Assembly (NCBI GenBank): GCA_020536535.1
Contig: JAHLWZ010000091.1
Coordinates: forward strand, 6,803-70,802
From: Pelomyxa schiedti
Lineage: Eukaryota; Protista; Evosea
Reading direction: 5' to 3'
Length of the DNA: 64,000 bases
Below, piece after piece: positions 1-64,000 of this stretch. How positions within the stretch are numbered: the stretch's first letter is position 1; every line of letters begins with the position of its first letter. The position numbers and the translations under genes were made by a program. The notes under the pieces were generated by a model, which had not been told where the DNA came from, did not search any database, and was given only the letters and a program-made list of their open reading frames with translations.

Positions 1-700
1 TACAGAGTCATATGGTCTCCCTTCAAAGGCAGTGTAGATTTCGAAGTTCATTCTCCAGCCTCTTTGAAATTCTTCAGGGAAGAGAGTGCTTGTTTCAAAG
101 TAGAGAACATCCGAGTTGGCCCGCAGTCCCATCACTTTGGTGTTGTTTTTGACCCCACTTGATCTGCAGTCATCCCACTCGATAGCAGCCTATTCATGGT
201 TGTTAGTTTTGCCTATTTGAGGGGAGTACTCCAAATACCCTATAGGACTCCGAGCCAGGGCAACCGTATCTACATCCTCCTTGTTGTATTCCAGCAAAAT
301 AACCACACCCACCTACTGATCATCTCCATTCATAGCCAAACAAATCAATGCGAAATTGAACATAGTAGCTCCCTTCATTGTAAACACAGCCACAACATCC
401 TGCCACAAGGAATGTTACTCACCCAACTCACCAGTCTGCCAAACTACTTCCTCTTCACCTTCACTCATATCACACCATCCAACCAAACCACAGCAGTTTC
501 TCAACTGGAAGTCTCAGTCCTATTCATTCATTTGTTGGTACAGACAATCAACCTTTGTTTTCCGAGAAATCTTCATTGTCATCACCCCTTGGGTCGAGCG
601 TCTTGACGTGGTCCAAGCGCCACACCACCCCCACCAGCTAATCCCATAATTCCGCCGACACTCTCGCTCCCGATGATGGCATCACACCCCGCCGTGCTGC
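1..700 (-). pseudogene. Possible decayed or unresolved protein-coding sequence
   Basis: Protein-like stretches (LVGVVWRLDHVKTL, VGWCDMSEGEEEVVWQ, QDVVAVF) interrupted by stops in all three minus frames; truncated by the window edge. Confidence 0.25.
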
Positions 701-857
701 ATGAACCACCACCGTCAGCACGCTCGTCGGCGAGGCCACCAGCAACACAACTGAACACAACAAAAAGCTACGGCCTGAGCCACGGATGAATGACACGTCC
801 GCTTCATTTTTTAGCAGGCCACCAGCTCGTAATCATTGTTTGATTGATTCGACGAAA

Positions 858-2727
858 ATGGCTTCGGTGTCGAGATACGTCAACCAGGAGAACGAGGCAA
901 CTTCGTGCTGGTTGCGCCCAGAGGTAGTGGAGTTCCTGTCGCGGGAGGACATCTATGGCCCACGGGTGTCCCAGCTCCGCCGCGTCATCGCCACCCCGCC
1001 CCCGCTCACCACCCTCCGCGCCAACTTGGCGCCCGGCAGAACCCCAGTCCGCGGCGACGTCGGCGGACCCAACACCAGGGCGAGCCCCGCAGCCGACGCC
1101 GACGCCGCCACCGCAATCACCACCAGGGCCCAGGTGGCGCAGCACCTCCGCGACAAGTTGGGTGCCTCGTTCGACGTGGCGTGCGACGACCGGCTGCCGG
1201 ACCTCATCGTGGTGCGCTCTTCGGCCTCGTCGCGCGGCCGCGGCGGTGGCGCAGCGGCGGACTCCCACTCGTCTGAGCCGCCTGCGCCCGCGCCCGCTGA
1301 GTCTGCAAGCGCACCGCCGTCTGCCACGACGACCGCCACGGCTTCGACGGTGACGAAGGGCGAGGAAAAGGGGTTCCCTGAGGTGATTGTGGATGCGAAA
1401 TGTGGAGAAGCAGTCATGCGCGGCGCTGAAGTTTTCGCACCAGGTTTGTCATCCAATTGTGTATTGTTATGGGACTTGAGCTGTAGGATTTTTTTTGTTT
1501 TTTTTCTAAGTTTTTTTTTCCCCCCCTAATTTGGAGCTATGAAGGAGTTGTTGGTGCTGAAACAGGGATAAATACTGGGCATACTGTGGCCGTTTATGCT
1601 GATGCCGATGGAACATGCAAGAAAGGTGAAACCAACAAATTCTTGGGAAGGAAAGTGTTTGTTGGGAATGGTGTTGCAATGATGGGAAGGAGCTTCTTTT
1701 ACAAGGTTTGGTTTACCTGTGGCGTGCACGCCCAATAATTGACACGAAGAAGCGTAGGTTAAAACAGGTGTTGCTGTGCAGATGACAGAGCGGGTTTATC
1801 ATATGCCACCTCTGAATGGGTTCCTTGAAGACGTGCTTTTTCTCCAGAATTTGCCTTCAATGCTTGTGGCCCCGATTCTGTCACCCACTCCAGGCTCCTT
1901 GGTATCTATCCATGCAACTGCGCATTCCACCTAGCTCATCGACGGATATTTTTGTAGATTCTGGACATGTGTGCTGCACCAGGTGGAAAGACCTCACACA
2001 TTGCTTCCATCATGGAGAACAAAGGGAGAGTGATAGCAATTGACAAGACACCCCAAAAGGTTGTACAACTCAAGGCAACCTGTTCCCGGCTTGGTGCCAC
2101 TTGTGTGGAGTGTTACAGCTTTGACTCAACAAAGCTGTTATCAGAACCTCCCTCCCATTCAACATCCAACTCAACTCCGGCAGCAGCCACAACTGCTTCA
2201 ACCAACCCATCAACTGCAACATCTTCAGCCGCAATGCACGTGACAATAGATAATATTGGGGTACCACCTTATCCACCAAATACATTTGATGCCATTTTGC
2301 TGGATCCCCCGTGCAGCGGAATTGGACTGCGGCCATGCTTACGTGAGCCAATGCATTTGAAGGACCTAGAAGGGCACTGCCGGTACCAACGGAAGGTTTG
2401 TTTTGCCGAACCTCACATTGAAATTCACAAAAATTACAGCTAATCCACGTTGCCGTTGCCTTGTTGAAGCCTGGAGGAACTCTCGTGTACAGCACATGCA
2501 CAGTGAACCCACAGGAAGGCGAGCAGAATGTGCACTTCATACTCACCACTTTCCCAAACATGCAACTTGTGGCACCACCACAGTTTGTTCACGAATTTGG
2601 GGGAATTGGAAGGAATGGAACTGGCCTGACTGCGGACCAAGCCAGAATGGTTGTGCGGTTTGATCCCTGTGTGCAAACTGATCACCCTGCTTTCTTTGCT
2701 GCAAAGTTCAAGAAGAATAGTGTTTAG
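858..2727 (+). CDS. NSUN6: NOL1/NOP2/Sun family RNA cytosine-C5 methyltransferase with PUA domain (NSUN6-like), spliced
   Basis: PUA-type VIVDAKCGEAVMRGAEVFAPG, SAM motif DMCAAPGGKT, DAILLDPPCSGIG and catalytic LVYSTCT lie in successive exons; stop TAG at 2725-2727. Confidence 0.9.
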
Positions 2728-2818
2728 AATAACACCATTTTAATTTTCTAAATAAATGCTTTGCACAGTTGCTGCAAAGTCTTCAAAAAAAAAAAAAAGT
2801 TTTTTTTTTGTTTTTTTA

Positions 2819-4525
2819 TCAAGGAATAATGGCACGACACTCAAAGTAGTACCTCTTTTCATTTGCTTCTCCCATGCTGAATGTTTTTCGTGGTACAACG
2901 CCCATTTCCACAACACCAATGAACAGGTCGGACTTGTTCATTGCTGGGAGGAAGAACCCACAATTGCCGGGTTTCTCCTTGCCCACTGTGACAACTACAT
3001 TGTCACCATGGACATAGTCAATGTTATTTCGGGGGATGAGTGCGTCGAGAGCAGGCTGGAGTGTCCCAACTGCCAAGGTATGGGTAGGGTCTTTAATGGT
3101 TACCTGTTGTAAGGAGTTAGAGGGGAGATGAAATGTGGTAATACAAACCACGCCACAGGCACTTTGCGACACAAAGCCAAATTTGTGAGGAGGGGTGTTA
3201 GCATTTGCTTTTACTCTGGTAACCATCTCCTCAACGGCACATGGTTCGAATACAAAGCGGGCTGCTCCGTAGAAATCTCGAAGTTGATCCAGAATGTTTG
3301 GCTTTTCGGTGGTTAATTTCGCTGTCAGAGTAACACTCAACGAACCTGTGTGTTGAAGCACACCCTATGGATAGGTGCAAAATGAAGTCCGGAGTCATGA
3401 ACATTCTCAAGTTCAACAAGTGCCCATCGTGCAGGATGGGTATTTGGGTCAGCCCCTTGATTGAAGTTTAAATTGTGCCTTTAGCAAAGCTGAAGTACCA
3501 TTTTCTTTATGCATCTCCCATACCCTCTTAGCGGTGGCAAGAGAGTGATTTCCGTCACCAACGGCATAAATTAAGGGATTTTTCCCAGGTCCATACCTTT
3601 TCGTGAGTGAATATATATTGTATTTCCAGTCACAGATGATTACTTGGATGCCTGTGCGGCGGGTGTTGCCAATCCATCAAGAGCCGCGCATACGTTGGCT
3701 TCAAGAGGTTTGGGTACAGAGTACCCAGTGAGATGCCCACCCTCCATCATAAGCTCTACATCGTAAAGCTGGAAGGAAAAATTAATAGACGAAAAGAAAT
3801 GAAGATAAATTACTTTGGGGAGTGTCCCTTTGGTTGCAACCAAAGGTTCGATGACGGTGTGGTGAGGGTCATCGATAAGAACAAGGATATGAGGAACCTC
3901 AATTTTGGCTCCTGTAGGGGAAAGGGTCAAAAAGTTAATCTATCTTTTCATAATAACCTGTTCTGATCTTGATGCGTGGAGGAAGTCTCTCCACAATTGT
4001 ACCCTCAGTTGGGCGGATGAGAGTCTGCGATCTCGGAGAGAACTCGTATTTCTCAAGGTCGATTTCAATCATGAGCCCATGGCGCAAGTGTCCATCTGAC
4101 ACTCGCTCAACCAGGATGAATCCGTTGTGAGGGACGAGCAGGCCCTTCAAAAAGATGTTAGAGATTGTGAGACATAAAAAATGCTCGAAAAAAACCTGAG
4201 CAAGGTACGAGGTCATTGCGCCTTGAATTGCTGCGATTCGCTTGTTCGCACTTGTTTCGTCCTCATTCAAATAGACCTCGGGATAGATCATCCTCAAGGT
4301 AGATGGTGCGGCTCCAACAATTCTTTCAACTTCAGCCCAGTATTGTGGCTCAGCTGTGTACTACAGAGCGAAACCCGTTAGTCCCAACAAGCGCAAGAGG
4401 GAAAGAAAAACAAAGGAACAGGAAGGTGGATCTATGTGTACCTGGTCGCAAGCAACAGTGGACCATTTACGGAGATCTGAGCCATTTGCGGGCAAAAGAA
4501 CGGTAGGGACGCGTGCCGCTTGCAT
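2819..4525 (-). CDS. DUF1015 family protein (bacterial-type, ParB/Srx-like motif), spliced
   Basis: Joined exons give KWSTVACDQYT..EPQYW, LIRPTEGTIVERLPPRIKIR, PHILVLIDDP, AVGDGNHSLATAK and C-terminal VPRKTFSMGEANEKRYYFECR, all typical of DUF1015. Confidence 0.85.
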
Positions 4526-4897
4526 CTCAGGGTTTTTTCTTTTTTTTTCTCGTTTCTACGTTGATCGTTTTTTGTACCCTTCGACCTGTCTAGGCCGAGC
4601 CCCATTCGGAAATTCCGTGACTTTCCACAAAGATGGATCCTTTTGATAGCCACAGAACCGATTCGGCCAGTCAAAGGAGTTACTCCTTCAGGGAATCGAG
4701 CCAGGAATCTCCTACTATTCTCCCACAACGGCTAAGGCGGGTAATCTCTCAATCTCCCATTCCAGAGAATTAAGGTCCGCATCATCACCACATCGAGCAC
4801 CTCGGTTTTTCGCAATCGCGGAATACCAAGTACATATCGTATTCAGATGAACGTCTGGGATTTCAAATCAAAGCCAAAGAAATAGAAAAAACCGTGT

Positions 4898-7800
4898 ATG
4901 GAACCACGACTTCGTCGCAGCGTGTCGCTTTTGGTGGTGGCGTGTCTATGGTTGCTTGCATTTGCGTCTACGTCACATGGCCAAAAGCTCACTGGTTACG
5001 AAGAGCTTGCCCAGGTCTTTTTTTTTTTTCCCGTGCTTTCAGATGTATGATTTTTTTTTGGTGTCTTCACTTATTGTTATTACTTCTTTATGTCTCCTTT
5101 TTCTTTGGGTTTTTTTATTATTATTATTGATGCTTCTTCATTTTGTGCAGTGCCTTGATACAGCGTATCTTGTGGCTGGAATCACAGGTTCTGTGGATAA
5201 GCTTATTACCAAAGTCAGAAACATGACAAGTGACGATTACCTTGTTAGATACCAAGTATTTGATAGTACGTTATGGCTTCTCCTCATTTTCTCCTCTTTG
5301 GCAAGGATTGCTATGGCATTGAAGACACCAATATTACTTTATATTGGCCGGAGCCAACCCCAGGTGGAGCCTTGGATATAGCACTCACAAGTGGAACTAT
5401 CCGTCTAGGGGCCCTACCAGTGGATGGCCAAATTTCTGATGGCATTAAAATGTTTAGTGACAGGATTACGGCAATGTACCGCTTCATTCTATCTCGCTCG
5501 TCTTCACTCCACATAGCATTGCTGCTCACTATGGTATCAAGTCCCTAAAGCTTAATATGACTCGGTATACTGATGTGGACTCATTATTACATGATATTGA
5601 TGAACGTGTTATATATGGTGGTGCCACTTTTTCCTGCAACACTTTCATCCAACACGTCTCCTAGGTTCAATGCCCATGTTTTCGTTGGGAACCGTTGCCA
5701 GTCAACAACGCATTTCCACGTTGTATCGCACATGTTGCTCTTATATTACAGGGCACACTTATGCTTTTTCCCCAAAGCAGTACAATGTTCTTCTTCTCGA
5801 TTTGAAGGCATCCAATTCACAGTATTTTGGCAGATAACCTCAGTTGACGCTTTACGTAAAGCTTTATCAAGCACACCCGGTTCCACTGTATCCAATGTAT
5901 TCAATTCAATGAAAAAATAACTCGGTCTAGTTAGCTGCAGTGTTGATTGGAACTCACCAAGTAGTCCAAGCAAACTTCCCCACAACCCTTGTGTGGCTGT
6001 TCAACAATGTTTCGACAGCTGTTGAAGCAATGCTCCAGCCTGATGCAAGAATTTTGGCAGTGAGTGGAGAATCTTGGGAGGTATGCGCATATTTACCAGC
6101 CACTCTACTGAGCGATCTAGTTTTTTCACAACCCCGACTGGGATGGTTATCCACTAGACTTTTATTCCCCCACAGTAATAATTGTTCCCAAAGAAACCCG
6201 CATCGAGGATAAAGTACAAAAGCTGTATTGTTTTAGCAAACTGACTTTTGGTCATAGGTTGCAGTGGGTGGTACAATTGAGAACTGGCAACAGGGGAATG
6301 AGGACCTAGCAAATGTGTATGACGCTGCTGTGTTGAACATGTTTCAATGGAATTACTTTCAACAGCACTTCGGATCTCTCACAAGCGTGCGCATTGCTGT
6401 GCGTTCTCCTCTTCAAAACTACATCATAACAAATTTTAGGATTGTGTCAATGGCGATGGATTCTCTTTCCAGCAACCAAGAGGTTATCATATTTCATTTC
6501 TCATATTCCCCCTTATGAATATAGAGGGAGTTCTGGCAACAGTATATACCACAGGTATTATACGTGTAGGAGTTTCCAGAAGAGAAGAAGGAATCCTCCT
6601 AACTGCTGTCTCTCAAAACAACATTTCGGGTCTAATTGTTGATGCTGAGCAGCAAATATGTGCTAGGTGAAACTCCCAATTTGTACCTGTGTTCTCAAGT
6701 GTTTTCAGTATTTCTGTGAACCTGGGAAAGTTCATTAATCCACAGTACTTTTATTATGAAACAGATGAACTCCTCTTGGAGGCGTTGGCAACTGGAGAAA
6801 TTGATCGTATTTTCACGTAATATTATAACACCTTTGATTTAATACCCCTTTTTTTGCCTCCAACAAAAGACACACTTCCTGTTGTATTTGAAGGTGGTGT
6901 CATATCAAATGGCACACTCAAACGCTGGGTGTATCGCTCTTCATGTATTTCATTCTCAGATTTCTCTTATATCTTGGCGAGAACTCCACTTGCAACAGTC
7001 TCGGAACTACCAATTACTAGTTCTAGCAAGGTTTGCTATTTCTTTTTTTCTCCAGCATCACCTACGATTTAATGTTCCCATTCTCCCCAAGACTGGTGGG
7101 GTACTCTCCCGGAGCTGCAATGCTTTGAAAATCGTGTACCAAATACGATGCACTCACGAGTATGACACTATGGACGAGGGGCTGGCAGCTCTGCGCGGTG
7201 GCATTATTGATTACCTTGTTGCTGATGCATGGCTTATACGTCAAGCCAATGTAACGGGCCTGTACAATACTAGTACTACAGTTATGGCACCACGAGTTTC
7301 ATTTTTCAGAAAGGACAAAGTTTATGGTATGGCCTTGGATCCAATGAGCTGGTGTTTCTAATTGTTATCAAAGCCTGCGGTGATGATATTTATGATGCAT
7401 CCCTTGGGGAAGAATGTGAAGTCAAGGGATTCGGTTGTTCCCAGACTTGCTCTTGCATGGAAGGATTCCGAGTTATCGGGAATTACTCTTGTGAAGAAGT
7501 GAATGATGATGGTCCCAGTATTGTGGGAATTGTTGTCGGTGTTTGCCTTGGTTCTGTGGCGCTTATCCTGGGGGCCTTAGTTGGTACTATCCTGGTTGTA
7601 AGACATATGAACAAGTAAGTTCTTTTTCCCTATATCCCGTTCTAATTTTTTTAAGGCAAACTCAACTTGAAGCTGCAATCAGCCTTGAACAGAGACAATT
7701 TTTGAAACGGGAAAAAAAAGAAGCTGAAGAGTTTTTTGATGCATCTAAATCCACGTGTGTTTGTGTTTGTGTTTCTTCCACTTCAATATAACAATTGATT

Positions 7801-9761
7801 AGATTGGTGGAGAATCCCGACGATTTCATGCTCGGGCTATCGATTTCTGAGTTCACCTTTGGGGGTTCATCTCTCAAAGCTGTTGACACTAAACTGGAGG
7901 AAGTGTTCCAAATTACAAACGAGACTAAAAATACAATCTACTGGTCGTTTTATTGCCCCCAGTCACATAAATTTGCCCTGCAAATGGAACCTCAATCAGG
8001 ATCTCTGGACCCAGTATTCTCCACAAAATTTTTTTACCTTGTCTTACCCCCTGTAGATGACGGAGTGGGACATCACTTGCACAGCCATGGTGTACTGCAC
8101 AACCTCCGTACAGACACATCTTGCTATTGTTGCTGGGACAAGTTCGCTAATACCCTTTCCAACTTCATTCTAAACCAAGTTCCACAGAGCACAACAAGGA
8201 ACAACAGCGTTTCAACATTCCGTTGAATTTGAAAACCATGAACTCGAACAAGCTTGACCCAGATGAACTCGAAACTGACAAGCAAATAGGTACACTTCTA
8301 ATTTCTCTTACTCTGGCCCTTTGGCTAAGACATGAAGGTGAGGGCACTTTTGGAATTGTTTTTAAGGGTACCTGGCGAGGAGCTGAAGTTGCAATTAAGG
8401 TTATTAAGTCCATTTCTTGGTAAAGTCCTGATAAAAATGATAAGGTTCTGAAAAATCAGGATCAAACCTACACCAAGCAAAATAAAGAGGATTTTGAGCG
8501 TGAAGTATGTTGAATTATGGACTCGATTAATTAATTGATTTTATCCAGGTTCAAATGATGGTTTCTTTGAAGCACCCTCAGGTCCTCTTAGCTTAGTGCT
8601 ATCACCTTAAACCTAACACGTTCCTCCAATCACAGATTGTTACATTCTATGGTGCTGTATTTGTTCAAGGATCTCTGGCTATTGTTACAGTACATCTTTT
8701 GCATTATTACTTCACCTGTTTCGTAAGGACTTATACCCTTTCCAGGAGTTCATGCCATACGGTAACTTACAAAGCCTAATGAAGGACACGAGCAATCCTT
8801 TGTCCTTTAAACTCAAATGCAAATTCATTCTCGACTGTTCTAAGGCCATGGACTTCTTGCATCATGTTTTTTATTCTTAATGTAGCTCTTTTCTAACTTG
8901 GTGTTTCTAGAGTAATGTGATTCACAGGTTTCCAAGTCTTTCTTTTTTTCTTTTTCACTCAACTGCTCACAGAGATCTCAAGCTTGAAAATTTACTGGTT
9001 GCATCTCTGGATGCTTCTGCTTTTGTGTGTGCCAAGATCACAGATTTGTATGCTGAATGCAAACCGCATCGTTACAACTAATCACTCTAAAAAGCGGTAC
9101 CACAAAGGCAGTCCAAGATTCTCACACTTCACAACATATGACGAAGGCCATTGGAACCCCTATTTATATGGCTCCTGAGGTGAAGTACACTTGTTATCGT
9201 TTGGTTTTTCTCATTAGGATTGCGAAAGGTCTTTGAAAAATCACTTTACAGTACAAAAACAGACGTTTTCAGGTATGGCTGTTGCTAAATATCTCCTTTT
9301 TCAAATTTTCTAGCTTTGCCATAATGTGTTGGATTTTGTTCACTGGACAAGGTATTGATACTCTTCCGCATACAAATAACCAACATTCAACTCAGAGCCC
9401 TACACTGAGTTTGGTGATTCAATTTGGAGTATGCTTTTTTTCTTTCAATCCTTGGCAACTTAGCACTAACAATACAACCACAGAGATTGGTGACTTTTTA
9501 TTGAAGGGAGAGGTACGAGTTTCTATCTACTTTAGAATAACTTGTTCACACCGTTACCCTCCAGCGGCTCCCAATCCCTGCTGATCTGAATCCCAAAATT
9601 GCCGACCTGATAAAGATCTGTTGGGACCAAGACTCAAACAACAGACCAGGTTTGTACACCAAAACATCTTTTTGCAGTCAAATGACACAACTCTAGATTT
9701 CTCAAGTATCATTGTTATGGTTCAGGAGCTTAGTGTAAAGAAACACCACCACAAACACTAA
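4898..9761 (+). CDS. Type I transmembrane TKL-group receptor kinase: signal peptide, PBP2-type solute-binding ectodomain(s), Cys-rich stalk, TM helix, Ig-like juxtamembrane domain, kinase
   Basis: MEPRLRRSVSLLVVACLWLLAFAS signal peptide; YDTMDEGLAALRGGIIDYLVADAW; CGDDIYDASLGEEC; TM IVGIVVGVCLGSVALILGALVGTILVV; GEGTFGIVFKGTWRGAEVAIK, HRDLKLEN, DFG, GTPIYMAPE. Confidence 0.85.
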
Positions 9762-9887
9762 ACTGATCACCCTAGCTGGAGAACCAGCATAAACCACAGC
9801 ACCAGTGACAACCCTCTTTTTGTGTTAAATATACTACAAAGAAGCATAGTTTATTCCACAACATCCACTGAAGGTTACTTTTTTTTG

Positions 9888-11145
9888 TTACAATCTTCTT
9901 CGTTTTGAAGAAAAACACCCTCCTTGTTGCTGCCGCGCCGATTCCCTTTTCCTTCCTTCACTAGTATCTTCCTCCAAATCAGAGTTGTAATCACTGTCAT
10001 CCTCTCCACTCCCAGTCCCACAAGATGACAAGCTGTCATCACTTCGGAATCCTTCATCAGCACTGGAATCATCACTCGTCTTAGAAGTCCTTGTTGAACG
10101 ATGGTGGAGGCACGAGGGCCGGTGCGTGGGATGCAAACCCTGGTCCTCCACCTCGTCATCGTCGGAAATGGTTCTGTCCAAATAAGAAGCTCTTCTCAGT
10201 TCCGGGAAAGCACTCGCCAAGCAGCGCTGAACTCCCGGAGGAAGTTCCGCGAATGTGTTAGTAGCAGTGCCTCCATCATCCAGTGCCTCTTCCACATCGT
10301 TGAAGGTGATGGAGTAGTGGGATACCAGCCAGTGAACAACGCTAATGTGCCCACCAAGGCAGGCAGAGCGGAGAGAGAGTAGAACGGGACAATGCTTATC
10401 TCTTGTCTCAGCACTCCTGGATATGCCCCACGTGGGGAGTGCGAGGTCACCCAGTGAAGCTGCCCACTGTGCGATGCCAAGCCAACCATTTTGGCAGCTG
10501 GTTTGAAGTACCTCAAATTCATTGGCAGCCAGGTCGTCGGGCTTAAGCCTGAAGGAAGTGTGCAACCATTTGAGGAAGTTTAGGTGCCCGTGAGTAGCAC
10601 CAACTCGGAGAACAAGGTTGTCACAGTCCCCCTAAGGTGAGTTGCAAGAAAAACTTTCACTTTTACACGCAGTAGCATTAGAATCATAATAATAAAAAAA
10701 GTATATTCCAGAGACAACTCAAAGGTTCAACAAGACTTGGGAGTTGGAAATTGAACCTGGAGAAACTTGACACCAGTTGCCAGCCTGATGAAAAACCTGT
10801 CCGACTCAGTCTCGCACACGTCGGGCTTCGTGAGACCCCTGACGAGCCTGAGGGCCTCGGCGGGCCTCACGTACCCCCACCTCGCGCACACGATCACCAC
10901 GTCCGTGGGCGAGACGCACCACGCGCCGTCGGTCACGTAGCGCGCCACGGGCCGAGACAGAAGCGGGAGGGCCTGCGAGAGGCGCAGCAGGGCCACCAAG
11001 TTGGAGCCGCACGGGGAGGAGTACTGGGTGGGGACGACGCCGGACCTGCAAAGTGAGTTATGGGTGGCGGAACCCCAAGGGAAGAATTAACCAACCACAG
11101 CCCACGGCACAACAGAGAGACCCACGCCCGCTCTTTGGCGTTCAT
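9888..11145 (-). CDS. Ankyrin-repeat-like protein with acidic C-terminal tail (lineage-expanded type)
   Basis: Degenerate ANK repeats GATHGHLNFLKWL, SCQNGWLGIAQW, ACLGGHISVVHWLV; two inferred introns. Confidence 0.65.
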
Positions 11146-11318
11146 CAACTATTTGTTTTCAGGAAGAAGTACAACGAAAAAGTCAGTCTCTTGATGATCT
11201 TGGTCACCCAACGCGTGCTGGTTGTTTTGTGTGGGTAGGGATGAGAGAACACTCTTTTCCAGGTTAGCTCACCTACGTCTTCAACACCCTCTCCAACAAA
11301 AAAAGTGGGTTGCGTGGT

Positions 11319-11684
11319 TGCGTCAAGCGTGGTCTGGTGGCTCAGCGAGCCATTCCCATTAAGTCAGTGCCTCCCGGCATCGCCCAGGCAGGGTCCTGTT
11401 TGACGAGGACTCCTGCTCAAGCGTGCAGCAGGCGGGATTGTTTGTTGGGGAGCCTCGGCTCGACTACCTGCCGGGTCGCAGGCTCCCCTAATGGGAACGG
11501 GATTGGTGGTCCCGTTACCCCGATGAAGCACTGGCAGGCCGAGTTTAGTACCCGGTGTCGCAGAACTTTGCGACAATGACAACCGTCATCGTGCCAGAGA
11601 CCCCAGCGGGGTAATGAGGCCCAATCGATGGAGATGGTGGTAGCCCCATCCTCGCAGTTGGGATCGGCGAAAAGACGCATTTTT
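11319..11684 (+). ncRNA. Unassigned structured RNA of about 365 nt, probable Pol III transcript
   Basis: Terminal helix TGCGTC/GACGCA followed by TTTTT; at least 9 internal stems with G-U wobbles on the + strand; A-box-like TGGCTCAGCGAG at 11338-11349; lies between divergent protein genes. Confidence 0.6.
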
Positions 11685-11976
11685 CGCAAAGGTCGTCGGA
11701 AGATTCCATTCAGTCGAATTGAAACAAATGTTTGAAGTAACGCTCGTGCTTTTTATGCACACAACCCGAAGTTTTCTCATCTTCTCCACTCTGATAAAAT
11801 CACTTTTCATCTCGTACATTTCATTATGGGATGGGTCTGGACCCGAGCAAACGGAAGCCCACGATTCAGACTGCTCATCGTTTAGTCGCGGTGTATACCG
11901 GCGCAACTTGCAAGTTCACCTCATCCACGTCTCTCAGAAATGGTTTCTGCCATCAATCCCTCGCTTTCTTCCAGAA

Positions 11977-13934
11977 ATGACCAGCGCAAATGGCGAAGAT
12001 GAACGACCGAGCAGTGGGCCACCTAAAAAACTACGCACTGGGGCAACCACAGCACCGGATAGAACTGCCAAGTTGGAGCGGATCGCCGCATCGCTGTCCC
12101 GTGCCCCGACGCGGCAAAAGGCCTTGGACTGCGTGATGTCCTTCATGCCCCTTCCCGTTTTGCTACAAGTTTCGTGTTTATGTGACTGTGAATGTGTCTT
12201 AGAACCGTCGTGTGTGAATCGGCACAGCCACACCCATAAGTTCGAAGCGAAGGCTCAACGACCTAACCAAAACGAACGCCCACTAACAGGTCGAAAGAGT
12301 TGCCCGCATGCGGGTCACGCACGACACGTTCGTTGTGGTCCAGCACCTCACAACCGACCTGTGCTTCAGACTGTTGCGGCTCTGCTCAAAGGACGTGTGC
12401 GAATCTTCTGCATCCGACTTGGACCACCTGAGAGACCGAGTCATTCGAGGATTCGTTTACTTGCTGAGCGGCACCGACCACTCCATAGTTCTCGATCTGT
12501 TGTGGAGGGACAGCTCCAGGTGCCCGTACTCTAACTCCGAATGGCCTTTGGTGTGGAATTCCTTGTGCAAGGATCACAGGCATTGCGGGGGAGCTCCTTT
12601 GCGCGAGATAGGCGAGGCTCTTCGCGACTATGAAAGCTACTCTATCATCACAAAGAAAAGGACACCCTACGGCACTATGCCCTCGAAGCGAGCTGTGAGA
12701 GTGGAAGAGTTTCTTACCGGGCTGTGCGAACCCAAGGCTTTATTTTCTGTTCTGGAATGCGTTTCATCCTGGTTCCTTGAGTTTGCGTGCATGTCAAACA
12801 GCTTACTGGAGATTGTTGTTCGTCCGGGTCTTTCTCTGTTTAGGTTTCATATTTTTTTTTATTTACAAGTCACTTCTGAAGTAACCCCTTTTCACTTAGT
12901 TTGGAGAGTTACGATAAGGCCTATTTTGCCGCCCTCTCTTCTAAATCGATTGCCTTGGCACGCAAAGTTAGAGAACCACAAACTCTCTGGATCTATGACA
13001 GAAATGTCAGGAGATTGCTCATCGATATGTGGCTACATGGAATTCCACCTGGGGACCCTGTTTGGAACAAAATTCACGCAATTCCTATAATGTGTGTTGG
13101 GAAAGTGGACCAAAGGACAAAGGCATTTATGCACAAAGAAGATTCTGATGCTTCCGAGTCTGATGACGACTTTGGGCTACTTCCCCCAAACTGTGCCTAT
13201 ATTGTGGAGCTGGTGGATGGCAGTGGGGTTGGCCACAAGCTCGTTTTTGATTTCAATCAAGGCGATGCTGATGCCAATACTGGAATTTTTGGGCATGCTC
13301 TTTCTGCAAGGGGTATATGGGTCACTTTCGCTGGAGATGCCTTATGCGACTCCGGAACTCTCGTAACAGCAACAGACCTAGCACTCCATGTATTTTTCCT
13401 CATTTTTTAACTACTCTAATTTTTTTCTTTGGGATTTACAGACATTTGTTCCCCACAACAAGGATTTTCCTCAAGGCCTTCTTCCAGCCAAATCCACATG
13501 GACAGACAATAAATTCACTTTTGGTTCCCAAGTCGAATTGATTTGCTTTGCAGTTGCAATGCTGTGCATGAAACGGGTGCGTCCTCTTTTCTTAGAGAGT
13601 AAACTAACTATGATACATGCAGCCACCCATGGCCTTCACTGGAGTAGGAGCGTCTCTCGCCCGGAATTCCTTGAAATCTCTTCTCACCATTGTCTTCCGC
13701 AAAGTAGTGCAACAAAACAACCTGTCAGCACTGATCCCATCATCATTCATTGAGCAAGTAGCCAGGCTTGTGGATCCCAAGTTCCCCATTGTTAACAACA
13801 GCACAACAAACACAAACCATCCCACCAAGACAACAACAGCACCAACAATTGGTGATCCTTGGCCATATGGGCAACTGAAGCCGTACCCAGAACAGATCAA
13901 ACTTTGGCGAAGTGGCAAAGACTCCAACACATAA
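11977..13934 (+). CDS. Hypothetical protein, spliced, N-terminal basic NLS-like PPKKLRT
   Basis: Chain of long + ORFs joinable by short GT-AG introns; no family recognised. Confidence 0.6.
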
Positions 13935-14225
13935 AGAGGGTGAATTCTCAGCCTTAAAAAAGGAACACCGGGAGGTCAAAAAAAGCTCGCTGAACTTAGT
14001 CCGCAGCGAAAAGTGCGTATTTTCACTACGTTTCATTGTCAACGAACCTGATGCCATGAAAAAACTTCCGCCGAAAACGTGAAGCACTATCTGCTCTTCT
14101 TAAAACAGTAGGATCGCCCCGATAGAAACACAAAAAAAACTCAAAAACAGGCCCGCACTACGCGGACAACGGTTGTTTGGTGCTAAAGGTGAAAGTAAAG
14201 TGCCACACAAAAAGGTGAGACTGAG

Positions 14226-15255
14226 ATGTCATCTTCGTCACCTCAGCCGGGCACTCTTGTCAAAAAGGTCCCACCACCCATCACAATCAACAAGAAAAAA
14301 CGAAGACGGGGGGCCTCCGGTGTCGGTGCTGCTTCTGGGCCTGGATCTACGTGTTCACGACATGCAGAAGAAAACCAGAGACAACTACACTCCAGAAGTC
14401 ACGCCGTAAAAGCAGGTGTGCAATCGCATCTACCTTAGAATTTACAAGTTGCCATTTACTATGGAAGTAACCCTCAAAATTAACATAGCAGAATTATTTT
14501 GTTGGTGGTAATTTGTTCAGACTTATTTTAACCTTGATAACGCAGACTCTGTTGTATCATTAAACTTTGTTCTCTTTATTCCTACTACACTTTCACCGGA
14601 TTTGATCAGAAAGCACCCTCTTGTCCGAGCAATATGCGAGACAATAGAGGACTCAGTGTTTATGATTCTTGACAGAAGAGCCTTTCCTGTTGTTATGAAC
14701 CAATATGGCTTCAGGCTGCTGGGGCTACGACCTACGTTGCACTACAGCGCTTCAAAAAGATCACAAACAAGCACTTCAACACAACACCCCACTTCTCAGC
14801 AAAGATTTCTAGAAAATCTGGACAATTTGACTCATATCCATACACCAGGGGGCCCTCGACTTTCAAATGACCTGCCAACCTCCCCCGAGTCCACCTGCAC
14901 CGTCCAAGCAATTCCCCTGACAGAAGATAACGTATATTCCTCCAACTGGCTCGATACATTTGTTGTGGAGGGGCAAATTGAGGAATGTCACGATCTTTGG
15001 GCACTGACTGTTGCTGGGGAAGTTCCATCCGTAATGCCAGACTTGACAAACGAGCACGAACGGAAAGGCACAACCCTCGTAAGAGTGTACAGTGGAGAAG
15101 GAAGTGTACTGGACTACAACTGGACTGGGATAAGACTAGTGGACCAGACTGGAAATTTCATTGCCAGTTTGCACATGGGTTCTCCAAGGAGGGAAGTGGA
15201 TAACAGAGTAACAGGGATTGCACAAGAACTAACTGATGTTTTAACACTTTCTTAA
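14226..15255 (+). CDS. PAS-domain protein with basic N-terminus
   Basis: LVRAICETIEDSVFMILDRRAFPVVMNQYGFRLLG...NWLDTFV...VLDYNWTGIRLVDQTGNFIASLHMG matches the PAS/PAC pattern; KKKRRR near the N-terminus. Confidence 0.6.
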
Positions 15256-15300
15256 AGAAACAACAAAATGAACATATTTCAGTATAAGTTGTTCTTTATT

Positions 15301-16065
15301 TTACTCCTTGGTTCTCTTCTTCGACTTTTGTTTGTAAACAACCCAGCCGACACATACACCAACTCCCCCAACAACAATAACACCAAGTATGCAACCTGTC
15401 AAATGTTATCACAAAGAAAAAGAGGAACGAGGAAAAACTACGCACCATAGACAATTGGTTTCAGGTTTGCTGTGTGGTTATTAGTCGAAACAGAAAATAG
15501 TGGGGAAAGGAAAAAAACATACTCTCACAATCAGGATAGCCAGAGTTTCCACCAGAGCAAATCATGCAGCCGTATTCAGGGTGATCATCTGTTACACAAT
15601 ACGTAAATACCCTTAAAGGACTTCATTTTTGCATAGATGATATTATATCTTTACAACTTAATAATGGTATTAATAATGGAAGGTAGGGAATTCAATGAAA
15701 TGAAATGCATACACGCGCTTGTGCAGGATTCACAGATTTCGTACTCGATGCAGTTGACGCATCCCCTGCTCGAGCAGAATGGCTGACTATCCGAGGCCGT
15801 GGGGGCCAAATCCTCCACGACGGCGTACCTCTTCCTCAGCCTGTCCTCCAAGTGCGAAGCCTTTGCAGCGAGGCTCTGGGCCAACTCGGCGGCCGAAGCA
15901 GCGGCAGCTGTCGCAGAGGGCGCAGCGCCGGCGGGGGCGGCAGAAGGGGTGGGTGATGTGCGCATGGACGCGCGTTCCGCGAATGTGTGGGGCATGTTGC
16001 CAGCATGCCTGGGAGGCACGAGAGCCAAGGTCCCTACGACTACCGCCAACAGCAGTAACAACTCA
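15301..16065 (-). CDS. Small type I membrane protein with Cys-rich (PSI-like) ectodomain; start uncertain
   Basis: Hydrophobic LLLLAVVVGTLA, CSSRGCVNCIEYEICESC, inferred TM GCILGVIVVGGVGVCVGWVVY then KQKSKRTKE-stop. Confidence 0.5.
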
Positions 16066-16434
16066 CTCCCTGTTTGTTTGTTTGTTGTTTTTGTTTGAAG
16101 AGGTCAGTTCAACAATTTTCTTAAGAAACGTAGAGAGGAATGGTGGGGAGAAAGCTAGAAGATTTAAAAAAAAAAAAAGAAGCGCGGAGAGGGGCCGCAC
16201 TCATCACTCCTGATGTTGCCCTTCGTTTGTGGGGTTTTTTTCCGACAATTTCCTGTCAGTTGCTGAATAGATCTTTGGGGACTTGATTGGGGCAGGAGCA
16301 GTCTCTCAGGCTCCTGTCAACCCCACTACTTCGTTAGGCGGTTCCTCCAGTGTTCTTCATGCCCCTAATTCAACACACCAGTCCCATTCAGAATCCCCTT
16401 CGTGTAACGATCGAAATACAACGAAACAGAGGTA

Positions 16435-19400
16435 ATGAGAGTGCCGTTGTTGGCAGTGTGTCTCGGGCTCGCGATCGTGGGATGCGCTCGGGCTTCCACC
16501 ACGATCTCGTCTCTTTCGTCTTGGAGGCTCCAGTCCGCGGCTGTAGCCCAAGTTGGCGGCCAACAAGCATCTACGGCGGGGTACGACGATTCGTCGTGGT
16601 ACCCAGTGTCTGTTCCATGTACAGTTTTCGCTTGTCTACTCCAGGTTCGTTTTTTTTTTTTTTTTTTGGTTTCACATAAACACTTTTTGTTGTCATTGTG
16701 TCATGCGTGTAGAATGGGGTGTATGAGGAACCTTTCTATGGAATCAACTTGCAATCAATATCGTCTGAACCTTTTAATTCGAGCACTTGGTGGTACCGTA
16801 CTGAGTTCACTATCCCGGATGATGCTGTTGATTACAACGTCGATATCCTATTCAAAGGGTTTATTCCTTAGTCTACATTTTGGAGAGCTAACACCCAGTT
16901 TCCCTTCTCAAGGATCAACTACCGAGCCAATGTTTGGTTCAACGGAGTTCTAATCGGCAATGAAGAAGACATTGTTGGTACTTTCAGGTACCTTGCAGTA
17001 CCATGGAAGACACGTCACCAATTCAATAAAGATGGTTCTCATTTGACATAACATCCATGTTACTCACATCTGGTGTATCTAATGCGTTGGCGCTGGAAAT
17101 TTATAAACCATATGATGTTTCACTTGGAGCAAGTGATGCAACTGACTTGGCAATCTCTTTTGTGGACTGGAGTCCTGAACCACCTGATAGTACCTCCACC
17201 CTGCATTGCACTTCAGGCATTCATCTTTGAAACAGGCAACATGGGTTTATGGCAAGAGGTTCTTCTTCGATACACAGCTGCCTCTGTATCGATTGCCTAC
17301 CCACAAGTTTCCGCGGTTGTGGCAGAGGATGCGTCTACAGCTGATGTGTCTGTACTCCTAGAATTGTATAACTATGCTACTACCTCTGTATCGGGGGTTC
17401 TTTCCATTACCATGCCCAAAGTGGACACAATCACGAAGTCTGTTACCGTTCCACCTCGTTCAAGCATTCAAGTTCTTTTCGACCCAGCAACGTTTGCTCC
17501 TTCTCAGTTAACTTACCACTTTAATTTCTTTTAGATTTCCTTCATTATCAATTGAAGAGCCTGACTTGTGGTGGCCATGGCAAATGGGAGCCCAAAACAT
17601 GCAAACGTTAACAGCTTCCTTCACCATTGGGTATATTTTCAATCTTATCTGAAACTCCCTTGGTCAACTTCATTTATAGGGTACTTGTATCAGATACAAT
17701 ATCTGCACAATTTGGCTTGCGCCAAGTTACATCCGAATTGAGTGATGGCCACAGATTGTTCAAGTTCGCTCATCAACTTTGCCGATAATTTTGACTCATT
17801 AAAAAGGGTTAATGGGAAGCCAATTCTCCTTCGAGGTGGTGGCTTCACACCAGACCTGTTCCAGCGATCGAGTCCTCAAAGACAAGAGACTGAAATGATG
17901 TATATGGTAATCGCCCTATTTATTCTTGTTGCTACTCTTAATCCCACATCACAGCGCGATATGAACATGAATACCATCAGGTTGGAGGGAAAGTTCGAAA
18001 ACGACAATTTCTATACTCTTGCCGATAAATATGGAATGCTAATAATGCCAGGGTGGTGTTGCTGTGTAAGTACTTTTGGGTTTGGTCTAACTGCGCTCTG
18101 ACGTTGGACACAGGATGCATGGCAACATTGGTCTCTGTGGTCTGACGAGGAACACTACGTTGCTGCTGAATCGACTAGGTCTCAAGTGAAACGCCTCAGA
18201 ATTCACCCCTCAGTGTTTGTTTTTCTTTATGGTACAGCTCTTTTGATTAGGGCACAACATAACAATTCTCAAAGGTTCTGATGAAGCACCTCCATTAGAT
18301 GTTGAGAGTGAATACCTGGAAGTCTTCCAGGAAGAACAGTGGTCTGTTCCCACACTTGCATCTGCTGCAGCTACCACGTCAGATTTAACAGGCTCAACTG
18401 GCGTACTACCCTAATTTAATTATTGTGGATTGGAGAGGGAGAACACGGGTGTAACTGGCTTACGCTTTTTAAAGGTCAAAATGAGTGGCCCTTATTCATG
18501 GGTTCCCCCAAATTACTGGCTTACAGACCCTGGCTTTTGGGGAGGTGGCTATGGTCTTCTCACTGAGGGAGGACCTGGTGAAGCACCTTTAACTTATGAG
18601 AGCTTAATTAGGTATGACCTTTCATGCTGGTTCTACAAAACAACATTTAAAGAATGCTTCCATCTGATCACTGGTGGCCTGTTGACTCCTGGTGGGACTA
18701 TCACACTGCCCCAGGGGTAATCAAAGATTTCCGATATTTTAGCCCTCCTCTTAATGGTACCATCTTAAAACTGCTTTCTCTTTCCAAACGGTGTAATAGC
18801 CAGGTACGGTGAACCGCAAAATGCGGTGGATTTCTCCTATACCTCCCAAGTTGCCAACTACGAAGCTATGAGATCCATGTTTGAAGGATATAGTCGTAAC
18901 AAGTACACTTCAACTGGTGTCATTCAATGGATGCAAAATAACCCCTGGTATTTTACCTATGTCGTTACTGGTTAACCATTTTCACAGGTTTTCCAATAAG
19001 TGGCACATGTACATTCCTCAGTGTAGATAAAATCGCATTTTCTGACATCCAACAGGTATGATTACTTCCTTGTCCAAGGTGGTGGCTACTTTGGATCCAA
19101 GAAAGCATGTGAGGTACTGTAAATACCTCTACTTTTCTAAGTAATTGTTTGCCTTATTCCAGCCTCTTCATATCATGTACGCATATGATGATAATAGTGT
19201 CTATGCCATCAACAGCCTCTACTCTGATGTTACGTCAATGAAGGCATACATGGATCTTATACTGCTCAATGGAACGGTTGTATCTCATGACACTGCCAGT
19301 GTACCCTTGGTTCCAGCAGATGGGAAATCTCAAGTTTTTCCTTCTGTGCCAAAGCCTTCCAGTGCTGATGGTGTTTACTTCCTTCATCTTACACTTTATG

Positions 19401-19949
19401 GTGTCGATGATGGCATACTCTCTGACAATATGTACTGGCTCTCTACGCAAGCTGGTAGGATTGAATACTACAAAAGCACTATTCAACCATTCAATAGATG
19501 TTCTTTCTTGGAAGGAGAGTAACTATTACCGCACTCCTTGTTCCCAATATGCCGATTTTACGGCACTCAGGACACTTCCTCAAATTGACCTGACAGTAAC
19601 TTGCACACAAACAAAGGCCAACGTAAACTAACTCAACTCAGGTAACTTCATCAACTTCAATTAATGGAGACACTGCCAGTACCTCGGTCAAAATAACAAA
19701 CCCATCCCCCTCTGTACTTCTCATCCCAGTTGATATCCAGAGTAACCGGGAATGTAGGTTGCCTTCTTTGTCCGAGTAAGGCTACAATGCCAGTCTGTGG
19801 ATATTGTTCCTTCTTTCTGGACTGATAATTATGTTACTATCATGCCCACAGAGTCAGCAGTTCTTGTAGGCACATACAAAACATCACAAATACAGAGCTG
19901 TGGTACCCCCTCAGTTCTTGTTGAGAGCTTCAACAACAACGCAAGATAA
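16435..19949 (+). CDS. Secreted GH2 exo-beta-D-glucosaminidase (CsxA-like), many introns
   Basis: Signal peptide; FKGINYRANVWFNG, WWPWQMG, VNGKPILLRGGG, NTIRLEGK, MPGWCCCDAWQ, HPSVFVFLYGSDE, GVKMSGPYSWVPPNYW, TEGGPG. Confidence 0.88.
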
Positions 19950-20256
19950 GAAAAACAAGAGAACTATGTTACATTTTAAAAATCACCAAAATTCTTGAAG
20001 AACCGGGGATTGGGATGTGGTTCAAGAAACAAAAAAATGGAAAATGATCGTGTGCGAAGTGGGGAACTGCTTCAGATGCTGATCGATTGATTGTTGGATA
20101 GGTTGGGACAGAGAGAACATGTGAGGGAGATTTATCTCTGTCCCCCCCTGCCTCACACATTAGAGCACATTTCCAGAAAAAACGAACTCCGGTTACGCTA
20201 ATCAGGCCAAATTTTACCGGCCCCGACAACTTGTGGGATGTTAAATCCCACAAAAA

Positions 20257-22660
20257 TCATCGTGGGTCGAGGGATTGTTGGAGGGAGTCGATTCGTAGGT
20301 GGGTGTATTCTGTGATACTGATGATGTAGCCGAAGTTCTCTATCAGTGACACTTCAAAATCATCGGTGGAGAATCCCATGCATGCCTGGTGCATTTGGTC
20401 TGCCACCACAACAAGAGACCCAAGGTCTTTGAGAGTCTCAATACGGCTCATTAGTTTTCCGGTGGGCTTAGGGAGGTGTAAGGGAACGGTAGGGAGAGAA
20501 AAAAAGAGGTAGGTACCCACCATAAAGTAAGTATCCAAGAGATCATAAAATAAAGATGTATATTTGTCTCTCCATTTTGAGACTGAAAGAACACGTTTCG
20601 CAAGAACATTATCAGTAAACTTGTAAGGGTCGACCTGACTAAGATCCTAGACCGGTTTATTCCTTAAAAAAAAAAAAAAAAGAAGAAGAAGAAGATATAC
20701 CACAATAGGAAGGCCCATACTCATCGGAAAACCCCAGGAAAGGTCCAAGTCGTGACGCCAATATACAAATTGGCCATCGTCATTGAGGTAGAGGAATATA
20801 TTATTGCCTTGATTGGCAATCCCATCCCAGTTGGATGTCGCGACTTCCATAACGTACCTGGAAGCATCCCGTTAAAAAGTACTAGAAATGTTCAGTGAAT
20901 ACGCTTGAAGGAAAGCATTGACATCTAGTACCTGCGAAGTATATCAACTTACAATCAAATAACAAAAGTCATACTTTGGAGAGCTCGGATTCAAGCTTAT
21001 CATCAGGAGTTAAGTTGAGAACACTGATCAAATTTGCTAGTGCAGAATAATCGTTGGCTTGATCTGTCTGAGGGTCGTAGCAAGGATTTGGGTCACACCA
21101 GAGGTTCTGATATATTGTTGGATCTACTTAACATCAATGGCATACTTAACGGCATGATAAATAACCTGACCCCAGGTAGGAAAAATTGGCACCCCAATGT
21201 GTCTTATACACTGGCGTTTCATCACTACCCAGGCGGGATTTGAAAAATTGGTTATCCATATCCTTGTGTCAAGTTACAGCATGTGTTCCAAGATTTGGAG
21301 TAACAAACCTCGTACATGACATAGAGGCCCCAGCTTATGTCATTTATCCAAAGTTCGGCCCAACTACTGCGATAGACCTAAGAAAAACCATTAGGAAAAG
21401 TATATGGTTTATAAAGCATACAGGGCTATTCATGCTGTAAGAAATAGCTGCTGATGCCATTTCTCTAATGTAAGAAGGATCGAGAGCAGCTTTTTTCATT
21501 TGAGTAAATTCCAATAAGCTTGAACACGTAATCACCTGATTTGAATAAAAGGTGCTTTAACTGGTACCATCGCCTGTCAGGACTGAACTCCGTGAAGCTC
21601 AGCTTGAAACATTTCTTGGGGAAAAGCTTCATCAAAGATCTGTTCTTGGCAGAGGAGCTTAGTGGATTTCTTTTCAATTTTGGCACCTACCCTCCGAGTC
21701 GAATTCCAACATCAGTTAATGTGTCTTGAACAAGGCCATTATAAAACCACATGTCGGATTGCATGTACATGTCACTCTTGGAGTTTGCTGGGTCCAATAA
21801 TGCCCTCAAATCGTTGTCATTCATACTAATTCTAACCTGGGCAATAACTAATTTGATCAATTTGAGCATTTTTATCACATCTTGTACCTGATTCATTGAA
21901 AACAGGATGTTGGAGTCCATAGTCATCCCAATTGTCAAATCTATCTCCTGAAATAGTTTCAGATATCTCTGCCACAGTGACAACATCGGATGCACAAAAC
22001 TGTGAAGAATAAGAATCTATACGAGAATCTTCCGTCTTTTTACCTGTCCAGTGTACTCACTGCCGCAAACGCATGTATCCTGGCCCATCACTGTGGAACA
22101 TTTTCCTCTTCCCGAACAATAAGCACCAGTGCTGCAAGAGACAGCCGAACAAGAAGGTCCTTTCCAGCCAGGCTAAAAAAAACCAATGTAAAACAAAGTT
22201 GCCAAAGGGCATAAACACCAACCTGGCACGCACACCTCCATTGATCATTATATTCCGGACGTTGCTCACATTTGCCCCTACCACTGCAGGAATTAGGGCA
22301 TCCACAAGGTCCCACAGACCAAGTTCCCAATCGATCAACTTTGTACTTGCAGCTAGCAATGGGAAGAACGCCAATGGGACTTGTTGAGTATGTACACATG
22401 TTGTCAGCAATGGTGACATTGTTCAGCATACACAGTTGTCCCACAACCCCTGATGCCAGGAAAAAAAAAACAAAGGGGGGAAAACAGCACATAAGGGAAA
22501 CGCGAAACGGCAACATTTTCTTATGTACAAGAGAGGGCGAAACGTAAGTACCATACGGAGGCGGTATCGAACACAAAGGGTCCGTGCAAGTTTCGGCCCC
22601 ATACGACCAAACACTGCACACCACACACAATAGTAAGATCACTACCACCGTGCACCTCAT
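20257..22660 (-). CDS. Secreted protein with EGF-like repeats and a CotH kinase domain
   Basis: Signal MRCTVVVILLLCVVCSVWS; CPNSCSGRGKC and CSGRGKC..CVC EGF repeats; CotH motifs VGIRLGG, KKCFKLSF, DPSYIRE, NWDG..NQGNNIFLY, HDLDLSWG. Confidence 0.8.
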
Positions 22661-23056
22661 CTCATCGGATTAAAGTACTTTTGTAGAACAAACGAGGAAG
22701 ATCTGGTATACAAAGCCCCATACTTCCGGTCTGTTGATGATTATTTGCCTCTTCACCGCCGCCTATTTTTGTTCCCACAGAACCTTATGACGTGGGCCTT
22801 CGATAGTACCCTTCCTCCGCTCACAATCGCCAGGACCGACGGTATGGAGTTTTTTTTATGCTCCATAACAACCCGAATGAAAAAGTACAAAGACAACCGT
22901 TGTGCTTGTCTTCCAACTGGCACAGTTGGTGCATTTCGTTTGGTTTTGGTGGGTCTTTTGTACAGAAACAGATTCTTGGTATTGGAAAAGTGCAACCGAG
23001 AGGGTGGGTCTCCCTCGGCGACTCTTGTTTTGTGGCTGTCTATGGGTGGTGGTAAT

Positions 23057-26000
23057 TTACAGTGTTTGAAAGTCGGCTTCCAGGTCGTCGTCAATTAGAA
23101 GAACTGCGAATTGTTCGTCAGTATTTCCGCCGGTTCCAGCCTGTGAAAGGCACGAAGCAGTTTCCGTTCGGGAATCGGCTAGAACGTGGTTCCCCTGTGC
23201 ATTTGTAGTTGTGGTTGTTGTGGTGCTTGTTGCTGCTGATGTCGCAGATGCCAAGGAAGTGGCTAGAAGTGTCCTTGGTGATGGTGACTTGGAGGTGGAA
23301 GAGCGGCGACGGTCCACAAGGGACAATGTTGTAGCCGGAGATAGAAGAGAGTTACCGTGTGAGGTTAGTGGTAGATGTTGACGCGGGATTGTTGTACTTG
23401 TACTTCGTGATATTGGTGGTGTTGGGTGGTGGGATGGTTGGGTTTGGGTGGACGAGGATTGCTTGCTGGGTGATTTCTGGGAAGACTGTGTTATTTTGCG
23501 GGATGCTGTGGAGGAAGTACTGGGACTTGTTTTGTGGGGGGATAATGACGTTCTGGTTTTGCTTGGGGGTGGTACTGATTTGCGGCTGGGTGAAAGAGTT
23601 TTACTGCGTGGAGGCACTTGCTTGTGGGAATGCTGTGGAATTTGTGGGGACACGGAGAGGGGCTTGTGGGAAAGTGGTGGGGAGTTGTTACTACTAAGTT
23701 TCGTCTCGGCTTCAATTTGCGTGGCCTCAATTGGAGGTTGGCTGGTCGTTGGAGTAAAATGAGTGAATTGAGGTACAAATGGGAAGATTATACTTCAGTA
23801 TCTCTGATTTGAGCATTTGTTCTCTAAATAAGGCTTCATTTAGTTCTGCTAATTGGTTCGTCAATTCTTCTTTGTTCTGATTGAAGAAGACAATAAAGAG
23901 AGGAACTTTGCTTCTCACACAAAACTCACACTTATAAAAACCAACCCCTCACAATAACCCACCTGTTTCCAACCTGTAATTCCTGTTGTAAAGCCAGTTG
24001 CAATTCTGTTATTTGACTATCATACTGGTCTTGAATCGTCTGAAATTCCTGTGCCGGGTGAGCTTTTGGAAAACTATCCATAGAAATAGAGTACAGATTC
24101 TTGTTGTTGAAGTACTTGCTGCTGCTCAGACAGTTGTGTGTCAACCTCTTGCAAGTGCAAGGTTAGCCGTTTCAACTCAGTTTCTGCGAAGGCTTTGACT
24201 TCGTCTATCTGGGTAAAGTTAGACGAGACACACAAAGCCAGTTTATAGTAGTGAACCAAACCTGGGCCTCTGTGTCCTCTATCTCACTTTCAGCATTGGA
24301 GCAAGCACGAGTTTGCTTAAAAAGATCAGCTTGCACAATTGGAATTTTTTGCTGTTCGCGGCGTAGCCTAATGATCTCTTGTTTTAAAGGAGCTGTCGCT
24401 TTGTGCTATGTGTTATTTAAATAAAGGAGAAACTTAACTGAAGAGGCTTACTTGCTTTGCACTCAAATTGCCAGAGCAAATTTCTTTGAGCTGCTTTATT
24501 GTTGTGTGGCTTACTTGATTTTCAGTAATATGGATTGAGGTTAAGCACTTGTTCAACTTCAAACTCTCAAGCATCTTGCAGCCGGCATCTTGGTGTTCTT
24601 AGTTCTGGATATGTGAGTTTATTGTCACGAATACCTTCCGTGATGAAATTATTAGAAATTCTCAAAGAGGTCAGAGAAGTGTTCTCTTCTAAGGCTTTTG
24701 CAATAGCAATTCCTGTTACAGAATGAGACCGTCGGGTGAGGAACCGGCCATACCTCCAGAAGGTCCAATTTTAGAAGAACCAATTTCCAAACAAGTCAGA
24801 GATTTGCCACTAGAATGGTAGGAGTACAATAAAAATGATCATTTTAAGTAATTAATTAAATACTTTTTAAGGGTAGAAGCAAGCTGTAGAGCAGCTTTGT
24901 CCTTAATGCAAGTGCCATTCAGGATTAGTGTTACCATCGCCTGTTTGTGGGGTGAGGTCTCTTGTAGTTTTGATTATTGGAACACACTGTATGACTCCTC
25001 AATGAAGTTACTATGTCCATCCCACCCTCAGCTCCGATGTTGTTGTTGGCAAGATTGAGATGTGTGATAGTCTAATAATACTTATTAGAAACGGTCAAGA
25101 GAACTGGCCAACATTATTTACAATCAGTGCCGCTGCTATTGAAGCAGCACCCCAATCGCCCAAGCCATTGCTTTCCAGATTTAACGTTGATAAAGCTGTA
25201 TTCTGCTTCAGCCCATCTGAAAGGGAACACGCACCCCTGTTGGCAGTTAACATTGGATAAGGCATCAAATCATGGGTACGTTGGTCCAAGAGTGTTGCGA
25301 GCGAGATTCAATGTTGTGAGATTTCTATTGGCTTGAAGAGTGTTTCCTAATGCAATTCCTGCGTCTGGACCAATCTCATTATCACTCAAATCTAAAAACG
25401 AAAGAGCAGTGTTGTGTTGAAGGGCCTGAAAATTATTAGCCTAAACGAAAACTAGAGCAGCAGACACCTGTATAATTAATATGCTACCAGCAGTTCTTAG
25501 ACAGTTGGCAGATAGAAAGCAGGACTGAAGTGTGTGATTTCGTGAAAGGAGAGCTGAAAGATATTCCGATCCCTTTTATTCCCTCATCAGTGACCAATTC
25601 AGTATATGGGATACTCACTTCCACTCCAGTTTTCCCGATACTAATATTTGTCAGACCCAATAGTAGAAGATGGGCGTTTGATTCCAGAGCCTTTGTAGGG
25701 AAGCAATGAGTTAACCAAGAGGGAAAATACTAGGAAAAACTCACAGAAGAAATGTTAGAGATAGCGTTGGCATTCAGGTTATTTATACAGGAGGTGGAGT
25801 CAGATGGTGCTGATCCCAGCTCCAAGTGTGTGAGTGTTGTGTTGCTTCGAAGGCATTGTGCAAGACTTGCTGCACCAGCTTCCCCAAAGTTGTTTGATGA
25901 AATGTTGAGGTGTGTGACCTTTTTTTTTTTTTCCCCAAAGTGAGAAACATCAAAGAAAGGTTGGCATTGTATCCTTACAGAGCACATTGGGTGAGAAAAA

Positions 26001-26402
26001 TACTCCATCAATAGGGCAATACCTTCATCACCCAACACTTTCATACGAATTTACTCTCAGTGAGACAAGAATGAAGAAAGAGGAAGGGTAACGCACTGTT
26101 GTCTTGCACCAAAAGACTAGTAGGTGCGTAGGCTCGAATTACAGCAATGGCGGGCGGAATGCCACTTCTGCCAATTTGCATCCCTGAAATATTTACAACT
26201 CCGCCATGCGCACATCTGCTCTTCATAATTTCGAAAAAGCCACGTTCGTCCAGCGTGACTTCGCCTCTTCCTCCCTTTAAAAAAAAAAGGGTGCCAAACA
26301 AAATGTGTTATCCAAAGCGCAAAAACAAGCGGGACTCACAGGGCGTCGATATAACGCATTGAACAGATCTCGACACGCCGTAGACTGTTCCGCCTCGTCC
26401 AT
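23057..26402 (-). CDS. RNI-like leucine-rich-repeat protein with coiled coil and Ser/Pro-rich tail
   Basis: Repeats such as VTHLNISSNNFGEAGAASLAQCLRSNTTL and LSTLNLESNGLGDWGAASIAAAL; heptad-rich exons at 23800-24500. Confidence 0.8.
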
Positions 26403-26551
26403 ACGCCGGTGTTTGTTTTGTTTTTTGTTTACTTGTCGGAAAATCAAGATTTTAGCGTAACAAGTACTTTCTTGGATATTTCCTCCCATATCGGGGCTGA
26501 AGAACTGCAAGATCCTGTCATCAGGCAATGACCCTTGCCGCTCTAGTCTAA

Positions 26552-26623
26552 GAAAAATCAGATGACTTCTTAGGGTGAATCACAAATGTTTCTCATGCAC
26601 ATAAGCGGTTGTCCTCATTTTTC
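26552..26623 (-). ncRNA. Candidate box C/D snoRNA (72 nt)
   Basis: GAAAA-ATGAGGA (C-like) ... ATGA (D') ... CTGA-TTTTTC with complementary ends; short antisense elements to conserved rRNA motifs precede D' and D. Confidence 0.4.
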
Positions 26624-26807
26624 GTCCTTGTCGCGGGTCCGTTGAAACGCACTTGTTGCGTTTCTTTCTGCCTCTCAATTATGGGCAGAAGAGGGCGCGT
26701 GTGTGGTGCTTCCTTTGACATCCGCCATCAACTTTTCCCTATGGAGTCGTTATTAGTCTATTAATATTTCCTTGATTAGAGTTAACAAGGACACTGTACC
26801 TTTCAAC

Positions 26808-29267
26808 TTAGAACCAGTGAACAGGGGACAGGAACGTGAGGATGTGGTTGATGGCGTATCGTGAGATACGGCCAATTGGGTGGAATTGCTGTGGTTGTTG
26901 TTGCTTCCAAACCCAGGATATCACCTTTGTGAGGAATGATGGTGTTGGTTGTGGTTCTGTGGTGTTGCTGGTGGACTCGGCCAGCTTCTTGTTGTGCAGC
27001 CAACACAGAATCACTGTCTTTAGGATGTGGACTTTGAACCACCACGGGAAGAGGTAGTGCCTCTGTACATCCCATGTCGCAGGCCTGAACAAGTGGCAGA
27101 AGCTGGGGTGGCTGGCATCAGCCATATTGGTATTATGAATGCGGAGTTGCTTCACTGATTGTGGTATGACAAAGCCGTGGCACCACAGCAAGTTGGCTAA
27201 ACCGCGCATTCCATCGTCTAGGGCTATGACAGAAACCGTATGTGGAAGGCGGCCAGTGTCACAAAAGGGTAAAAGCATCCTACACAACATGAAATTATCG
27301 TGGTTGACTGCCCATTCCATCAGTGTGAGTCCTCGCCCAGCCCTGTCTGGAATTTTAAATTCTGACTGTTCCACACCACTGAGTGCCAGAATAGCTGCAA
27401 CTCCATCGTTGTCCCCGGCAGTAAGAAGCTGGCTCAACACTGTATGTAAGTGCTGCATTTGTGAAGGTGCAAGGGGTGTTGTTGTGTTGATAGAGGGGCC
27501 AATTGAGGGTGGTAGCCACTTTGGGTTTCCTCCTGCCCGTGGCTGTAATTCAAGCTCCAGAACAATCTTCATCAGTGGCATCAACTTTTCCTCATCATTT
27601 GCAGTGATACCTTGTGCAAACACACTTTGACTGAACTCTTCTATGTCACTCCACCATTTCTTGACTACCATAGAAACTAAACCAACATCCAGAGGCATGC
27701 CCAAGAGAAATGACCTTATGAGCCCTACCTTCAATTCAACAGAGGAAATCACCTGAACCAGGGTTCTCTCGGGAGTGATTGAGGAGATAGATGCAACTAA
27801 TCCAATCAACAGACGAATCATGCCTGTCTCTAGTGTTCTCTTGGTGATGCAGATGGTATATGCCACAGGCACCACTCTCTCACAAAAGCCATATTTGTTG
27901 TATTCCTCTGGGTCCTCATCCATAGGAGTGAACTGATAAGTCTTCCTTGTCAATCCCACCTCATATGTGAAACAGGGCGTGCTGTTAAGCTGTTTGATGT
28001 AGGTTTTTGCAGCACGTGAATTGTCTTCGACGAGTGTCACAAACTCTGGAAATTCTTTCACTGCAAGTGGACAAATGCGCAGCATAGAGATAATAGGACC
28101 ACTATGTCCCTGTGCATGCTGAGCCAAAGCAACTTGGAACAGCTCCCTGACTGAACTGAGACTCAAATTTGCAAACACCTGTTTTACTGAGAACAGACTG
28201 TCCGAAATAAGGGGGTTGCCATCCATGGCAGTTTTCAGTGCCCTGACAATTAGCTGTTGGTTGACAGTTCCTCCTGATACAACCACAGGAAGAAGCAACA
28301 AAGCAGCAAGTGGTTGTGTTTCCAGTTCATTGTCCACAAATTTTAGAATTGCATCATGTGCCTTTGCCTTTTCCACAGAGCACATAATGCTGAGAGTGCT
28401 AAGAAACTTTGAGAGATCTTCCTTGTGCATTTCAATGATGGACCACTGGTCCAGGAGGGTACCAATCAGGTCCACTGTAACTTGCTTCTCCTGAATGAAA
28501 TCAACCACTTGTCTGCCCGATTTCGCTGGTATCCAGTCCCAGTTGTCGAACCACCGAATTTTTCTCATCAGGACCTTGGGATTGCTGACCACCACGAGGT
28601 TTGACACGAAGCTTTCGCAGACGTCCAGGCACCATTCCGGGAGCACAGTGGCCATGTGCACAACAGAAGTCAGCAACCCCTCGGACGGGAACTTCCTGTA
28701 CATGTCCAATCCGAGGAGCCTGTCGACAGCTTTCACGTGCGGGACCAGCAAGGAGCCGCAGGCCTCCATGCATATCTTGATGGCGCCGATTGCCCGTCTT
28801 TGCACGTCGTCGCGGCCCTCGTCGCCGCAGGCGATGCTGAGCAATTTTGGGACGAACGGCTCCAGCTTGGAGGCGACGTCGAACCACGAGGACCGGCACG
28901 CGTCGGCCAGAACGACGCCGCATTCGACGGCCACGCAGTTGCACACCCGCCTTTGGCATCTGAGGCAGTTTTCGCTGCAGCCGCCGTCGGCCTCGTGGTT
29001 GGCCTCTTCTTCCGTCGCGGGCGAGACGATCACGAGCTGCGGGCGGGCGCTCACGAGGAGGGACCATTGGTCTGGGAATGAGTACCCGAGGCCGCGGAGG
29101 GAGGTCTCGAAATCGGCGAGCCGCCCTGAGATGGCCTCTTCGTCGGCCCTGTCCCAGTCACCATCTGTGCGGAGATACAGCTCCAACTCCTCGTTGCTGA
29201 CTGGAGACTTCATGAGCTTCTCGATCAGCTTTTCAACAGGTGCTGGCAATTCCCCACATGCCGACAT
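26808..29267 (-). CDS. Large intronless hypothetical protein, helical-repeat N-terminus and ankyrin-like C-terminus
   Basis: ORF of about 820 codons; GRGLTLMEWAVNHDNFMLCRMLL ankyrin-like repeat; start uncertain. Confidence 0.7.
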   Translation of the reverse strand: MSACGELPAPVEKLIEKLMKSPVSNEELELYLRTDGDWDRADEEAISGRLADFETSLRGLGYSFPDQWSLLVSARPQLVIVSPATEEEANHEADGGCSENCLRCQRRVCNCVAVECGVVLADACRSSWFDVASKLEPFVPKLLSIACGDEGRDDVQRRAIGAIKICMEACGSLLVPHVKAVDRLLGLDMYRKFPSEGLLTSVVHMATVLPEWCLDVCESFVSNLVVVSNPKVLMRKIRWFDNWDWIPAKSGRQVVDFIQEKQVTVDLIGTLLDQWSIIEMHKEDLSKFLSTLSIMCSVEKAKAHDAILKFVDNELETQPLAALLLLPVVVSGGTVNQQLIVRALKTAMDGNPLISDSLFSVKQVFANLSLSSVRELFQVALAQHAQGHSGPIISMLRICPLAVKEFPEFVTLVEDNSRAAKTYIKQLNSTPCFTYEVGLTRKTYQFTPMDEDPEEYNKYGFCERVVPVAYTICITKRTLETGMIRLLIGLVASISSITPERTLVQVISSVELKVGLIRSFLLGMPLDVGLVSMVVKKWWSDIEEFSQSVFAQGITANDEEKLMPLMKIVLELELQPRAGGNPKWLPPSIGPSINTTTPLAPSQMQHLHTVLSQLLTAGDNDGVAAILALSGVEQSEFKIPDRAGRGLTLMEWAVNHDNFMLCRMLLPFCDTGRLPHTVSVIALDDGMRGLANLLWCHGFVIPQSVKQLRIHNTNMADASHPSFCHLFRPATWDVQRHYLFPWWFKVHILKTVILCWLHNKKLAESTSNTTEPQPTPSFLTKVISWVWKQQQPQQFHPIGRISRYAINHILTFLSPVHWF

Positions 29268-29534
29268 GCTCGTATCTGATACCACTTTCTTGAAAGCAAT
29301 GAAATGGAGTAGAAGAACTCCTCAATCTTGTACACCGGGAATGGGAACCCTACCTCTGCTGTGTGTGCCAGTTCCGAGCCGAGTGGAACACTAGTTCAGG
29401 GTCTCAGTCGATCTCAATCACAATCTTTTGAAACCGAGAAACTGACGGTGGCGCACAACCGGCTGTCCCACAATACCAAAGCACTACGTCACACCGCAAC
29501 AGAGTGCACCTCAACACATTCAATACCTTAACAA

Positions 29535-30692
29535 ATGGGCAATTACAACAGTCGCGAGGGCGCCGTCGAGCCGGCACCGAAACGACCGAGGACACAACCA
29601 AATCGAAACCATAATCAAGATCAGCAGAGGCAGCAGCGCGAACAACAGCAACTTGTGGCGCCTGGTTCCGAGAATGCTAATAGGCCTGCCAACGTCGAAG
29701 AGGTTTGCTGTTGTGCTGGAGACTGACGGTACCGGTCACACTATTCACTGACATTCATTGTTTGTTTGGGGCACTGGGCCCATCACAGAGTACGACTGCT
29801 GTGGACGAAATCAGAACCAAAATAGAGGCCGCGGTGAACGTCGCAATTGCGGAGGTCCAGGCCGAGGTGCTTTCCAAATTAGGGGAAGACTCAAAAGAAC
29901 CGCTGAGAGTGTGTTTTCGAGTTTCTGGCATTGGCTGATTTACTTGGCAGGTCAATTACTCAATGGACCGGCTGAAAAGTGTAGTGCGCAGTTCTATTAC
30001 AATATTTCGAGGTGTGTGCAGTAGTTACTTTCATGAAAAAAATTAGGTTGCTCATACCAAAAAGGTACACACATTCTGGACTTGCCCGATCTGGTTTTAT
30101 GGCAGATTGTTGGCTATTTGCCACCCGAGTCCGTTTTTGCCATTCGCCGAGTATGTTTCCGATTTTGGGATGCTGTTCGCACAGGTGAGCAACTCTCGCA
30201 TTACAACAACTCAAACATTATTAACAACTGGTTTTTTTAGTGCATGGCTGTGAACGTGTGAACTTCACTACGCATGTGAGTAAGAAAAAAAGCCAAAAGA
30301 GGGCTGCGTGGACAGTAACGGGAGATGAGATTGTCACACCATGCATGGATTTCCACCTGGACGTGAGAGTGAAGACAGGAAATACAGTGGGAGTTTACTT
30401 CTGGCCAAAAAAGAAACTGTATGCCCAGGCCAAAAGCATAGATATTGAGATCAAATGCGACAACCGCAAAGAGACTCTTAAACAGCGCATTTGCATTGAG
30501 ACACATCAACTGTCAAGTCATTCCTGTGGCTGGGGCGTCACTTTCGCCACGAATCCCGGGCCAGTCAATGTAGTCCTCATTGATGTCACCTTCAATGATT
30601 CCTATGACCACCGCAATGGACCAACACACAGGCTACACGTGGAGCCAAGTTCATGGTACCAACAAGCACCATACAAACGCAAGCACATGTGA
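29535..30692 (+). CDS. F-box protein with possible N-myristoylation and MATH-like beta C-terminal domain
   Basis: MGNYNS start; YLPPESVFAIRRVCFRFWDAV F-box pattern near 30110-30180. Confidence 0.55.
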
Positions 30693-31002
30693 CCCAACAC
30701 AAACTATGTGGGGTGGGTTTTTGGGAAACCAAACCCACTGTGTTTTCCGAATCTAGGGTCTGTGACTTTAAAAGGAAGGAACGGGAAAGTACCGTTCACT
30801 CACCGAAAGAAAACGCAAAGGAAAAACAAAAACGGCGACAACAAGCGGCGGGTGCGACACCAACCTCGTCGGCGCGGCCGCGGCATCGGCCTCGGTCTCG
30901 GTCCCGGCGCCGTCGGCGGCCCCGGGCGGCGGCGGCAGCAGCAGCGGAAACGGCGGCGGGGGCGGCGGCGGCGGCGCGGCGACGATCGGATCTCCGTCGC
31001 TG

Positions 31003-34000
31003 GTGGCGTCGTCGGGGGGCTCGGCGTCGTTCGTGAGGTTCCCTGCGGCCAAGGCGCCCGCGCCCCCGACGACGAGCTACCGGAACAGCACCGACTTCAA
31101 GGGCCTCACGCTCACCAGCATGCACCGCACCGCGCCAGCCGTCGCCGCGCCGGCTCCCCCCTCGGGCCCAAGCTGCCCGCCGCCGGCGTCCACCACGCAC
31201 CCAAGCGACTCCAACGCCACGCCATCGTCATCATCACCATCATCATCGACGGCACCGGCACCACCACCACCAACAACAACAACAACAACAACAACAGCAA
31301 CAACAATCATCACCAGCGCCAGCAGCGCTACCATGAGCAATTTCAGCAGCAATAGCAATAGCGACAGCGAAGGCAAAAGCAGGAGCAATAGCAGTAGCAA
31401 TGGCAGCAGTAGTAGCAATGGGGGATGCCATGGAAATGGAAATAGCAGTTGTAGCAGTGGAAGCACAACCAACGCTAATTGTCTACCTGTTGAGAATGTT
31501 GCTGTTGCCGCTTCGGTTGGAGTGGACATCCCACCGCCCAACGACGCCAACTTGGTGGCGCTGGTGCCTCCCCCGGGCCCCGGCATTCCCCCTCCGAATA
31601 TCCCGCCTCCACCTCCTGACGAGGTGCCATTTTTGTCTGAACTTCCACCACCACCGCCTCTAAATGCTGCCCCGGCTCCCCCGGCTTATATACCACCTCC
31701 ACCACCTGAAATCATTGCCCCAGCACCTTCAAAGACATCTGCCTCGGCTCCTGCACAGCACACTCACACAAACAATTTAGCAAACTCCACGGCTTCTGCA
31801 ACCCCAGGAAATGACGTGTCCACTACATATACAGCAGCCACCGCAGCTATAACAGCAACAGCCGTTGCCACAGCAGCGGCCACAGCCACTGCCATGGCCA
31901 ATGCACAACCAAACTCCAGCTTGACATCTTCTCAGAGTGGACTCTCAAATTCTTGTGAAAATCTCAACTCTTCCTTTGACGAGTCAAAGCTGTGTGTTCC
32001 AAAAGACTGGTTCCACTTCCCTTTACATATGTATTCTTTTCCCTAAATAGGTCTATTGTACTGGAGGATGGAGTAGTCAAAATGGGAACAGTTGAAGCCT
32101 TAGTTGCACGCCTGACTACAGAGAAAAAACCTGGTATGAGAAAACACTTTTCCCCATAAAATGGTAAAAACAAAAAAACAAAACAGATCAGCAATTCATG
32201 CTAAGATTTTTGCTTACACACAATGCACACACATCACCTTTCCGTCTCCTCGAGTTGTTAGTGAACAGGTAGGTTTACCTGTACTGTATGTGTCCAATCA
32301 AAATTCTCCGAAGGTATAATTTGCAGCCCCCACCCACATGTACAGCTGAAGAGCGAGAAGTCTTTATGACTACAACTCTGAAATCCATACGTTTGCGGTT
32401 TGTTCTTCCTTTGCTCGTCATGCCTCACTCTTTTCAGCATTTTTGTTGTATTGAAGACGTGGATTGAGAATCTTTGGAATAGTAGTACAGACCCTGAACT
32501 AGTGGAGAAAGCCAAGGAATTTGCCACAGAAGCTTCTCAGTCCATGAAAATGGCTGCTGAGCAGCTACATAGAACCATACATAAAGCTGTTTGTTCCATT
32601 CTGCTTTGTCTAATAATTTTGCTGAAACTTTACAGGTGTCTGGAGAAGAAAAAACTCTCCGCATAGTGTGGGATAAGCCACCTCCACAACCACTCCTCCC
32701 TCTGGCCTTAAACCTGGGGTACGAGCTTACCCCAGAAATAATGTCATTCCAATCCATGCCGGTTTAACAAGCATCCCTAATTCCATTGATGTGACACATA
32801 AAAAGATTAAAGAGATTGCTCGTCAGCTGACACTAATTGAACAAGCAATTTACAGAGCCATTAGGCCTTGGGAGCTACTAGGTCTTGCCTGGACAAAGAA
32901 AGATAAATCACTGGCCCCAAATGTGTCTAGAATGATACAGCACTTCAACAAGGTCTAAACTACCTTTTCTCTTCTAGTTGCATTTGACTTCCAAAGATAA
33001 GCAACTGGATGTATACAGAAGTAACAGCGGTTGATGATCTGCAAATGAGAATTCGGACACTTGAACGCTGTATTGAGCTTGCAGATGTTGTTTTCCCCAA
33101 ACAAACAGAAATTTAATGTCTTAGCTTCTTTACAGGCCCTTGAGGAATTGCAAAACTTTAATGCACTGATGGAAGTAGTTTCAGGTCTCACCAACAGCTG
33201 TGTATTCAGGCTTAAGAAAACTTGGGCAGTAAGCTCCATTAAGTCACAATACAAGTCTTATACAACTATCAGGGAATATCACCTCTACACAACAAAATGT
33301 GGGAGTCTATACGGGAATTAACTGATGGTGCAAAGAACAATCAAGTACTCCGGAACAGAATAAAATCACTTCACCCAGTATTATCTCTTTTTCCATTCAC
33401 ACTGCCTCTAATTAAAAAAAAAAAGCCATGCATTCCATATTTGGGGATTTACCTTACTGACTTCACATTCATTGGTTGGAAATATTGTACTAATTTTTTT
33501 CCTTAACAATCTAAAGAGGAGGGAAACCAAACGTTCATTGAGGACAAAGTCAATTTTTTCAAATGCACACTTCAGGTCAAAAACAGAACAATAAAGTAAC
33601 CCTGAGACTCTTCTAGGCGGGTGTAATTATCAACGTCCAGAATTACCAGCAACAGCCCTATTGCCTGGACCCGGTACAACCTATTGCTGATTGGATTCTC
33701 ACACGTGGAACAAGTGCAACAGAAGATATGTGCTACAAACGTTCACTTGTGTATGTTACCTTTCCATATTATCATTTTATCATGAACTCCTTTTTAGGCT
33801 CGAACCAAAAGAGAAGTCTCCAGAAGAATCAAAACCAACTGAAGTAACTGAAGATGGTCCTCCCCCTGAAGAAGAGCTTTCACTCTTGATGCTATTCCCA
33901 TATGAATTAGAGCCAACCCTGGTAAAGCTGAGTGGTTCAATGACAGTTGGTGCTGCTTGTCGGTAGTGTTTTTTTTTTTTTCTTTCAAGTTGCCAACTGA

Positions 34001-37000
34001 TAATTTTACATGAAGTCTCGTGTATGACAAATGGAAAACCAAAAAGCCTCCTGCCATTTCGACTCCCTTTTTTTCCAAGATTATATCCCAGTGTGATCTC
34101 TCAATGCTTAAACTCGTTTTCCCTCAACCACACGACCAAGCATTTATGCTTGAAGAGCATCAAAATTTGGGAGATTTGGCTTCTTCTCTCCTTTCAAATT
34201 CCCTGTCAAGGAAAGGGGTATCTTTCCTGTCATTACTTTAAGACTTAATGACAGGGCACAGAACGAAGTCTTTGCTCTTATCCCCTCTCCTGAGGTTATT
34301 AGTTGTGTGTTTGTTACATCGACTTCTTGCGAGTCAAGTCGTATGCCACTGTTTCTTTTAAAAAAGCAAGTATAATGTATGACACAGATCCTCTTATTGA
34401 CTGCAATGCACCCCTTGCCTTGATGGTGCCATTACTCCAGATCGCATTTGGTACAACTGAAAATGTTATTTTAGCCTATTACGAAAATGAAAGTCTGGGT
34501 GTGCACTTTCCCGCTTTTAACCGTTGTTTTCTCATTTTGTGGCAGTCCAATGGGTGAATTGCAACTTGTCATTCAACGAGCAAGGCTTGGGGAAAGGGAC
34601 TCTCGTAATTATTGCCCTCTCAACCTTTCAGGTTCTCCAAAGGTTCCAAGCAATACAATATCTGAACCAAAAAAGAAGGATTTTGTGCAATCTGATGAGG
34701 AAATCAGAGCACGAGGACAATCCTTCAATGCAGTATGTCTTGAATGTTATGAATCACACTGAGTTCTTTAGGGCGAGTGGTCACTGAGCGGACTTCTTCG
34801 AATATCTTCTAGCATTCACAGTAGCATCAAAGCTGCCCACTTGGATTTGCAGGCGAAAAGTCGCAAGCCTTTTGCAAAGGAAAAAGGCCGCTGGACTGTC
34901 ATGGTTGATGGCTTACTGGTGTACTATGCCGGGATGGAGGTTGTGGTGTCTACCCTACCAAAACTTACACCCTTTCCAGGACCCAGAGCCAAAACATGTC
35001 CTTCCAATCCAACATTTTGATGTACAGTACATTCGTGACAGCTCTCAGCTGTGCATTTTAATGAGGCCCATTCTTCCCATCAAGGATTACAAGCCCTTTA
35101 TTGTACTTTGTGCCCCAAACAATAAATAAATAAATAACAATTAAAAAAAAACCTGTTGCTCAGTAATTTTGTAGCTTTCTGCCCCTCAGGAAGAATTGAC
35201 GAGAACCTGTTTTTCCCTTATGCACACCCATGTAAGGCTGTTCTCCTTTTCCCCTGTTACTGATTCTTTTCTCAGTCTAGGGTTAATGGTTCGCCTATTA
35301 TCTCAACTGAATAACATTAATCTTCCTCAGAGAAAACAAGACAGTTCGGGATTTCTCTTAGTGTAATTGCTGCCCGCCCAGGGAACAAGTCCTTAGTTCC
35401 TTCCGTCTTGAGAGATATACTAAATTGGCTTCACTCTCATGGTAACCTGAGCTCTTTGCTATGTTCGTTGCTGTGCTGACCAGAGCCAGGTGTAAACAAC
35501 AATAGACTCTTTTCTGGGGAAGCAAATGGCTTTGTAATTGAAAGATTTAAGTCTCAGTTTGATTCTGGACTTGAAGTGGATCTAGGATCGTGTGACAGTC
35601 TTATCCTTGGGGAGCTGGTTTGCGTATTTTTGAGTGAATTGCCAGAGCCTCTCTTAACTTATGGACTGCACCCAAAATTCCTGCGTATTGCTGAACAACT
35701 GGGTATCCTATAATTTTATGTTTAAAAATTCTAACCACTGTCCAAGTGAGGGACCCAACAAACCAAACTGAGATATTCAACCTCAGCTGTCTCATGGGCC
35801 AGTTACCACTCCCACATTATGCTGTAATAACATTCTTGATTGGCTACTTGCGGTCTTGGCTGGCTGAAAGTAAAGCTGATCTCCAAAAAGTACCAAGTGA
35901 GGTTTTCCTTCATGTTTGCCTCATAAATTAACTAGGTAGCACAAAATTTTGGTCCGCTATTTTTAAGACCTTCAGATGCTGATGCCCACGAAAGTCTCGG
36001 TTCTTCTACTGCACTGACCGCCGTGATGATTAAATGCCAAGATCAGGTGGGCTAACCTCTTTCTTTTTTGGGGTTTAACCAATAGCAGATTCTTTCTCGG
36101 TATGATAAAGACTTGTGGCCTCAATTCCATGAACAATTTGGAGAAAGCTATAAAGCACCTCCTACTGACATTCACTTAATTCGAACAGAAACAAAGAAGG
36201 TAATGTCAATACTGGTTTCCCTCAACAAATAATGTGGACGTTAGGAAATGCTGTATGCAATAAAAGAGGCCAAAACTCTTGGTGGGGAAATTCCACGAAA
36301 ACCCTACAGTGAAGTAATCAAGCTTATGAACCAATCCGCACATAATACTTCTACAACGCCACCCTTCATAAACTCGCCAACACTCTCATCTTCCCCAAGT
36401 CCTTCTTTGCCTCCTATCGATTCCCGTTCAGGTTGTTTCTCTTTTGCTCTTGTAAATTCCCAATCTCACCAAACACACAAACACACAAACACACAAACAA
36501 ACAAAGAAGGTTCATGCTCGCCCCTACTATCGCCATCCTCACCAAACCTACGCGTTCACCACAAATCGTCTCTCCCGGCCATTCCTCTGCACACATTCCA
36601 GGCACAGTTCACACCGACCCCTCCTACCTCACCGCCTCCAATCTCGATCTCCATATCAATACAGGACATGCCCACCCGGCAGCAGAGCTTCTCGTCGCCG
36701 TCACCCGCCACCAACCCCCGCCCGGTGCTCCCCGAGCAGCCCATAATCCACCACAACGCCACCGACGACGACGACGAGATCCCGCCGCCGCCGCCGCCCA
36801 CGCACCACCACCGGCACGTCTCGGCGTCCCACGCCACGTCGGCGCCGCAGCACGCCCACGGCAGCCCCCCGCCGCCGACGCACCACGTGCCGCAGCCCCC
36901 GCACTCGCCGGTCCCCACCCACCCGATCCTGCAGTCCCGCGTGACGCCCCGCTCGCTGCACCTGCCCCCCGCGCCCCCGCCCCCGCCCGGGCTGCAGCCC

Positions 37001-37207
37001 CTGCAGGCCTCGATGTCGCAGCCCAACCTCGGCCTCAAGGGAGGAGGCGGAGGAGGAGTGGGGGGCGGCACTACCACCAATACTATTACCACCTCTGGGA
37101 CTGCGGCTGTAAAACAAGCACCGCCCCCACCCAGTCGTTTACCCCCGGGCGTGGCGCCAACGCCACCCCTCAGCCCCACTTCCTCACCATCCTCCTCACA
37201 GCACTGA
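31003..37207 (+). CDS. RasGEF (REM + CDC25) - PH - RhoGAP-like multidomain protein with Pro-rich termini
   Basis: [66 protein letters not shown]; PH-like RWTVMVDGLLVYY; RhoGAP FGISL..VPSVL..FLSELPEPLLT. Confidence 0.85.
31259..31306 (+). repeat. Coding trinucleotide microsatellite (CCA)n(ACA)n giving poly-Pro/poly-Thr
   Basis: caccaccaccaccaacaacaacaacaaca seen directly. Confidence 0.8.
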
Positions 37208-37408
37208 ATTCTCTACTACTTGGTGTTGATACTCTTTGTCATGTCAATCAGCCAGTTTTGTACAGTAGAAAGAGCCATTATGGACCGTTTTTCACCAACT
37301 TTGACCGTCTTTAAAAATAAAAGAGAACAATAGCTTGTTTTGAGAATAAAAATATTTCTTATTTTTCACAGTAAACTTGCCATGTATGTATACTACAATG
37401 AAAGAAAG

Positions 37409-40400
37409 TTACAACAGAAGTGTTCGTGTCACTATCTCCTCGAATGTGGGTCTTGCTGCTGGATCATTGTTCCAGCATTCTTCCATTAATTCCGCATATC
37501 GCACGTAGGATTCTGTGACAACAAATGAGACAAAGGCCGAAAATCAACTAACAACACACGGGGTATTGCGGCAGGAAGAGGAGGTCTTAAACCCTGGATG
37601 ATATCGGGAATAAGGTCCGCATCCGACCTATCATTGAATGGAATCTTGCCGGTCATCATCTCCCACCTGGAAATAAAGTTGAGTGTGGAGTAATTCTGGT
37701 TACGGTAAACCCAGCTCACATTACAATCGAAAAGGAGTAAGTGTCAGCTTTTTCTGTATATGTTGACTCGGCTAGCACTTCTGGTGCTGCCCAGCAAACT
37801 TTTTAGAAATGAGGTTAAGTTAAGGGTGTTCTTCAGAGAACTTACCAGTTCCACAGACTGTCATAGCTTTGTTCACACTTTTAAATCTACTTAGACCAAA
37901 ATCACAAATCTGTTTTGATCAATGTAAAATCCTTTAAAAATGGAAGTTGTACCTTGATGTCCCACTTCTTGTTCACCTTTTTTTTATGAAGTGTGTTTTA
38001 GTTTTGTTCGGATCGGGAAGAATTCATACCAAGACATTAGCACATTTCAAGTCACGATGTACAATGACAGGTTTGGCTGTGTGCAAAAATAGCATTCCTT
38101 GTGCAATGGAATGTGTACAAAGCTTGGTTTGATTCCATGACAACCGTTCTCCTTTGTCCAAAAGACCCTTTTATTGTTGGTTGCCAAAGAGACATCGGTT
38201 TTTTTGTTGTTACTCGAAGACTGCCAAGTTCCATGAACTCTGTAATGATACACATGTCTGGTGCTTTTAGACACGCGCCCATGAATAACACAATGCTAAC
38301 GATTTTAAAAGAAGTAAAGGTATGAGGGAAGTACTTGGGGTGCCTTAGCTCACTAGTAGAGAGGTTAGGTTCTGTCATAGTGAGTTTCAAGTATTACCTC
38401 ATCAACGCTATTTCTTTGAGTTGATTGTAGCGTTCACCCTCTGAATCACCCTCTTTCTGATTGAGGAGCCGTTTGACAGCAACACGCTGTCCCCTCCACT
38501 TAGCATACCAAACCTCACCAAAGTTGCCTTTCCCGATAATATGCAGTAAGTTAATTTCGTTCCACTCTACTTGCCAGCCTGATGACTCGGAGGTAATAAT
38601 TGCATTCTGAGAGCTGGAAGTATTCATAAAAGCGGAGTTATAGTAGCCAGAAGAATCAAACTCCCGGCATTTCAGACTCACAGGAACAAACTAACATGAT
38701 GGTTAAGGGCATCCTACAATGAATAAACTCGGGAAAAACTTGATAAACAGTTTCAGGAGCAGAGAATCCACTCCACTTGAACGTTCCATATAATGACAAA
38801 TCGCCAATGTTTCTCAATTCTTCATTTGGGTCTGATTGGATCATATCATTACATATTTTGTGCATGTCAGCACTCAAGGTTATTTGTCCTCCCTATTCGG
38901 CTAAATAAGGGCTAAATAACAGTAACATAAAACAAAAGACACACCTGCCCAGAGGACGCCACTTTGGATGTTTTGATTACAGTTGGTCCGAAATAAGTCA
39001 TTCTTTCTGTAGAAATTCGTTTAAACCACAACTGAAGGGAAGTACTACTTGTGGTTGGATCCAAGTCAACATCTGGGTGCCCATAATGGCATCCCATTCG
39101 AACTTGTAAACCACGGAAAGCAAGTGCACCGTCTAAGAAAGTGTGTAAGAAAGCCCTTCAGTTTAAAGCTCTTTTATACCAATGATCTGATTGCTACACA
39201 GTGAATTGGTCAACAATGTAGGGTCCCAAGGTGCTGAGATCACAGTTAAACATTGGAGAATGGAAGAAGGTACCGTTGAGCAAAGCAATCTGCGCATCAT
39301 TGCAAAACCGAAGTGCTTTTAAAGGGTTTTTAAATACTACAGTAAAAGATTCCCCCTCTGTTTTAGATTCATAGCCATTGTTTTCACGGTAAGTTTTTCT
39401 AATAATGCTATTGTGCAAGCTAAGAGCTCTCTTCCTGCTGGCGTTGAGCGAAAATACATACAAAGTGAGGTTACATGATGTTGGGATCCCATTCCCACAG
39501 TGTTGCGGCGCCTCGAACCTCTAAAACGGTGAGGCACATAATACAATACGCAACTTCAACCTGTGAAAACTAAAGCTAGATTTCCCGAAGGTGCTTCTGC
39601 ATCACTAAAGCTCTGTTCAACTTCCTATGCACATTAGCTCATTCTCGTTGCTTTTGTGCGGAGAAATACAATGATGTGATTAAGGTGAGAGTCTAGCTTT
39701 TCCCATTCTTTCAAAATTTCAGCAAAGCTTGGCCGTAAGCTTGTATTGAACAATCAATGTTTTCGCCAGATGAAAGGGGAACACACTCTGGAACAACACT
39801 CCAGCAAGATTGCATGAGTTTTGCTACCGGCTCAATGACAGATGACGGTATAACGGGTCTGCAGTGCCTACTAAAAAAAAACGGTTGTGGAAGAATAGAA
39901 GTGGAACCTCAAATTTTCTTTGGTAACCTTGTGGATAACAGTGAATGCATTCATATTTTCGTATAGTCTCTCTCGCGTGAATATCTTTTAAAAGTTTACT
40001 TGTTTTCTCACAGGGAGAGTTACAAACCTCCCATAACGAAATCCCGTAAGAATATACATCTGATTTTGTGGTATAGGGTGCTTTATTTAGGACTTCTGGA
40101 GCAGCCCATTGAACCGAGCTCGAAACTCGTTTCGATCCCTCAGCAAAAATGGACATTCCGAAATCTGCCACCTGCCAAGAAAATATTGTAAACAGAATGA
40201 AGCACCACAAAAACGCACTTTACAATTGAGCTTTGAGTCCACCTAGTGTTGAAGTCAGATAACAAAGTCACAAGATTGGAAAAACCAATAAATTCGCAGG
40301 TTTTATATCACAGTGGATAATGATAGGGTCAAATGTGTGCAAAAAGTTTAGCCCTTTCGCAACATCTTTTGCCATAGAAAGTTTGTTCGAGAGGGAGAGA

Positions 40401-43011
40401 AATCTGCCTTGGTCTCGGAGGATGTCAGCAAGGGATCCCTCTGACATATACTCTGGAAAAAGGGCATGAAATAGAGGAAAAAAGCAGTAATGTTCCCCAC
40501 CAGTGACAATGTACAAATACTCGGGGTCAACCCCAAAAGCCATAAAGAGTACAACCTGAATGAGGTAAGGGACCAAAATGATTAGGTTACGCTACTTGAG
40601 GATGTCTGAGAAGTCTGCTCGTTACGGTAAGAAAAAATACAGCAATTAAAAGAATTTACCTCAAAATCTCCACTTCCCGTTCAAACTCGTCTAGCTTGTG
40701 CCGAACAGTTTGGGTTTGTATCTGTTTGACAGCTACATCAGTCCCACGCCATTCCCCTCTATTTTGTGCATTACGAAGTACTCAAAGAGTGCTGACGTGT
40801 GTACTTATATACGGTGCCAAACGATCCAACACCAATCTGCTTGGATAATGTCAATTCCTTGGGATCTACCTTCCAGATATTAAGGGCTGTGTCTGATAGT
40901 TCATGGATTCTCTGAGAGAGGTTCTTTCCAAGACAATAAAAAAAATAAAGGAGTGATACTCTTGAGTGTCTGAAGTACCTCAGCCAAACCATTATGCTTG
41001 CGAGAATGACAAGAGTGCAAAAAGAAGTTATACTCACTCCAAGTACAAGAGCTATGAGGTATTAATAGTAAAAGTAATTAGCTTCCCTCACACATGTGTT
41101 AACATGGCTGCAAGCAACAGGCCCGCAAGGATAATTATCGTCAATTATTTTCTGTTCAAGGGCAGCAGCATTTACCAACGCGTCCTGTGCGTCTTCTAAT
41201 CCTACCGCAGCGCGGCCAATCTGCTCCATATGGGGGACTAGGAGATCAACATACTCCGGCAACCTAAACTAAAGTGAGCTTTCCATATAAAAGGGAAATC
41301 CAACCTCCAAAAATCTTTCGTGTACGGGAAAACCAAACTATAGATACTATTGTAAGGCTTGAGGCTTTGGAAAGCAGAACTCATTATAATGTCCTAATAA
41401 TAGTAAAAACAGAGAGAAGGACCAAGCTACCTTTCTTGTTGAAAATCCCCCTCTTGAAGCCCACTCTTTTTGTACAGCTTTGGAGAGAAGCCACTTGAAC
41501 AAGTCAATGGCAGCTTCTTTATTCGGAGATTTCGAGTAGATACCAAGTCCCTGGGTAATTGTTATAAGAACAAGTTTAATGTAAATGAAAACCTGTCCTC
41601 CTAGGGATACATCAAACCCAATTGGGAGTGCTGCATAAGATAAATTCGAGGAATGGAGACAAGAGACTGTATCAAGGAATGAAGGGCCGAAATTTATCTG
41701 CAGTAGTCAGGTTATGCATATGTCTCGGATTGATACCCAAATAGTTCCCATTGCCGCAGTGCCATTGCATAGGAGCTGTCTTTATTAAGGGAAATCTGGT
41801 AACAAATGGAAGTACATTAATGACATCTGTGTGCTGAGCAGAATCACAGGGGGTCCCAATTCCATTGCATGTCTGTATCAAGTTGCGAACAAACTTCGTG
41901 GCATTAATATTTTGGGGACTATCCAGAACACCCTCAATCTCATAGGAAGACTCGTCCCACAATTCGCCTTGTGTTCTGTTAACGAAAGTGGACTTCCTTT
42001 TTCACCCACCTCCAAATGCCCATGCAATTTGATTCCAATTACAAGCAAATTGATCATAACACAATTCAGGATCATGACACCATGCTGCAACAAAGCCAGC
42101 AGGTGCCCCCAAAGAAGGCTTGGCATGGAACTGTTGTGCAATAGACAGTATGTCATCCCTATCAAGGTGAAATATGTGAGGTAGCCCTCTATGCTAAGAA
42201 ACTCACCAGGATTCAGGTACGTCGAATCCGTTCTTCTCAAATAAGTCTTTTCGGTAAATTAAAGCCATACAATCACCATTGAAGCCAAACCCTTTTTTTA
42301 GTTAGTTTAAAGAGGAGTGGGGAAGGAAACCCCAATAGCTCTGGCTTTGGAACTGTCCATAGTAATCAAGCTTATAGTAGTTCTCCTTTTCTGGTAACAC
42401 AATATCTGTGACCTTTAGGAAATATTGTTCAACACTGCAGAAGGGGGTAAGGCAGAGTATTACATCTAAGATGTAGCCATTGTCTACTATGTCACCAACC
42501 CATTGGCTATCATAAAGGGCTAGATCAGGCCCACGCCCCACTGCCCATCCATTTGTTATGGTATTTTTGTACCACTTACAGGTATTAAACCAATAATATG
42601 GGAAAAGGCAAGGTACGTACATCTCCTATCGGGGGGCAATCCTAACGAAAATTTAGCGTTACTCCCAACGCGTGGACGTGGTACCATTTGCACTACGGCA
42701 TCAGTGTAGAGATCATCCAGCATCCTCTGCAAAATGTAACATGGTGTCCAGTCGAACCACCCGATGGTCAGGTTGACAACGTGGTGGTTTCTGCTCACTT
42801 TTTCTTCGACTGTCGCGGAGGCCGAGATCTGCGCGAGATGTAGCGCGACACACAGCCACAAGAGTACAGGCCGCGTCGTTTCTACGGAATGGTCTGTCTG
42901 AGATCGCAGGTGGTATTCGGTAGTTTGTAACTTGAGTGTTGCTTTGTTCGTGTGAGATTTTGATTATTTTACAGAAATCCGATCGCGTTCAGAGATCTTC
43001 GCCCGGCACAT
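37409..43011 (-). CDS. Receptor with sugar-type solute-binding ectodomain, TM helix, TKL kinase, class III cyclase-like domain and second TKL kinase; start uncertain
   Basis: GPDLALYDSQWVGDIVDNGYILD and ALIYRKDLFEKNG (ABC sugar SBP); TM near 40990-41060; IGVGSFG/HCDIKPAN/DFG; KTEGESF, RGLQVRMGCHYG, YFGPTV; IGKGNFG/HRDLKCAN/DFG/WAAPE. Confidence 0.85.
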
Positions 43012-43186
43012 CGATTAGGCTAAATCAAGAAGGAAGAAACCAAAGAACTATTTTTGGCTACTGGATTACATCATCCCGGGATCAACAAACCGAAAGGCAT
43101 AATTTCTACATAACAAAAAAAAAACAAACCCACAAAATAAACACGCCTCGTTGGTGCCGGTGTTGGTGCAACCACACACAATCTGA

Positions 43187-43827
43187 ATGATGTCGGCTGC
43201 GGTATACTGGACTGGGACGCCTCCCGTGTTGTGCTCTACGCCGATCCCTTCTTCAGCATCATTACCGCAGGCTACGAGAAAGGGCCAGATCTCGGTGTCC
43301 TCGACTGCAACTGCATCTTCGTCAGCGTCGAGTTGCGAGGAAGCTATGTCGAGGGTAGTTGGCGACGAGTATCTGGTGACTGTGGTGTTAGGCTGCATCA
43401 ACAACGGAGTTGACTCGTGTCGTGCCTCTCACGTTTGCAAAAAGTGGAGGCAGCTATGCGATGAAGACTTCTACAAGGTAATAGTATCCTGTTCGGTCAA
43501 CAGTCTCCTTAACATCGCCAGGAAAAGTGCAAAGAGAAGTTCTCTGGAAAAACAACGGGTGTATACAGCTCATGGAAGCACATGTTTGTTGACGGCAACA
43601 AGAAGAACTTGTCAAGCAGAGTTCGCTCTCTTAACCGCTGTGCTCGCGTCGACTGTGCCTGGTGCGCTAGGAATTCTTGCGCAGTTGCTCATTCAAGTAC
43701 AAGCTTTGTACCCGTAGACTCCGCCATTGGCTCCATTGGAAACATGCATTCTGTTCAATACGCGGGCGTGTTTCACTCCATGGCTCTTGCCTGCACCCGC
43801 CTCCGAGCCATGCTGTCATCGTATTGA
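43187..43827 (+). CDS. Small F-box protein with Cys-rich C-terminus
   Basis: DEYLVTVVLGCI..SCRASHVCKKWRQLCDEDFYK then SWKHMF; one short intron. Confidence 0.6.
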
Positions 43828-43921
43828 TTTAACCTGTTCCCATAACAATTAACAATCACAACAAAAAAATTGCTGAGAGATTCTCTCGCTTGTTTTTATC
43901 CTTGGCTTTTTTTTTTGTTGC

Positions 43922-45149
43922 TCAACTCTTGTTGGCCTCTGGGGTAGTAGTGGTAACAGTGGATTGTTGTTGATTCTGAACGGCAGACTGAGAGGGCGTG
44001 GGTGTGGGTGTGGTAGTGGGTGCTTGTACTGGAGGTGCTACAACAAGCCCCCTTATAGTCAGGTCGTAAATGATCTCTTCTATCTGAAGGAAAGTGGAAG
44101 AGAAAGCAAAAAGTTGTTACAAATGGGGAATGGCACACCCTTTTGAGGTCGTACTTCATAGAGTCAAATCGCTTTCTCAAACTGTCGTTCTTTAGGTTCA
44201 GTTGTTGAAACCCTACGGGATGTTAAAGAGTAAACCCAAGTATTACACTGCAAAGATACCAGAATACAAGTCATGCAAGAATGCAGAAATTTTCTGTGGT
44301 GTTGCATATTCCCCTCGAATAACACAGTTGACAGAGTATCTCACTAATTCACTTGGTATTCCGCAAAGACCTTGGGAAGTTTCTTCAGTCATTTATCCAG
44401 TCGTTACTGAGTACACACCGTGCAAATAAGTCTCAAGATCAATACCAAAAGAATCAGTGTCAGCAACAGCGGCTGCTCCATCGATGTTTCTTGTAGGAAG
44501 CCCCAAGATGGCCTGTGTAGAGTGTATAGAGAACAGCCACGTTAGTATTCTACGAAATTGACAACTCCCACTCAATTGGCATATTTAAGGAAGTACAAAC
44601 TTCAATTTCTGGAATTGTCACTAATTTGGCCTCATCCAACCAGATGACTGTCGCTATAACTTGTACCTGAAATTGGATGTTACGATAACAGAGAGCTTAG
44701 CGTAACTTACAAGGTTGCTCATATGCATCCTGAATATTTCATTGTACTTGTAAAAGAGCCCCGGTTGTATATGGCCCCGTAGTACACCGATATGTTTGCA
44801 CGCGTCATTTGCCACAAGCTCTAGCACACTTCTCCTCAGAGCTGCTCACAAAGTCAAAATGCAAAATCAGCGATGAGAAATGAGAAACAAGACCCTTGTG
44901 CATATCCACCGCAGAGAGTGCCGAAGTCCCTGACGGGAAGAAGAAGCACCGCGAAACCGCAGCAGAGCACGCTGCCACAGAGGACTGCAACAACTTTGCG
45001 GTGTCGCGGATAACTTCGCGAGTGGATTCTTCCGTAGTCAACAAAGTGCTGATCTCCTGCATCACCCCATTCACTCCCGCAATCACATCCGCGGCCGCAT
45101 TACCACTAGATGTTGTAGTTGATGCCACGGCAGATCCCTTGTTGTCCAT
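43922..45149 (-). CDS. TSN: Translin (C3PO subunit)
   Basis: EESTREVIRD, FGIDLETYLHGV, ELVRYSVNCVIRGEY, FQQLNLKNDSLRKRFDSMKYDLKRIEEIIYDLTIRGL. Confidence 0.92.
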
Positions 45150-45364
45150 TTTAGTGTAATTTCTGTTTCGTTTGACCTGTGGAACTCCCTTCCCCCTGGA
45201 GGCATTAGGCCCAAAAGAAGAAAGAGAGCACAATCCACAATCTGAGGCTCAGTACAGAGGTCTCAGGATGGCGGAGTGTGCCTCCGGCCGGCATCAATCG
45301 TCAAAGTTGGTAATTAACTTGATTTGAGTAGCACTTCTAGTAACAGTAAAAAAAAAAAATACGT

Positions 45365-48300
45365 ATGAGCCGCCACAACAACACTCGGCACGGCGCCGCC
45401 CACAACCAGGCAGCCCCGTCTCTGTCAGTTGCTTCCACGGTTACGTCACCCTCCCCGCAGGCGGCGGCCCCCTCCCCCAGCTCTCGCCCACAGCCCACCG
45501 GTGGGTCCCGCCGCGTCACCACTGCCAGCAGCAGCAACAGCAGCAACTGCACAAGCACCACGGCTTCGTCGGGATCTGCTGCCTCGGCAGCAGCAGCCGC
45601 CGACGACGACTCGGCCCACGTAGCCAACTGGTTCTCACGGCTCAGCGCGCAGGGCCGTGTCGACGCCCTGACGACAGCAGATCCAATGGCCTGCCAGGCC
45701 GTCGTAAGGATGCGTGACATCGAGACCAAGGCTCTCCACCAGCCTCTCGTGCTCCCCCCGTCGCTCTTGGCTCCCCCTCCTAATCCTCCTCCGTCGTCGT
45801 CCAGTGCTTCTCCGAATGGACACGTCGGTGACGTCAATGCAACTGCGGCGACGGCCGCCGCCGCGGCGATTGCGTGCCTGTCGTTGGCTGAGTTTAGGCA
45901 GAATGTGCTAAGGGGGAAGGTGGTGCCAGTGGAGAATTGTGGGAGGAGCGCTTTTGGTGGAAGGTGTGTTGTGAGGCAGTGGTACAACCCAGTTTTCTTT
46001 TTTGGAGTCACTTTCAATTCTGATGTATACCCATCCCCTATATCCATTGCATTTCGGATTTTATACTATTTTAAGTCTCAGTATTGCTCAATTTGTTGGA
46101 GTCCCTCGTAAAAACAAAGAATCCCTGTCACTGACCTCTCACTCTCCCCTTTGAACCACTCACCAAAGGGAGTAGATTTCTGTAATACTCGCTGCCCTTC
46201 TATGCGGAGCCACCCCTTGTCGTGGTCCTCTTCTGCGATTTATGATGAACAACTTTTATCTGGTGTCTGTCTGGGTAAACATGGCCCTCTGGAAAACATT
46301 ACCGTGAAACAATCGATAGTAGAGAATCCAGAAAACTTCATTAAAATGATGGTACTGGCCCAGTTACGACTATTCTTAACTCGAACACAGAAATCTATTT
46401 CTCGTGGTGGCTTCCTTTCCAGTCCATGTCGGATGCAATTCAACTCCGATCGGCAATGGGTTTGCCAGGACCCTGAGTGGGTGAGTGGATATTCAACACA
46501 ATTGTGACAATAAACGTGCTCCTTTAATTTGCAGTGGACTGGGGGACAGTATCACACATTGCCGCAGTTCATTGCTTTTTTACTTGAGAAGTCCCTGTGG
46601 AGTTACTACTGGTTTCATTCAGGGGAAGTACGCATGGATTCAGCAGCAAAAAGGTTTCTTTATCTTGGAGAAACGTATGCTTAATGGTCCAAGATCGCCC
46701 ATCCCAAATCCAACTGTCAATCCCCCCCTACCAAGTTCGGAAATTTACCAATTTTGGCAAAATATATCAGACAGACAGAGGTATGGTCACAGACGTACCA
46801 AAAAACTGGCAAACCTTATGCACAAGGTCATGCACTATCGCCAAAATCGCTCCGTTTTTGCAGCACTTGGTTGCTAGTGTTCCCCAAAAGTACTTGGAAT
46901 ACCATGGTGAGCTAATCTTTTTAGTGTGATTAAGTAACGTGCATGCGTAGATTTATTGGAACTCCTTCAAGATTTGCCATCATTTTCTCATTTTCTCTTG
47001 CACAGTGACGAGAGAGTTTTCATTGACAACCTTTTTTCCTCCCCTTTGTACAGGTAAGAACATTCCTAAACTTTTTTCCTCCATTCTAAAGCAACTGCAG
47101 GGCCGGGTCACACTCTGATAAGCTCATTCTGCAAATGGGAAATATCATTCGACAAAGTTTAACTGACAAAACCACACAAGTCCCTCCCATCCCTCTTGGT
47201 ATTTTTAATGACTTCAAGGAGAACAATACATTGAGCCCTGGTGACCACCAGAAAAAGAAAAAGAAGCAAAAGAGTCCATCTCAATCACCCAAATCGAAAA
47301 GGTGAGAACACGTTGCCCAACATTGGAGAAAATAAACTTCTTCAGGAGAGAATGTGAAAATGAAGTTCAGAAACTGCTTTCACGACAAGTTTACCACCTT
47401 TTTCCTATCATTTTAGAAAACAAGCCTGACACTAGGGTTTCGAGAAAAGACCTGATGTGACAACTACCCCATCTGCCACACCAACTGAAACAGCAGCAAT
47501 TCTTCCCACAGCCCCAATTCCCACCAAAACCACGCAAAAGAAGCCAGCAAGGCAAATCGTGGAACCCCCCACAGCGGCAGCCCTTGATCTTGCAAGCAGC
47601 AAACCACTTCACATGCTCACGACAAAATCACACCCTCCTTCTCCTATAGATACACTGGACTTAGTTACTCCCCCACCACCCCTCAAGCAAACTCCTCCTC
47701 CCAAGCCAGCCAGACCAAATCAAAAGGTATGGAACACCTCACATCAACTCCAAACTCATCTGCTACAAGGGGATGGCAGATGCCTTAGATCTGGCACGTG
47801 AAAAAAGAACGAACAAGCCAGTACCTCCACAAAAGCCACAAGCACAAGAAGAAACCCTTCTGAGCAAAAGGACACGTTCCAATAGCCTTACTCAACTAAA
47901 AGAGGGCAAAGGAAAGTCACAAGGATGGCATAGTAACAGTACACCTACTACCCCTCCAAGCAGCCCAACTATTACAGCAGTTTCACACATAAATTCACCA
48001 CCATTACCTGCAAAATCCGCTGTCAATAAAGTAACTTCTCCCCTCCTATCTCCTTCCACCATTCCAAGCTCCGTGGTGCCTTCAGCAAAATCCGTAGATA
48101 ACTCAGTGTGTCTTTAACTACTTGAAGGCCTATTTCTTAACGAATGACAGAAGTCACAAAGAAGAGCACACACTGATCCATCTGTCCCCATCCACTCTCG
48201 CCCACGTTCTTCCAGCATGAATCGGGAAGATCGCCCAGCTCCACTTCAAAATAAACTTTCAGCTCATCTTGACTTAGCAACTACCACACAAGTGCACAAG

Positions 48301-50559
48301 AACCGAAAAGGCAAACCCGTTCCACCAGCCACTCCTGTTGCCACGACCACATCTATACCTTCTGCTCCCCCAGCAGAGGAGAGCAGAAAGAAACCTACAG
48401 AAGAAAGTACAGAAGATGTGGTCAAGTTACCTCACAATGGATCACCAGAGGTACATCCACCGCAAAACCAAAATTCAACCAAAACCCAGCAAGCACAGAA
48501 TCAACAAAGGACAATAAAATCCACACCATCATTGAAGACACAAAATCCAGAATCATCATCCCTTCGGTCATCTCCGACCCAACTTCCATCACAACCACAT
48601 AACTCGGGACTGCAACCTGTACAACAGCCACAACGACAAAAGGTCATTCACCCAGCATCTCCCCCATCACCGATTCCTTCCCAATTACCACCAGCAAAAA
48701 AGGCAATAAAATCTCAAGCACCTCAAGTAACACACATATATAATGTGAATTCAGAGGTACTAGTGTCACCAGTGCATTCTACACCTGTTCCAGGCATCGC
48801 TGGCCCCACGAATTCAGGTATATCACCTGAACCGTCACCTTCCTTGCAGCACCAGCTTCCAGGGCCCCCCGAGATAAAACTGGTGACGCCTCCTAGTCCA
48901 ACCCAAGCTCAACCCGAGTTACATCCAAATACATCTCCACGAAACACTCCAACCTTCCTGCCACAGTACAAGTACCAGACGGCATCACCAACACTATCAA
49001 CAACTCCGAGTGGGTATCGACAATCACTGGACCTCGCCACCTCACACACCCAACCACCACACCCAATTCGAACAAGCACATTTTCACTTGACCTCGCAAG
49101 TGAATTCACACCAGCAGTCTCCGTAAGGTTTGTTTACAGCACCGAATCTACCATTTATGATAATCATTTTTAACAGCCGACCTCCGTGGGTGAGGCGCCC
49201 ATACACACATTCAAACCAGATAGTAAATTTATCAGCAGAAATTGAGGACTACGTTGACCTCATCACTGCCAGACAGCAAACACAACTGTAAACGTTCTAC
49301 TTTGGCTTCAGTACTATTTCTAAAAGGTTTTAGGGCCTCCAGCACTATCGTTTTGAACCAAATTGTATCAATCGTTTTATTTCTTTGGCCATTGGCACAA
49401 GTAGCTCCACATTGGAGAAGATATTTGCCTTAGTTTGTTAGGTTTCCCCTTTTGGCTCTTGTGTTACGTCATTGGCCATTCCCTCCAGTGACTTGGATAT
49501 AGCTATTGTACTAAATGGTGCTGTGGAAAGTATGTTCGTTTCTCCTAGTCTACCTTGAACTCATTCAACAACCCAGATCAAAAAGTTGCCCTCCAAATTT
49601 TGGCTGATATGTTAAGAAAGCAGGTACAACAACAAACCCACTGCGAGTGTGAATTTTGATAAAATGGGTGGGAAGGACTGGGCCTTGCACGTGAAAGCCA
49701 TTGATACTGCCAGCATGCCAATAATCAAGTTGGAAGTCCTTCCAGAAATGACCCGTACTGATATAACCTTCGATGAAGTGTCTGCTACCACGTGTGTACC
49801 AGTCGTTACAACACACCTGCACTAAATTACACACAAGGAAACATCGAGGCTTGGTGTTCACTCAAGTTATTCAGCAATACGTAAGGTTTTCTTCACCTTG
49901 TTTGTTTATATTGTTTTATCCACTGTGTACCACCAGGGAACTGCCTCACTTCAGGTCCATTTTACTAGTTCTGAAACAATTCCTCCATGAACGTGGGTTG
50001 AACAATATCTACTCTGGGGGGTTGTCTTCCTACTTGCTGGTATCTCCTGCAACAAAATACCAGTGCTTTACTGATAATCATCCTCAGGGAATTATGGTAA
50101 TTACTTACCTCCAAATTGAAAACCCGAGAAATGTATGCCACAGTACCGGGACGCTTTTACTTCGATTTCTCAGATACTACGGCTTTGTTTTCAATTACAA
50201 AACCATGGGTATTACTATGCGTAATGGCGGGTATGTTCTCCTCTTCGCCAGCCCTGCCAATCCCACCCCTAATCCAACAAAACCAAACACTCCCAACTCC
50301 TCCCAATAAACCAACCAATAGGAAGCACTACAAATTTGGCGAGGGAGACTACTACAGCACCCCCGGGCACATGATTGTGATTGAGGACCCATTCAACCCC
50401 AGAGTCAACGTGGCCAGCGGCGTGTTTGCAATGTGGCGGGTCCAGTCCGCCTTTGCAAGTGCATACACACTTCTCAGAAACGACCACACCGTGGAGGATG
50501 TACAGTGCCCTTCAATTTTGAGTAAAATTCTGGGCCTTGACCCCTTGTTGGGGGAGTAA
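45365..50559 (+). CDS. Trf4/TENT4-type non-canonical poly(A) polymerase with long N-terminal extension
   Basis: PFGSCVTSLAIPSSDLDI, ASMPIIKL, VLKQFLHERGLNNIYSGGLSSY, LLLRFLRYYG..FNY, IEDPFNPRVNV. Confidence 0.85.
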
Positions 50560-50673
50560 CGGGCTGGGCCACAGGAAAAAAAATGAAAAATAATAAAAAC
50601 CTAAATCACAACATAGAACAAAGGCAAGGAAAAAATTGTTTTTTCTATTTTTATTTTATTCTTTTGGCTTGTT

Positions 50674-52690
50674 TCATAGTGATCCACTCCCCACCATGTA
50701 AACTTTGGGTAGGGTTCTGCTTGTGAACTTCGAAATCTGTGTGCAGTAGCGCGCAATTTTGGCTGAAACTATAACGGATTCCATGTGGTCTGGTTGTTGC
50801 ATTACTCGGGGTGCTTGAGCTGCGGACTCGCCTTCCTCTTCCATCTGGAAGAGTTGGTGTTGCAAACTTATTGTTGAAAAAAAGTAGTTTACACACCCTT
50901 TTGAGATAGGCGGCTTGTCTGTTGAGGCTGCGTTGGTAGGCCTGGTATCTTGCTTGTTTCTCAGTCAAATCATCTACACACTCCACGAGTGCCTGGGAAG
51001 AAAGGTGAACATGTGTTGGAAGCGAGAAGAGTGCATACAGTAAGATTTTTATCAAGGGAGCCAGTTATGTTCATATCCAAAGCTGTTCTTTCAGGTGTTA
51101 GTGCAGGGACTTTCTCCAAGTCAAACAGCCAGGCATTGACAAGGGCTGTGTTGGCCACACGTATCGGTAGCTCTTCAAGCACATCAACGAGGCCATTGGT
51201 GGACAGTGTAAGGAACCTGGTGCATAATAAGAATAATACGGAACCAAAGGAACAAAAACTACAGTTCTTTAGGCACTGTGGGCTGATTATTGCACAGGGT
51301 CATAAATGATGACGAGAGCTTGAAGGCTCGTAACGAAAGACTCCTCTCCTTAGGTGGTGATTAGAAAGTGTTTCTCTACCTTCATGACTTACATTAACAG
51401 TTTTGAGGGGGTCATAGACCAAAACAACTGAACAAGGTAAATTGCGTTGATAGACGTACTGTGATTCGATAAATTGCTCAGAAACATATTGCTCCAGCGA
51501 AGTGTGTTGGTACCAGCCAACGACAAACGAATCAAAATTAACTAGGTAGATACAGATTTTCAGTTTGTTAACATTGTGCTATCAAGGGCCATACTCTCGT
51601 GCAGTTTATTCACGTAATCAGTTTGGTACTGGTCATCTCTGTCAGCTGCCATTTGTTCTTCTTCTGCCCTGAGGAGATATTAACATGGGAAAATGTTGTC
51701 GTCTGCGAAATTACCCAAGAACTACTTCCGCGTGAGGCATTGGGAAACAAGATGTGACCTCCAAGCCCTGTGAGCTTGGAAGGCCAAGAAGAGACCCTGT
51801 TGGGACTTCCAGAGGAGTTGTCCGCGTATGTGCTGCAATTTTCATAATGACCTGCAGGCTATTATTAGTAAGGAAATGGACAACAACTACCATACAGAGC
51901 CTTGTACAACAACTGTCTTTGTTGGAAGTTTAATACGCTGTGAAAGGGGCATCTCAGGAGGCCCTTTACGTGACTTCTGAGAAGCTGGAGGAGCTTGTTG
52001 TGGAGTTTGTTCGCCCTTTCCCTTCTTTTTCTTCGTGGCATTAGTAGGGGCAACCGCTGGTGAAGCCGCCGTCTGTCGCTGCTGCGGGGCACCCCAGGCA
52101 GATTTGGTAGGTGCTGGCTTTGATTGGCTTGGTGCCTCTTGTGCTACTGCTGGTTTGGCGGGTGTCTTCTCTGTTTGCTTGGCAGGTTTTTGTTTTGTAG
52201 GTTTTTGTGGGGCTTGTTGTGTTGTCTCTGGGGTGGATTCAGCCGGTTGTGGTGTCTTCTCGGACTTCTTCGGGGCTGATGGTTTCGATGCCTGAGGTGT
52301 TTCTTGTGTTGGTTTCGACTGCTTACTAGCAGCAGCATCCTTCGCTGGCGCCGGTGCCGGTGCCGATGCTGCCGATTGTGCAGGTGTTGTCTGTGTAGGC
52401 ACAACGGGTGCTTCAGGGACAGAGGTTGTTGCTTGAGGTGCGAGTGGTGCCTGAGTAGTGGCTGAAGTGCTTTTAGTTGGTGGAGCTGCCACGGCTGGCT
52501 CCGTTGCAGGTGCTTTTTGTTCGGTTTGAGGTGCTGTCTGCGCTTTCGTCGCCTTTTTCTTCTTGTTTTTTGGCGGCTTTGTTGCGGTGGTTGCTGCCGT
52601 ATCCGCAACAGCGGGGGCCGTCACTGGATCTTGCTTTTGCTGCGGGGGCGCTGTTTCGGCCACAGTGGGTGCCTTGGTTGTGTCCGCCAT
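50674..52690 (-). CDS. EIF3H: Translation initiation factor 3 subunit H (MPN-minus) with long Ala/Pro/Lys-rich N-terminus
   Basis: VIMKI..H, GSLLGL..LEVTSCFPMP, VVGWYQ, FIESQYVYQ, VLVYDP, EELPIRVANTALVNAWL, YQRSLNRQ, YCTQISKF. Confidence 0.8.
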
Positions 52691-52971
52691 TACTCGTTAA
52701 ACAAACAAAAATACGGCACTGTGCGACACGGATCTTCTTCTCTCGGCCCGACGACGCGATGGGCGATTTATTGTGTGATAAAGAGAAGGGGAAAAAAAAT
52801 TTAGCGTGCAACTGATCAGGGCTTTTAATTCTTTCTTTCGCTTTTCTAAAGTCAAAAATCGACTGAGGGTGCCCTCACACAACAACAGAAGTTGTAAGGG
52901 TGTTTGAGAAAGGAAAAAAAGAACTAGCTATTCATGTGGGAAAAGAATTACAATTGTAGTTCTTGAACCAC

Positions 52972-54867
52972 TTAATATTTCCTCCTGCCTCCCCTACTGT
53001 GTCCACTTCCAGAGTCTCTTTGTTGTTGCATTTGCCTCTGTATTGCCTTTCCTTTGGCTGAAGTGGCTGTGGGTGGTGATGCTGAAGCGCCTGATCCTGA
53101 CGAGGCCTTCATTGTGATGGCATCCGCAGCTTCTGAATCAAGTGAGCCTTGTGTGCCCCGGCTGCTTTGTTGCTTCTGCTTCGCTCTTTTGGATGCTTGT
53201 TTGGCATAGACTCCAAGCTTCCTGTCTCTTTTGGGTATCCACCTCTCTGGGTCCAGTTGTGGCATGTTTGACCGTGATATCGATCCCATGCCGGAAGCGG
53301 CCCTTCTCTTGTTGACTGCAGCTAGCATGAGTGCACAGCGGCGTGCCTTCTTTCTCTTCTTCCGCCTCTCCTTCGCACGTTGCAATGCAACTTCTGCGCT
53401 CACAACCTTTTTGACCTTGGTATTCGTAGTCTTGACGGGATGAATCTTCTTTGGTCTCGAGAGACCCAGTTTCTCCAACTCTTCAGCGGTAAGAGTAGTA
53501 GGAGTTATTATCTGCAGGAGTTCATTAAGGGACTACACAGAGGTACAATCTTACTTTGCGCTCGACCGGTGCATTCTTAATAGGAGCTGTCACTTTCTTT
53601 TCCGGCACTTTTGTTTGTGCTTTCTTTTGCTGGGGGATTTGTGGTTGAGAGGGAGAGGGAGCAGGAGCGGGAGCGGGAGCGGGAACATCACTCTCCCGCT
53701 GGGGCTTGGTCGTTGCTGCCTTAGACCGCCTTTTCGCTTCCTCCAGTGCTTGAATATTGTGATTCACCATTGCTGTTACTTCTTCCTTGGTTTTTCTAGT
53801 TGCAATCGAATTGTAAAGTTCAAGTGCTTCTTGCACCTTTCCTTGCATTTGCAGAACATATCTGTCGAAATCAACTAAATACATATTTTCAAGAAGATAG
53901 ATAAGGTACCCAAGTTGAGCATCAATCTGTGCCGTTTCTCTGTCAATATCGACTTGTGAGACCCCTTCAGTTTGAGCTGCCTTTGTACACACAGTTTTTG
54001 CTTTCTGAAGCCATTCATTGGCTTGGTCCCATTGTTTTGCATAAGCAAAGTGGCAACCAGTGTTATATGAAATTTCATAGGCGCTCTGTAATATGATTAC
54101 TCTACTGCGAAAAATATTGGCACCATACTTGAAACTTGCTTTGACTGCAAAATCGGTCCACTATTTGTTGGGTTTTTGTGGTATCACCGGCTTGAACACA
54201 GGCAGCACATAGATTAGAGACTAACTCTGTAGATGGAGATGTTGCTTCAAGGAGTTGTTCGTATATCTGACCAAACAAGTCAAAACAGCATGATGTAATG
54301 ATGTTGGTTTGACCTGTACACATTCACTGAACTTTTCAAGTTTGTAAAGGATTTGAGCTTTAAGTAGTAGCACTTGGGTGGTTGGCTTCAAAGGTGACAG
54401 TGTATCCAAGGCCTTGAGTGATGATTGTCAGCCGCTCCCTGTAGGAAAGTGGGAGGTACCTCTTGCGTTTTCTTTGCCCTATACAAGCAATACGCTCGCT
54501 CAAAAACCAGAAAGTTGTCCTCCCACGTACCTCCTAAATATGAGTGTGAGTAAACCACATAAACCGGTTTAACAAAAAAAAAAAAAAAAAAACCTTCACA
54601 AACAAACAGAAACATCAAAAAAATCAAAAAAAAAAAAAAAAAAAAAAAAACCAAACCAGTTGCGGCCAGGGCGTCGTCTAACTTTCCAAGGGAAATCAAA
54701 CTCACGACCTTGCACATCGTGGCGTCGCGGTCGCGCTCGCAGCCGGGCATCGCGAGCACCTCCTCGCTCGCCTCCAGCGCCCCCTCCGCGTCCCCTGCCG
54801 CCACGCAGTTGCTCACCCGAACGAACGCGGCAGCTATCTCCGCCGCATTCCCCGTCGCCTTGCTCAT
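52972..54867 (-). CDS. SRP72: Signal recognition particle subunit SRP72
   Basis: FERAYCLYR, LKAQILYKLE TPRs; basic cluster RRKKRKK then LDPERWIPKRDR and GTQG. Confidence 0.9.
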
Positions 54868-55275
54868 CGCCTCACTTGTTTCTGTTCTACTATTGCTGTT
54901 GGTTATGCGAAGACGGCAGTCTCTGATGTCGATTCATCAAGTCAACTCTCTCAGGTGTTTGTTCCCACTGGAAAACGCACAACGAAATTTGGCCGTGATG
55001 ACTGAGACATGCCGTAACTTGTAGTAGGGGAACACAGCTTGTTGCGTCGCCTGAGAAGTTCAGTGAATTTTGGACTCACACTTGTTTACATCAAAGGGCA
55101 GAAAAGGGTCCTGGTTCTCTGTGACCTGCGAAGGGAAATGTCTGGACCACATCTGGGCCAGGCACATTCTACCGTTTCGTGGTCTTTCCAGCCTCTGAGG
55201 AGCATAACAGTGCAAGATCCAAAGACCCAAAAAATAAAAAGTGTGAGTCCCAATAATTTATCTTAGACAACATAA

Positions 55276-57209
55276 CTACAGAAGGTGGTGTTGTTTTTTG
55301 TACACATAACTTTGGAGCATGTCACGGGTGATCCAGGAGTAACAAACAGGGAGTACGCTCTCAATCACCTCTTGGAGAGTTGGGAAGAAGAACGAGGGCA
55401 GAGTTCCAACTGGCACAGGTATGTACCACCCTGACATCTGCACTGGTGGCACTCCAGCTGACGATGCACTTGTGATTGGGGTGCTGCGCAGTTTGACGTG
55501 TGTGAGCGTTCCTTCATGCACTGCCACCATGTATGGGCTGTAACGTTCTTTGTAAAATATGGAGAATCCTTCTTCTAGTGTTGGTGAGGACTTGAGCACA
55601 TGTCTCCCTGGAAATCGATCACAGAAGTGAATCATTACATGGTCTGGAAACCCTGAAAAGAGTCTCCCATACTCGTTGGGATCAAAGAACCCACATATCC
55701 AACTGCAGGCAATGGACAAATGAGCAAAAAGAAAGTATGAGGGGTGTTGTTTGGCACACACCTGTGCGATCTCCAATATTCAACTGACACCTGTTGTGAG
55801 GTGTTTCAGAGTGAGAAAGAACTTGTTGGATTAATTGTTGGGTGTCAAAGCTCACCGGATCAAAGGAAACAGGTGTGGGGCTCGCTTCCGACAGCCAGAA
55901 TGAGCACAACTGGAGGAATTTCTCCTTTGTGATGGTCGCACCTTGGAAAACTGTGTGCATGTTGTGAGAGAATTGTTGGCAAGGAACCCACAGAAACAGA
56001 AATGTTACTCGAATTTAAGTCGTTGGAGCTCCATATTTGCAGTCCTTGTTCATGTGGAAAATAGGGATACAACTTATCGAGGGTGACAACCGCCATAGAC
56101 GGGGCACCCTTGGTCAGATGTTGCCACAACTGCTCAGCAACAAGCATGGAGGGGAGTGTATTCATCACCTGATCCATTTCGCACACCCGTTGTTCACAAG
56201 GTATATGGGACAGAGGTCTGCTCTTGAATTTGGTCGACGTCACTGTGGAAAAGGTGAGTCAGGCACTTTAAAGAGCGGGAAGAGGTGGTGGGGGATGAAA
56301 CACACAAAATTTCCTGTCGGTTTCCACAAAAGAGTCTCCGTGCTTCGTGTACAAGGCAAGCTTCAAATTTCCGTTGTACTTGTACCTGTTTCCATCCTGA
56401 ACTGTCGTGATGTTCACGATCCTGAAGTCCCCGGTTGTGTGATCAGGGACACCAATCAAGGTCTGTCCATAGCGCAATCCAACACGTGGCACCGAAGGCG
56501 GAACGCTCTCAGATCGAACGACCTCAAGCCTCATTGGGAACTTCGGACTGTATGACGCCTTATTGGGGAGTCCTGGTGCTGAGTCTTTCTTCTGGACGAA
56601 AAGTGGCAACAGGACCCGCTTGATGCCCTCAGGTAATTTCTTTGTGGCTGGCTGTTTTGTTGCTGTGTTTGGTGGTGAAGAAGCCAGCGGCTCGGTGGTT
56701 GCGGTTGTGGATGTGGCAACAGATTGTACTGGCGACACCAGCGTCTCGTTTCTGCTGTCGTCCATGGGCGTCTCTGCCTCTGTATTCTTGCGTTTGCCCG
56801 TGTTTGGTAAGTCTGACTGGAAGTTGGAGTCTTTTGTTAAAGCCAATGACGCCTGGTTGCTATCGTCCATGGATCCATTTTGTCCTGGGGGAGCAATTTC
56901 AGGTGCCAGCAAATGGGTAGTGGTTCTTTGGCTGGTTGTGGTGGATGTTGTTTCAGGGGCTTTGAGGTCGGCCGAAGAAATCGTCACTCCACTGCCGCAC
57001 ATGGAACATCGAAAGACAACCGAGTTTGTGCCAGACAAGAATTTACCAACCGTAACAAAAGTGAACTCGCCTTGTGCGTCTGGTTTCGTTTGGCATTTGC
57101 CACAGGGCAGCCGCACAAACGGTGTGCCTTGGAGACCGAGAGACGAGTTGCTGGCGCTGTTGGTGGTGTCTGATTCGCATGGACCGCAGGCGCAAACGGA
57201 GTCATCCAT
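55276..57209 (-). CDS. Hypothetical protein with N-terminal CxxC...CxxC zinc-ribbon-like motif, spliced
   Basis: CGKC...CSMC in a 313-codon exon followed by joinable minus-strand ORFs; no family recognised. Confidence 0.55.
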
Positions 57210-58169
57210 CTTTTAGAGTAGCCCTCTTAAACCCAACTCAAAAAAAAACTCGGAATTTTAAACCCCAACTCGGTATCACTGGTTTCGTGTAAGCCGATGG
57301 GGCTTTATTCCCGCAGACAATAGAACACTCCGCAGCGATTGCAGTGTTTGCCCTGTTTGTGGTGGAATCATCTGGGTACGTGCTAGCTGATATCAACCAT
57401 ATGTTTGTGCGGTAAATGCGACACTTGAAGGGGAAAAAACCACTGCCGCTTTTCTGCGTAAACAGGCCATCAGATCTGTGCCCCACGGAGTCTTCACTTT
57501 CAGTTTGGGCCACCACCGTTTACACGGCAATGCCAACTCTGCTGTCAGGGTGAAACAGGATCCTCACCATCGCCCGCCATGAATGCCCTGTTTTCATGTT
57601 TCAAAAAGTGTGCAGTGTGCTTTGGCCACCAGGTTTAGTTGTGGGAGTGTGTCGGGGTTGTTGGGTTGTGTGGCTGAATCGTCCTGTGTGGATGATGATT
57701 GTGAGGCGTTTTTCGGGGGGGGCGGCAGGGCTGTACGAAGGCGATGACGGCGAGTAGTTCTCCGTTCCCTTGTGCCCTTTTCTCCTGTTTAGATGAGTGA
57801 AAGTTTTCTTTGCTACAGATTTCGTTCCAGCCAAAGAAGCTCCCATACACTCAAATCAAGGCAACAACTGGCTCTTTTCCGACTGATTACTAGGCACAAG
57901 AACCGCTCATTTACATCCCTTTGTCTGATGTATGATCGCCCTTCCCAGTAGCACATTCACAACCTCTCGAGTCATTCCACTTTCGGGTGTTCGCACGTTT
58001 CTGAGTGCCATCACACTGTGATGATTTTGAAGCAACAAAAATTCACATTTTTGACTGCGAAAATTCCCCTTTCTAAGAAACAAGAAGTTGGAAAATTTAG
58101 TAGGACTCCAAGGCATAAATGCAACAGGGATGGTGACTGGTTTTATTTCTCTGGGTGCTCAAAATGACT

Positions 58170-59182
58170 TTAAAGACCAAAAGGCTTAGCGGCAATGACT
58201 GTGCGTGAAACTGCATCCATTTGATGCCTTCCCTTAAGTGAGAGCTTTCTGCCACTAGTGCGTTTTAGTAGAGCACAAAGAAAACTTTCTTTTTTTGTGG
58301 GACGATATACCCATGTGATTTGTCTTTCTCCGCAACTCCGATTGATTCCAGATTGTGGAGGATGTGTCTGATGACTGCTCCGGAGCCTCTAACAGTAATT
58401 GATGGCTTGGATCCTCTGCGTTTGCGTCCACCATAGATTCTGCGGAATCTGCCAACTCCCTTCCCACCCTGGAGGTAAAGTTTGCGTGCAACAGATGCTG
58501 TAATAAGAAGGTGGAATGATTAAAAAAAAATGAAGAAAGGAAGATAAAGATAAATTTAATTGTAAGGGAGGAAAAAGATGAAAAAACCTGCTCTGATGTA
58601 GTACCAGTCGGGATTGGTTGGGGCCAAATCCTTGTGAACACCGAGCTTGCAAAGGTCAACGTAAGGAGGCAACTTGACCTTGTTCTGGCGCTTCAAGTGC
58701 TTCGCATAGGCATAAATGAAGCTCTCAGGAGCCAAGTCCTTGAGGCCGAGAACCTGTCTTCGCTGGCCGAACAGCTCAATTCCAGCGATGTACACATCAG
58801 AAATGGGGACAGCAGGGGCGGCAGCCGGCGCCGCAGCGGCGGTTGTGGCGGCGGCGGGAGTTGCTGCCGTCGCGGCGGCGACTGCAGCCGAGGCTGCGGC
58901 GTTCGCGGTCGCCGCGGTTTTGGGTTGGCGTGGGACTTTCTTGGTTTTGTCAGCAACTGCGGCGGGAGTTGCTGCGGGTGCCTGAGTGGTAGAGGTAGTA
59001 GTAGTTGTGGTTGTTGTGGCGGTTGTTGGTGTGGCTGTTTCGGGTGCTTTGTCAGCGGGTTTCGCGGCGGCGGCGGCCTTTTCTTTCTTGGGCTCGGCGG
59101 CTTCGGCCTTTTTGGCGGCGGGTGCTGGGGCCTTCTTCTCCTTGGTCGGCATTGCCTTCTTTTCTTTTGGTGCGTCGGCCAT
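58170..59182 (-). CDS. RPS19: 40S ribosomal protein S19 (eS19) with long Lys/Ala/Pro/Thr-rich N-terminal extension
   Basis: [77 protein letters not shown]. Confidence 0.93.
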
Positions 59183-59524
59183 TTTGCGTTTTGTAGGTGT
59201 TACGGTTGACGCGGAACTGCGACGGTCGCCACGTACGATCTCGAACGGTGCAAAAAAAATAGACACAATAAACAACGAAGGAAAGAAAATAATGACAGTG
59301 AGCAAAAAACAGCAACTGTTATCCGAATAGCCCCCTGTGTTTTCTATTCGGCTAATCTCTCTGATGGACTCTCCCTTGACAACCGTACGGTAGTTACACC
59401 GCAGTCTATTCGGAATCGTTTCAAGGAGGCATTCTCAGCCCCAGATCCCGGTAGTGTTGACTCTTGATGGAGTCGCTGAAATAGTTCATTTGGCGAAAAC
59501 TAACTAAAAAAGAAACAAGCAAAA

Positions 59525-60822
59525 ATGAGTGGTACTGGACGTCACGTGACCATGAACTTGGCAACAACGTCCGTGTCCACGGCCACTCCCACAATCAAGA
59601 AGAAGCCCGCAGTGCCTAATTTGGCAACCGCCAGTGCTGCTGCCTCGACGACTCCCGGTCGCCATGTCAAAGGTTTTTTCGTTTCTCGAAAATTTGTACT
59701 TGAAAATTTTTTTTAACTTTTTCGTCCTTTATTTATATTTAGTGTCAGCTGTGCCGACGGGTAAAGAAACTTATTCAGAGGGTTTGTTTTGCTTTTTCCC
59801 CCCTTTGTTGCTCTTGAAACTTTGCCTTCACTTTAACAGGAACAACTTTAGATTACCTCACTAGAGAAAACGCGAGACTGAACACTCTGGTGGACAAACT
59901 GAAGAATAGAATCGAATGTTTGGAGGAAGAAAACAAAAAACTACGCTCTCTTTTGCATACTGCCACTAGAACACCACAACCAAAGCATCACCCTGCACAC
60001 CAGAAACCTGTATCACAAAGCACCTCTACTTCTACTTCCACTTCTGCACTACCAAGCTCCGTATCTGTAAGTGCAATTACACCCCCCTCTGCGACTGTAA
60101 CTGTAACTGCACCTGCAACTTCACCTACACCTACACCAGCTCCAACCATAACGGTCGAGACTGTTCCCAGCAACACTCCAACCCCTGGTACTTCTTCCCA
60201 CAAGCACATCAAGCTTAAGCTCCCATTGGAGGACATCAGGCCAACTACTGCCCCACTGCATTCCGCAGTACTACCTTTATCTTTGCTTTCCACTTAGCCT
60301 AACCATTCTCAGATGCGTACAGCAGCATCAGCACGCTCTTCAGTTGAGAAGCATGCCACCATCGTTCCAGCACCAGGACGGGTGCCGGAGCGAGAGACAA
60401 GCAGGAAAATAAGGCCGCCAACACCCGGTTTGCCACCCAAAACCAAAAACAAAAACAAAAACTCTCAACTTCCCAGTCTCTTATTGTCTGCAGGTCCACC
60501 CAGTTCACGTTCGTGCCGTGCCCAAGCCGAACGAGCCAAAGTAACTGGGGAGTTTGTAGAGGAACTTGAGGGGGTTGAAGAACCCCACCAAGTGCAGTTC
60601 GCGGAATCTCCAAGGGGGAGAACTCTACATAGAGAAGATGAGGAAGAAGACCGCCAAGGCGAAATTACGGAAGACTTGGATCATTTTGACCAACCCACGG
60701 TCTCTTGTGTTGAAAATACACAAGAGGTTTTCCAAGTGCGCTGCCCGTTTTTCCAGCCCTTTTGTAAAACTAACACCGTACTTCAGGAGCAAGAAATACC
60801 AGAACAAATTACCGATTCTTAA
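59525..60822 (+). CDS. Hypothetical protein with short coiled coil and Ser/Thr/Pro-rich region
   Basis: LVDKLKNRIECLEEENKKLRSLL; exons separated by short GT-AG introns. Confidence 0.5.
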
Positions 60823-60920
60823 CTCTAACAATGTTGTAATTCCTTGTGTAAAGAACCCACTTTATTTAGAAATGAATGAGGAATTTAATTTAAATGTTGG
60901 AGGATCCACTTTCTTTTTCT

Positions 60921-62099
60921 TCAGGCTCGAGAGAAAAGTAGGGGGTCCACGGCATACTTGGTTTCTGCCTGTTTCTTCTGCAGTAATTTCGCCCAAGACA
61001 AGTGGGCATCCTCTATTACTTGAATTGCTTCAGTCTGAGAGGTAGAAGTAAGACTAGTGTGAACAACTAAAGTGAGCTTACTTGCGGAAGAGCTCTTCCA
61101 TCAAAGGCATATTTATTGAGTCCCTTTCCTTCAGCTACTTTGTAGACCCGGTACCACTCCCTCACAGTGGATACAACACCTGGTAGGTGTTCCTCAACAT
61201 CTTGGATGTCTTTTTGTTTTGATTAGATTAGAGGAAAAAGGAGGATTAGAAACAAAAACCATTCAGACTGGCTGATATTGGGTCCTCGGTATTTATTGCA
61301 ATCACTTTCCAGTCAGTCTCACCTTCATCTAGCAGTGCCAGCACACCCAAAACTTTTACCTGAGCCAGGTAAGTTATAGTCAACATTCTCACACATTTGA
61401 TACCTTGAAAATATCTCCCCGGTTTTTCTGAATAGTACTAATATCAATAACATCAATAGGGTCATTGTCACCTTTACAAAAAAAAAAAGGTTTTGTTTTC
61501 AGATAGTGATTGCCTCAAAGGAAATGTACGAACCTTTTAGTCCTGTGGATGGGCATACAGCATCAGGATCTTCCCAGGTTTGGGGGATTGCTCCATAGTT
61601 AAATAGCAATTTTCCGTGCTTGATGAATCTGGGGGTTGTTTTAGAGACATTTGCGTAGTGTAGGAAAACCTCAATTGCCCTTTTTTAATGTCTTGCTTAA
61701 TGGGGTTAAACTTCTCTTTGGTGGAAATTTCCATCTTGGGGTCAGTCCTGTAATTTTCATGAGGGAAGATAAAATAAGTCGTCTAAAACAAACCCCTTAG
61801 GCATTTCACAAACCATGTTAACAACAGACCCCACAGTGGGTCTAGGCCTAAGTGCAAGGTTGTGCCATGGAGATATCCTTTGAAACAACACAAAATTGAG
61901 ATTATGTTACAAACAAAAAACCGGCTAGAATATACCTTGACCCAGTGATTTTTTCCTTGAAGTACAAGCGATAGTCCATTGTGCCTGTAGCACCTTCTTC
62001 CTCCAAGCGCACCAAGTCCTCCTGTATACAGTAAGTCATTTTTACCGTTCCCCTTTGTCCATAGCCAGTAACAACAGTCCGAATCGGAGGCAGTTTCAT
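60921..62099 (-). CDS. PPA: Family I soluble inorganic pyrophosphatase; start uncertain (possibly up to 62341)
   Basis: [73 protein letters not shown]. Confidence 0.92.
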
Positions 62100-62934
62100 G
62101 CATTATCTAAAGAGAGGGAGCAAACCGCGAAAGTTGCGGGACTGTAGGAAAACGCCGAAGCCGACGACGACGCTGCGTTGCGGCGACCGTGGTGAGCTGG
62201 CGCGGGTGACCTGGCAGTGACAAAGTCAGATCGCGAGGGTTGGCGCGGCAGGGCACGGCTCCCGACGCTGCGAGAAAGGCTCTTTATGGGACGAAGAACG
62301 CCAGAGCACTGCGTCTCGATGTGGAGACCAAGATCAAACATCCTTCGAACGGGTTTTCTTTTTCTTTTTCGAAAAGCCTCGCCTCCTTTTCCAAGTGATC
62401 AGATTGTCTTTCCAATGCGTTAAACCTCTGCCTTCCCCTGAAGAGTGAACACCTTCCACACTCCACTTGAACAAAGAGTTGTTCTTCCTGAACCTATCTA
62501 TGACTCAGTGAGGTGTTGCTCTACTTGTGCTAGATGCAATCACAGTTGAGACTGTTGTTCCTCTGGCCTTTCATATTTCCCCTTGCATAATCTTCAATGA
62601 CCTGTGTTGATTTGAGAACAAGAACAACAAAACTAAACTATACAAAAAAAAAAAACAAACCTAGATGGCAAAACAAAAAAAATACTGACTGAGGTCATCT
62701 CCACAACAGACTTTTGATGCCCATATTCTACCAATGTTTCTTTTACATTTACTAAAAACACAAAATGCACCACATTTACTGCAAGCATACAGTCTGTGGC
62801 TGCTTTGTTCTACTGGTTGGTCTACTAGTGTTGTTAATCTCTAGCAGCTTTGGTTTTGTTTTCTTGTTTGGAACATGTTTCCTTGGCCAACAAAGGGGAT
62901 TCCCAAAGGGATTAAACCAAGTTTGAATCTGTTT

Positions 62935-63059
62935 TCTCCCACAAACGTTATGATTTCTTCAGATAACAACCAGATAATAATAATAAAAACCTATAATTAA
63001 CATATTCTTAAGACTGTTTCTGGTTGTTACCTGAAGAAATCATAACAGTTGGTGGGAGA
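62935..63059. repeat. Imperfect inverted repeat of about 40 bp with 44-nt AT-rich spacer
   Basis: TCTCCCACAAACGTTATGATTTCTTCAGATAACAACCAGA is the reverse complement of 63019-63059 with two substitutions and one indel. Confidence 0.85.
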
Positions 63060-64000
63060 CCCTATGGATATTTTACAGATCCACTTGCCTCATCCCCTGT
63101 GTTCCCCCCCTCACTTCCCATGCTCCCAAGACTTGTTTGTTGTGCCTTTGGCTTTGTTTGAAATTATGATTTTTTTTCACCTCTCTCTTTCCCAGCTTTC
63201 ATAATAACATTGTTTTTTTTTGGTTGATGTGTGGAGCTAACAAATTTTCACTTTACTTCTTTCATGCCAAGTGTCCTCACTGTGTTTCCATAGATAGGCG
63301 GCAGGGGTCCCAGTGCACTCCCGTGTGATTGTGTGCTTCTTAAGGATCAAACATCAGACGTGAATTGCGATCAATTGTTCTCCTAAAAAAGAAAGTTGGT
63401 GAAATGTAATGCTGTCAAAGCGTACCATCCGAACCTCCTTTTTGTACGCCCATTACAAATTCTTCACGTGAAGAATTGTTGGAAACTGCATGGTAGCCAC
63501 AACCTAGTCACACTCCAAATGGTCTGATGATCTCCTCTTGGCAAGACGTAGCACACCCAAAAGGGCCCACCTCCCGAAATAGCACACGCACACGCGCGCG
63601 CACTCTCTGATGCCCCGCGTCCGTCCTCGTCCGCCTTGTCACAGCCTCCAAGTTGCCAACACCGTATCTCGCTCACCCGACGCATCTCCGACAGCACCAA
63701 AAAAAACCCGGGCATCTCTACACCACCTCCTTCGCGTTCTCTCGTGACCCCAAAAACAACGCCACCAGCCCCTCCCCACTGCCTCCAGGGTGTTGATTTG
63801 CCGTCGTGTAGATTCATCGCTGTTTTAATCCTCAAAATCGGGGGGCCCTTGTGCCAATGTGGCCGACGTCGGCAGAGCCGTGGCAGCAACGAAGGCAGCC
63901 ACCTCCCCCACATAACTACTACCAATCGCCGCAATCCCATAATTACTGCGTGCCTCCGACGCCTGCGCCATACGAGCATCTTCGCACACAGGCTCCCATG

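What the first reader, a model, noticed from the sequence alone, without database searches (positions are those of the whole stretch)
11319..11684. Unassigned ~365-nt highly structured RNA with Pol III hallmarks between two divergent genes
Seen directly: the ends pair (TGCGTC..CG-TGGTCT with GGATCG-G-CG..GACGCA) and are followed by TTTTT. Internal stems are GGTGGCTC/GAGCCATT, CCCATTA/TAATG(A)GG, GTCAGTGC/GCACTGGC, GCAGG-GTCCT/AGGAC-CCTGC, GGGGAGCCT-CGGCTCG/CGGGTCG-AGGCTCCCC, AACGGGATT/GGTCCCGTT, TGTCGCAG/TTGCGACA, ATGAC/GTCAT, ACCCC/GGGGT and CCCAAT/GTTGGG. Together they form a nested fold with several multi-way junctions. Most non-Watson-Crick positions are G-U on the + strand and would be A-C on the minus strand, which points to selection on an RNA rather than a DNA palindrome. 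TGGCTCAGCGAG fits the Pol III A-box (TRGCNNARYNNG) about 20 nt from the 5' end, and GGCTCGACT is a weak B-box. I find no RNase P/MRP CR-I and CR-V pair, no snRNA signature and no canonical SRP helix 6/8 order. A CGCC-CAGG...AGCA-GGCG SRP54-like loop and a template-like CCATTCCCATT are present but equivocal. Inference: a very divergent known RNA (telomerase RNA, SRP, P/MRP, 7SK-like), a SINE, or a new class of amoebozoan large ncRNA.
Basis: partly seen in the sequence, partly recalled or inferred. Interest (0 to 1): 0.82.

Follow-up and report, generated by a model that had tools for sequence, protein, structure and literature searches.

The report
Abundant orphan structured RNA, opposite strand

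Summary

**Gene model.** The RNA runs on the minus strand from about 11767 to about 11303, roughly 464 nt.
- All four genomic copies carry a Dictyostelium-type upstream element (CCCATAA) at exactly -63, an AT-rich box near -30, and a T7-T9 run at the 3' end.
- U3, SRP and MRP genes of this genome have the same motif upstream.
- An RNA contig from a library made with in-vitro poly(A) tailing ends ...CCCAUU+A24 at 11306. That fixes the strand and the 3' end.

**Structure.** The minus-strand fold has 134 pairs in 15 helices.
- 96.8% of cells are paired across copies that are only 69% identical.
- 13 pairs show compensatory changes, against 4.4±1.6 in shuffles.

**Identity.** Rfam gives no hit at all. 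Canonical RNase P, RNase MRP, six SRP and eight U3 genes lie elsewhere in the genome. The genome has a TERT-like gene, but nothing positive links this RNA to telomerase.

**Best reading.** It is a Pol III-made scaffold RNA of a lineage-specific particle. The function is inferred, not shown.

The parts
11303..11767 (-). Mature RNA, about 464 nt: 5' GGGUUGUGUG... to ...CACGCAACCCA(C/U)U(U) 3'
   Evidence: RNA contigs cover 11306-11767 and nothing outside. One contig carries TT+A24 after 11306, from a library made with in-vitro poly(A) tailing. The conserved block in four copies has the same limits. z-score -5.97.
11824..11830 (-). DUSE-like upstream promoter element CCCATAA, starting at -63 from the first G of the RNA
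   Evidence: At exactly -63 in all four copies while the spacer differs. The same motif lies at -60/-61 of U3 genes and upstream of SRP and MRP genes. DUSE sits about 60 nt upstream of Dictyostelium ncRNA genes (PMC7919456).
11793..11799 (-). AT-rich TATA-like box (TTTTATC), -32 to -26
   Evidence: All four copies have a T/A-rich box at this position in otherwise unlike spacers. Its function is inferred.
11298..11304 (-). Oligo-T terminator (T7 here, T6-T9 in the other copies). The RNA ends inside it.
   Evidence: The RNA contig ends CCCA+UU and then the added A-tail. P, MRP, SRP and U3 genes of this genome end in T5-T12.
11758..11767 (-). H1 5' strand (GGGUUGUGUG), pairs with 11307-11316. A 10-bp terminal stem that includes a U-G pair, which would be C-A on the plus strand.
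   Evidence: Invariant in all copies.
11307..11316 (-). H1 3' strand (CACGCAACCC)
11740..11749 (-). H2 5' strand, pairs with 11320-11330. One compensatory pair and one G-U to A-U change.
11711..11739 (-). Fast-evolving, mostly unpaired linker. It differs even among the 93-96% identical copies and is 10 nt shorter in the divergent paralog.
11688..11710 (-). Conserved mostly unpaired segment containing the invariant GACGACCUUU
11667..11687 (-). H4 hairpin (GCGAAAA / UUUUCGC) with conserved loop GCGUC. The loop could pair with GACGC at 11320-11324, which is untested.
11616..11664 (-). H5 and H6 hairpins, the least well-defined part. H6 has a large loop with conserved UCGAUU.
11518..11611 (-). Four-way-junction domain. 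Long stem H7 carries three hairpins: H8 and H9 (invariant, loops included) and H10 (covarying).
   Evidence: Compensatory changes at columns 171/237 in two paralogs and at 217/225.
11497..11515 (-). H11 hairpin (ACGGGA / UCCCGU), one compensatory pair
11354..11496 (-). Three-way-junction domain closed by H12 (UCCCAUUA / UAAUGGGA). It holds H13 (loop AGGUA), the invariant unpaired CAAACAAUCCC (within 11434-11446), the 25-pair hairpin H14 and the junction strand ACUGACU.
   Evidence: There are 8 compensatory pairs in H12-H14. The soil relative X10 adds C-G to A-U at columns 296/309.
11338..11352 (-). H15 hairpin (UGGCUC / GAGCCA).

Best explanation
This is one of four genes of Pelomyxa schiedti for an orphan structured RNA of about 464 nt, encoded on the minus strand (about 11767 to about 11303).

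**Shown or strongly supported.**
- RNA polymerase III most likely transcribes it from an external snRNA-type promoter: a DUSE-like CCCATAA at -63 plus an AT-rich box near -30.
- Transcription stops in a T7-T9 run, leaving a short U tail.
- The RNA closes on itself through two terminal stems, H1 and H2.
- It carries a variable linker, a conserved single-stranded GACGACCUUU next to hairpin H4, a four-way-junction domain with two invariant hairpins, and a three-way-junction domain with an invariant unpaired CAAACAAUCCC.
- Two sequence types that are 69% identical keep the same fold through compensatory changes, and both are seen as RNA.

**Inferred.**
- The RNA is the stable scaffold of an abundant, lineage-specific ribonucleoprotein, in the manner of 7SK, Y, vault or telomerase RNAs.
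- Its invariant unpaired motifs and invariant hairpin loops are the binding platforms.
- A La/LARP-type protein holds the U tail beside the terminal stem.
For: **Copies.** There are four dispersed copies with unrelated flanks. A covariance model finds no others.

**Promoter and terminator on the minus strand.**
- CCCATAA lies at exactly -63 in 4 of 4 copies.
- There is a T/A box near -30 and a T6-T9 run at the end.
- U3, SRP and MRP genes have the same motif at similar spacing. Published DUSE spacing is about 60 nt.
- The minus strand has no internal T5 or longer. The plus strand has two.

**Strand and 3' end.** Contig X1 record 1 reads ...CCCA-TT-A24. The 2023 P. schiedti single-cell libraries used poly(A) polymerase tailing before oligo-dT priming.

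**Extent.** RNA contigs cover only 11306-11767.

**Structure.**
- RNAalifold gives -159.8 kcal/mol (minus) against -146.1 (plus). G-U:A-C in shared helices is 9:2 against 2:9.
- 134 pairs are 96.8% paired, with 13 compensatory pairs against 4.4±1.6 in shuffles (0 of 500) and 0-5 in slid controls.
- z-score is -5.97.
- Paired columns differ at 23% and unpaired columns at 41% between the two types.

**Expression.**
- Single contigs reach k-mer depth 600-1400 in X3. Letters specific to the C424 and C1095 copies appear in RNA loose ends.
- Nineteen runs from ten studies hold at least part of it. Twelve of those runs are on record as RNA, among them soil, sediment and lake metatranscriptomes. The wastewater rows are only guessed to be RNA.

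**Not a known family.** No Rfam hit at E up to 10. Canonical RNase MRP, RNase P, six SRP and eight U3 genes lie elsewhere.
Against: - The function is not shown. No protein partner, localisation or target is known.
- Abundance rests on contig depths that cannot be compared with other genes.
- Strand evidence from RNA is a single poly(A)-bearing contig. That run X1 belongs to the published tailed libraries is inferred from its metadata.
- All covariation comes from four paralogs of one genome plus one partial environmental contig. No homologue from another named species could be obtained, and the metagenome scan gave only a chance hit.
- DUSE serves both Pol II and Pol III in Dictyostelium, so Pol III rests on the T-run and the U-ended RNA.
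- H5 and H6 and the variable linker are poorly defined.
Confidence: 0.6

Rival explanations
1. It is the telomerase RNA of Pelomyxa or the Archamoebae. Pol III would make it, as in ciliates and plants. The C/A-rich unpaired CAACAAACAAUCCC would be the template, H13 the template boundary, H12 the core-closing helix, and the four-way junction the stem-terminus element.
For: - The genome has Telomerase_RBD matches above the cut-off on C931, so a telomerase RNA should exist.
- None is known in Amoebozoa.
- The gene has a snRNA-type promoter and a U tail.
- An invariant C/A-rich single strand sits directly 3' of a helix inside a helix-closed domain.
Against: - There are four expressed gene copies, including a 69%-identical paralog that differs at the 5' edge of the putative template. 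Telomerase RNA genes are normally single-copy.
- Contig depth is very high and the RNA appears in environmental RNA runs.
- No 1.5-repeat template is present in a conserved unpaired stretch.
- Neither strand has a template of 8 nt or more for TTAGGG.
- No pseudoknot is supported.
- The telomere repeat could not be found. TTAGGG and AATGGG arrays are short and internal, and 40 sampled contig ends carry no tandem repeat.
- Another scan note flags a different 297-nt DUSE-driven RNA as telomerase-like (untested).
Confidence: 0.06
2. One reading: a plus-strand Pol III RNA of about 365 nt (11319-11684) with internal A and B boxes that ends at TTTTT.
For: - The plus strand also folds well, with z-score -4.7.
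- It has many G-U pairs in its own predicted structure.
- T5 follows a helix at 11680-84.
Against: - RNA contigs run through the T5 to 11767.
- Conservation extends about 15 nt upstream and about 85 nt downstream of the claimed ends.
- The poly(A)-tailed contig gives the minus strand.
- DUSE, the T/A box and T7-T9 are arranged for the minus strand in 4 of 4 copies. No DUSE lies upstream on the plus strand.
- The consensus fold energy and the covariation term are worse on the plus strand: +6 against -3.3.
- The terminal stem has C-A on the plus strand and U-G on the minus strand.
Confidence: 0.04
3. It is a highly divergent member of a known family (RNase P/MRP, SRP, U3, 7SK or a spliceosomal snRNA), possibly a functional analogue of 7SK that sequesters a transcription factor.
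For: - It shares gene type and size class with MRP (493 nt here) and 7SK: external promoter, U tail, and 5' and 3' ends paired.
- The 7SK-like reading is only an analogy.
Against: - No Rfam family, 7SK and telomerase models included, gives any hit at E up to 10 on either strand.
- Canonical MRP, P, SRP and U3 genes exist elsewhere.
- The P4-like pairing is refuted by covariation.
- There are no C/D or H/ACA boxes.
- Conserved motifs show no complementarity above chance to MRP, P, SRP, U3 or to the rDNA stretch tested.
Confidence: 0.1
4. It is a repeat, SINE or decaying duplicate without a function of its own, or a DNA-level palindrome.
For: It is multi-copy with unrelated flanks. An A-run abuts one end on the plus strand.
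Against: - All copies keep an untranscribed promoter at fixed spacing. Retroposition would not copy that.
- The A-run is the terminator on the other strand.
- There are only four copies.
- Compensatory substitutions maintain 96.8% pairing at 69% identity.
- The RNA is expressed strongly.
Confidence: 0.03

Closest known systems
DUSE-driven ncRNA genes of Dictyostelia (snRNAs, SRP RNA, Class I RNAs; Hinas & Soderbom; Kjellin et al. 2021, PMC7919456)
   Same: It has an upstream CCCA(T/C)AA element about 60 nt before the start, a run of T after the gene, paired 5' and 3' ends, several gene copies and high expression.
   Different: Class I RNAs are 42-65 nt with an 11-nt motif. This RNA is about 464 nt with 15 helices and shares no sequence with them. 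The host is an archamoeba, where the authors did not expect DUSE to be conserved.
7SK RNA (Rfam RF00100, RF01052)
   Same: It is an abundant Pol III RNA from an external snRNA-type promoter. It is several hundred nt long with a multi-hairpin scaffold, paired 5' and 3' ends, and a U tail.
   Different: There is no Rfam hit. No GAUC-repeat hairpin or 3'-terminal hairpin sits next to the U tail, and the tail directly follows the terminal stem. 7SK and HEXIM are known only from animals (own knowledge).
Telomerase RNA of ciliates and plants (Pol III, type-3 promoter)
   Same: It has the same promoter and terminator type and a closing helix. A C/A-rich single strand lies 3' of a helix, and there is a separate junction domain. 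TERT is present in the genome.
   Different: It has four copies in two sequence types, no recognisable 1.5-repeat template and no supported pseudoknot, and it is very abundant.
RNase MRP / RNase P RNA
   Same: Size, terminal stem and Pol III gene type are similar.
   Different: Canonical MRP (81 bits) and P (91 bits) genes are elsewhere. There are no CR-I/CR-V motifs. The P4-like helix is replaced by a covarying nested helix.

Membership tests
Nuclear RNase P / RNase MRP RNA | Match to RF00009 / RF00030 (CR-I, CR-V, P4 pseudoknot) | tested here: not met
   No hit at E up to 10 on either strand. The genome's own P (C676, 91 bits) and MRP (C811, 81 bits) genes are elsewhere. The candidate P4 pairing loses to a helix with compensatory changes.
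SRP (7SL) RNA | Alu domain and helix 8 motifs, match to RF01856 / RF00017 | tested here: not met
   No hit. Six canonical SRP RNA genes at 69-75 bits lie elsewhere.
U3 snoRNA | Boxes A'/A, B, C, C', D; match to RF00012 | tested here: not met
   No hit. Eight canonical 197-nt U3 genes lie elsewhere. The only U3-like stretch lies in the fastest-evolving linker.
Telomerase RNA | Unpaired template complementary to about 1.5 telomere repeats | tested here: inconclusive
   The telomere repeat was not found. There is no TTAGGG template of 8 nt or more, and no conserved unpaired 1.5-repeat.
Telomerase RNA | Template-adjacent pseudoknot and association with TERT | not testable with these tools
   No pseudoknot is supported by covariation. 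A TERT RBD is present in the genome. Binding needs an experiment.
7SK RNA | Match to RF00100 / RF01052; 5' hairpin with paired GAUC repeats; 3' hairpin followed by the U tail | tested here: not met
   No Rfam hit. The U tail follows the terminal stem H1 directly. HEXIM presence was not testable.
SINE / retroposed Pol III element | Internal promoter, 3' A-rich tail on the RNA strand, target-site duplications, many copies | tested here: not met
   The promoter is external and kept at -63 in every copy. The RNA strand ends in U. There are only four copies.
Amoebozoan DUSE-type ncRNA gene (gene architecture, not an RNA family) | CCCA(T/C)AA about 60 nt upstream of the start | tested here: met
   At -63 in 4 of 4 copies. 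U3 has it at -60/-61, and SRP and MRP carry it too. The literature spacing is about 60 nt.
Pol III transcript | Oligo-T terminator with the RNA ending in U; no internal long T-run | tested here: met
   T6-T9 follows every copy. The RNA contig ends CCCA-UU before the added A-tail. The longest internal T-run on this strand is T4. Polymerase identity itself was not tested.

The most novel reading that the evidence does not exclude
The RNA is the core of a so far unknown, abundant ribonucleoprotein of anaerobic amoebae: a new class of large Pol III scaffold or catalytic RNA on a par with 7SK, vault or Y RNAs. Less likely, it is the long-sought telomerase RNA of Amoebozoa.
Probability: 0.4. Interest if true: 0.8.

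Novelty: new variant of a known kind. Interest (0 to 1): 0.62.

Why it matters
- **New large RNA family.** Large, abundant, well-folded RNAs outside the classic set (rRNA, SRP, P/MRP, snRNAs, 7SK, telomerase) are rare in eukaryotes. Each one found so far has marked a distinct cellular machine.
- **Ready for experiments.** This family has a firm gene model, two covarying sequence types and defined conserved single-stranded motifs. Pull-down, localisation and knock-down can start from this.
- **Promoter evolution.** The Dictyostelium upstream element at about -60 also operates in Archamoebae. That pushes this promoter type back towards the amoebozoan ancestor and gives a simple handle for finding further ncRNA genes.
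- **Method.** G-U counting on a self-predicted fold does not decide the strand. Gene architecture and RNA ends do.

Tried and rejected
- **Rfam.** Tried three ways: a 5-kb stretch at E up to 1, a 421-nt stretch at E up to 10, and the whole window at gathering score. Nothing was found.
- **P4-type pseudoknot.**
- **Template idea.** For CCATTCCCATT, (AATGGG)n occurs at about 20 loci, but all lie inside contigs in coding-like low-complexity sequence. The motif is also on the non-RNA strand.
- **(TTAGGG)4.** Only two short internal sites were found.
- **Metagenome pattern scan** for two conserved motifs gave one AT-rich chance match with no further similarity.
- **Covariance model R1** of the central 165 positions found no further paralogs in the genome.
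- **tRNA-like element** in the four-way junction: ARAGORN found nothing.
- **Guide-RNA idea.** Conserved unpaired motifs show no complementarity beyond shuffles to MRP, P, SRP or U3, or to 5.8S-ITS2-28S and 18S 3' end-ITS1. The 5' two-thirds of 18S and the 5' ETS were not available.
- **Telomere hunt.** Forty sampled contig ends gave no tandem repeat.
A HEXIM search was not possible.
- **Neighbouring ORFs** have no Pfam domain.

Full report
**What is in the sequence.**
- The stretch 11319-11684 folds far better than shuffled sequence on both strands: z-score -4.7 on plus and -6.0 on minus.
- Rfam 15 gives no match on either strand, even at E up to 10 on a 421-nt query, and none at gathering score in the whole window.
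- The genome holds four copies. They lie in this window (C91), on C424 (96% identical over the full unit), on C791 (93%) and on C1095 (69%).
- A covariance model of the central 165 positions finds only these four.

**The unit is longer than reported.**
- Alignments of the copies with their flanks show the conserved block starting right after an A-run at about 11304. It runs to about 11773, and the flanks beyond are unrelated.
- RNA contigs from two single-cell transcriptome runs of one sample (X1, X3), one wastewater run and one soil run cover 11306-11767 and nothing on either side. One contig (X1 record 2, 11436-11767) runs straight through the TTTTT at 11680-84.
- That T5 is only T4 in the C1095 copy.

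**Organism and libraries.**
- The assembly (52,367,397 bases in 5337 contigs) matches the published Pelomyxa schiedti single-cell assembly of 52.4 Mb in 5337 scaffolds (PMC8887013).
- The 2023 follow-up study made single-cell transcriptomes with a modified SmartSeq2 protocol. Transcripts were polyadenylated in vitro with poly(A) polymerase and rRNA adenylation was blocked (PMC10579272).
- Runs X1-X4 are 2023 single-cell protist transcriptomes with Nextera adaptor remnants. That they are these libraries is an inference from metadata.

**Strand.** Five lines of evidence point to the minus strand.
1. Contig X1 record 1 reads, in RNA sense...CGCAACCCA-UU-A24 at window position 11306. The genome has a T-run there, not an A-run, so the A24 is a tail added to an RNA 3' end. 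This fixes both the strand and the end, inside the terminator.
2. On the minus strand every copy has CCCATAA starting at exactly -63 from the first G of the conserved block, and a T/A-rich box at about -32 to -26 in an otherwise unlike spacer. T6-T9 follows directly after the block.
3. The same CCCATAA lies at -60/-61 of two U3 genes and upstream of three SRP genes and the MRP gene. The P, MRP, SRP and U3 genes all end in T5-T12. This is the Dictyostelium upstream sequence element, described about 60 nt upstream of ncRNA genes and used by Pol II and Pol III (PMC7919456).
4. The minus strand has no internal T-run longer than T4, whereas the plus strand has two T5.
5. The consensus fold is better on the minus strand.
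   - RNAalifold gives -159.8 against -146.1 kcal/mol, and the covariation term is -3.3 against +6.
   - The terminal stem has a U-G pair where the plus strand would have C-A.
   - Helix H2, with one compensatory pair, forms cleanly only on the minus strand.

Each strand's own prediction contains 59 G-U cells. In the 92 pairs shared by both predictions, G-U:A-C is 9:2 on the minus strand and 2:9 on the plus strand.

**Structure.**
- The minus-strand model has 134 pairs in 15 helices (window coordinates).
- Across the four copies 96.8% of cells form standard pairs. Thirteen pairs have changes on both sides, against 4.4±1.6 in column shuffles (0 of 500 reach it) and 0-5 when partners are slid by 1-3 columns.
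- Between the main type and C1095, paired columns differ at 23% and unpaired columns at 41%.
- The single-sequence MFE of the full RNA (-195.4 kcal/mol, z-score -5.97) reproduces nearly the same fold.
- Layout, 5' to 3':
  - a 10-bp terminal stem H1;
  - stem H2;
  - a fast-evolving linker;
  - an invariant unpaired GACGACCUUU;
  - two less certain hairpins, H5 and H6;
  - a four-way junction, with long stem H7 carrying H8 and H9 (invariant including their loops) and H10 (covarying);
  - hairpin H11;
  - a three-way junction closed by H12, with H13, the invariant unpaired CAAACAAUCCC, the 25-pair H14 and the junction strand ACUGACU;
  - hairpin H15;
  - the 3' strands of H2 and H1, then the U tail.
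Its 3' strand pairs instead with UGCCAG, with compensatory changes in both C791 and C1095.
- The soil contig X10, 90-95% alike over 184 nt, adds a further C-G to A-U exchange in H13 (mapped).

**Expression.**
- In X3, single contigs reach k-mer depths of 600-1400. Letters specific to the C424 and C1095 copies appear in RNA loose ends, so both sequence types are seen as RNA.
- At 11455 the window copy has T, which breaks a pair in H13. About 90-100% of the RNA depth carries G, as in the other three copies, so this particular copy contributes little RNA or carries a recent or erroneous change.
- Nineteen runs from ten studies hold at least part of the sequence, and twelve of them are on record as RNA.
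- Contig depths cannot be ranked against other genes, so 'very abundant' is a reasonable inference, not a measurement.

**What it is not.**
- The genome has a canonical RNase MRP RNA (C811, 493 nt, 81 bits) and RNase P RNA (C676, 91 bits). It also has six SRP RNAs (69-75 bits) and eight U3 genes (42-44 bits).
- ARAGORN finds no tRNA-like gene.
- It is not a SINE, because the untranscribed promoter is retained at fixed distance in every copy and there are only four copies.
- Conserved unpaired motifs show no complementarity beyond shuffled controls to MRP, P, SRP or U3, or to 5.8S-ITS2-28S and the 18S 3' end with ITS1.

**Telomerase RNA?**
- In favour:
  - The genome has Telomerase_RBD matches above threshold on C931.
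  - No telomerase RNA is known from Amoebozoa.
  - The gene type equals that of ciliate and plant telomerase RNAs.
  - A C/A-rich invariant single strand lies just 3' of a helix in a closed domain.
- Against:
  - There are four gene copies in two expressed sequence types that differ at the edge of that strand.
  - Apparent abundance is high.
  - No conserved unpaired 1.5-repeat is present.
  - No TTAGGG template is present, and no pseudoknot is supported.
- I could not find the telomere repeat.
- I put this reading at about 6%.

**Most likely mechanism.**
- Shown or strongly supported: an external-promoter, Pol III-type gene family; an RNA of about 464 nt with paired ends and a short U tail; a fold conserved by compensatory change; high expression.
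- Inferred: the RNA is the stable scaffold of a lineage-specific particle, its invariant unpaired motifs and invariant hairpins are binding sites, and a La-type protein sits on the U tail next to H1.

**Earlier scan notes.**
- Note s1-383119 describes what is evidently another copy of this family. It reaches the same open verdict of 'made in bulk, no known kind'. It is not independent evidence.
- Other notes report the DUSE-like element at -63 elsewhere in this genome. I confirmed that here for U3, SRP, MRP and this family.

Noticed in passing
G000 loci L020 (MRP), L023-L025 (SRP), L029-L030 (U3); window 11824-11830: The Dictyostelium-type upstream element CCCATAA sits about 60 nt upstream of U3, and also upstream of SRP and MRP genes of this archamoeba. 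The published work did not expect it to be conserved outside Dictyostelia.
   Followed up: partly
window 11455: The window's own copy has T where the other three copies and 90-100% of the RNA depth have G. The T breaks a G-C pair in helix H13, so this copy is either weakly expressed or carries a recent or erroneous change.
   Followed up: partly
G000:C811:110023-110515 (L020): The RNase MRP RNA of this genome is unusually long at 493 nt (81 bits to RF00030).
   Followed up: no
G000:C931:32777-33290 (L027, L028): Two Telomerase_RBD matches lie above the Pfam cut-off. One has in-frame stops, which could mean an intron or a break. They suggest a TERT gene in Pelomyxa, although Entamoeba is reported to lack telomerase.
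   Followed up: no
G000:C544 (22,562 nt; L039-L042): The rDNA contig carries two 5.8S genes in opposite orientation, at 127-260 on plus and 20822-20955 on minus. The two rDNA units point towards each other, so this is either a palindromic arrangement or an assembly artefact.
   Followed up: no
G000 C222:29616-29687, C821:84471-84524 and about 18 other loci (L012-L019): (AATGGG)n hexamer arrays of 3-13 units lie inside contigs, embedded in low-complexity, coding-like sequence. They are not telomeric.
   Followed up: yes
G000:C1298:7124-7147 and C1866:2659-2682 (L006, L007): There are two isolated interstitial (TTAGGG)4-5 blocks in unique sequence. No terminal TTAGGG arrays were seen.
   Followed up: partly
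G000:C16 right end (L078): This 291-kb contig ends in a run of at least 49 T. It could be an amplification or assembly artefact, or a genuine homopolymer.
   Followed up: no
window 11711-11739 (minus strand): A linker of about 29 nt differs at many positions even between copies that are otherwise 93-96% identical, and it is 10 nt shorter in the divergent paralog. It may be an unconstrained spacer or a copy-specific specificity region.
   Followed up: partly
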